Shown here: in pieces, positions 1 to 64,000 of the stretch
Position numbering within the stretch: position 1 is the first letter of the stretch
Layout of the letters: every line of letters begins with the position of its first letter
NCBI GenBank assembly: GCA_964016885.1
Contig: OZ024743.1
Coordinates: 71,858,001 to 71,922,000, forward strand
Reading direction: 5' to 3'
Length of the DNA: 64,000 nucleotides
Source of the DNA: Eledone cirrhosa
Lineage: Eukaryota
Notes under the pieces: model-generated
What the model was told of the DNA's origin: nothing
What the model saw: only the letters and a program-made list of their open reading frames with translations
Database searches by the model: none
Made by a program: the position numbers and the translations under genes

Positions 1-70
1 ATATATATATTATATATATATATTATATATATATTATATATATATATATATATTATATATATATATTATA

Positions 71-113
<43 letters not shown>

Positions 114-120
114 ATTATAT

Positions 121-1381
<1,261 letters not shown>

Positions 1382-1402
1382 TATATATATATTATATATA
1401 TA

Positions 1403-1487
<85 letters not shown>

Positions 1488-1489
<2 letters not shown>

Positions 1490-1600
1490 TTTTGCGAGGT
1501 TTTTTATATGAAATCGTGTGTCGAAACAGATATTGTTATACTTGGGGAGGGTCATATTTGCGTAATATTGCCAGAATTAATAACAGAACACACTCACCAT
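1488..1600 (-). mobile_element. Inverted pLTR end of PLE family A at the 5' junction
   Basis: Reverse complement of the family terminus ...ATGACCCTCCCCAAGTATAACAATAT seen at 8595-8620 and 39230-39255. Confidence 0.75.
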
Positions 1601-1607
1601 AACCTCA

Positions 1608-2669
1608 ATGGCTAAAAAGACTCCCATAGGAAGGTGGATTGGGTGGACCAAAGCCATACGGACCCCCCGAAACACTGATCAGGCAAGAAAAATGGTCGCA
1701 CATGCAATAGGGGCTAGTATCAAAACTACCCTAAAGGGCCACATATTTAAGTTCAATGAGAAAATCTACACCCAAAATGAGGGAGCAGCCATCGGCGTCA
1801 GCATAGCTGGTGATGTTGCCAACCTTTTCATGGTATGGTGGGAAAGGAGACTTAAAGATCTCCTTAATGAAAGCTCCATAGACCTCATCATGTACTCTCG
1901 TTATGTAGATGATATCAATATAGTTATAAGAACACCCCCACTAGAGAGCACTAACAAGTTTGATTTAGAACGTAGAACGATGGAAAGCATCCAGCAGATA
2001 GCTAATTCCATACACCAGAGTATAACTGTAACTATAGACTCCCCTTCCAAACACCCTAACAATAGACTACCTGTATTAGACACAGAACTCTGGATTAACA
2101 CTATAGACGAGAGAGCCCAAATTCTCCACTCACACTATGCTAAACCCATGGCCTCCAAATACCTGATACTCAAAAACTCAGCAATGTCCAGTAGTGCTAA
2201 GTTTAATATTCTGATCGCAGATTTGGTACGAGTGATGAAGAATGTGTCCAGCATGTGCGACCCAACAGAAATGGAAGGACACATCCAACACTTCATCAAC
2301 CGCATGCAGTTCTCTGGCTACAACCAAAGAGACAAAGTCAGAGTATACGAAGGAGCCATGGAAAAGTATAAGACCCTCATAGAACTGGACATGAAAGGAA
2401 TCTGCCCACTATACAGGAGCAAATCATGGAATAGCTTAGATAGGGCTAGGCATAAGATAGGGAAGGCCACATCATGGTACGACAACCAGAGATATCAGAG
2501 TGTCATGTTTGTGGATGCCACCCCTGGAGGGCAATTAGCTAACCAGTGTAGAAAGGCCCTGAGAAAGACCCACTTAAAAATAAAGGTGGTAGAAAAGCCA
2601 GGAACCACCATAAAATCCCTGATCAGCAAAACCTACCCTTTTAAGAAAATCCACTGTACCAATAGGATG
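1608..2669 (+). CDS. Penelope-like reverse transcriptase (family A), 5'-truncated, open frame running into the assembly gap
   Basis: RT motifs EGAAIGVSIAGDVANLFM, YSRYVDDI, LPVLDTEL, HYAKPMAS; linker MFVDATPGG...VVEKPGT...YPF shared with the GIY-YIG-bearing copies at 7440-8203. Confidence 0.9.
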
Positions 2670-2869
2670 NNNNNNNNNNNNNNNNNNNNNNNNNNNNNNN
2701 NNNNNNNNNNNNNNNNNNNNNNNNNNNNNNNNNNNNNNNNNNNNNNNNNNNNNNNNNNNNNNNNNNNNNNNNNNNNNNNNNNNNNNNNNNNNNNNNNNNN
2801 NNNNNNNNNNNNNNNNNNNNNNNNNNNNNNNNNNNNNNNNNNNNNNNNNNNNNNNNNNNNNNNNNNNNN
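2670..2869. other. Assembly gap (200 N)
   Basis: Run of N. Confidence 1.
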
Positions 2870-3017
2870 ATGAAGAACTCAATGTAATCCAAATATCATG
2901 AAAGAGAAGATGTATTCAAAAATATTTCGATGAAAATCACAGGAAAACAGAGTCAAGATAAACTAATAAAAACAATGAACACAAACAAAGAACAAGTTCC
3001 TTATATTAATAAATTCA

Positions 3018-3147
3018 TCATTTTACGATCGTTTCTACGATATATATATGTGTTGGTATGTATATCATATAGATCTATGTAAAACATTTACAAACTATCA
3101 GAGGAAATATACATAACTTCACATATATATGCTGTCTTCAGAAATAA
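3018..3147 (-). ncRNA. Type I hammerhead with about 105 nt stem II region
   Basis: TTATTT-CTGAAGA-[ATATATATGTG...CACATATATAT]-GAAA-CGATCG-TA-AAATGA; palindromic stem III, GUA. Confidence 0.75.
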
Positions 3148-3253
3148 CTGTTTCTACTTTAGACACAAGGCCAGCAATAACCCAGTGCATTACTGGTACT
3201 TTATTTTATCGACCCCGTAAGGATGAAAGGCAAAGTCAATCTCGGCGGGATTT
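3148..3253 (-). mobile_element. Octopus-type tRNA-derived SINE, 5'-truncated
   Basis: CTGGTACTTTATTTTATCGACCCCGTAAGGATGAAAGGCAAAGT core, repeated at least 7 times in the window. Confidence 0.85.
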
Positions 3254-3650
3254 AATGAAGACAGCATATATATGTGAAGGTATGTATATTTCCTCTGATT
3301 GTTTGTAAATTTTTTACATAGATCTATATGATATACATACCAATACATATATATATCCTAGAAACGATCGTAAAATGATAAATTTTTTAATATAAGGAAC
3401 TTGTTCTTTGTTTTGTTCATTGTTTTTATTAGTTTATCTTGACTCTGTTTTCCTGTGATTTTCATCGAAATATTTTTTAATACATCTTCTCTTTTCATGA
3501 TATTTGGATTACATATATCATATACATACCAACACACATATATATCCTAGAAACGATAGTAAAATGATGAATCTTTTAATATAAGGAACTCGTTCTTTGT
3601 TTTTATTCATTGTCTTTATTAATATATATATATAAATAAATATATATATA

Positions 3651-3736
<86 letters not shown>

Positions 3737-3738
<2 letters not shown>

Positions 3739-4557
3739 TTAAGTCGTTTGGAAGCGTCGACAATGCAAATGGGTAAAACTCCGGATAACATGATCCGGTG
3801 GTGGGTGTACGTTGAGATGCGTGGTGTGTATGAGATGTGTAGAAGAATGAAGGAAAGAGTGTAAAGCATAAAATAAAAATAACAACACGAGAGAGAGTTA
3901 CCTTCGGAGAGATTTAATAGTCCCTATACATTTCGGATTCACATCCATCAACTGGGGGTTTTTCCGGGGTTGGGGAAAGGTTGTCTGTCGGACAGATGCG
4001 AAACGCGCCTTCCGCTGTTTGTTGTTTTGAATATCTGAGGTATTCGGCAGAGCGCGCGTGCGCGTGAAATGGGTCGGTCGGGCAGAGGTCAGCGGCCGAA
4101 TGAGGGAGTGGGGTGGCGCTAGCTGTCAGTCCATTCTCTGCCTGTTTGTTAAATGATACTGTGTGTGTGTGTGCGTGTGTTGTTGTCTCGCTTAAGTGTG
4201 TGTGTGAGTGCGTGTGTTGTTGCCTTGTTCCTCTGTATTGGCAGTGTAGTATGTTCGTATGGTGGAATGCCACTGTGTGTGTGTGCGTGTGTGTGTGTAG
4301 TTGTCTCGTTTGTGTGTGTGTGTGTGGGTGTGTTGCTGCATCGTTTGTTAGCTTAAACCAGCCATCTCATTTCGCTTCTCTCTGATCGGTTGTTTATTTG
4401 CGGTTGCCGGCGTTTGATAAAAAGCGCTTCCTTGATACGTAACGTGCCGACGTTTCTTTCGGTCGCTAGAATTGTGACAATGGACCTTCCGGAATGACGA
4501 GGCCCTGGTTTTAGTGTGTTCCTTGATCCGGATTTGCAAAGGCCGGAATTGTGCGAT
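3737..4557 (-). mobile_element. PLE 3' remnant (Penelope/Poseidon-like GIY-YIG C-terminus plus 3' UTR)
   Basis: Minus-strand QIRIKEH...[20 protein letters not shown]; decayed HHR-like CCC-CAGTTGA-T-GGAT gtga ATCC-GAAA-TGTA-TA-GGG near 3921-3958. Confidence 0.7.
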
Positions 4558-4674
<117 letters not shown>

Positions 4675-4713
4675 AATATAAATATATATATATATAAATA
4701 TATATATATATAA

Positions 4714-4823
<110 letters not shown>

Positions 4824-4950
4824 TATATATAAATATATATAATAGAAGAAGTTAATATGCCCATGAGTACTAAGTACCCCTAGAAATATATAGGTTTTCT
4901 ATGATTTAAGGTTGTTCTATGGTATTAATTTGACATACTAGAACTATAAT

Positions 4951-5215
4951 ATTAAGATAAGCAGAACAAGCAAAATTCAACCAATTTTTAAAATAAATTA
5001 AAAAATATAATTTAAATATTTACCTATTCTTTTGGCCGTTACCGATCGGTTTCGCTTTGTAAAACACGAGAAATCCAATGGATTTCCAATGGAAAAGCAA
5101 AGTTCATCAGAGAAGCATTTTCCTTTCCTAGGGCTAAAGATAGGTAAATATTTAAATTATATTTTTTATTTATTTTAAAAAATTGGTTGAATTTTGCTTG
5201 TTCTGTTTATCTTAA
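4951..5215. repeat. Fold-back (arms about 4951-5027 and 5140-5215) enclosing a minus-strand HHR-like motif at 5034-5116
   Basis: CTGATGA-a-CTTTG...CAAAG-c-GAAA-CCGATCGG-TA; stem I weak. Confidence 0.65.
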
Positions 5216-5271
5216 TATAAATATATATATATATTAAAAAAAAAATATATATATATATAAATATATATATA

Positions 5272-5316
<45 letters not shown>

Positions 5317-5368
5317 CATATATATATATATATATACAAATATATATATATATATAAAAAAAAAATAT

Positions 5369-5420
<52 letters not shown>

Positions 5421-5425
5421 TAAAG

Positions 5426-5484
<59 letters not shown>

Positions 5485-5529
5485 TAAATATATATATATA
5501 TATATATAAATTAAATATATATAAATTAA

Positions 5530-5562
<33 letters not shown>

Positions 5563-5949
5563 AATTAAATATATATATATAAATTACTGCGGTTATGAAA
5601 AGCGGTTCTTATTCGGGTACAACTTCTGATTTGGCCTAAGAAAATATCTATATGCGTGTGTAATTCATACAAGCATATATTTATTTTTTTATTTTCAATT
5701 GAGTTCTTAAACACGTCGGATTGATAATGTTTTCAAAAAAAACTAATTAACCCGCGTGTATATATTATTTTTTTTCCTCATTTCGTGGGTTGTCTCCCCT
5801 CCCCGCTTCGTGTCGCTATGATACTTCCTCAGTCAAAAACTGCTGGAATTTCAAATTTGGCGGTCATTTGAGGTGAGAGAGAGCTACTTTACGGACATGA
5901 TTTTTGACAGCGGTAAGAAATTGTTTTCTTATATCAATGTTTAATGGGC

Positions 5950-6076
5950 TTCCACTGACGATTTATAAGTGCCCACCTAAATATATTCTTACATGAATAT
6001 ATATATTAGGCCTCTACATAAACTGGAAACATTCTCCCAACTTGTAGAAAACTTATAATGAAACAATTGTTTGGAA
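5950..6076 (+). ncRNA. Type I hammerhead with branched stem II
   Basis: TTCCA-CTGACGA-t-TTATAAGT...ACTTATAA-t-GAAA-CAATTG-TT-TGGAA; 5 bp stem I, 8 bp stem II, palindromic stem III, GUU. Confidence 0.85.
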
Positions 6077-6261
6077 AGAGAGATATACTTTAACTTTAAT
6101 TATATCTCATAAAATAATACAACTGGTTTTTCCACAATATACATTTTGTTAGCACCCCAAACACTTAAATTGGGTTTATATTTCAATATAACCTGATGTT
6201 TGTTGAGTGAGATGTTTACCAGTCAGAGTTTAGCTTTAAACTATCTCTGTTATTGTATTAA

Positions 6262-6292
<31 letters not shown>

Positions 6293-6441
6293 AATTAAAT
6301 ATATATATATGTATATATATAAATTAAATATATATATATATATAAATTAAATATATATATATATATATAATATATATAAATTAAATATATATATATATAT
6401 ATATAAATTAAATATATATATATATATATAAATTAAATATC

Positions 6442-8754
<2,313 letters not shown>

Positions 8755-8765
8755 AATATATAAAT

Positions 8766-8831
<66 letters not shown>

Positions 8832-8832
8832 A

Positions 8833-9057
8833 TATTTATTAAAATAACAGATTAAAGTTTAAGCAAAGAATCGGTGCTTTCACCCTTAACGGGATCTTTC
8901 AGAAGATCCCGTTAAGGGTGAAAGCAGCGATTCTTTGCATAAACTTTAATCTGTTATTTTAATAAATACTTGTTCTACGGTTCTTATATATTTGATATAT
9001 ATTTTCCTTATCGAGCCCTCTTTGGATTTTAGTCTTCAATTTTATTATTATTACTAT
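8833..9057. repeat. Near-perfect hairpin insertion (arms about 8833-8898 and 8903-8968) plus 3' extension
   Basis: Centre GATCTT-TCAG-AAGATC; same family ends at 32905-33035 and 49055-49090. Confidence 0.8.
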
Positions 9058-9082
9058 ATATATATATATATATATATATATC

Positions 9083-9119
<37 letters not shown>

Positions 9120-10377
9120 ATAGAGGGACATATTATACCTCCCCACCTTTTTCGGCAGGGTAATAGGATGAATGCCAGCCTACATTGAGACACTGCACTT
9201 GAATCAAGCGTATAGCTAAGGGAAAACTTCTACATGGTGTGTGAGACTCCTACTTACACCCCATGCAGTATACAAGATTAGCTGGGCAAACATTTTCGTG
9301 ATCAGTTGACCCCTAAAGTTAGCTTCCTAGCTTTCCAGATGTTCCCCTTCTCTTCAACTACTACGCTTACGGCATCTTTGAAAGAGAGAGAGCAAGCACG
9401 TCCACAAAATCCAGGCCACATTGGGGATGTTATGTCCAACATGGATTAAGATCGTAACATCTTTACACAACGCCACATCCAGGACGCCATTGTTATGCAT
9501 ATGAATAAATATAGAATTCTACAAAACATACTGTATTATTCGAATTAAAAGTTAGCTGGTGCATCATATATATATATATACATTGCTGGCGCACGCGCGA
9601 GCCTAAGATATTAGCACCTGAAATCGAATGTTAGTGTGTACTATGTGAAAAAATTGAGGTTAACAGCAAGATATATTTTACTTGTTGAAATATTTTTGTC
9701 TTACACTCTTTACTTACGAACGCCACAATATCAACAACAAGTACCAAAATAATTCTAAAATGCTTACAATACGGATTTTTGTAACCTGCCACAGACAATG
9801 AAAGCCGATATTTGAAAGATCGATATGGTTCGTTTTGTGAACTGACCAAGAAATGAGTAAGTCTAAGAAAATAATAGTATTAGATTTACTTGAAATCAAT
9901 ACTTTCAGCTGATTTGAAAAGGTTATACATTTTCCTAAACAATTGGTTTGTCAAGTTCTTATTGATTTAACTTTATGCAGGGCTTGATCAATTATGCCTA
10001 AAAGTTTCTGTATACATTTCAGAGTTTGTTTTTATCTTTATTTTGAACTTCAACTGAAACTAGGTGTTGAAAATGAAACAATGATAACGTAGCAGAGCCA
10101 TTTTAGCAATCGAATAGTCAACCACAAAACTTAAGTTCAATTTTCGATAATTCTTGTAATAGTACTGTCAATTTTGAGGTGTGAAAGATTTTCGTTCTCA
10201 TTCTGCGACCGGGTCACTTACACAAACTTTCAGTAGAATAAGGACAGTGACCAGATAGCAGAAAGGGTAGCAAGAAGTTCATAAATGACACTGGTATTAA
10301 AACAAACAAAAACTGAATATCACACATTTTATAATTATCTAACGCTCCAATAGTTTACACACACATACACAGAAGTT

Positions 10378-10415
<38 letters not shown>

Positions 10416-10541
10416 AGAAAAACCACAAGACCTCCATCTCAATTCTACTTTTGAAAAGCATAAGAGCTGTGAAACCGGTAAAGGAAACAAATAAATATTC
10501 TTAAAAAGATTCCAGTTGCATTTTCGATTTTATCTTTTTTC

Positions 10542-10580
<39 letters not shown>

Positions 10581-10582
10581 TA

Positions 10583-11163
<581 letters not shown>

Positions 11164-11511
11164 CAGGAATATACCAGTATTAAACTTGTTAGACTATTAT
11201 TCTCAGACGTTTCGCCATGAATCTTTCCTACATAAATATATATATACGTTGGAGGTACGAAAGCAATACCTATATATCATATAAGTAGTACTAGCTACAT
11301 ACCTATATAGTGTATGGATGATACTAGTATTTTGTAAAATATAGGTGGTACTAGCGTCGTACCTATATATCTTACTGCATTAGGCCTGCTTCTTATAAAA
11401 TATACTTCAGATCTGATAAACACTGTGTTCATATCAATCACTGTCGTCATACGCCTGAAGCATTCTAATGAATTGTAGCAATTTATTTTTTGACACAATT
11501 TTAAGACTCAC

Positions 11512-11593
<82 letters not shown>

Positions 11594-11597
<4 letters not shown>

Positions 11598-12498
11598 GAT
11601 TAAAAATTAGCTCAACAAAAAGTAGCCGTAATATTATATTATATTTAGAGTTAAAAACTCAAACTGTCCTTTACAATTAATTAGCTCAAAGAAAGAAGCA
11701 TTTCTGAGCCGTGAAATACAAGTTAATATAAATTAATATATGATAAACACAAAAGTGTTTGTATTGTAAAAGACGAAGTTAGCTAGAATGAAATGAAACT
11801 AATTCAAATAAATATATATAGTTTGCCTGTCTCGATTTAAAATAATAAATCAATAAAAACAATAAAAACAAACCCCTATTGGCAAATAGCCGTGATACCT
11901 ACTCTAAATATAATATAATATTACGGCTCCTTTTTGTTGAGCTAATTGTTAATCCCATATAAATGGCTGTTATTTCTAGCGCCATGAATATGAGATAGCT
12001 AGTGAGCTGGAAAACCTCGTGCAAAACCTCGTGCGTTTGCGCTAGTGAACCAGACCTCCTAAATTATTTCTCCTAAATTATTTCGAGGTGAAACATCCTA
12101 ATTTTTCTGGATACCTGTTGAGAAGCACAGAAAATTGAATAATTTCACTTTTTATACTATCGTTGCGAAACTTATTTGGATTTTGAAATTCAAATTCATC
12201 TGCGGAACCGGTTTGGATTTTAAAATTTAAATTTGTCCAGGTATCACGGCTATTTGCCAATATGGGTTTGTTTTTATTGTTTTTATTGATTTATTATTTT
12301 AAATCGAGACAGGCAAACTATATATATTTATTTGAATTAGTTTATTTCATTCTAGCAAACTTCGTCTTTTACAATACAAACATTTTTGTGTTTATCATAT
12401 ATTAATTTATATTAACTTGTATTTCACGGCTCAGAAATGCTTCTTTCTTTGAGCTAATTAATTGTAAAGGACTGTTTGAGTTTTTAACTCTAAATATA

Positions 12499-12504
<6 letters not shown>
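11594..12504 (+). mobile_element. 586 bp terminally redundant non-coding unit (11901-12504) preceded by an inverted arm (11594-11900)
   Basis: ACTCTAAATATA at 11901 and 12487; the inverted arm reads across the unit end into the unit start. Confidence 0.75.
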
Positions 12505-12530
<26 letters not shown>

Positions 12531-12537
<7 letters not shown>

Positions 12538-14064
12538 ATGCTTTGGGAGGGTCATGTTGCCAATAAGAAACACACGCACCAGTTGCTTTCAATCCGATTT
12601 ATTATAAATTAAATTTACAAATTTCCGGTTGGCTAGCCGGTTCCACAACCGGACGGTTGTTCATATATTGTCAAATTCTTTCGTCACACATTCTGTGACC
12701 TCTTCAATGACTGGGGATTCTTTTCTTTGTTTTTGTGCCTCTCCTTTGTTCTGTCCTACGCCATCTTGTTTTTGTGTGTGTTGTGTGCTTAGTTTGCGCA
12801 TGTGTTACATCCGGGTGTCTGTGTGAGTTTATATTGTTTATTTATTTGTTTATTTACATGTTACTGGTTGGTTGTTTGTTCTATGTGTGTGTGTGTTTTC
12901 ATTTTGTCCTTAATTGTAAGTTGTGATATTGCTATTCCATTCATGTTTTCTATTTAATTTTGGTTGGAGTTCATTTATGTTTATTGCCTCTGTGATTTGT
13001 TTAAACATTGCGTCTTTTCTGTGTGTAGATTCTATTTTTATTTCTATGTTCTGTAATTTACCCTTATGTTCTATTTTAGCATATTGGTGGAGTACAGGTG
13101 ATTCTTTTCTATCTTGAAGCTCTCGCCAGTGTTCATTTATCCGTTCTCCTATACTACGAGCTGTCTCACCTATGTACACTATATTCTTATCTCTACATTG
13201 TCCTTCAGTACATCTTATGCTATATACAACATTTATAGTTTAACAGTCAATATGGAGGCTTAGTTTACAGATTATACATTTCTTATCTATACAGCGAGGT
13301 CTTTGAAAAGGGTATGTATTGCTAATAAGTGTTTTTATGGAGGTACCTGGTTTTTCTATTATCTTAACATTGAGTTTATGTTTATCTAAGGCCCTTCCAA
13401 ATTTGTAAGCTAATTCACCTGTAGGGGATGTATTGATGAACATTACACTCTGGTATTTATTGCTATCATACCATGAGTTTATTCTATTAACCTTATTCCT
13501 AGTTCCTTCTGTTCTATTCCAAAATTTGCTCCTTATCACATAGGCAATAAACATAAATGAACTCCAACCAAAATTAAATAGAAAACATGAATGGAATAGC
13601 AACATCACAACTTACAATTAAGAACAAAATTAAAACACACACGCACATAGAACAAACAACCAACCAGTAACATGTAAATAAACAAATAAATAAACAAATA
13701 TAAACACACACAGACACCCGCAAACTAAGCACACAATACACACAAAAACAAGATGGCGTAGGACAGAATAAATGAGAGGCAGAAAAGCAAAGTAAAGAAT
13801 CACCATTCACTGAAGAGGTCACAGAATGTGTGACGAAATAACTTTTTCAATATATGAACAACCGTCCGTTAGAGGAACCGGTCAGCCAACCGGAAATTTA
13901 TAAATTCTTAAATTTATAAATTTAATTTATAATAAATCGGTGATTGCAAATGGTGCGTGTGTTTCTTATTGGCAACATGACCCTCCCAAAGCATAACAAT
14001 ATCCGTTTCAACACATGTTTTCAGATAATGTATCTTGCTAAACAAATTCAGAAACGTAATAAAT
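12531..14064 (-). mobile_element. PLE family A remnant (minus, 12531-13537) joined to an inverted copy of its own 3' end (plus, 13538-14064)
   Basis: YIGETARSIGERINEH ORF 12910-13179; linker ORF 13240-13537; mirror-image 3' UTR. Confidence 0.9.
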
Positions 14065-14089
14065 ATATATATATAAATACATCAAAATG

Positions 14090-17574
<3,485 letters not shown>

Positions 17575-17584
17575 CGCCAACACA

Positions 17585-17657
17585 TGATGTGTTGGCGTAA
17601 ATGGTAGCACAGTGGTCCGGATAACCAAAGATTTGGGTTCGACTCCCATGTACGTCA
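17585..17657 (+). pseudogene. tRNA-like sequence (tRNA pseudogene or SINE head)
   Basis: A-box TGGCGTAAATGG, B-box GGTTCGACTCC, acceptor TGATGTG/TACGTCA, anticodon arm TGGT-CCGGATA-ACCA; D-stem imperfect. Confidence 0.65.
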
Positions 17658-17812
17658 ATACTCATCTTTTTCCATTTCTCCGAGGGTTCTTAAACCCACT
17701 ATCAGGCTAAATAATTTCTTTAATTTCTTTAGTCAAAATACGTCGATAGCTTACATTTCTAATAATTTCAAACCCAATCGCTGTTTCGAAAATATTCTTA
17801 CTATATATATAA

Positions 17813-17966
<154 letters not shown>

Positions 17967-19289
17967 AAATATATATATATAAATATATATATATAATTAT
18001 TTATAATGGCAAATCTTTGTTACTCTGAAGTTCCACCTGTGTACCCACAGTTCCATCAGACAACATTTGTCTGATGGTGCTGTCAGATTCCATGTCATAG
18101 TCTAGAGTAATAACACTCATAATGCCTAAGGCTATCGTGAATGGGATCACACTCGGCTACTAATAATTGCGAAGCGAACCTATTAATCTATCGTGCTGTA
18201 TCCAATACAACTCGACCATGTATGTAAATTATATAAATGCACAGAAATTTATGTAAATATATCCCCTAAATAAATTAAAACACCATTCCTATCTTTAATC
18301 AATTCCATGTGTCAGTAATCAACATCTACTATAGGGTTTATCTTATTCAAAATTATTAATATATCGAAACGCTAGTTTGCAAATTCCTATGATTATTCAT
18401 TTAACCACTAACCTTGGTTTATATAGCATACCAATCCATAACTTAAACACCGTCAACGCTAGTGTCATCATCATTGATGTCACGGGGCCACTAGCATATA
18501 TATAAATATACTATATATTAGATCACCAATTAACAAAACCGTCTCACTTTAGCGGAGAATAAATCATGAGAATGTTTAAAATGACTTCAGTAACAATCAG
18601 CGTAGTATTTAACATATTGTGAATAACTTAAATAAGGAAAAATGAAGTTAGAGCACGACATTTAATTGAGTGGAATAACAGAGATATTCCTTAGTCTGTG
18701 CTGTATCAGGGAAATGAAGCCAATAAAAATACATCTTTCTTTACCTTAAACATTATGAACAGAGTTTCCATCTGCTAAGAGTAAACAAACTGAAATAGCA
18801 TCGATCCATTTATGAGGGATCGGTTTACCAGGAGTTCTTCATTACTACATGGTGTAATATGAAATATATAGCAATAATATCTACAAGAAGAAGTAGTTTA
18901 CTATCATGCCTTCATCTCAAACACCAATATATTTCAATACTGAAGTTTGAGCTTTGTATATTTTCGATCTAACAATTATGATGATGAAAAAAAGAAAAAA
19001 AAAAAACCAAAAAGGAAAAAAAGAAAATTATAAATAATAATAATAAAATGTAGAGAAACCGACGCTGTAAATCATAAACATTGGAACAATTAATTTCTGC
19101 TAGAATTTTCTACCCGCACAGTTATGAATTAATAACAACAATGGTTTCCAGTAACAGAGGAAGTCGATTTTTCTTATTTATAGCTGTAATAAAATTATAG
19201 AGGGAAATATCTGAAGTAACAGAAAAAGTAAATGAACAACTACAATAAAATACTCTTCCCGAAAGCTTTCTACTCCCATCCCTTCTACA

Positions 19290-21700
<2,411 letters not shown>

Positions 21701-21750
21701 CTGTATACCCATGGGTGTAACTAGGAGTTACTGCAGGTTCACCCGGGAGA

Positions 21751-21808
21751 GCACTCTATATTTAGGTTCACTTCTGTGATGAGGTGTAGAGCTATACAGA
21801 GTGTATAT

Positions 21809-21848
<40 letters not shown>

Positions 21849-21908
21849 ATATACACTCTGTATAGCTCTACACCTCATCACAGAAGTGAACCTAAATATA
21901 GAGTGCTA
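21751..21908. repeat. Perfect palindrome centred on (TA)n
   Basis: AGCACTCTATATTTAGG...GATG-(TA)n-CATC...CCTAAATATAGAGTGCT. Confidence 0.9.
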
Positions 21909-22202
21909 TATATATTTATATATATATATATATATACATATGCATATAAAGCACCACTCCGTCGGCTACGACGAAGACATTTTCAGTTACTACGATCAAG
22001 GGTATAACATGTTCTTGATTTTAACGTTGAAACATTTTACAGACATGCCCATCCTGAACATATTTCTCCCGGAGTTGCAGTGTGACAATGAGTGAAAATC
22101 TGTACTTTTAAATTACAAATACACCTCGTTTTTGACAGTTGATTGGACTGGAGCACCGTGACGTCAAGTGTCATGTTCAAGGACCCATACAGACGCACAT
22201 TT

Positions 22203-22265
<63 letters not shown>

Positions 22266-22279
22266 TAAATATACATATA

Positions 22280-22335
<56 letters not shown>

Positions 22336-23169
22336 TAAATATACATATATATATATATACATATATATACATACATATATATATATATATACATATATAT
22401 ACATACATATATAAATATACATGTATATACATACATATATATATATATACATATATACATACATATATATATATATGCATATATACATATATATACATAC
22501 ATATATATATATATGCATATATACATATATATATATACATACATATATAAATATATACACACACACATATATATATATATATGTATATATTTTTTATGCG
22601 TATACTTATATAAATATACGCATAAATATATCTATATATCTATATATATATATATACGCATATAAAGATATATATATATAGATATATATATATATACGCA
22701 TACACACACATTTATATATATATATATATATCTATCTATCTATATATAAATATATATATATACACAGACACATATATAGACACATATACAACTATAACAT
22801 ATATATTTATATGTATTCATGTATGTTTTTGTTCACCGTAGGTGATTGATTTCAACCCACTCAACGATATATCGATTATGTACCAGATCGATACATAACT
22901 GCAATGAAATATGTATTTTTTTGTAAAGTGTTGTTTTGATATGTAGGTTGTTCTCTGAGTATGAATTTATGACGAAAGTAAATTTTAGGATGATTATCAT
23001 CATCATCAACATCATTATCTCTTGCAGCAGTAAAATCATCCTCATCAACTGCATCATTACCAGCATCAGCTGTAGTATTAGTGACGTCATCACCAGCAGC
23101 ATGAGCTGTAAGGTCAGTAACCTCATAATCATCATCATCCTCATCATTTTCTTTATCGTCATCATTAGC

Positions 23170-23510
23170 ACCGATACTCTGGGCATGTTGTTAGAATATC
23201 TCGGGAAAAATCGTTAGACAGATTTATTGGTCAAAACCAACCAACAGGAGTCCCAGAGGTAGACCCTGAGGTAGACCCAGAGGTAGACCAGAAGTAGACC
23301 CTGTGTAAAGTGGTTGAATGGCATCAATGAGCTTGGCTCGTCTCACTTTAGAATCCTGCTGGAGAATTTAATGAAGGTTGCTTATGACAGGACCCCCTGG
23401 AAGGAGTGTTTGAGGACTCTCTGCCCCCACCCGCCACGACACTCACAGGGATAGGGTGGAGAAGAAGAAGAAGAAGAAGAAGAAGAAGAAGAAGAAGAAG
23501 AAGAAGAAGA
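23170..23510 (+). mobile_element. RTE-type LINE 3' end with (GAA)n tail
   Basis: LGHVVRI...RPCVKWLNGI...KVAYDRTPWKECL then GAA repeats. Confidence 0.6.
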
Positions 23511-25794
23511 CGATGATGATGATTGTGGTGGTGATGGTGATGATGATGATGATCAGCAGCAGCCGCTACAGCAACAGTAACATCATCAACATCATCATCG
23601 TCATAATCTTTCAATCAGCATCATGAAAAATAATGTCCTCATCACCATAGATGTGTATCCTTACAGGTTTATGTATAGTTTGCTATGGTCCCGTAACTTC
23701 TGATGGAGTCGTAGGGGTCACGAGTTGACATACGACGTTTCCAGGGAATTTAAAAACCTGATGGAGCCCAGTCTTCTCCAGGTTTGAATATTGTAGAGTT
23801 CGCCACTGAGTAAAGATAGTGAGTGAGAGAAATACATTTAGAAAGAGGTACAGAGGAAGGATCGCCCCCAGTACAATACTGGTACTTATTTATCGACCTG
23901 AAATGGATGATAGACATAGTTGACCTCGGTGGGATTCGAATTCAGAAAGCAAAATCGGGAACGAATATCGCAAAGCCGTCTATACAACGTTCTAACGACT
24001 CTGCCATTTCACCACCTGAGAGAGTTATGTAAGATTTATCAAATGTGTTCCTCTTCTTTTTATGAAGGTATGCTTTGAGCGAGCTGTGACTGCTATTGTG
24101 TGTAACCTTAACAAAATGAGCTAGTCATCATTATGATGATGATCACCATCAATATCAATACCATCCTAGCCCTCTACTCCACTAAATCCATCTCCAGATC
24201 ATTCCACGAGTCCATGATTCACCCCACCGTCATCCTTTATAAACACACCGCTACTAAAATAATGGGAGACAACTTATATTTAAGGTACATTGTTTAAATG
24301 ATTTAAGGATTAATCGATTACTTCCTTACTGTGTCGGTCGCCGTTGAGATTTTCGGTGTCTTCAATCTCTAGACTGTCATTTCCCACCGTAAAATCGGGA
24401 GGAGTAGATCGAATTTAAAGAAGCTGACATGAGGTGGATTGGCTGATATAGCAGGTGTCACTGGCTGTCCTCTACACCAATGTGTACAACTGAGGTATAC
24501 AACTGAAATGCGGGGTACAATTGAGATGCGACACCCTGTCAAGGCTGTAGTGTTCATCCACTTCCCTTTTTATTTAAAAATGTTTCCTCTCCACCAATGT
24601 TTTAATTTCGATAGATTTTCTCAGATTTTATTTCAAGAACGTATGCTGGATTTCCATTTACATTTTGACTGAATAAAATGGAGGATCAACAAGCTGAAAA
24701 GTACATTTTCTCTTACATATTTCATATCAAAGAAGTTTGAGTGATAATTATATTTCATTACGCAGGTATTTCTCATAGCTTAAATATGAAGCAAAACACA
24801 TGAACTGCATTGTCACTCTGCGTCCAAGCACAAAGATGGACATTGTAGCTGTTGTATTTGTTATTTACCTCCAGGATAGAGAAGCCATAGTATTGTATGC
24901 ATTTCAGCAATGATAACACAGTCATTCAAATAACATCGGACTACGTTGCATTAGATATACTTTTGTATAACAATAGTATGTCGAGAATCGTAATTAATGT
25001 CATTTCGCCGACTATAAAGTTAGTTTTCCTATTGGCTCAGCGAGCTATCAGTGATGTTATATGCTTGCAATACACATACTGTTGCAAATGCAGGGGTAAA
25101 CAAGTTAGCGTTCATATTTTATATAATATTAACTATACGAATGACATAACAGTTTAAGAAGAGCCTTGACATATGGAATACTATATTAAGAATTACGTAA
25201 ATATTTTGGATTTGAGGGTTCAGGAATGTTTGTAATGTGAGGTTACAAAATTCAGAATGAAATCGAAATAATCATTGATCCCATACATTTCTGAAAGTAA
25301 TGAGGACAAGGAGCAACATGTAATATTGTGGGAAGTAAATATCTACAATATCAACAAAAAGACGTTTATATCTACTTCCAGCTGTCACAGTGACAATTGT
25401 CTTGTTGGAATCTTCACTGAGTGCCAGATATATGGTTTCATGTGTTTATTCAGTATAACATAGTTGCAATGTTTCGGAAGATGTCAGTAGGTTAATATAA
25501 TTTCCCTATTCCATTTCTAAATATACTTTCAGACAATGGGATAACACTTCAATCAATGGTTTACCAAATATCCTTCCTTTTCTCTGGACCATCCTTGTTT
25601 GTCATATCTCTTCCATATCATCCAGTCCATTTCCTCTTTTCTATTTATTCTCACCTGATATCTTCCCACTATTACATTCGGTTTCAGTTGTATGGCTTCT
25701 GATGATTTTTGTATGACTTGTTATGTCCCCCTTCTCTTACTGATTTTATATATATAAATTACAGAATAATCAAAACTATGTTCAAAACATTTTA

Positions 25795-25841
25795 TGCTGA
25801 CAATCGTTTCTTCCAAACTTTAGTATGGAATCATCGGAGTA
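25795..25841 (-). ncRNA. Minimal hammerhead, CCGAUGA core variant
   Basis: TACT-CCGATGA-TTCCA tactaaagtt TGGAA-GAAA-CGATTG-TC-AGCA. Confidence 0.7.
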
Positions 25842-25989
25842 CTAGCAAAGTTTAGATATATAACTAACCTCCTATTCCACAGAACAATCGTAAAGATACG
25901 CAGATGTTGGTGTTGTTATTAACAGTGTCATATTTAAACAGTGAAGATGATTTGGTCAGTATCAGTGGATGCTACAAAAATTATAAAAT

Positions 25990-26172
25990 AATTTTTTCTA
26001 CATTTGGCACAAGGCCAGCAATTATCCCAGTATATTACTGGTACTTTATTTTATCGACCCCGTAGGGATGAAAGGCAAAGTTAACCTCGGCGGGATTTGA
26101 ACTTAGACCATAAAGGGCCGTAACTCTTTGCTGCAAAGCATGGCATCTGACCCTCTACCGATACTGCCAATT
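25990..26172 (-). mobile_element. Octopus-type tRNA-derived SINE
   Basis: Conserved core; A-box TGGCAGTATCGG and B-box GTTCAAATCC on the minus strand. Confidence 0.85.
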
Positions 26173-26630
26173 AAAATAATACAACAAATATAGAGGAATT
26201 AAAGAAGAAAGTTACTCGCAAAACGAGGACATTAGAAGTACATATGCAAGCGTATAGAACTAGTGCAGATGTGTCAGGCATGTACAGAAAAACCAGGTAA
26301 GAAACAAGCAATGGTACTAAGCATATATATCACAGTATGGCAAAGTGATTACATAATACAATACTGGTGTAAAACCATATTAAGCAGACAGAGATGCTTG
26401 GGTATGAAAAGCAGTTTCCATGAAGTTTATGGTGGATGCAATGTGATAATTGTTCCGGTAATGTTCAAATGTGCATGTTATGAGTATTAATATTAAGGTT
26501 TTCCTTTCCATTACATTGTTTTGATTATTCTGTAATTTATATTCCGGCTATTTTTCTTACTGATAATAAGGTGGTAATGAATTACTGGCCTTTCCTGTTT
26601 ATAATTATATATAGTGTATATATAAGTATA

Positions 26631-26710
<80 letters not shown>

Positions 26711-26932
26711 AATAAGGGCGCTGCGGAGTTGCAAATGGGTTACATATGAAAAAAGTTTATATATATATGTATGTGTGTGTGTGTATGTATATATATTTAT
26801 ATATATATATATATATGGTAGGTAATTCCGAAGGAAAGGCAAATGAAAAAAGAGTGCTCTATGTATAGAATAGAGCTATTTAATTAGAAAGTGAACACCA
26901 CAAGATAATTTAGAAAGCACAAGATATAGCTA

Positions 26933-27000
26933 CTCCATTACCAAAGGTTTCTGGATCCCAGACAATATTAAGATACGTCTGGATCGCGCATCAGACAGAG
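26933..27000 (-). ncRNA. Hammerhead with one core substitution
   Basis: CTCTGT-CTGATGC-..GATCCAGAC...GTCTGGGATC..-GAAA-CCTTTGG-TA-ATGGAG. Confidence 0.6.
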
Positions 27001-27362
27001 ATGTTATGGATAAGAAACATTAGAATGAGACTTAAAATCTGTTAAAAATTGGAAGTGAAGCTGGAAAAATAACGGGAGATATACATAAGAAAAGAAGGGT
27101 AAGAAAAATAAATATATACATACATATATATATAAATATATATACATATATAGACAGTCGATTGACTTTCGTCAAATCGGACCGAGGAAACAATTTTACG
27201 TTGGTCTTTGAAATTGCTAATACTCTCCATCGGTCGCAACTCCAGGTAGTTGGGGGAACGTGAAATAAAGTGTCGTGTCCCAAGGACACAACGCATCACT
27301 CGGTCCGGGAATCTAACTCACAATCTCAGGATTGCAAATTCCAATACTCTAGCTACATGCCT

Positions 27363-27393
<31 letters not shown>

Positions 27394-27529
27394 TTTAATA
27401 TTTTATCTTGACTCTGTATTCCGTTTATATTTCACCGAAAGTGAGTTTTGAATGCATCTCTTCTTTTCATGATATCCGGATTACATTGAGTTCTTCATAC
27501 GGATTGGACACTACCGTAAACTTTTGGTA

Positions 27530-27690
<161 letters not shown>

Positions 27691-27737
27691 TGTTATACTT
27701 GGGGTGGGTCATATTTATATAATAATATTGCCAGAAT

Positions 27738-27790
<53 letters not shown>

Positions 27791-27923
27791 CTATATATAT
27801 ATATATAACTATATATATATATATATATATATGTAGGAGGTGAGTTTTATTGTAGTACAATAAAGCAATGCAGATATCGGATAAGAAGCACTCTACTGTT
27901 TGTAGGACTGGAGTATGCATAAT

Positions 27924-28405
27924 ATAAGATCAAAAGATGGTTAAAGGAGTTCCATGTATTTTATTATGCGCATTTCAAAAACAAACATCATCATGCAATA
28001 ATATTTGTGTTTTCATCAGATAAAACAGGAGAACATGATATGAAGGCTAAAAAACACTTGAGGATAGTGCAGTTTTAAATCTACATATGAAAAGTGGTTT
28101 TAGATTGATGCGTGATATTGGGAAAAATATTTTATTTAGAGAGGGGGGGGATGAAAAAGGGGGACGAGATGAGAGGGAGAGATGGGTAAAAATAAAATAT
28201 TTTTCCCAATATCACACATCAATCTAAAACCACTTTTCATATGTAGATTTAAAACTGCACTATCCACAAGTGTTTTTTAGCCTTCATATCATGTTCTCCT
28301 GTTTTATCTGATGAAAACACAAATATTATTGCATGATGATGTTTGTTTTTGAAATGCGCATAATAAAATACATGGAACTCCTTTAACCATCTTTTGATCT
28401 TATAT
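27924..28405. repeat. About 215 bp near-perfect inverted repeat with an intact HHR in each arm (27959-28025 minus, 28302-28368 plus)
   Basis: TTTTAT-CTGATGA-[AAACACAAATAT...ATGTTTGTTTTT]-GAAA-TGCGCA-TA-ATAAAA. Confidence 0.9.
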
Positions 28406-28795
28406 TATATATATATATATATAAATGAAAATTAGAGTTAAAACTCCAATTGAAACCCTGTAACTATTAAGCTCCAAGTATAAAATACTGAGCCGTATAA
28501 TAATATATATGCAGTAAGAAACACAGTAAACCGTGTGTCTAATATTACAAGGGTTGAAAAACCACATTTGTTTGAAATATTTAACCAAGAAGCAGACAGA
28601 ATGATAAAATAAAAATATATTAATTTTCATTTATATTTCTGCTCCCTCACAAGTCGAGCTTATTAAGTTGTGTGTGTTGGACTGTTGTTTCTATTCAATG
28701 CACGCTTATCACGTTTGACTAGCGGCGCACGGCGTGATAAATTTCATCTTTCTGTGTGAACGTTGGTACATAGTGTTTGGTGCATTTAATCAGAT

Positions 28796-28876
28796 TCTCT
28801 CGCTGATGATGCCTAAGGATTATCTGTTACAAACACACTCAGGGCGAAACAGATTAGGGATAATCTGTCCGAGAGA
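28796..28876 (+). ncRNA. Canonical type I hammerhead with stable stem III
   Basis: TCTCTCG-CTGATGA-t-GCC...GGC-GAAA-CAGATTA ggga TAATCTG-TC-CGAGAGA; inside a fold-back with arms about 28504-28562 and 28929-28987. Confidence 0.9.
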
Positions 28877-28979
28877 TAAAATGGTTATTGAGGCGGTTTG
28901 TATAATAATATATTTTTATTTTATAATTTTTTTCAACCCTTGAAATATTAGACACACAGTTTACTGTGTTTCTTACTGC

Positions 28980-29016
<37 letters not shown>

Positions 29017-29101
29017 CTATTATATATATAACTATTATATATATAACTATATATATATATATAACTATATATATATATATATATATAACTATATATATAT
29101 A

Positions 29102-29142
<41 letters not shown>

Positions 29143-29148
<6 letters not shown>

Positions 29149-30033
29149 GGAAAAAATGAAATGAAATTTCATTTCTCACTCTTAGTACGGCCGTTTCTTA
29201 AATATAAGTATGAACACGTACATACATATATGTATACAGACGTACAGTAGTATGTATATATATATAAATACATGCACACATATATATATATGTACGTATG
29301 GATTCACCGAGCATTTATCATAATACTCGGTATGTTTGTAAACAAACATCCCGAATTAAGCCGTACAGTGTCTAGCAACAATCGTTGCTCATTTGTTCAA
29401 CACTGATAAAGGAACGTTGTACTAGTTTCAAGCTTATTAGCTATCGTCAGCAACGTATACCTTCCTGCCAGATGGTTGAACGTCTGAAAGTATATACTTT
29501 CCTTATGCATATTAACGGCTGAGTAGCCTAATTTGCATATCGAGTGAGTTAATCGGCCGGGTTACCGAAAACGATAAACGGAAAAAATGAAACGAAATTT
29601 CATCTCTCACTCTTACTACGGCTGTTACTTAAATATAAGTATGTATACGTACATACATATATGTATACAGACGTACAGTAGTATGTATATATATATATAC
29701 ATACATGCACACATATATATATGTACGTATGGATTCACCGAACATTTATTATAATGCTCGGTGTGTTTGTAAACAAACATCCCGAATTAAGCCGTACAGT
29801 GTCTAGCAACCATCGTTGATCATTTGTTCAACACTGACAAAGGAACGCTGTACTAGTTTCAAGCTTATTAGCTATCGTCAGCAACATATACCTCCCTGTC
29901 AGATGGTTGAACGTCTGAAAGTATATACTTTTCTTATGCATATTAACGGCTGAGCAGCCTAATTTGCATATCGAGTGAGTTAATCGACCGGGTACCGAAA
30001 ACAATAAACGGAAACAATGAAACGAAATTTCAT
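29143..30033 (-). repeat. Tandem 431 bp units (about 2.07 copies), one HHR per unit (29414-29456, 29845-29887)
   Basis: Unit starts 29143, 29574, 30004; ACGTTG-CTGACGA-tAGCT aata AGCTt-GAAA-CTAG-TA-CAACGT. Confidence 0.9.
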
Positions 30034-30062
30034 TGATTGGTGGCCAGGATGAAAGGGATTTA

Positions 30063-30245
30063 TTGGCCTGTAGTGTATGTGGGGGTGGATGTGATGATAA
30101 GATGGTGGTGACGGTCGCTGGCTGCGATGGGCTGAGGTGTGGTGGTGGCGGATTGGCTTTGGCCTGCAGTGTATGTGGGGGTGGATGTGATGATAAGATG
30201 GTGGTGACGGTCGCTGACTGGGATGGGCTGTGGTGTGGGGGTAGT
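30063..30245. repeat. 96 bp tandem duplication
   Basis: TTGGCCTG.AGTGTATGTGGGGGTGG at 30063 and 30159. Confidence 0.8.
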
Positions 30246-30725
30246 GGGTCGTCGGTAGATGGGTTGGCGTGTGTGGGTGTGGTTGTGGTGTTGTTGTTTA
30301 TGGTAGTGGCGTTTGTAGTGGTGTGGTGGATGTGTCGGTGGTGTCGAATCCATGGGGAGATACATACCTAGACACTCTTAGTCTGACAAATACGTTGTAT
30401 ATATATATATACATGCGCATATATACTGATATATATATATATATACATACGTACACACTTATATACACACGCATACACGCGCCCACATAGATCCACACAT
30501 ACTTATATTTAAATGCATATACACACACATGTATGTGCATGCGCGCGTGTGGGTATATATAGAGAGAGTGGGGGAGTATCGGTGGGAGTGGCGTAGAACA
30601 AAGATAGAGGGAAGGTGAGAGCCAATGGAGATGGTGTTGTAAATATAGACATACACATACACACACACATACGGATATGCACACATACACGTACACACAC
30701 GTATACGTAAACATACACATACACA

Positions 30726-30845
<120 letters not shown>

Positions 30846-31649
30846 CATATACATATATGTATACGCACATATATATAACAAATACTTACACACAGACACA
30901 CACACTTGCGTTGGTTCGTGAGGGAAGGTATGTTTTGGCGGTGTTGATGAAGTTAATGAATGTTGAGATATGGAGTTGTGCCTTGTGGTGGAGTTGTGAG
31001 CGACAAAAATATACAGGATCGAATAATACGATGGGTTACAGGTTAAAAGGTGACATAGGGAACGGGGGGGGGGGCGGTTATGGAGGTATAGCGATGTGTG
31101 TTGTGGTGGTGGTGGTGGTGGTGGTGCTGGGTTGATATGTTCAACAAAATGATTACATGATCAGATGTTACGGTGGGTTACAGGGTAAGGCAGACGGAGG
31201 GCGGATATAACACAGTCGATCTGGGAGTGAGGGATGATATATGTTGATGATGTTAATGATGTTAATGATTGTTGAAGTATGTGGATGTATCTAGTGGTGG
31301 CGGTGGTGGAATTTAGCGTGAGGTTGTAGGTTAGGGTAGAACATGAGGGAATAAGTTTACGGGTGTGGGTGGTAGACATATGCCGATTTGGGCTGTGGTG
31401 GCGATGGTGTGATATGATCGACATTATATTTACTGGATCAGATGTTACTATGGTTTGCAAGGTAAAACCTGACAGTGTTGCAAGGATGAGGGATGTATGG
31501 CGATGTGATTTTTGGTGGGGGTAATGTATGCGGCATGATATACAAAATACGGGCTTACAAATGGTTACATGCAATACAATAAAATAAATTCCCTGAGATG
31601 GGCGATGGTGAGACGGGTCAGAGGTGGTTATTATTATGCTGGGTCATTG

Positions 31650-32364
31650 TTAGTGTGCGGCCCTCCCCCGAATATTTGTGCGGAAAATGTGTTCAGCCTG
31701 TCTACAATTGACAATTATGTCCGACCTATAGTTTATGGAAAATTTTAATTTAATTATTTCTGCCGCCTCAGCCAGGCATGACCTGCAGTTGTTTCTGTCA
31801 ATGGGGAGTTGTGCCACGCGTCTTTTCACTGACCACGAGATCTGGGGTTCGATGTTCCTGTCCTTGAGGTCCCAGATCAAATCGGCCAGTCTGGTTTGGG
31901 ATCGTTTCAGCCTATGTTTAAAGAAACTACTATGGTTATACCAGCGCTCCTTAAACGTAGTGGATGTCGCACCTATATATGAGTCTCTTTATTGCCGGCT
32001 GTGACATCACACCGGTAAACAATGTTTTTAACGAGGCACTCCCCGTTTAGTGGGCATTCGGCCCGGTTTTGCAGTTTCAGTTGGGTGTAACCAGTGTGAT
32101 GGCACGTTGGCGGTTGGTGGCATGCGGTGTGGATCTGGTATGTCGGTTGTTGTGTTGTGTGTGTGGTTTCGTTCTGGATTGTGGTGGTGGTTTGTTGTGG
32201 AGCAACCATGTGTTTTCTTATTTTTGTCCTCTTAGTGTGGGCTATTGTGTGGCCTAGATTTGGTGATGTTGAGAAAGATAATTTTACAGTGTGTCTATTG
32301 AAGAGCTTGTGTTATTTATGTGTGGGTGGAAAAGATTGGTCGAGAGCCCTGAAGAAGGTTCCCG
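31650..32364 (-). mobile_element. PLE family B-like GIY-YIG remnant
   Basis: FFRALDQSFP...LFNRHTVKLSFSTSPN; CPLNGECLVKNIVYRC; YIGATSTTFKERWYNH; CRSCLAEA. Confidence 0.85.
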
Positions 32365-32524
32365 GTATATATATATATAGGAAGGAATTGTGGTAAGGAA
32401 CCAGATGGACCATAACGCACCAGAGTAGTCAATACTTAGGGTAGTAGAGTGGGTAATAGGAAAAAAGAGTCCAAGAATAGCCGTCGAAACGGCTTGCGGT
32501 CTGCCGTCGGGGTCATACTTTTTC

Positions 32525-32556
<32 letters not shown>

Positions 32557-32834
32557 GCACACATATATGTATGTATGTGTGCGTGTGTGTGTCTGTGTTT
32601 GTGTGTAATATTGAAACGAAGTCATTGGAAGGACCGATACACCTTGGACCGTTTTTCAATCATTCAATGCTTTAATTAAGCCAGCATCATTGACGTGCCA
32701 AGCAAAATGGAACGCAAAGAGGACAACAATGAGTTAAATATTGAGAGAAACGATTTCATGTGGGTAGACGTCAGCATCCAACACTTGACATAAAAAGACA
32801 CCCACACGCAAACACATGCAAACCTAAACAACAT

Positions 32835-32905
<71 letters not shown>

Positions 32906-33096
32906 ATAATAATAAATTTGAAGACTAAAATCCAAAGAGGGCTCGATAAGGATAAATATATATCAAATATATAAGAACCGTAGAGCAAATATTTATTAAA
33001 ATAACAGATTAAAGTTTAAGCAAAGAATCGCTGCTTATATATATATATATATTTGAAAAAAAGGAAAGAATGACTTCACTTGTAGTTCTAAATAAT

Positions 33097-33283
33097 TGTT
33101 TCTATTTTAGGCACAAGGCCACCAATTACCCAGTACATTACTGGTACTTTATTTTATCGACCCCGTAAGGATGAAAGGCAAAGTTAACCTCGGCGGGATT
33201 TGAACTTAGATCATAAATGGACGTAATTCTATGCTTCAAAGCATGGTGTCTGACTCTCTACCGATACTGCCAATCCACCGCCC
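33097..33283 (-). mobile_element. Full-length octopus-type SINE with 14 bp target-site duplication
   Basis: TAGTTCTAAATAAT at 33083-33096 and 33284-33297. Confidence 0.9.
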
Positions 33284-33766
33284 TAGTTCTAAATAATATT
33301 GGAATGGAACAGGCAGGTGGCTACTTTTCAAACACCTTTCTTAAAAACTCTTATCTTGCTGTCAACTTTCACCATTTTCTGTGTGTATATATGTATGTAT
33401 GTGTGTGTGTGCGGGTATGTGTGTATGCTTTAATTCCTTTAAATCTTCAACACTCCTTCACTCCCACACTCATTAACACCACACACTAGACACACCCTAA
33501 TCTCTCTTATATATAGAGTCACACATCTCAACACAACCTGATCTCAGTTTGACAATCGCCACCGACCAATGCGAGAAAGTTCTCCAAGAAAGTTAACCAG
33601 GAATCTTTAAAATTCTTCCCACGGAAGTTAACAATGAACTTACTAGATCTACCAACTCATAATATTATAATATAAAATTAAATCAAATTATTTAACACTA
33701 CAAGTGAAGTCATTCTTTTCGTTTTCTTCAAATATACCTAACTGTACCAAGGATCTTACACATTTT

Positions 33767-33813
<47 letters not shown>

Positions 33814-33925
33814 AAATCCGATTCCAAGTAATACTCTATCGGCAGTTGACGCCATTCGTCTCGTGAACAACAAAGTGAATATCAAACAACGCTTGATACT
33901 GGTTTATAAAATGATATGCCCACTT

Positions 33926-33960
<35 letters not shown>

Positions 33961-33965
<5 letters not shown>

Positions 33966-34535
33966 CAGGAAAGAAGGTTTACATGGTTTGCTATACAATA
34001 AAGTTTTTAATCACATAGCTTACATTTGTTTCACTGAACTGGTATGTCTAGAGATCGCTATTCGCTTAATTTTGCGTTACTCGATCGCCAATACAGAATT
34101 ATAACCAGTCAGATCTTCGGAGCATGCGAGAATGAAGAAAATACACAGGCAAGAAAAGAAAAGAAAATACAGGCTACTATATGAAGTAGTAATGGCATTC
34201 AATTAGAACAATAACAACAATTACAACAATGCTATCAATAAATTATTTACCCACAGAAATATATTCATTAAGTATACTATATCCTTCACAAGTCTATACC
34301 ACACAATTGTCTGTAAGTACCTCATCTACCAACAATCTTACTCCTTCTCAGCTGCTGCCATCATTTGATCCTAAATCCTAGATTTTCTCATTTCACTACT
34401 ACAATGTTACTTTACCTTCTTTTTGCCATAATTACAATTAGCACGCTTATCTCTTTGCATGTATGTATATTTTTGTACGAGTGTATATTGATGTGTATGT
34501 ATGTGTCTATGTACACATGCATGTGTATATATGCG

Positions 34536-34574
<39 letters not shown>

Positions 34575-35275
34575 ATGTGTGTGTGTGTATGCGTAAATAT
34601 ATGCGTATATTAATTCGTTAACCTCTGTATTAACTCAACAACTATTTAGCTTTGACAGTGGTCCCACTCATGTATACTGTTGAAGATGAAGAGAGAGACT
34701 GTAAAAACTAGCTCATCTTTATAATTTAAAATTGATATACACTACGATACTTTGTACATGCCAACGCTTCATTTTGCCTTATGACAGCTAGTTTTACACG
34801 CCGTAACATTAGATACATTATATACCCCCCACTTAAGTAATGTCAGGGTCTCCTTAAATAATTTATTGATAGCATTGTTGTAATTGTTGTTATTGTTCTA
34901 ATTGAATGCCATTACTACTTCATATAGTAGCCTGTATTTTCTTTTCTTTTCTTGCCTGTGTATTTTCTTCATTCTCGCATGCTCCGAAGATCTGACTGGT
35001 TATAATTCTGTATTGGCGATCGAGTAACGCAAAATTAAGCGAATAGCGATCTCTAGACATACCAGTTCAGTGAAACAAATGTAAGCTATGTGATTAAAAA
35101 CTTTTTTGTATAGCAAACCATGTAAACCTTCTTTCCTGATTTATTATTACTCCAAGTGTTTACAACATAGGAATTACGGCATACCCGCAGCATCACTATG
35201 AAAACGCCTTGTTGAGTCAAACCATAACTGGACTTCACCTAAGTGGACTGCATTTAACTATTATTTGTTAATCCG

Positions 35276-35277
<2 letters not shown>
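33961..35277. repeat. Fold-back insertion (arms about 33961-34248 and 34857-35143) with a HHR in each arm (34014-34126 minus, 34978-35090 plus)
   Basis: CATGCT-CCGAAGA-[CTGACTGGT...ACCAGTTCAG]-GAAA-CAAATG-TA-AGCTATG; paralogue of 6569-7297. Confidence 0.85.
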
Positions 35278-35321
<44 letters not shown>

Positions 35322-35324
35322 GCC

Positions 35325-35545
35325 CACCAGGCTGGAGCTTATCCCGGTTTCTCACGTGAAGCGACTGAGAGTACAAGACTTCCCACTCGACAGGATGCCA
35401 GTACATCACAGGGTTAAAATCTTGCTACTGGTGATACAAAATTTCAGCTGAGTATACTGGAGCAACGTAAAATGAAGTGTCTTGCTCAAGAAAATAACAC
35501 ACAAATCAGGCCTGGATGCAAACTCAGGGCATTATAATGGTAGGC
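35325..35545 (-). mobile_element. Second SINE family (Deu/Nin-domain-like), degraded; related pieces at 27240-27365 and 47810-47912
   Basis: Shared CTGGAGCAACGT.AAATGAAGTGTCTTGCTCAAG motif. Confidence 0.55.
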
Positions 35546-35902
35546 CCACTAGCCCACACGCCTCCACACACACACATATATATACATATATACATACACT
35601 GTCTAAACCTTTGCTTCTCTCTACCACATTTATTGTATCTATAATCTTATATCTATAGTATAAATATCTCTGTAACTTATGTTTAACCAATTCTAATGTA
35701 GAACATTTTTACAACCAACTCGCCTAATTGTACAACTCGTTTTATCTCTTTCTTCCCAACATTGTGTCTTTCCATTTCCTTCTATTGCATTCATATCCTA
35801 TACGGTGCTTTTCCATTTCTCTGTCTCTTCACTCAGTCTTGATCCAAAGTTATTCTTTCATTTACATGCTATCTACTCTCTCTCTCCACATATATATATA
35901 TG

Positions 35903-35980
<78 letters not shown>

Positions 35981-36507
35981 GAGGTATCCACTGTAAGTTG
36001 CGGGGTCTATTCTGTATGAAGAACTCAATGTAATCCATATGTTGGAAATGTTGTAGGTTAAGATAAATCTCAGAAAACAATAAAACATTAAAAGGAAAAC
36101 AGAGTCATGATATAAGTTAAAACAATGAAATAAAAAAATCAAGTCATTAGAGATATTCTTCACTGCTTTACGATCGTGTCTAGAAACGATCGTAAAGCAG
36201 TGAAGTATATCTCTAATGACTTGATTTTTTATTTCATTGTTTTAACTTATATATATATATACACACACACACATATATACACACACGCACACACACATAT
36301 ATGTATATATATATATATATATATCGTTGCTGAAATTGTTTAGCAAGATTCTTTATCTGTGTTGAAATTTATAATTTAATTTATAATAAATTGGAGTGAA
36401 AGCTACTGGTGCGTGTGTTTCTAATTGGCAACATGACCCTCCCAAAATATAACAATATATATATAAATATATATGTATATATATATATGTATATATATAT
36501 TTGTATA

Positions 36508-36998
36508 GGCATACGTCAAAACGGCCGGTCTCAAAAGTGAAACTAATTGTTGACAGTTACGTACACGTTATAAGAGTTATTTAAGTTTATATATATAAAA
36601 TAAAGGAGCAAATAAGAGCATGATATGAAGTCAGTCATGTGTGTGTGTGTATATATGTGTGTGTGTGTATATATGTGTGTGTGTGTGTAAACGAATGTAA
36701 AAGTACACACACATATACACTTATATATGCACACATACACACTATAATATATACACGTGTGTGTGTATATATGTGTGTGTGTGTAAAATTCTAGGAAACC
36801 TTCTCTATGCCCTACATATATTCTTTTACATTCGTTTACACGCACACACAGATATATACACACACACATGACTGACTTCATATCATGCTCTTATTTGGTC
36901 CTTTATTTTATATATATAAATTTAAATAACTCTTATAACATGTACGTAACTGTCAAAAATTAGTTTCACTTTTGAGACCGGCCGTTTTGACGTATGCC
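36508..36998. repeat. Fold-back insertion in (TA)n/(TG)n
   Basis: GGCATACGTCAAAACGGCCGG... versus ...CCGGCCGTTTTGACGTATGCC. Confidence 0.85.
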
Positions 36999-37017
36999 AT
37001 TTGTATATATATATATA

Positions 37018-37123
<106 letters not shown>

Positions 37124-37861
37124 CATATTGTTCTGTCCATTCAGCCCTCCCTCACCGTTATTCCCATTCTATTTCTCTTACCATCTAGCTCCACACACAC
37201 ACACACAAACACACACACACTCACACACACACACACACATAGGCAGACATTATTTCTCGCATCCATCTCATACTAACTCATTCGAATATGATGATTCATA
37301 GAGAAATACAAAGTATACTAGAATTCCATTAGATGTTAATCCAGGTTGTTAGGTTCCTAATTTATAGCTGAATCTGCTATTTTATTCAAACCTAAGCTTT
37401 TACGTCCAACAATTTATTCTACATTTCCGATTCGTTCCTTCTTAACTGATAGAAAAATGATTAAAGTACTAACCAAGCTGGGAAGTAGATTAAAGAGATG
37501 CAACTCTCAAACAGCTGTAAATTTATTTCATTTTTTTTTTATTTAAGAAAATAAATGGAATAAATATTGATTATTTTGAAAATATCTATTTATTGATCTG
37601 CTGATAATTTGCCATGTGGTTACAGAGTTCACCTCACACCCTCGTGCTTCTGTTTCTAATCTCGCTGCATGACTCCTTGGGCATGCGTCTTTTACTATAG
37701 TCTCGGGTTGAGCAATTCTTTGAGTGGAATGTGGTAGAAAAAACTGCAGTGGCCCGCTATATATGCTTCATAAGGTTGCACACATTTCATTTTTATTCAT
37801 ATTCCATGCTTCAAGCACACGACAGCAACTTATATGTGAAAGAGAGAGAAAGGGAGAGAGA

Positions 37862-37953
<92 letters not shown>

Positions 37954-38452
37954 AAGGGAGGGAGAGAAAGAGAGATTTTATTAATGGTCAATTGTATCAA
38001 AACAGCTATCTATGAATCTTTCTATTTTAGGAGTATAAAAACATGTTTCTGTTTGTTTATATACATAACCTTTGATTGTCCTACCTACGTGTCTAATTCC
38101 ATAGATATCTGTTTATCTAAATAAAGAAACATATTTGTATATGCATATTTACCAATATATATTCAACCCCAATAACAAGGCAGAAATTCCAATAACATTC
38201 CTAAGATAGCCAGATAGTTAATATAGAGTCATAAAAGGGAATCCAAACAATTCGGCAATCAAAGAATTTTTAACTTGAATATTTTTACAATAAATTGTTA
38301 TATCGGTGGACTCTTTTCATATTACCTACTCAACTACCCTACGTACAGAGTACTCTTATGCGTTACGGTCCACCTGGTATCTTACAACACCCTCTTTTGT
38401 TATATACATATATAGTTATATATATATATATATATATATATTTTATATATTT

Positions 38453-39061
38453 ATATATGTGAAAAAATGGGGAGAAGAATACTGCAGGTTGCACATGGAT
38501 AACATGTTATAAAATGAGTCCCTCATCAGTGATTTGCCAACGATCATAGATATTTCATTGCATTAAAAATCATATACCTCACGTTGGTGCAATAATAACT
38601 AAATTAAGTTATTAGGACAATTAAAACGCGTAAAGCGAGTGAGACAAGTAAACAACAAAGAGGAAAGCTAACCGTAGATAGGAAGGGCACAAGCTACATA
38701 GTTATTCTGTCAGCATAAGCTGGGTGAAAATATGTGCGCGTAGAAAAAAGACCTTTCGAGATGAATCCAAATGTAAGAAAGAAGGAAATTGTATTCGTCG
38801 CGAACGGGTTGAAGTGAGAAGGGGAGAAACAGTGAGTGAGTGAGTGGAAGTGTGAGGAAGAGGTCAGTAGAGAGAACGTGTTAACTGACATGACAGAGGG
38901 GGCGAAAAAAAGTAAGAGAAACAGAGAAAACGAGGGAGCAGTAAGAGAGAGAGAGAAAAAAACAGAATCGCAGTTTAGGTAAATATATGTGAAAAAATGG
39001 GGAGAAGAATACTGCAGGTTGCACATGGATAACATGTTATAAAATGAGTCCCTCATCAGTG
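38453..39061 (-). mobile_element. 530 bp non-coding unit with 79 bp terminal direct repeats, carrying an atypical hammerhead-like motif
   Basis: 38453-38531 matches 38983-39061; homologous to 45836-46487. Confidence 0.7.
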
Positions 39062-39311
39062 TGTATATATATACACACACATATTTTTAGGACACGCTGT
39101 GTCATCAATGATATAATTAACGATAAACGTTGATTGCCAAATAAATTAACTATGAAGATATAAAAGATACAGAGGCGAAAACCAACCAAACAATGAGTTC
39201 TGTTATTATTTCTGACAATATTACAACAATATGACCCTCCCCAAGTATAACAATATATATATATATAGGAACGAGTAGGACCCCGACGGGTTCCTTACCA
39301 CATTTCTTCCG

Positions 39312-39376
<65 letters not shown>

Positions 39377-39607
39377 GGAAAACTATGAAGTTTCATTAAC
39401 AGGTTTTAGTTTAACAGATCAGAAGAAAATCTGCATTTTTTGTCAAATCACCAGTTCAATGATCAGATCGAAAATGGAGCTGGTTCTCTAACGTCTATGC
39501 GCAACCTTGAGCCAATACTAGAGAAAAAAATAACTAAATACAAACGAATCTCATGGAGAGCTTAACTTGTACCACCACTAGTAATTCTCTGAATCATATA
39601 TACACAC

Positions 39608-39692
<85 letters not shown>

Positions 39693-39981
39693 TATAAATA
39701 AAATAAAATGGCGAAGGCATTACAATACAACAGAAGGGAACATAACAGTACCACTGATGATGGGGCAGATATGCAACGAAAAACTTTGATAGACTATATA
39801 TATATATATTTATATCTGTATTTTTAACGGTTGGTGTCAGTCAATGATAAACGTTGATTGCCAAATAAATTAACTATGTAGATATAAAAGATACATAAGC
39901 GAAAACTAACTAAAGTGTGAGTGTGTTCTGTTATTATTTCTGGGGCAATATTATTACAACAATATGACACTCCCCAAGTAT

Positions 39982-40036
<55 letters not shown>

Positions 40037-40040
<4 letters not shown>

Positions 40041-40887
40041 AGACGTAAAATAAGAAAATTATAAAATTAACTTACTTACTAAAATATCACTTCCAACTAA
40101 TTAGTTTCTGGAATGGAGTAAATATATTTTCCGAAGAATAATATATAGAAGCATTCCGTCGTCAGGAAAGTCTATTCTCATGTAAGTTTCCAGGCAAAGC
40201 GAGGACACTGGAAACTTATTAAAAAATAATTCAGTGGATAGGAAATAGCAAAGCGTGGACTGAATTCCAAGCCATTGAGAAAATCACTGCCTTTACATCT
40301 GTGGCAAATTCAAAAAGAATCAAACACGTGACATCGAGGTCAATCAGTGGAAAGTGGTTTGCTAATAAGACAGCGGCCTGCCTACAACCGTAGCAGCAGT
40401 CATGGCCAATATTGCTCGACATATAATTTGGAGATAATAATAAAGAATTCATATCTAGTAACATATAAAATACATACAGATGCATATCAATGCTAGCAAA
40501 TATATAGGTTTTGTCTTAATAACAGTGTGGTTCAATGCATGGGGCTGCAGAACAATAATATAAGAGACGTAAAATAAGAAAATTATAAAATTAACTTACT
40601 TACTAAAATATCACTTCCAACTAATTAGTTTCTGGAATGGAGTAAATATATTTTCCGAAGAATAATATATAGAAGCATTCCGTCGTCAGGAAAGTCTATT
40701 CTCATGTAAGTTTCCAGGCAAAGCGAGGACACTGGAAACTTATTAAAAAATAATTTAGTGGATAGGAAATAGCAAAGCGTGGACTGGATTCCAAGCCATT
40801 GAGAAAATCACTGGCTCTACGTCTGTGGCAAATTCAAAAAGATTCGAACACGTGACATCGAGGTCAATCAGTGGAAAGTGGTTTGCT

Positions 40888-40892
<5 letters not shown>
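40037..40892 (-). repeat. Tandem 524 bp units (about 1.6 copies), one HHR per unit (40089-40171, 40613-40695)
   Basis: ACTTTC-CTGACGA-c-GGAATG...CATTCC-a-GAAA-CTAATTAG-TT-GGAAGT; (TA)n both sides. Confidence 0.9.
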
Positions 40893-40968
<76 letters not shown>

Positions 40969-41187
40969 GTTTACCAAACATAGAAGTAATGAGCTGCAGA
41001 GCAACATGAAAGCACTACTCCGAAGACACCAAATTACCAATGGAATTGTTGTGAAAGCTGACAAGACCTCTAACGTGTATACCATGGATATCGATACATA
41101 CAACAGCTTCATACGCAAGGAACTACACAAAAATATAGAAAAACAAGTGAAACTACGCTAGCAAATATTAACATCGAGGCATACAAG

Positions 41188-42453
41188 GTGGTGAAGAATC
41201 TCAAGATAGACGATAGAACCGAGCCGATTATACCCACAACCCCCACCTTTAACCTGAAGGACCATAAGGTAAATTTTGACTTTAACCCTAAGATTAGACT
41301 CATATGCCCTTCTAAACCAGACATAGGAAAAATTAACAAACATATACTTGACAGAGTAATAACTCAATTGAAAAAGAAAATAGAAATTAAATTATGGGGC
41401 AACACTAGCGAAGCAATTCGCTGGTTTAATAACGTTAAGAACAAGAATAAATCTAAGTTTATACAATTTGACATAGACGAATACTACTCTTCAATCTCAC
41501 CCGGCACTTTACGTAAGGCCATATCGTTTGCTAAAGTCAATTCCGACCTAACGGAGGACGAAATTAATATTATTCTAGAAGCTAGAAAAACTATTATCAA
41601 CTTTGATAACTGCTACTGGGAACTTAAGGACAGACCCACAAACTTCGACATTACCATGGGTTCCAACGACTCAGCGGAGGTCACCGATCTTGTGGGAATT
41701 TACATAGCCCACATACTACATGGTAAATTTAGTAATCTACAGGGGGGAATATATAGAGATGACGGGCTCTTATTAGTTAATAACTTAAATAACCCAAATC
41801 TTGAAAGGCTACGGAAAAACATTAGAAAATCTTTTAGTGAACTGGGTCTAAAAATAACGTACGAATACAATCTTAAAGTAGTAACTTTTCTAGACGTAAC
41901 TCTTAATTTAAATACCGGACTGATACGACCCTTCCACAAGATAAATGAGAACCTTACCTATATCAATTCTAACTCAAACCACCCACTTTCGATGATCAAA
42001 TCGGTTCCCCGTAGTATTTCTCTTAGAATCTCTCGCCTATCGTCTGACACTGAGATTTTTAGTGAACATGCTGAATACTATAATAAAGCATTAAGGAATG
42101 CCGACCACCGGGATACAATAGAATACATTGATAAGAATCTCCATAACACACATAGCTCTACACGAAATCAAGGAATACGTAACCAGGGTACTGAAATACA
42201 AGCGCACACACGGGGTACCACAAGACTTACTAATAATAGAAAATCATCACCAAATAAATCACGTTGTAGAAAGTATATCTGGTATAATCCCATTTTTAAT
42301 GCTTCGATTAGTACAAAACTATCTCTTTCATTTTTTAAGTTAATCAACAAGCATTTCCCTAGTTCCCATAAATACAGTAACATTCTGAACTCTAAAACTA
42401 TTAAACTATCATACTCCACGGCACCAAACCTTGAAGCATACATAAAAACTTAA
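41188..42453 (+). CDS. Penelope-like reverse transcriptase core (YRDD), open 421 aa segment
   Basis: ORF track plus RT motifs listed above. Confidence 0.9.
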   Translation: MVKNLKIDDRTEPIIPTTPTFNLKDHKVNFDFNPKIRLICPSKPDIGKINKHILDRVITQLKKKIEIKLWGNTSEAIRWFNNVKNKNKSKFIQFDIDEYYSSISPGTLRKAISFAKVNSDLTEDEINIILEARKTIINFDNCYWELKDRPTNFDITMGSNDSAEVTDLVGIYIAHILHGKFSNLQGGIYRDDGLLLVNNLNNPNLERLRKNIRKSFSELGLKITYEYNLKVVTFLDVTLNLNTGLIRPFHKINENLTYINSNSNHPLSMIKSVPRSISLRISRLSSDTEIFSEHAEYYNKALRNADHRDTIEYIDKNLHNTHSSTRNQGIRNQGTEIQAHTRGTTRLTNNRKSSPNKSRCRKYIWYNPIFNASISTKLSLSFFKLINKHFPSSHKYSNILNSKTIKLSYSTAPNLEAYIKT

Positions 42454-43518
42454 CTTAAAGCAATTAAACAACACTACAAAACAAAATAGTTTAATAACAG
42501 ATGAGCATAACGTAATATCTGCCTCCCAACAACACTAAATGGGAGACAGGTATTACACAACCCACCTGTACTGCTATCACAACCTATCCATGGTATACCC
42601 GCTATCCACAACAAAAACTGTAACTGCCACCTACCTGAAACATGTCCATTGAAGAATAAATGCCTCAAGTCCAACATTGTTTACCAATGCACTGTTGAAT
42701 CGAGTGTCCAGAAATGGTATTACATCGGGTCTACCACTACCTCCTTTAAATCTCGCTGGTACCGTCATCGATTCTCAATTAAACATCCTGATCACCGTTT
42801 TGTGACCACGCTCGCCAACAAGACCTGGCAACTCCGTGAACGCAACCAACAGTTCACCTTGAAATGGGATATACTTTCCAGCGCTAGTGCATATCGGAGT
42901 GGATTGAAGGTTATGTAACCTTGAACTCTTTTACATATTAAAATCAAAAAATAAATTACTAAATGAAAGAATCGAACGATCATTATACTGAAAGCTAAAT
43001 TCTCTCACTATAAAATAAATTAACATTCGAACCCGTAACTATAAAATTGCTTTCTAGCTAACCACTTTCTCTTCCCCGACACTACATACCCTGCTTATCA
43101 CTATAAATGGAAACTTAGTGCAATTCGCAGATTACTACTAATGAACCCAATGTACACCCACCCCATAGCTTTCGTCTGTCCCCTCTCGATCTCGCCCTCT
43201 CTATCCATTCTTCTCTCTCTCTCTCCCCCTAGGTCCACCCCCCTCTCCACATCTATGAAACTGCCCTCTGGGGCAATAAATAATCCCAATCATGACTATC
43301 AACGCATCGCTTAAGGTGGTCGCTTTAAGAGTAACCAGTATAATAAAACCCCTACCACAACATTTTGATTAAGATATCTACAAACCACTCTCTCCCATTT
43401 CTCCAACCCCTGTATATATATCTCTTTCTCTCCCTCTCTCCTCCTTTTCTCTCTTCCTTTTCTACTCTATCTTCCCCAATAACCTCACTTAAGGGAATTT
43501 ACATTGTACATTTTAACC

Positions 43519-43642
43519 ATTCTGCTCTGATGATACAGTGGTCACAGCATTTGATAATTGAGTTTTGCAAATAGTTATAAATGTGCACATAGCATAACTA
43601 GGCTGTATAACCACCGTGGAAACATTTGTAAGCACACAGAAT
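43519..43642 (+). ncRNA. Type I hammerhead with about 85 nt stem II region
   Basis: TGCT-CTGATGA-TAC.GTGGT.ACAGC...GCTGT..ACCAC.GTG-GAAA-CATTTG-TA-AGCA. Confidence 0.85.
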
Positions 43643-44394
43643 AAATTAACTTTTTATGATGTCTACCTGTTATTATTCATTCTTTATCGACACTCCGGAA
43701 TACAGAAGGATCAGGAACTAAGTTTCTTCAACTATTCTTCCATAACTCTTTGAGTAACCTCTCACCGTACGTCAACTCCATCCAGTGTAGTAATTAACCA
43801 TTACTGCATCCAGGATAATCCTATACCTAATATATATATATATATATGGAAAAAAGATGAACTCGAAAATGCAACTACAGTCTTTTTTTAAAAATATATT
43901 TATTAGGTTCCTTTACCGGTTTCGCAGTTCTTGTGTTTTTCAAAAGTAGAGTTGAGATGGAGGGTTTGTGGTTTTTTATATATATATATATACATATAGT
44001 GACGAAACATAAGTCAATTGCATGAACTCATAATCCTTTATTTACTACTATATATATTTCGATGATAGCCATTGAATGGCTATGACCACATTAGGCAGTT
44101 GGTCAGTTCTCAGATATGCCGTCTCTGTGTTTATGGTGTTGATGGTATCAGAGCCTTGGGACCTTGGGACCTTATATATATATAAGGTCGGAGCTGAGCA
44201 GTTGCCGTTTGAGCAGCTAGTTCCAATATGTTTTACTTTTACCCGCTCCTTCCTCTTCTAACATTTTATCTTTCTATTTTTTTTTTCTGACAATTTTCCT
44301 GCTATTTAAAGCTTTAAATTAATATATCTCTTCAAAGTAGTGTATCGTTTGCTTTGGTATTTCTGTTTACATTTACACGCACTCACACACACAC

Positions 44395-44483
<89 letters not shown>

Positions 44484-44561
44484 CCCAGTGTATTACTAAA
44501 ATAAAGTACCAGTAATACACTCTGATAATTGCTGGCCTTGTGCAAAATGTAGAAGCAATTT

Positions 44562-44595
<34 letters not shown>

Positions 44596-44860
44596 TATAA
44601 TAGCGCCTAATGAGTAGATTAAGTTCCATTATTATGAGGTGACAAGCCAAAAGTACAATGTGTTATTACAATCAAGAAATTATATAAAGAAAAATATCCC
44701 ATAGGGTAAGTTCCAATAAGATGATATTTTCATTTTAAGACAAAAAGTATATATATTTCTAAATTAATGTCATTTGTTATTAGTCAAATATACGTACAAT
44801 GAATAAATGACTTAATTCCACCTATAATCTTTGTTCTTCATTCATTCAATATATATATAT

Positions 44861-45825
44861 CTTCTTCTTCTAGGGCGGGTAAAATTCCCGAGATCCATGG
44901 ACGAGTTCTCTCCAGCGGTCTCTGTCGCTCATTATCGCTGCCATATCCTGCGTCTCCAACAGACCAGTGTCTGTCCTTAGGGCATCAACATACGTTAACC
45001 TTGGTCTTGCTCTTCCAGTGTGTCCATGTAGGGGCTCCCACAGGAGCACTGAGTGAAATGTCAACTCTGGATGTCGGTGAGCATGTCCAACTAACCTCAA
45101 TCTCATCTGTGTCACTTTTGAGCTGACTTTTGGGAGGCTTTCACACAGCTCTGAGTTTTTCATCCTCAGTGTATACTGATTAATGTTCAGAGCCCTTCTT
45201 AGCATTCTCGTGTAGCACCCATCCACCATCTGAGTGAGTTTCTTGGTCAGTATCCAAGTCTCAGACCAGTACATCAGCTCAGACTCCACTACAGCAATGA
45301 AGAGGCGGACTTTCAGGTCTTTACGAAGGTCCGACTTCCACACCGATCTCAAGCTGTGGCACGCCACCCAGGCTTTGCTCTTCCTCTCAACCACATCATC
45401 TTCCGTATTCCCAATCTTTGCTCCCAAATACAGGAAGTATTCTTTGATATACTGGCTGGAGTGCTCCAGGGAGATACATGTGCTCCCTACCTTTTTATCA
45501 TCCTAGTGAACTATTGTATGCGCCTTGCACTGGAGAAACACAAGGACTCTGGCTTTACTGTAACTCCGGCTCAGAGCAGGATTAAGGCGAAAAAGATATC
45601 GGAAGCTGAATTTGCCGACGACATAGTTTTGGTGACAAATACAGTGAAGGAGGCAGAGGATTTGATGCAGGAGGTTGAGACTGTGTCGATCAGTGTGTGG
45701 CTGAGAATGAAGGAGACTAAAACAAAATATCTGGTAGAGAATGTTGAGAAGCCAGAGGGGATCACTAATGCAGGCGGCAAGCCGCTAGAATTGGTTGAGG
45801 AATTCCTGTATTTGGGAGCAAAGAT
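44861..45825 (-). mobile_element. RTE-clade LINE fragment with 5' inversion
   Basis: Minus 44870-45436: KVRLF.AVVES.LMY.SETW.LT, GH..RH, DRDRWR, (GAA) tail; plus 45437-45825: GVLQGD..APYLF, EFADD, FLYLG. Confidence 0.9.
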
Positions 45826-45835
45826 ATATATATAT

Positions 45836-46485
45836 ATATGAATAAAGTTAGTCATCATCAGTGATCTTCCAACCATCATTGGTATTTCATCGCTTTAAAG
45901 ACCATATACCTCCGGTTGGTGCGAGCAACGGCTAAAAAAAGTCGTTGGGACACGTAAATAAAGGGGACACGAGAGTGTAAACAAACAAAGATGGTGAAGC
46001 AACGAAAAGTGAGGAAGAAGGAGTCAAGTCCCAAATTTCCATGAATATAAGTTCGGTGAAATCGTGAACGAGAGAGAATAAAGACCATCAAACCTGGTTG
46101 GAATGTGAGCAAGGAAGGAATTCCGTACAGGTCTAACGGGAGGAAGAAGGAATCTAGTCTGTGAATTCGGTAAACATAAGTTCTGTGAAATCGTAGACGA
46201 GAGAGAAAAAAAAAAGGAAACCTGCCTGACCAAGGGTGCGAAAGAAAATAATTACGCTCAGGTCAAACGGGAAGAAGGAGGAGGAGGAGGAGAGGTAGTA
46301 ACAGAGAGTGAGTGAGTGAAGGGTGAGGAATAGGCTAACAGAGAGAGTGACTGCTAGAGAGGGTAAAGATACAGAGAAAGAGAAAGCAGTAAGAACGAAA
46401 GAGACAGGTCACAGCGAGGGAAAAAATATGTGTAAATATGAGAATAAACGTGCTGCGTGGTTGCTAATGGGTTACATATGAATAA

Positions 46486-46487
<2 letters not shown>
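45836..46487 (-). mobile_element. 640 bp terminally redundant non-coding unit, homologue of 38453-39061
   Basis: ATATGAATAAAG at 45836 and 46476; internal duplication of about 130 bp period. Confidence 0.65.
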
Positions 46488-46584
<97 letters not shown>

Positions 46585-47454
46585 TATATACAGATATTAT
46601 TAATGAGCTCTATATATTACATTATATTCAACAATCTAACAAAACTTTTAACGGATATGCATTTAAACCCCCTTTTAAAAGAATAAAAACAGATTATTAA
46701 TGAGATTTCTTATTCGAAAATATAATTCCCTACAGGTAAAACTTCTTTCTGGCCACTCTAACACAATATAATATTTACACAAACTTTAGTATTTTCTTAC
46801 CTATATAGTATTTTATCTATTTTTCATCTAAATTTTACTTTCCTTTGGTTTCATTTATATTCCTCTACTTGTTCTATTTTTAGAACAAATTATTCCTCTC
46901 GAACAAAGAAATAACAAATATTTAGGAGTTCTATACTATTTTACTTGATGTAACACACTGATTTCTGGACCCTCTTCCTCCAACTGTAATCTTCTTTGAC
47001 CATCCACACTTTTCTATACAATATGTCTAAATTCCTTTACACTCGCAACTTTCCTTTCTTTTCTTAAAAGTCATTTGATGCCACATCCCCTGATGCTTAT
47101 TTATTCATCTACTACTACCAACTTAATGATCTATATTGGCCCTTCCTATTTTTACTATTGGTCAATCTCAACCTTGTTTATAAAACGTTACTTATTCATA
47201 TATATTTTTTTGTATTCTTCAATAAACAAAACTCATTATTTCTGAAGACGGCGGGTAGAGAAGACGTATGTATATTTTCTTACTATGATAATTTGTAATA
47301 GATTTTACATAGATTTTACATGGATTTTACATATTTAAACTGGCTTAAATACAAGGGGGATATTTTAAGAGATATGTTATCCTGTACAACTATCTATAAT
47401 CTGTAGAAATGGTAAACTTCAATTCAAAGGGGTAAAAAACAAACGAGAGAAAAT

Positions 47455-47810
47455 TATATTTATTTATTTATGTGTTTATTTACTTGTCACTAGTTGGCTG
47501 TTTGTTCTATCTGTGTGTGTGTGATTTATTTTATTAGCTTGGTTTGTGTGTGTGTGTATGTCTTCATTTTGTCCTTAATTACTAGTTGTGATGTTACTAT
47601 TCCAATCATGTTTTCTGTTTAATTTTGGTTGAAAGTTTGTTTATATTTGTCACCTCTGTGATTTGCCTGAGCATAGCATCTTTTCTGTGTGTGGATATAA
47701 TTTTTATCTCTATGTTCTCTAATGTACCCCTATGTTCTATTTCGACTTATTGGTTGAGTAATGATGAATTTTTCCCATCGCGGAGTTCTCACCAGTGAAC
47801 ACTGGCGAGT
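47455..47810 (-). mobile_element. Older degraded PLE family A GIY-YIG/3' UTR piece
   Basis: Aligns by eye to 12830-13135. Confidence 0.75.
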
Positions 47811-47926
47811 ACTGGACAGAACGGCAGTCCACCGCTGGAATTAAGCCCCCCCCCCTCGTCTGCTGCTGGAACTACTTTCCAGCTGAATATACTGGAGCAA
47901 CGTGAATGAAGTGTATATACATATGT

Positions 47927-47964
<38 letters not shown>

Positions 47965-48042
47965 GGATCTAGCTGTTGAAATGGCAGGAGCTCAGCTCTC
48001 GGGGCCCCGAATCTTTCATATATATATATATATATATATATA

Positions 48043-48852
48043 GGAAAATGTTCCGGACCGCGACGGCTGAGCTCAATCCGTTTCGAAGGCTATTTCTGGA
48101 CTAAATTAGAGTTTTAGCGTCTCCCTGTATCTCTTCTTCTTACTTCCTTCCACTCCCTCTCCTCTTCCTTTTCCTTTTTCCTCTTTTGCTTAATCTGAAG
48201 CAGCCCATCGAGCTCAGTACGCCCACCCCAGTAAATTCTATATACCACTGGTCGAAAACGCAATACCAACTGAAAGTATAGCAGCTGTTTTAGACTCTAC
48301 GTTTTTTTAAAATTATTTTTTATCATTTAATGTTTTAATATTGTTATTATATTTATTTATTATTTTTTAATTTTTTAATTTCAATTTATTAACTTTATAA
48401 TTTTATAACTTCCCACACTCAGATTCCTCTAGAATTCTTTTTTCGCATGCTTTCTAGTTAGCCTAATTTCGTCCACACTCCTTAGGATTTGCTGTATAGA
48501 ATTCACTTTCAACGCTTGATTAGCTCCACCCACTCCCTCATTGTTCTACAAGTAAAGTTCAGCCAACCCCACCTTCCACCCACCACCATGAAATATTTAA
48601 TTGTATATACAAGAAATTTTGACCAATCCTTTCGAGAACTACAATTTCCCATATAAGGAATTACCCCTTGAAAAGTTCGACTATTTATTACCACGCTACA
48701 AATATAATTTAGTCCAGAAATAGCCGTCGAAAGGGCTTGAGCTCTGCTGTCGGGGTCTTGAAAATATTCCTAACCCACTCTACTACCCTAATAATTGAGT
48801 ACTCTGGTGCGTTCCTTACCACACTGGTTCCTTACGACACTTCCTTCGTTAT
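48043..48852 (+). mobile_element. Fold-back non-coding insertion (pLTR-like); family ends also at 32382-32525, 38325-38395, 39268-39313
   Basis: 48043-48108 is the reverse complement of about 48706-48770. Confidence 0.7.
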
Positions 48853-48855
48853 ATA

Positions 48856-49045
48856 ATTATTTCTACTTTTGGCACAAGGCCAGCAATTATCCCAGTGCAT
48901 TACTGGTACTTTATTACATCGACCCCGTAAGGATGAAAGGCAAAGTTAACCTCAGCGGGATTTGAACTCACACCATAAAGGGCCGTAACTCTTTGCGTCA
49001 AAGCATTGCGTCCGACCCTCTACCAATACTGCCAATCCACCGCCC
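48856..49045 (-). mobile_element. Octopus-type tRNA-derived SINE, full length
   Basis: A/B boxes plus conserved core. Confidence 0.85.
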
Positions 49046-51971
49046 TATATACTAATAATAATAAATCCAAAGAGGGCTCGATAAGGATATATATATATAT
49101 GCGTGTGTTTATGTGTGTTTACATGTATACTTATATGTGTACATCCCTGTATTCTTCACTTTCTTGCGCCTTAATATAAATTTAGCAAAATAATATTCTT
49201 TAGTTAAGATGAGATCTATCTTAACAATCTCGCGTTGACGTCCTTATTATGAATCCTTGCTTGAAATATTTTTTTTTATAGTAATATCAATATAGTCACT
49301 TATTTAATCTGATTAAAATGCTCGTAACAAATGTATTAGTTCTTTGATGAAAGTATGAATCGCATTTTGTCAATTAGTTGGTTTGAAATGGCTGATAGAT
49401 AGCATAAGCATCGTCTTGTTCATATTCTCGGAATTTATGTATGTGACGTGGCGTAATTGCTGTTGTAGTCTGGCTCGGTAATGAAACGACCCGCAATATT
49501 TACGAATATGTGACGTAGTCATTGCTGATGCCATCTAGATAACATTTTGCTTAAAGGAATATTTTATTTATATTTAACAGAATTTTCACTACTATTCAAT
49601 TTTCTTCATTAATAACCTAATTAAAAATTTAACTATGTTAATCATATTCTTAATACCTGCACAGTCACTGTATTTAAATGTAGAGTACTTCTAAAAAAAT
49701 ATTGCCAATATTTTTCTTGGTTAAATAATTATCTCTCTAATTATAAATATTTACATAATACTGTCAATATTATACCACGTTGGAGGATAAAACGTTATGT
49801 TTCTATTTTTTTTTAAATTTCCCCTTTCTTCAATTTTCTTTTCATTAGTAAAGAATTTTAATCAATAAAATAAATCTTTCCCTTATTATCTTTCGATCGA
49901 TCGGCAATATTACTGCAGGTCCTTACTCCTCCGCCGTATTTTCGAGTAAGACATCATAAACGTTCAGAAATTTTACTGATTAAGGTATTTAAAATAATAC
50001 AAAAAAAAAAAAAATAAACTGGGAAAGTAGAAATCGATATATTTCAGCGTTCTAAATTTTTCTCTTGGATACTTGCTACCAGATTAGAGTTAATCATTAG
50101 TGACTGGGAGACTTGCGAGATATCGATCAGACAACCATTTGCGGAAATCAGCGACGACGCTAATTTATTACGACATATTAAGAAAATATATTAAAATATA
50201 AATAAACATTAAATAGATTGGGAAGAGTTTGAGAAAGAAGTTCTTTTTTCATCTAGATTTTGCTAACTCAACATACGGTTGCACACAAATTAGGATCAAC
50301 GTTATATTGGCTAGTGAATATTGTTGCAGTAATAAATCGATTCCATTATTCGGCGTCGGTTCTTCACCATAAGCTACCTTCAGTGAGCATCTGTCGTAAT
50401 ACTTTATATAGGGGAATGGTCATCATAAGATTCAGCTAACAGCTGACAATAGAAAATCAGGAGATGGGATATTTTAGAATAATCCTTTCGTCAGAAAAAA
50501 ATCAAATAATTGACAATTATATTTCAATCAATTAATTCATTTAATAAATATGATAGTAGTGTGTATCATGCGCTCTACTCTAATGATATAAGAACAGTTA
50601 CTTCTACGTGTATGACCAATAACGTGGGGGAAAGTTTAAACGTTACATCTTATCTATTGCATTATATAACCAAAATAAAACATTTGGCAAAATCTTTTTA
50701 GTGTTGAACTGTATATGTTCTGACTCTCTGTACCCTTAGTTCAAATACTGCCATGGTCAAATTGGCCTTCCATCGTCTCTTGGTCAATAAATAAAGTATA
50801 GGTCCAGAAAAAAATGTCCGAGTGATATTTATTTCGACTATCTGCGTTCTGTGTTCTTTCTTGGGAGACAGACATAATGTAACCCAATTATATACAACCA
50901 ACTGCGCCTTTAATACTTCTAGTAGAACCCACTCTGCTGGAAGTATTCGAACCAGTTCTCCAATTTGAAGATAACCCCATCGGTTCCTCTCACATTTTCC
51001 CGTGAGCCTGAACAAAATAAAGGGTCAAGAAGACACTGCCCTTGCCTCTCTTACTAAACGGTAATAAAAACGAATATAAATTTATGTATTTTTGGAAACA
51101 TTCATCTTGGTATAACAAGTTTTATTCGACTAAACTATATTATAAAGTTATATTAATGTGAATATAGACAGCACTTAAGAGCTACTTTAATAGTTATTCT
51201 AAGTCACTAAAGGTGACTTGTTTTTAAACCGTGTTCACAATAAAACTCTATATAATTTCATTAGAGAGAGAGAGAGACAAAGACAGAGAGTGAGTGTGGG
51301 AGAGAGAGAGTGTGTGTGTATGTGCGTAAACCGTACATAGAATACAAATATATCAAAATGTGTTACTGAGAACTCATTATTTTAAAATGTTTCCTTATTC
51401 AATATCGTTGAAAATAAACTAAAAAATAATTACTTGGTTTTATTATCTTAATATCGGTTTATGAATAGTGTTAAAATGTTATCGATGATGCGGAGGTGGC
51501 TTTCCTTCAAACAGTGGTGATTAGTTGGTACTGTTGACTCTTCTGAATATTTACATTTCAATAATCAGGAAGAGAGAACACGGTTTTAACCCCGGTCATC
51601 TAATGGGAAATCATGTAAATTATTTACTTATAAACCAACACAATGATTTATATGAAAAGTAATAATGGTCGAAACTAATAGGAAGACCAAGTGTTCAATG
51701 ACACGATAGTAGTAAAAATAATAGCACCACCAATAAGGCATAAGTGTCAAATCATCATATATCAATTCGTTTATAAACATGAAATCGTGTACAGACATAA
51801 CGAAAAAAACATATTGCAATGATTAATTGTAAACTAAAATATCGAGTGACAAACTTCACATAGATAACTCTATAACAATAAATTATTATAACAACAACAA
51901 AATTAATGATTTGTCTACTCTCTTTAATGGTTTCTCCTCTTTGGAACAAAACTAATATCAATCAGCATTAC

Positions 51972-52392
51972 ATAGAGGGTGTTTCAAAAATTTGATACAA
52001 TTTGAGATACAAATATTCGAGAAACTACATCTAGGGCAACGAGAGTAAGCAGGCTTAATGCTGAACAATATAAGATTTATTTCTGAAAATTTCTCAACAT
52101 TATAACATTAATTAAAAGGTGGGTGGATTGGCAGTAATGGTAGAGGGTTGGATGCCATGCTTTGTAACATAGAGTTACGCCCCTTTACGATCTGAGTTCA
52201 AATCTCGCCGGGGTTAACTTTGCCTTTCATCCTTACGGGGTCGATAAAATAAAGTACCAGTAATACACTGGGATAATTGCTGGCGTTGTGCCAAAAGTAG
52301 AAACAATTATAACATAATTTGTAATATATACTGACAGTTTCTGGGATATTTACATCTCAAATGATATCAGATTGTTTTAAAACCTTTGTATA
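51972..52392. mobile_element. Probable Tc1/mariner-type MITE with an inserted SINE (52117-52310, plus)
   Basis: Imperfect TIRs of about 55 bp: AGGGTGTTTCAAAAATTTGATACAATTTGAGAT..AAATAT versus the reverse complement of 52335-52390. Confidence 0.55.
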
Positions 52393-53361
52393 TTTTTGTT
52401 TCATGTTTGGGGCGGATAGAGTGCTAAGCATCTTACCGAGGAGGGAAATACATTGTAAAACCCATTTCACCTGGTCGGGCTCTTTCTTCCGAATCGTCTT
52501 ATGAATCTCAATCGCATTAAATAGCCATGTGGTTCCAATGCTCACGACCACACATATATCTCCACCGTTAAGTGGTAATATACCTATCAGAGAACAACCC
52601 ATATTTCGTTAGCTTTTAATGAACCACCCGAGCAGAAAAAGTGCTGGTCTCGACGCTTATTTCGCTTAATTGCCACTGGAGAAAGTAACATTCTCTTTAT
52701 TGAAAACTGGGAAATATCACCATGTTATTAAATTTTAAGGAAGTGTAGGAAGGAGTAAGGATCTCCGTCGGTTTCCATGATGCCTGGTCGAATTTTCAGA
52801 TGAAAAGGATAACCTGTTCATGAAATTAACATGCATGTGGCGAAATATTTTAAGGAACCGGGTACTGTCACTGTAATTCTCAGAAGGATTCAACGTGACA
52901 AGGCAAATGTCTTAACCACATGACAGCCAGTGCACATAATGTATGAAATTATGTGTATATCGGGATACTTAAGAGTACCTTTGTATTGGTAGAATTATAC
53001 ATAGTTATGGTGGAAAACGGCAGAGATGCTACGTCTATGGGTATATTGAAAATAAGATTGTGTTTCCAATGTGTCTGTAAATGTGTGAACCTCTACACAG
53101 AGAAAGAGAGAGATAGAGATAGAGAGATAGAGATAGATAGATACATAGATATATAGAGAAAGAGATAGAGAGATATAAATAGGAAGAGAGTGAGAGACAG
53201 AGGGAGAGAGAGTGAGTGCTGGAGAGACAGAGAGAGTAGGAGAGACAGGGAGAGAGAGAGTGATATATATATATATATATATATTAATATATATATAATT
53301 ATATATATATATATATCACATATATATACTGTTTATATATATATATATATTAATATATATA

Positions 53362-53443
<82 letters not shown>

Positions 53444-53589
53444 TTTATACAAAAAAAAGGAACATGTTGTTCATATGAGAATATTGAGCGTAGTTAATCC
53501 ACCTTATAAGATGAACATTAAGCTATGAAAATCTTTTCCAGTCAATCAAATATAATACAGAGATAGATAGATATGTAGTTGAGTGTATA

Positions 53590-53915
53590 CATACAGCCAC
53601 ATACACACACACAGAGACATACAGCCATATAAACACACATACATACAGACACATACACACACATACATATAGCCATATAAACACAGACATACAGCCATAT
53701 AAACGCACAGACATTCAGCCACACATACACACACATACATACAGTCATATAAACACACAGACATATACATAGAGCCACATATAAACACACAGACATTCCG
53801 CCACATATACACTCAGATATACAGCCACACATACACACACAGACATAGAGCCACAGCTAGTTACGCAGAAATACAGTCACAGAGTCACACACACAGTTAC
53901 ACACACAGAGCCAAA
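53590..53915. repeat. Minisatellite of CAGCCATATAAACACACAGACATA-like units
   Basis: Direct inspection. Confidence 0.8.
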
Positions 53916-53957
53916 GAAACATAGAGTCAGGCTGCCCCATTATATGTATATATGTAA

Positions 53958-54052
<95 letters not shown>

Positions 54053-54054
54053 GT

Positions 54055-54098
<44 letters not shown>

Positions 54099-54100
54099 GT

Positions 54101-54144
<44 letters not shown>

Positions 54145-54188
54145 TATAGATTTACATATATAGATTTAATGGGGCAGCCTGACTGTAT

Positions 54189-54267
<79 letters not shown>

Positions 54268-54959
54268 CAAATAAATAATCGGGATCTCAGCCCACGAAAT
54301 CACGAAACACAATCTTCGAAATGTGTGGCAGAGGGCTCAATAGTTTGAGTAAACCAGAGCTATAACTATCGTTTAAATGACAACACATAGCTTAAAAAAT
54401 CATTCGCAAAGCCGAAAAAACGACCAGGAAAATTCGGGTCACACAAATAATAAATTAATAAATTAATAAATTAAATGAATGTAAAATCTTACCCGGACCC
54501 GCTAGAAAGATGTTAAAATCTAGCTTTATGGGTGTCTGCAGTTCCTTAATCAATTACCGTCGGCCCACATAAAAATTATATCTGACTTCTGGTAAAGAGA
54601 TGAACGAGGAAGCTGCTTTCTCAACAGGCATTTCGTTCAGAAATATAGAGACACCCGACCCGTTACTAAACGCACATGTAGACCAGCAAGGGAGGGAACC
54701 CTATAATAGGCGAATGAATTCAGTAAAGTGTATATTTTTGTAAAAATACAAAATATCACATATCGAATTAGAGTTCTCAACAGACGTGTTAAAATTAACA
54801 AGAGCTATTCATCAGTCAATAAGATTAACTAAAAAAATGAATAAAATTAACTGGTCAATAGCTAAAGACTGGAGATAAATACAAATAAATATATATATAT
54901 ATATATATACAGAGAGAGAGAGATACATATATATATACGTATACATAAAACACACTTCG

Positions 54960-55020
54960 TATTTTATCTGATGATAGCGTACCAAAATGTTGGTACCATT
55001 GAAATATATATACTAGAATA
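54960..55020 (+). ncRNA. Minimal type I hammerhead
   Basis: TATTTTAT-CTGATGA-..GTACCAA aatg TTGGTAC..-GAAA-TATATA-TA-CTAGAATA; one mismatch next to the cleavage site. Confidence 0.7.
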
Positions 55021-55062
55021 AATATGGATTTATAAATATAGTTTCCATTTATTTGATCTAAT

Positions 55063-55268
<206 letters not shown>

Positions 55269-55325
55269 TATGTACATGTATATATATATATATATATATA
55301 TTCATATATATACATGTTCATATAC

Positions 55326-55354
<29 letters not shown>

Positions 55355-55357
<3 letters not shown>

Positions 55358-56253
55358 TGTTATATTTTGGGAGTGTCATATTGCCAATAAGAAACACACG
55401 CACCAGTTGCTTTCACTTCAATTTATTATAATAAATTTATAAATTTAGGAATTTATAAATTTCCGGGTGGTTGATTGGTTCCACAACCAGATGATTGTTT
55501 ATGTATTGTCAAAGTTCTTTCGTCACACATTCTGTGACCTCTTCAGTGAATGGGTATTCTTTTCTTTGTTTTTATGCCACTCCTTTGTTCTGTCCTACGC
55601 CATCTTGATTTTGTGTGCGTGTTGTGTGCTTAGTTTGCGCATGTGTTACATCCGGGTGTCTGTGTGTATTTATATTTGTTTATTTATTTGTTTATTTATA
55701 TGTTACTGGTTGGTTGTTTGTTCTATTTGCGTGTGTGTTTTCATTTGGTCCTTAATTGTAAGTTGTGATGTTGCTGTTCCACTCATGTTTTCTATTTAAT
55801 TTTGGTTGGAGTTCATTTATGTTTATTGCCTCTGTGATTTGTCTAAACATTGTGTCTTTTCTGTGTGTAGATTCTATTTTTATTTCTATGTTCTCTAATT
55901 TACCCTTGTGTTCTATTTTAGCATGTTGGTAGAGTACAGATGATTCTTTACTATCTTGAAGGTCTCGCCAGTATTCATTTATCCGTTCCCTTATACTACG
56001 AGCTGTCTCACCTATGTACACTATATTTTTATCTCTACATTGTCCGTCAGTACATCTTATGCTATATACTACATTTCTAGTTTTACAGTTAATATGGGGG
56101 CTTAATTTACAGATTATACATTCCTTTTCTATACAGGGAGGTCTTTGAAAAGGGTATGTCTTGCTAATAAGTGTTTTTACGGAGGTACCTGGTTTTTCTA
56201 CTATCTTAATATTGAGTTTATGTTTATCTAGGGCCCTTTTAAATTTGTAAGCT
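55355..56253 (-). mobile_element. PLE family A GIY-YIG plus pLTR
   Basis: ORF 55752-56253: NVVYSIRC...YIGETARS.RERINE; pLTR terminus at 55355. Confidence 0.9.
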
Positions 56254-56499
56254 ACACATTTCCTTTGTATGTAAGCATACATAACCCAAACGCCAGGTCT
56301 TATGAATGTACATTGCTTTATAGAATATAGCATTACTATGTGCTTCAGATATTTTCTAAGAGTTCTCGGAATAATATCGAAACAATAACAAAATCAACAC
56401 TGCACAAATTTGTTCTCAGTAATACAGTGACAGCATGGATTGAGGATGATGATAATTGTTTATACATTTGCCACAAGGTAAGCAATGTAATGGAAGGGA

Positions 56500-57235
56500 A
56501 AAGTCGGGGCGTGGAATGTCCTCCACAGGCGTTGGTGTTGGTTGTGGCGTGGTGGATGTTGGAGGCGCTTGTGCTATTTCTGGCGCGGTGGGTGGTGGTG
56601 GAGCTGGTCGTGCCACCGTTGCTGCTATAGTTGCTGCTTCTGTTGCTGCTACAGTTGCTGTTGCCATTGTTGTTGCTGGCTTTGGTATTTGAACACGTAG
56701 GCAGGAGGGGTGGCCATAATTTTTTAGCCATCTCTTGAGGGAAGAAATGCTTTTAGGTGGGTTTCATTGCCATAAACGACACACCTTGGTTTTCTCCCTT
56801 CAAAGATCATGGTGAAGTGGCTGCCGTGATTGAGGTATATCATCTCTGGAACCTTTTTTGTTTTTTCTGGTCCACTTGGATCAGGAGCTCCATTCCAGAT
56901 CCAGACCAGTTCTCCCATTTTACTCTTATCACCTCTATCACCTTTCTGTCGTCCTCGATATCGGTGAGGATGGCAATTGACGGGAAATGCAATGGCCGAA
57001 CCTGGGTCACCCTCACTCCCAAGACGCTTTGTCCACAGTAGCTTGGGACTAATGTGAACTCGACACTTTTTAGGGGAGCCTTGGAGTGCTCTCTGGCTTC
57101 CTGCAGAGTTCCAAAGAACACATTCACGGTCTCATATATTTGTCCACGTCTGATGTGAATTTTCTGAGCCCACACATGTCCCAAAGCCTTTTGGATCTGT
57201 AACTCGGATGATTTATTTGCCCAGTCTCAAAGTTC
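56500..57235 (-). mobile_element. L1/Tx1-like ORF1 remnant
   Basis: IRRGQIYETVNVFF...LVPSYCG...; FEGRKPRC..YG.ETH decayed zinc knuckle; Ser/Asn/Thr-rich tail. Confidence 0.55.
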
Positions 57236-57910
57236 ATTGATACGGATTTACCAGGCCAATAAAAAATGGAGAAAATCCGAAATGCCGATTGTGCAATGAT
57301 AAGATTGAAACAGTGGACCACTTAATCTCAAGATGTAAAGTTTTAGCACCAGTAGAGTATAAATCAAGACATGGCAGAGGTGGTCGATATCTACACGGGT
57401 TAATATGTCGGCATAAAACCAAAGCTGCTGACAAGTGGTACAATCATCACCCCGAGTCTGTAACTGAAAGAGAAAAAAGTAACGATACTATGAGACTTTC
57501 CTGTACACACTGACAGCACCATAAAAGATCATAGACCATATATTATTATAATAGACCAAAATAACAAAGTATGTTTACTAATTGATTTGAACATCCCAAG
57601 TGATCACAATATCACGGCAAAAGAATGTGACAAGCTAAGAGAATATAAAGATTTGCTCATTGAAATTAGAAAAAAAATGTGTGTATGTATGCGTATATAT
57701 AGGTATGGATGTGTGTGAGTCTGTATATGTATTTGTGTATACATATGTGCTTATATTTATATATATATATATATACGTGTGTGTGTTTTAAGCAGTAAAT
57801 ACAATCAATATGGTGGTTTAAGGAAAAGACTCGGTAAAAACGGAAGCAAACACTGAAGGAAGAGGAAAAAGAAATAATAACGATAATAACAATAATAATA
57901 ATAATAATAA
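57236..57910 (+). repeat. Copy of an R4/Dong-like zinc-finger/RLE fragment plus flank, duplicated at about 63290-63950
   Basis: KCRLC..KIETVDHLISRC, RH, HRP; shared non-element flank. Confidence 0.8.
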
Positions 57911-58065
57911 TATATATACATTCTTTTTTAAATCATAATTAATGTGCTGTATTAACTGGCTTACCAATGCACACTATGAATTTGTTTGCCCTAGGTGTCA
58001 GGAAGACACTCGACATATATCTCAGAAACAATAATGAAAGAAATTAAAAATGATAATAATAATAA

Positions 58066-59578
58066 TACTCTTCATGGATGATCTTAAACTCTTTCGGAAG
58101 AGTGAGAATGAGTTGGATGTACTTGTTAATAATGTCCTTATTTTAAGCAATGATATATGTTTGGAATTTGGTATTAATAAGTGTGGAGTCCTAGTGATGT
58201 AGTGGGGTACATTGAGCAGAAGCAACGGAATCCAGGTACCAGCAGGTGAGATGATAAAGGAAATTGACACCGAAGAAGGATACAAATATTTAGGTGTTCT
58301 GGAGGAAGATGACATCAAGAACAAAAAAAATGAAGGAATTGATAAGATCTGAATACATTAGGAGAGTAAGGAGCGTATTAAAGTCACATCTGAACAGTAG
58401 GAATGTCATAAGTGCAGTAAATTCCCGAGCTGTGTCTATTATTAGGTACAGTGCGGGAATTCAGAGATGGAATGTTGCTGAACAAAAAGAAATGTATAGG
58501 AAGACTAGGAAGCTATTGACTATCTACATGTTCCACAAAAGGATTGATGTCGATAGACTCTACTTAAGGAGATCTGAAGGTGGAAGAGGTCTTATCAGCA
58601 TAGAGGACTGTGTTCAGATGGAGAAAAACAACCTACACAAATATGTGACTGAGGGAGCCAATGTTCAAAATTGTACTGAAGGAGAAGACAATAGACCAGG
58701 GGATGTCCTAGGAGGAAATAACAACAAGGAGGAAGAGCAACGTTCATGAACAATCCCTTCAGTACCTTCTTAAACGAAACGGAATTTAGAGATCCACAGA
58801 CATGTCACTGGTTAAAAATAGGAGTCCTTAAAAAAGCTACAGAAGTAATCCTAATGGCCGCGCAAGAGCAAGCCCTCAGAACCAAGTGGGTGAAATACCA
58901 TCTTGACAAGAAAGAGGCTAACTCACTGTGTAGGATCTGCGGAGAGAGAGAGGAGACTGTGGCACACATTTTATTCGAGTGTAAACACCTATCCCAGACT
59001 CACTATAAAGGCTGGAGACATGATGTGATAGGCAGGGTGATCCACTGGCATCTATGTAAAGTAAACAATTTACCTCATTCTGAGAAGTGGTATGAGCATA
59101 AGCTAGAGTCGGTGATAGAAAACGATCAGGTGAAGGTGCTATGGGATTTTAGGATACAGACGGACAAGAAATTAGAACACAATAGGCCTGACCTGGTGGT
59201 TTTGGACAAGGAAAAAAGATCGTGCCTGATTGTAGATGTAGCCTGCCCATTTGACACGAGAATGCAAGAAAAGGAGAGGGAGAAAAGTAACCGATACCAG
59301 GATTTAAAGTCTGAGTTCAAAAGGATTTGGAACTGCCATGAAATCAAGGTCGTCCCGATTGTCATAGGCGCACCAGGTACTATCACAAAGAGTTTCCAAG
59401 GATGTTTAAAGAAGATTAGTCCAGCCATGCTTTTTGGAAAACTTCAAAGGCATGCTTGCTGGGAAAACAAGAACCCTCCGATACGTCCTGAATGTCTGAG
59501 GCTGCAGGTAGCGGCTTGATATTCATTTTCAACAAACTTTCCAGTTAAATAACATCAATGACTGAGACTCAAAGAACA
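58066..59578 (+). mobile_element. R4/Dong-like non-LTR retrotransposon (RT C-terminus, CCHC finger, RLE endonuclease) in (TAA)n
   Basis: LFMDDLKLF; YKYLG; RLYLRRSEGGRGL; CRICGEREETVAHILFEC; RHD; NRPDLVV; DVACP; EK..RY; AAT repeats on both sides. Confidence 0.9.
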
Positions 59579-59592
59579 ATAATAATAATAAT

Positions 59593-60985
59593 GCTTTCTT
59601 TATTAACCACAATGGTTTACACAAAGTAAGACATTAAGGACAATAAAGGATAATACAGGACAATACAGGACGGTTCAAATGGGTATTTCTGCGTGTAAAA
59701 AAAACAAAACAGAGGATGTAACAAAAAAAGGAACAGTGAAAAATTCCCCAATAGGGGGGAGACTTCTGAGGGACATTCGTGGAGAAAGCCCATTAAAAAA
59801 GCCACGGTGAGCCTAACCACCAGGGCAAGTGCACTCTCCCAGTTTTCCACCTTCAATTTACAGGCGCATATTCAGAGTATTCACTCGGGCCATTCTTGAT
59901 TTTCTCAACCATCTTTCAACAACATGCTGGGAAGAGAGTACTTCCCTGTCTACCCTGATTTTCTTTTTCAAATCAAATTTGAAAAAGTTAATCAGGTCAT
60001 CACCGAAGAGGTAAGTGTTCGTCTTCAGCCCTTTCAAACGCGTCCACCACACTATCTTTTTCGCCATGGCCACCAGAAAGATAAAAACTGCCTGCCCTTC
60101 CCGCCTAAAGGAAGACGGCGGGGCAATCCTCACGATGGACTCAGCTGATAGCCGGATCCGTCCTATACGCGACAGCAGGTGTTCGATATAAACTCAGATA
60201 CCCGCTCCACTCGGCGTGTTTTAATAATTATTGTGCGGTATGATACAATACATTGGCGCCGATGTTGCATGGTATTTGATGGAGGAGTGAGGCTGACCAT
60301 GTAACCATTTTTTTCCACCATTCGCCTGGCCTCATTCAGTTCTTCCTGGCTTACCTCAATCATTTCGTTATTGTTGGCCGCTTTAGCAAAAGGCACATTT
60401 GGTTTTGCGCTGGTGTTGATGTTGTTGTTATTCTTATTATTGCTATTGTTGCTGTTGTTGTTATTGTTATTTTTGTTAGTATTATTTTTTGTTTTAGTTA
60501 TTGGTGTGATGGTGGTGGTGTCTCTGGCGTTCCACGTGACTGGCGACATTGTGGAAGAATCTATGTTGTTATCACGAGATAATTTTTTTGTTTCAGTTGT
60601 TGCTGTGATGGTGGTGGTGGTGGTGGTATCAGAGTTGTTGGTTGTTCTTTTTTGACATTGTAGCGGTGGAGATGGCGAAAGCGTTATCCGTGTTGGCAAA
60701 TGTAGCAAGGTTCACAGTGATGGTGTGGGTGTAGTGTCTATGTTGGAGCTTCTGTCACATGGCAGCTGGGTTAATTTGGAGAGGCATATACCGTCCATGT
60801 TTTTTTTGTTTACAAAAAAATTGTTTGTTTGACAAAATAAAGTTCAAATTTGGGCTCAAGGCCTCAATATTATTGAGTGTCCTTTTCAGAAAGCAATATA
60901 TAGGAACTTATAAACAGTTAACAACAAAGACTTTTCCATAACTGACAATTTGAAACAACTGAAAACAACAAACCTTTAGGAACTG
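59593..60985 (-). mobile_element. L1/Tx1-like element, internally deleted (ORF1 N-terminus joined to ORF2 C-terminus, AATAAA, (ATT)n tail)
   Basis: AKKIVWWTR...FKFDLKKKIR..RE....VERW; GGTTAATAAAGAAAGC-ATTATT on the minus strand. Confidence 0.55.
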
Positions 60986-61039
60986 ACGATAACACGTTTT
61001 GCTACGTAGGTCGCCAATAATAATACTAATGATAATAAT

Positions 61040-61165
61040 AATTGTTTCTACTTTTGGCACAAGGCCAGCAATAATCCCAGTGTATTACTGGTACTTTATT
61101 TTATCGACCCCGTAAGGATGAAAGGCAAAGTTAACCTCGGCGGGATTTGAACTCAGTCTGTAAAG
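61040..61165 (-). mobile_element. Octopus-type SINE, 5'-truncated
   Basis: Conserved core and B-box. Confidence 0.85.
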
Positions 61166-61168
61166 GAA

Positions 61169-63722
61169 TGATAATGAAAGACACGAAATTAAGCTAACAG
61201 GCGTTATTTGGATGAACAAAGTTAGCAAACGTTAGGAGGAATATGTTCAGATATACTTACAGATACTCAAATAACTGCGATCCAGTATGCAGTGGAAAAT
61301 GACAAATATAAGACATGAAATAATTGAAGAATCTCCTTGAGAGTGTATCCAGTCACAAGATTTAATCGAAAAGCTGCCATCTTACTAAATCTCAAATATA
61401 TTTGTAGAAATAAGACATTCTATCGTACCTGATGAAAATAGAAACAGAATTATGAAGCCACAAATTTTACTGAAGAACACAGAGTGTCTATGAAGGAAAT
61501 GAAACAGAAAATAATGAATGAGCTAGCAGTTGTAAGCTATACTATTATAAATGATAGAGAACCCCTTCAAAAACTTCCAAATACAAACCAAAATAAAAAC
61601 AAAAAAACAAATAATGATTGGTAACTCAAGAACAAAAGAAGTCATAGAAGAATTAGAACCCGATCTTACTGAGGTAAATGACATCATTTATGCATCTGTT
61701 AGAATAATTGAAACAAGTGGTTTACCACCAAAAATAGAAAAGAAAGTCAAACTGGAGAAGAAAACCAGTATGGAAGAGTAGAATTGAAAAGATCATTAAC
61801 CCAATGAGAGGGGGAATATATTTACTGAATGTTCTAATCACTGGAAATGGTGTAAGATCCAGGAAGGGAAGAAAGCTAAAGAGAAAATGTGGATTTCTTC
61901 TACACAATTACTAATATCAACAAAGGAAACTCAAACAAAAAGTCCAATTAAAAGCGCCCAAAATGCGGAGATTCCAGAAGGGAAACAACTTCTACTGTCA
62001 AAATAAATTGTTCACATCCTATGCCCAGTCATGATATACAGAAATAGGGAAAGAACAAATAATTATTGAAATCCCCCTACCACGGAAGAAGTTGAGAGAG
62101 ATTTGGAGTGACGAGAAGTCGTATAATGCTAAAGTAGGTTGGATAAGTCGCTTGGAAAAATCCTACAAACATTTACAAGTATGAGAAGACATCTCAATAG
62201 CAGACTTAAGGATGGCACTCAATAAAGCCTATAATTGGAAATTTCTGGCTTTCCTCACTCCCGTACACACACAAAATATTATTCAAGCTGTTCAACGAAA
62301 TTATGAAAGATCCTACCAGAAATAGTAAGTGGCATTACTTACCTTCTCCCAAAGAACAATGAAACTAAGGATAAAAAAACTATCGACTCATAACATACAT
62401 TTCCCCTACTTATAAAATCTTATCTATTCTCAAAATCATAAGTGTTTATGGAGGAGAACGATCTTTTCCCCATTGAACTAAAAGGGTGCCAACGAGGTTC
62501 ATATGGTTGTAAAGATCAACTCTTGATTAATCATATGATTCTTGAGAACTGTCATAATAAACAGAGAAATCTCAGTTCCACATGGATCAATTACAAAAAA
62601 AATTGACAGCATACCAAACTCATTGAGTCTGCAATCACTGGACGTCTTCAAAATCTCACCTGTAATTTCATACTTCCTGAAACACAATATGTCATTGTAG
62701 AACAAATCTCCAAATATTTCATTCCAATGGAGTACTAAGTTCTCACAATATAAGCATCAACTGTGACATTTTCAACGGTGACTCGCTTTCACCTGTACAT
62801 TTTTGCATAGCTTTATAGCAGAACTTAACAGAACACGGTATGGTTACACAATTGTCAACAAGAAAATAAGCCACCTATTTTATATGGATCATTGAAAGCT
62901 ATATTGCAAAAACGATGGTGAGCTTGACGGCTTTTTGCGGACTGTAAAAAACATTTAGTGGTGACTTCAGGATGGATGTTGGTCTTGATAAGTGTACCAA
63001 GGCGGCTTTCAAGAAAGGGGAGATTATCAACTTAATGGTAACCAGGTTGGACAGACTAATGAAACTGGCAACTGTTGCTACTAAGAATATAAAATCAATA
63101 TAAAAAAAAGAACGTGCAGAAACAATTAGCATCAACGTGGATGCAAAGACCACTGCATGGCAAATATGTGGCCCGTAGTAAACAATCTGATGTTGACCAG
63201 AACCACACCAATCAGTGGCTAAGTAGCTGAAGGCTACAAAGCCGAGAACGAAGGCTTCATCTGTCCAGGGTCCACGCTTACTGACACGGAAATACCAAGC
63301 TAATGTGATGAAGAATGGAGAAAATCCGAAATACCGATTCTGCAATGTTGAGATTGAAACAGTGGACCACTTAATATAGAATGTAAAGTTTTAGCACCAG
63401 TAGAGTATAAATCAAGACATGGCAGAGGTGGTCGATATCTACACGGGTTAATATGTCGGCATAAAACCAAAGCTGCTGACAAGTTGTACAATCATCACCC
63501 CGAGTCTGTAACTGAAAGAGAAAAAAGTAACGATTCTATGGGACTTTCCTGTACACACTGACAGCACCATAAAAGATCATAGACCATATATTATTATAAT
63601 AGGCCAAAATAACAAAGTACGTTTACTAATTGATTTGAACATCCCATGCGATCACAATATCACGGCAAAAGAATGTGACAAGCTAAGAGAATATAAAGAT
63701 TTGCTCATTGAAATTAGAAAAA
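61169..63722 (+). pseudogene. Heavily degraded R4/Dong-like RT-RLE element
   Basis: KGC.RGSYGCKDQLLIN.MILENC; GDSLSP..FCIAL; ISHLFYMD; CCHC and HRP pieces. Confidence 0.8.
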
Positions 63723-63909
63723 ATGTGTGTATGTATGCGTATATATAGGTATGGATGTGTGTGTGTGTCTGTATGTGTATTTGTGTATACATATGTGTGT
63801 ATGTTTATATATATATGTGTGTGTTTTAAGCAGTAAACAGAATCAATATGGTGGTTTTAGGAAAAGACTCGGTAAAAACGAAAGCAACTCAGAAGGAAGA
63901 GGAAAAACA

Positions 63910-63953
<44 letters not shown>

Positions 63954-64000
63954 GGGAAGAAGACGTACGAGGTGGCGGAGGTCATGAAATCGCTCCCGTA

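Follow-up and report, generated by a model that had tools for sequence, protein, structure and literature searches.

Insertions of Penelope-like elements (PLEs) are described as partial tandems, frequently accompanied by an inverted 5'-truncated copy and by a tail of 30-40 bp at one end, and several PLE clades favour (TA)n targets (PMC8557442, PMC8969392). In the rotifer element Pen2a, the tail is a continuation into the beginning of the ORF (PMC3846280). The PLE of the anole cuts and extends both target strands in vitro; its reverse transcription has two internal starts whose spacing equals the tail, and hammerhead cleavage is dispensable (PMC11167929). Hammerheads lie in PLE pLTRs (PMC4209133), and canonical hammerheads are given as absent from the clades with an N-terminal endonuclease (Naiad, Chlamys; PMC8557442). 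The origin of the tandem and inverted ends of PLEs is still called open (PMC8557442, PMC11167929). In a cephalopod, Octopus vulgaris, repeat annotation lists 31 recently active Penelope-like families (PMC13282606).

The window analysed here, the whole stretch of 64,000 nt from Eledone cirrhosa, is AT-rich, divided by (TA)n arrays, and contains RT and GIY-YIG fragments. We consider it likely that the locus at 11595-12507 arose when a short non-autonomous PLE passenger inserted once, its head-to-tail RNA being copied in two target-primed reverse transcriptions. The architecture of such an insertion is already published and will not surprise a specialist.

Structure of the insertion at 11595-12507

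The insertion, its target and the hairpins named in the text are as follows (arm ends are counted throughout from the 3' end of hairpin H4).

11513-11594: left (TA)n target array (TA runs)
11595-11651, minus: read-through part of the inverted arm, a copy of the unit's first 57 nt (55/57 identity); its outer 36-40 nt form the tail, which the forward arm lacks
11652-11900, minus: inverted 5'-truncated copy of the unit's 3' part, an inverted pLTR-like arm (aligned to 12239-12486)
11900/11901: head-to-head arm junction, blunt; the forward arm starts within the 3' strand of hairpin H4
11901-12486, plus: full 586-nt non-coding unit (GC 30%, at most 72 codons stop-free, no intact hammerhead)
11926-11943, plus: hairpin H5 (GCTC/GAGC stem), the tail hairpin at the unit start, at equal offset in the 28.4-kb relative described below
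12364-12472, plus: conserved 3' RNA domain, a 12-bp closing helix H0 (12364-12375 with 12461-12472) around hairpins including H3 (12428-12455)
12478-12490, plus: hairpin H4 (GAGTT/AACTC stem), on the end-to-start junction; its motif has four occurrences in the window, all within this family and the 28.4-kb relative
12487-12507, plus: unit restart, 21 nt, running into (TA)n with a TA overlap of 4 nt
12508-12533: right (TA)n target array (TA runs)

Pairwise alignment showed that the reverse complement of the inverted arm (11595-11900) corresponds to the unit's last 248 nt (12239-12486; 244 matches, 4 substitutions and 1 indel), followed without a break by its first 57 nt (11901-11957; 55/57 identical), the BLAST E values of the two matches being 1e-125 and 1e-19. 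A first-pass annotation had claimed that the inverted arm crosses the unit's end-to-start junction seamlessly, and this is what the alignment bears out; the length of ~265 nt that it gave for the unit end counted the overlap twice. A self-comparison of the window with (TA)n masked beforehand, the dot-plot type of check proposed in the annotation, recovered both inverted matches (11639-11900 is the inverse of 12239-12499, and 11595-11651 that of 11901-11957). The plus unit had also been said to restart after 586 nt, and 21 identical nt do follow from 12487, with a period of 586, before (TA)n is reached at 12507.

The arms, 306 nt inverted and 607 nt forward, lie head-to-head and are embedded in (TA)n, with the inverted 5'-truncated copy adjoining the 5' end (11595-11900 versus 12239-12507). 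One 586-nt unit and the 21-nt restart make up the forward arm, which amounts to 1.04 units in direct orientation. Outwardly, both arms end at AT-rich points with 4-5 nt of TA overlap; these points are 40 nt apart and have a small hairpin between them. Since the inverted arm ends at +57 and the forward arm at +17, the extension is on one end alone.

No stop-free stretch of the unit exceeds 72 codons in six frames, and its GC content of 30%, in a non-coding sequence, agrees with the retrozyme description (non-coding, GC below 50%). Within the unit body, short exact tandem duplications are seen at 12011-12034 (12 nt) and 12056-12083 (14 nt), and a long near-perfect hairpin at 12164-12236 bears a weak resemblance in its arms to the H4 region (score 19) and is possibly an old fold-back of the junction.

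Among described systems, Pen2a_Av of Adineta vaga (PMC3846280; scheme in PMC8557442) shares the head-to-head inverted 5'-truncated copy, the (TA)n target and a tail of ~40 nt, and there, too, the extension of one arm is the start of the next unit. Unlike in that scheme, the present unit is 586 nt long, has no ORF and no hammerhead, and is preceded by only 4 nt of direct upstream pLTR; a partner was not found in the window. Since most canonical PLE pLTRs are reported to carry a hammerhead, the state of the 586-nt unit counts against a PLE reading. Metazoan non-LTR retrozymes (PMC7229834; bioRxiv 10.64898/2026.07.22.740005) resemble the unit in being short, low in GC, non-coding, structured and thought to ride on PLEs. 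Their type I hammerhead motif has counterparts in the 28.4-kb relative and in the 431-nt and 524-nt tandems of the window; in contrast, the 586-nt unit has no hammerhead, forms no multimer here, exceeds the usual length of 220-390 nt and has an inverted arm. Another comparison is with MRC1 and other non-autonomous Chlamys PLEs (PMC8557442), which are likewise non-coding PLE passengers that form pLTRs and head-to-tail insertions; they differ in being green algal and in having 3' ends common to known autonomous partners, whereas no autonomous PLE sharing the 3' end of the 586-nt unit was found in the 64-kb window.

A conserved fold spans the unit junction

Two further insertions of the window are related to the one described above.

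10579-10914: second copy of the family (copy 2), a fold-back with a small hairpin near 10771-10788 at its centre; its arms end at -68 and about +11
28424-28979, plus: distant relative with a ~435-nt unit and the same layout; type I hammerhead motif at 28796-28876 and 15 nt of junction read-through

Copy 2 is ~80% identical to the 586-nt unit (BLAST). Its inversion point differs from that of the locus insertion, and its snap-back at a small internal hairpin is like the palindromic junctions described in PMC3846280. The 28.4-kb relative aligns to the unit family with a score of 54, the highest of 1000 shuffles reaching 44, and its homology with the 586-nt unit extends past the junction into the unit start. 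A shared 3' motif pattern has 4 matches in the window, all in these two families, and 0 in 100 shuffles. The type I hammerhead motif of the relative lies on the same strand, in relation to the unit, as the fold of the 586-nt unit. The tails of copy 2 and of the relative, ~80-86 nt, exceed the published 30-40. The first-pass annotation had expected other copies to cross the junction as well. This holds for the relative: an exact 15-mer terminates its inverted arm and is repeated where its forward arm starts, with no third occurrence in the window (chance expectation 0.00004). Copy 2 is weak evidence of a crossing when taken alone, since its longer arm extends only ~11 divergent AT-rich nt beyond the junction hairpin.

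The 3' domain folds with z scores of -4.2 to -5.1 in 4/4 copies. In helix H0, 46 of 48 cells are paired across four sequences, and 5 of the 12 pairs are changed on both sides in a compensatory manner. Pairing is 97%, as against 37-51% in slid controls, and the fold has conserved G-U pairs. One divergent sequence supplies all five two-sided changes, and the structure itself was obtained from the same four sequences, so that this covariation compares two lineages and is no family survey. Folding of the 586-nt unit is strand-biased (z -4.58 for plus, -2.43 for minus). Hairpin H5 folds weakly on its own (z -0.98); a hairpin of its GCTC/GAGC type follows H4 after 22 nt in one family and 21 nt in the other. 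The fold conserved between the two diverged families thus spans the end-to-start junction and, since its homology continues past that junction, from H4 to H5, the conserved element is whole only in head-to-tail or circular RNA.

The arms of the three insertions have six ends, at -68/-70, about +11/+16/+17 and +57, that is, at three AT-rich sites. All six lie in AT-rich linkers beside hairpins, and 6/6 reach (TA)n; the five ends with a measurable template show a TA overlap of 3-6 nt. The two full-length forward arms have their starts within the H4 3' strand, at -3 and +1, an agreement to which we assign a chance probability of 2-3% (our own estimate, n = 2), and it is on these two arms that a fixed stop at H4 rests. 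In the 28.4-kb relative the forward arm starts at 28621, ~250 nt from the hammerhead cut site at 28869, and falls 70 nt short of a full round; the stop therefore tracks H4, not the priming site. Comparable features are known from Poseidon PAc of Anolis carolinensis (PMC11167929), in which two internal starts of reverse transcription flank a stem-loop just past the unit junction, giving rise to the tail, and whose target, also AT-rich, is cut and extended on both strands in vitro. PAc differs in that it is coding and hammerhead-bearing and in that its starts lie in a stem-loop that is AC-rich and has no homology with the DNA being cut, whereas here a 3-6 nt TA overlap is seen and there are three start zones.

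A motif scan allowing up to 2 core mismatches found no hammerhead in the 586-nt unit. A decayed hammerhead at 11990 (17/20 nt agreeing with the hammerhead core at 29.4 kb, E 4.7) was rejected, being equalled by 39 of 150 shuffles. Rfam, run on 6500-14500 and on the unit, returned generic hairpins alone, below gathering scores; it is uninformative on ribozymes here, because the hammerhead of the 28.4-kb relative, which served as a control, was missed too. A pistol-like resemblance is putative at best. A covariance model of H0-H5 retrieved from the window its 4 training copies together with part of copy 2 (E 0.02), the best outside match having an E of 0.14. No new family member was found in the window with this model, nor an autonomous PLE with this 3' domain, so that mobilization by a PLE is something we infer. 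In prokaryotic genomes, the motif scan hit 63 scattered loci, close to our own estimate for chance, and 0/63 were recognized by the model with an E of 1 or below. The unit bodies of the other short elements had no convincing similarity to the 586-nt unit (raw local scores 24-53, AT-rich), and no multimer of the 586-nt unit family was found in the window.

Template, mechanism and competing explanations

The insertion can be read as the product of a PLE because its inverted 5'-truncated copy, its tail of 30-40 bp at one end and its (TA)n target match the published pattern. This signature of an inverted pLTR plus tail (PMC8557442, PMC3846280, PMC11167929), which the first-pass annotation overlooked, is common to the locus insertion and the adjacent coding PLE. 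Since the published spacing of start sites equals the tail, the tail corresponds to the read-through of the end-to-start junction that the annotation had seen. An ORF is not expected in a passenger, and the element is therefore not filed as an autonomous PLE. Its assignment to the retrozymes was rejected, as it has no type I hammerhead per repeat and 1.04 direct units instead of two or more. By the hammerhead test it is not a retrozyme; it works like a PLE passenger.

In the first-pass annotation, the template was a circle or a head-to-tail multimer, and the insertion the DNA footprint of a circular or tandem RNA. A head-to-tail or circular template is indeed needed, with a terminal redundancy of at least 57 nt; a circle is possible, neither required nor shown, and a linear read-through transcript of a partial tandem suffices. 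The RNA nature of the intermediate finds support in the sense-strand fold, with its compensatory changes and conserved G-U pairs, and in the same-strand hammerhead motif of the 28.4-kb relative. The circularity does not, the unit being without an intact ribozyme. Direct tandems of hammerhead-bearing units, of 431 nt and 524 nt, are present in the window and show that head-to-tail donors exist for this class of element.

We propose that such a donor would be transcribed across its junction, yielding an RNA longer than one unit. A PLE RT/GIY-YIG protein supplied from elsewhere would bind the junction-spanning structure in trans and cut both strands of the (TA)n array, and each DNA end would then prime reverse transcription at one of two adjacent internal sites flanking H5. 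One cDNA would end after 306 nt. The other would cover the whole unit and halt at the upstream copy of H4, either at the RNA 5' end or where structure or bound protein blocks the enzyme. With the two cDNA ends joined, the read-through would appear as the PLE tail.

What the two diverged passenger families have in common is a junction structure of ~200 nt, with matching start zones and a matching stop. This structure is a minimal candidate for the cis-element of priming and a motif for locating the autonomous partner. Neither this family nor a shared junction fold in cephalopod passengers is described in the accessible literature, which comprised few subscription papers and no repeat databases; the family may already sit in a repeat library.

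A different template is conceivable, namely a covalently closed 586-nt circular RNA, retrozyme-like, which the PLE machinery would copy once round before stalling at H4. Completeness of the conserved domain only across the junction, a forward arm of one unit plus 21 nt and a relative with a hammerhead motif would all suit a circle, and metazoan retrozymes do form circles that have been proposed as PLE templates (PMC7229834; bioRxiv 10.64898/2026.07.22.740005). We nonetheless regard this as unlikely: the 586-nt unit lacks an intact hammerhead, the family has no multimer in the window, and in the relative the start of the forward arm is ~250 nt away from the hammerhead cut, the arm lacking 70 nt of a complete round. 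Moreover, the main substrate of the anole PLE is unprocessed RNA (PMC11167929). Equally doubtful is the broader proposal that a small RNA circle made without a ribozyme, or else a precisely processed RNA of one unit plus a little more, is the PLE template, with one junction structure docking the protein, setting three priming sites and stopping synthesis after exactly one round. If it were true, passenger insertions would serve as natural maps of the signals at which PLEs start and stop, and there would be a hammerhead-independent route to retrozyme-like circles.

Explanations that dispense with a PLE fare worse. Arrays of (TA)n are themselves fragile and palindromic, and long inverted repeats in a TA target suit a DNA-level event, be it a fold-back transposon of the MITE type or a replication template switch on a pre-existing tandem; in the window, 22 of 58 inter-(TA)n segments have an inverted match of at least 40 nt. 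Such an event is very improbable in view of ends that are asymmetric and clustered, the absence of symmetric TIRs reaching both ends (the 40-nt extension of one arm matches the interior), a strand-specific fold with G-U pairs and RT-coding PLEs of identical layout. More improbable still is a non-autonomous DIRS1-like element read on the minus strand, with ITRs, an internal complement and a right extension, and integrating from a DNA circle. Here the formal fit is good (ITR of 262-268 nt, body, rICR of 57 nt, ITR and an extension of ~36-44 nt); element sizes are inside the published ranges, and an internal complement of one terminal extension beside the repeat is typical of these elements (PMC3266345, PMC7192593). 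However, DIRS1 is defined by a left ICR that overlaps the right ICR at a 3-bp circular junction (PMC3266345, PMC7192593), whereas at the locus a left ICR is missing, the sequence after 11957 being unmatched to the other terminus (best local scores 11-19). Nor are the termini fixed, since there are three end zones and two inversion points and they merge into (TA)n, and no tyrosine recombinase was found among the 10 window ORFs scanned. Least probable of all is an artefact of assembly or library, a fold-back chimera, although the assembly is scaffolded (200-N gap at 2670-2869) and inverted repeats among (TA)n are difficult to assemble (PMC8557442). The arms differ at 7 sites, of which 6 are substitutions (Jukes-Cantor distance 0.020), and when copy 2 and the 28.4-kb relative are used as outgroups, each arm has two derived changes. 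It is this distribution over both arms that makes an artefact, a possibility raised in the first-pass annotation, unlikely; in addition, the layout is repeated at homologous positions in the second family. The reading as a PLE passenger copied from head-to-tail RNA is thus the one retained.

The adjacent coding PLE and other repeats of the window

Immediately to the right of the insertion lies an element that served as an internal positive control.

12534-14062, minus: adjacent coding PLE (GIY-YIG, hammerhead motif) with inverted arm and tail

All ten anchored ends of its family in the window lie in (TA)n. Seven of them stop 23 nt after an ATG, and three extend as tails of 47-64 nt that are in frame and stop-free. 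Compared with whole homologous proteins, none of the tail peptides was significant (10, 82 and 34 of 100 nulls). A test against the N-termini of homologous RT proteins, run after the whole-protein test, aligned two of the three in register (the top-3 sum was reached by 0-1 of 500 nulls, the best single match by 9-19 of 500, with shuffled or internal controls); the third peptide gave no signal. As two of the three match the N-termini of homologues, the tail of this family, too, would be the start of the next unit, which lends moderate support to junction read-through in a true PLE of this window.

Pfam, applied to 10 ORFs, gave 7 matches, a count that includes one ORF with two GIY families (four GIY-YIG, one RVT_1, one zf-RVT), and none in 4 ORFs. 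One RT of the window has its best protein match, at 66%, in Octopus vulgaris, which suits a cephalopod host. Fragments of a second RT/GIY-YIG family, interrupted by stops or (TA)n, are found at 15821-17654, 31650-32311 and 41074-42918, and the 200-N scaffold gap at 2670-2869 lies within an RT-coding PLE copy.

The head-to-head layout is common in the window: by our own reading, 13 of the 22 inter-(TA)n segments with a long inverted match are non-repetitive head-to-head insertions, the rest being simple sequence. Several further repeats lie between the arrays. At 29146-30033 (minus), the 431-nt unit forms a direct tandem of ~2.06 copies with a minimal hammerhead motif per copy, which fits a non-LTR retrozyme. 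The partial direct tandem of the 524-nt unit (40038-40889, minus; 321/328 identical) is placed between two (TA)n arrays and has a hammerhead motif per copy. A head-to-head pair at 27926-28401 has arms that are 99% identical, a hammerhead motif per arm and a purine-rich spacer. At 38453-39061, a perfect 79-nt direct repeat recurs with period 530 around a purine-rich interior in which no hammerhead was found, and an inter-(TA)n segment at 5955-6075 contains a hammerhead-like motif with a very long stem II.

Another family, also non-coding, has inverted arms plus a ~170-nt tail and is represented at 6570-7296 and 33963-35281, the latter copy having ~570 nt of other sequence between its arms; over ~10 nt, the outer end of this family resembles the tail end of the 586-nt unit. 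Its ends are also resembled by the first 10 nt of a unique 352-nt segment (11161-11512) that lies between (TA)n arrays and has three short internal repeats. Fold-back or inverted insertions beside (TA)n were also noted at 2882-3617, where a dispersed repeat occupies the loop (2882-3514), and at 8836-9054, 36115-36247, 36508-36998, 48041-48772 and 4845-5218; the minus strand of the last has, by eye, a hammerhead-like core with a long stem II.

Follow-up and report, generated by a model that had tools for sequence, protein, structure and literature searches.

Two insertions of non-coding repeat units, here called family 1 and family 2, lie on the minus strand of the analysed window, a 64,000-nucleotide stretch of the Eledone cirrhosa genome (contig OZ024743.1, positions 71,858,001 to 71,922,000). 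Each carries a hammerhead-type RNA motif, and neither encodes a reverse transcriptase (RT) or an endonuclease. The elements and their parts are as follows, in coordinates of the window:

38459..39061, minus strand: family-1 insertion, a 530-nt unit plus a 73-nt repeat of its start, flanked by (TA)n/(CA)n tracts
38989..39061, minus strand: terminal repeat, holding block C and downstream sequence only, 100% identical to 38459-38531
38516..38618, minus strand: hammerhead-type RNA copy 1, block order S-G-C, split stem II
38614..38618, minus strand: strand a, GUCCU, pairing with a' (38522-38518) directly after CUGAUGA
38593..38614, minus strand: hairpin b of the four-way junction, with 6/6 pairs changed on both sides
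38589..38593, minus strand: strand c, AUUGC, pairing with c' (38561-38557) directly before GAAA, 87.3% paired
38582..38587, minus strand: strand d, CCAACG, pairing with 38542-38537 as the outer extension of stem III
38573..38578, minus strand: block S, stem III strand GGUAU, with U16.1 at 38574 and H17 at A38573
38567..38572, minus strand: stem I strand UGAUUU after the predicted cut, pairing with AAAUCA (38535-38530)
38549..38556, minus strand: block G, G12 A13 A14 and the stem III strand AUAUC
38543..38548, minus strand: 3-nt bulge plus GA, facing UGA (38581-38579) in a kink-turn-like internal loop
38523..38529, minus strand: block C, CUGAUGA
45839..46487, minus strand: family-2 insertion, a 640-nt unit with a 9-nt overlap, bounded by (TA)n tracts
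45851..45951, minus strand: hammerhead-type RNA copy 2, predicted cut 45905|45904

Read 5' to 3', the motif consists of strand a, hairpin b, strand c, strand d, UGA, the stem III strand GGUAU, A17 and the predicted cut; these are followed by the stem I strand UGAUUU, a 5-nt linker, c', GAA and the stem III strand AUAUC, and then by the 3-nt bulge with GA, d', the stem I strand AAAUCA, CUGAUGA and a'. Stem III (GGUAU/AUAYC) and stem I (UGRUY/RAYCA) therefore cross each other. A scan of six block orders returned S-G-C as the sole solution in each window copy, with a stem I of 6 and 8 pairs and a stem III of 6 and 5 pairs in copies 1 and 2, respectively, and a direct stem II between A9 and G12 of one pair in each. 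The strands flanking the core pair not with each other but with a third, upstream strand (a/a' and c/c', with hairpin b between them), so that, as read from the sequence, stem II is replaced by a four-way junction. In copy 2, helix a is reduced to 3 pairs because a base is absent after CUGAUGA. Between the two window families, similarity is 76-80% across the core and 54-66% across most of the remaining sequence. The pattern GAAA..TGA..CTGAYGA has four matches in the window (0.01 expected), two of which lie in another repeat.

Both copies were found at the positions and on the strand given by the original prediction, with GAAA preceding CUGAUGA in each, but the limits given there were too short: the motif begins ~16 nt further upstream, at 38618 and 45951.

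The fold was assessed on genomic copies. From 187 copies, 62 representatives were chosen; seven with a truncated or rearranged upstream part were left out before alignment, which left 55 aligned rows. Rows were kept only if at least 7 of the 10 stem I and stem III pairs formed, and the patterns used to draw most of the 55 loci prescribe the core boxes and H17, which inflates both core conservation and stem I/III pairing in this set; helices a to d were unfiltered. In the proposed structure, 85.0% of 1623 cells are paired and 25 of 30 pairs are changed on both sides. Its score of 0.461 compares with 0.213 for shuffled alignments and was reached by none of 500 shuffles, which do not model relatedness, and controls with slid registers pair 30-49% of cells. 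The helices of strand d are 87-90% paired, with two-sided changes in 5/6 pairs, and helix a is 69.9% paired, lineages B and D being out of register upstream. Strand a pairing varies in step among copies (GTCC/GGAC, ATCC/GGAT or TTTCCCT/AGGGAAA). Stems I and III are 91.8% and 90.9% paired in these rows, which were filtered on the same stems, and 10 of their 11 pairs show changes on both sides (6/6 for the helix UGAUUU/AAAUCA).

The CUGANGA and GAAA boxes are invariant in the 55 pattern-chosen rows and, by eye, nearly invariant in 57 rows drawn by BLAST. At the proposed cut, the U16.1 column holds T in 54 rows and C in one, and U16.1 is likewise kept, by eye, in 56 of the 57 BLAST-drawn rows, which were not chosen by pattern. 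The U16.1-A15.1 pair is UA in 54/55 rows. H17 is A in 40 rows, C in 11, U in 4 and never G, an H at this position being required by most of the drawing patterns. Subfamilies in the 55-row alignment also differ, by eye, in the pairing of the bases that follow A9 and those that precede G12, which join either one another or strands a and c, a variation that resembles a junction shifted by one pair.

The original prediction had drawn another fold over the same boxes, in which stems I to III are closed local hairpins, loops I and II kiss, the chain opens through a helix X, and the cut falls at UA|UGAU after GAAA-N4. It was right in kind to propose that the hammerhead is atypical, that a further helix follows A9 and that the junction is four-way; the fold can be drawn on copy 1, and two of its helices covary. 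One of these, reported as a swap of TTGC/GCAA for TCGC/GCGA between the two copies, is present as such, and TYGC/GCRA pairing covaries in the 55-copy alignment. The second swap, CCAACG/CGTTGG for CCAACC/GGTTGG, is also real and also covaries, but the kiss ascribed to it is not upheld, CCAACN/NGTTGG being an outer helix that prolongs stem III across the internal loop. The remaining stems are broken by variants among the genome copies, and these variants pointed to another register: helix X is paired in 59.6% of cells, the one-pair stem III in 19/55 copies (34.5%), and stem I (TGAT/ATCA) in 64.1% of cells with none of its four pairs changed on both sides. The columns at that cut site read T19, A19, C13, G4 for U16.1 and A34, G21 for H17, a scatter that recurs by eye in the 57 BLAST-drawn rows, and the nested part of the fold costs +8.1 kcal/mol. 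We regard it as extremely improbable. In the supported register, the order is non-circular S-G-C rather than three closed stems, and U16.1-A17 is present in both copies (38574-38573 and 45906-45905); the 38.5 kb copy is therefore not, as had been stated, the sole one with a UH site.

In a kink-turn, two helices are separated by a 3-nt bulge and, after it, tandem G.A and A.G pairs. The bulge-GA internal loop fits this description by sequence in lineages A and D, and several lineage B copies have Watson-Crick pairs or a plain 3-nt bulge in its place. Together with weak Rfam C/D matches over the motif (14-19 bits), the kink-turn-like loop could be taken for that of a box C/D snoRNA-like retroposon, with RUGAU and CUGA boxes and no catalysis. 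The Rfam scores are far under the gathering scores of 65-85, and GAAA, U-H and stems I and III would be left unexplained, so that this reading has a vanishingly small probability. Rfam, run over the whole window and the element, gave no hammerhead match on the motif at E up to 10; a Hammerhead_3 match on a partial repeat scored 18.5 bits against a gathering score of 48.5. Hairpin, pistol, twister and HDV ribozymes, fitted by eye to their consensus structures, were dropped as candidates.

The S-G-C pattern has 12,426 matches in the 3.0 Gb genome against 2 for its reversed control. Patterns forcing other stem letters gave 175 matches against 0 in the control, 5 against 0, and 174 against 17. In these further lineages with different stem letters, the partner strand is altered too and the layout is kept. 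A 108-nt query from copy 1 found 1106 candidates, and the 40 that were scored are all 100% identical; for a query from copy 2, the 40 scored matches among 436 candidates are 86-100% identical. In family 2, variants having T after CUGAUGA were attributed to the query used and left out of account. Loci L275-L294 of the same genome include at least three more S-G-C lineages, with stem III UGGU/ACCA, two of which are without the bulge-GA loop; at one of these loci (L286), a direct stem II of 4 pairs can also form, making it a possible intermediate. At another locus (L135:1677-2130), blocks G and C, but not block S, are repeated in an internal tandem of 95 nt.

Units of 530-640 nt are inserted at (TA)n, are partly tandem, and end with the hammerhead motif. 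Loci of both families have variable 5' ends and 3' ends fixed at (TA)n, ~16 or ~63 nt beyond CUGAUGA; inverted 5' pieces occur among the insertions, and head-to-tail unit spacings cluster at 445-534 and 614-706 nt. A 120-codon frame in unit 1 is not conserved, as its length ranges from 23 to 122 codons among 14 copies.

The block order S-G-C is shared with type-SGC hammerheads (HRIMA-1, SGC variant; Eckert, Friedrich, Weinberg, Weinberg 2023, PMC10085705), as are the crossed stems I and III, the core letters, and the short linker that connects the stem I strand with the strand preceding GAAA. In vitro, type SGC cleaves at 0.007-0.19 per min; it is recorded there only from metatranscriptomes, with a direct stem II (also evident in the SGC-3 oligonucleotides) and an extra ‘I’ helix (PMC10085705). 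The motif described here differs in that stem II is not a direct helix but is divided by a third strand to form a four-way junction; in that the ‘I’ helix, which joins other sides of stems I and II, is absent; in that stem III is prolonged through a kink-turn-like loop; and in that it resides in an animal genome at over 12,000 copies. Having the S-G-C order without the stem II of that type, it would work like type SGC but would not be a strict member. Its wiring would break the assumption of an uninterrupted stem II made in that study (PMC10085705), and the accessible literature yielded no tested hammerhead with such a split stem II. Type II (GSC) hammerheads also have GAAA before CUGAUGA, but they are cut between the boxes, whereas the cut predicted here lies upstream of GAAA.

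If transcripts are cut, an RT running off the cut template should leave copies that begin at the cut. Truncated copies were compared at two anchors that both start with TGA, the predicted cut and a matched site 8 nt upstream. Family-1 copies break off within 5 nt of the predicted cut in 65 cases and of the matched site in 43, and exact-anchor breaks with a preceding C or T, a class that can be recognised at both sites, number 10/65 and 1/43, respectively. The truncation excess at the predicted cut (Fisher p 0.047) is small and measured against one control site. Ambiguity affects 39 of the 65 junctions at the cut because the native GGTATA resembles the target (TATA microhomology), and among non-TA flanks there is no junction excess at the cut (7 versus 19 junctions). 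As a trace of cutting, the excess is suggestive only. A first search of 5' junctions had been dropped as confounded by TATA microhomology, and an earlier junction control was replaced since its design left out TA flanks.

We consider it probable that the hammerhead motif at the end of this high-copy, non-coding tandem retroelement cuts its own transcript after GGUAUA; in copy 1, the likely position is 38573|38572 (GGUAUA|UGAUUU). The fold could instead be right and the RNA slow or silent by itself, needing a protein such as a kink-turn binder, or serving as a recognition or end-protecting structure for a Penelope-like element (PLE) enzyme. A direct stem II of one pair would agree with this, as would the slow rates of the published SGC ribozymes (PMC10085705) and the many insertions, the majority, that continue uncleaved through the cut site. 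Such read-through is also expected from a circular template, however, breaks are commoner at the predicted cut than at the matched site, and the core boxes, U16.1-A15.1 and an H17 of A, C or U are kept in at least six lineages and in other phyla. A slow or silent RNA thus appears unlikely, and self-cleavage remains the preferred reading.

Animal non-LTR retrozymes are likewise non-coding, AT-rich tandem units with one hammerhead each (Cervera and de la Pena 2020, PMC7229834) and have been proposed to be PLE passengers (PMC7229834; Li, Clavereau, Pollet 2026, 10.64898/2026.07.22.740005). They have type I hammerheads and units of 150-450 nt, as opposed to the S-G-C order and units of 445-700 nt found here, and their circles have been shown. 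In the window element, the bend and the third strand may bring the sides of stems I and II together and so substitute for the usual contact between loops I and II. With one cut per unit, tandem transcripts would yield monomers of 530-640 nt, whose ends should stay paired, since the cut is bridged by helices a, c, d and III (~20 bp in all). Paired ends would ease circularisation of the kind known from animal retrozymes, for which RtcB circularises over 80% and self-ligation ~3% (PMC7229834). Priming by a Penelope-like RT/endonuclease might follow at (TA)n, ~16 or ~63 nt beyond CUGAUGA, on the model of target-primed copying by PLEs at (TA)n (10.64898/2026.07.22.740005); copying of more than one unit would produce partial tandems, 5' truncations and inverted 5' pieces.

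Targets of (TA)n, partial tandems and inverted 5' copies are shared with Naiad PLEs (Craig, Yushenova, Rodriguez, Arkhipova 2021, PMC8557442), but they are common to other PLE clades and are not diagnostic of Naiad. Naiads have an ORF with an N-terminal GIY-YIG and a C-terminal RT, which the window units do not have. That publication describes a preference for (TA)n and Naiads without canonical hammerheads, with the halves of a hammerhead core far apart in eight cases, and marks some Naiad ends as ‘HHR_core’ or ‘HHR_half_core’ (PMC8557442). In its supplement, we inspected by eye 56 of 62 CTGATGA sites, 23 of 23 CTGACGA, 25 of 25 CTGAGGA and 10 of 43 CTGAAGA. Ten Naiad ends show the full a-b-c, d, III, I layout, among them Naiad_Obim, Naiad_Ovul and three coral-type records, and the hairpin b loop and bulge-GA loop of Naiad_Obim and Naiad_Ovul are common to lineage A. 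One of the ten, from a ctenophore, has a stem I of only 2 pairs; an eleventh end has stems I and III only. Another six agree with type C-S-G and have a direct stem II; three of these adjoin nematode record names. Type C-S-G is represented in PMC10085705 by only two metagenomic sequences. Six inspected ends bearing CUGANGA were not fitted by eye.

A metagenome scan returned 118 matches, of which 12 belong to one Naiad-type family resembling the coral records; the others were treated as chance. In eight aligned copies, the six helices of the motif are paired in 94.4% of 359 cells, and two-sided changes occur in helices a, d and I. On one metagenome contig (L207), an ORF ending in a PLE RT thumb stops 326 nt upstream of the fold; this contig and a second (L222) alone show the last residues of the RT upstream of the same fold. 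The L207 ORF has 1735 relatives at E up to 0.001, with the motif RYIDD...YDKRDDF...SNIP..PAYGVYISQL, and many of them end soon after it, like RT-last Naiad records, in which the motif was also seen; no N-terminal endonuclease came to light. The best 150 relatives in a representative library are only fragments of up to 302 aa, and the 8 tested had no Pfam match. It is likely that the ribozyme descends from the 3' end of Naiad PLEs.

Which enzyme now moves the repeats is a separate question. The 86-aa piece of L207 had no match in the window's own genome, and no Naiad ORF was found upstream of 4 lineage-D or 20 lineage-E/F/G copies. A 208-aa relative had at least 51 matches there, with 150 of 496 candidates scored. 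Thirty were fetched: 17 are decayed Naiad-like RT remnants, in which motif profiles found no ribozyme (flanks up to 1.5 kb), and 13 belong to another PLE. The Naiad-like remnants are decayed, whereas family 1 is young. The ribozyme may thus be Naiad-derived while another (TA)n-inserting PLE clade now mobilises the young repeats, a possibility we take seriously without favouring it. It concerns only the mobilisation step and is compatible with descent from Naiad. The Naiad-like RT matches are broken and 62-92% alike in pairwise pieces, in line with the description of cephalopod Naiads as old remnants (PMC8557442); the 13 matches to another PLE have open frames of up to 687 aa, and 8 of them carry a canonical type I hammerhead; and family 1 has many identical copies. 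On the other side, an intact Naiad may be missed with 150 of 496 candidates scored and a distant 208-aa fragment as the query.

A PLE fragment between motif copies in L091/L092 was rejected as the partner, as it is antisense and has its own type I hammerhead. A PLE family with an RT, a C-terminal GIY-YIG and a type I hammerhead is present at L091:5235-6300 and at L313-L324. The letters of its block C and stem II (CUGAUGA-AGGAC, GUCC) match strands a/a' of lineage A; it is possible that this hammerhead was the source of the split stem II, or the match may be due to chance.

The natural non-circular RNA permutations published in 2023 came from environmental RNA whose hosts were unknown; genomes of known organisms had yielded none, except for one doubtful case (PMC10085705). 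Searches of the literature covered, which excludes subscription journals, turned up no publication that links the S-G-C order to Naiads or to animal genomes; in the passages covered, PMC13725137 only cites the 2023 permutation paper. The present data place a non-circular permutation in an animal genome at over 12,000 copies. We lean slightly towards a broader reading, in which the Naiad clade uses non-circular hammerheads: C-S-G in nematodes, and an S-G-C form in molluscs, cnidarians and ctenophores. The stem II of the S-G-C form would have been rebuilt as a four-way junction, and its four helices, by holding the cut ends, would serve as an inbuilt clamp for circularisation. If this is true, no other natural source of non-circular RNA permutations would be as large as animal genomes, and animal retrozymes would comprise a second class. 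Naiad PLEs would have seemed devoid of hammerheads because standard descriptors and Rfam are blind to the S-G-C order, and ribozyme counts in invertebrate genomes are predicted to be too low.

The window contains further repeats. A SINE motif of an octopus-like kind would suggest a cephalopod host. A second (TA)n-inserted tandem repeat with a 524-nt unit lies at 40039-40892 (minus strand) and has a type I hammerhead, whose stem III is palindromic, whose stem I has 6 pairs and whose stem II contains a long insert; its CUGACGA boxes are at 40689 and 40165, and an upstream GAAAC is tied up in an 11-pair helix. At 21761-21895, (TA)n forms the centre of a perfect inverted repeat of ~135 nt, which is probably a fold-back insertion junction. 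Decayed GIY-YIG/PLE C-terminal remnants of at least two families are found at 7862-8053, 13060-13245, 15824-16627, 31749-32368, 42268-42903 and 55902-56087.
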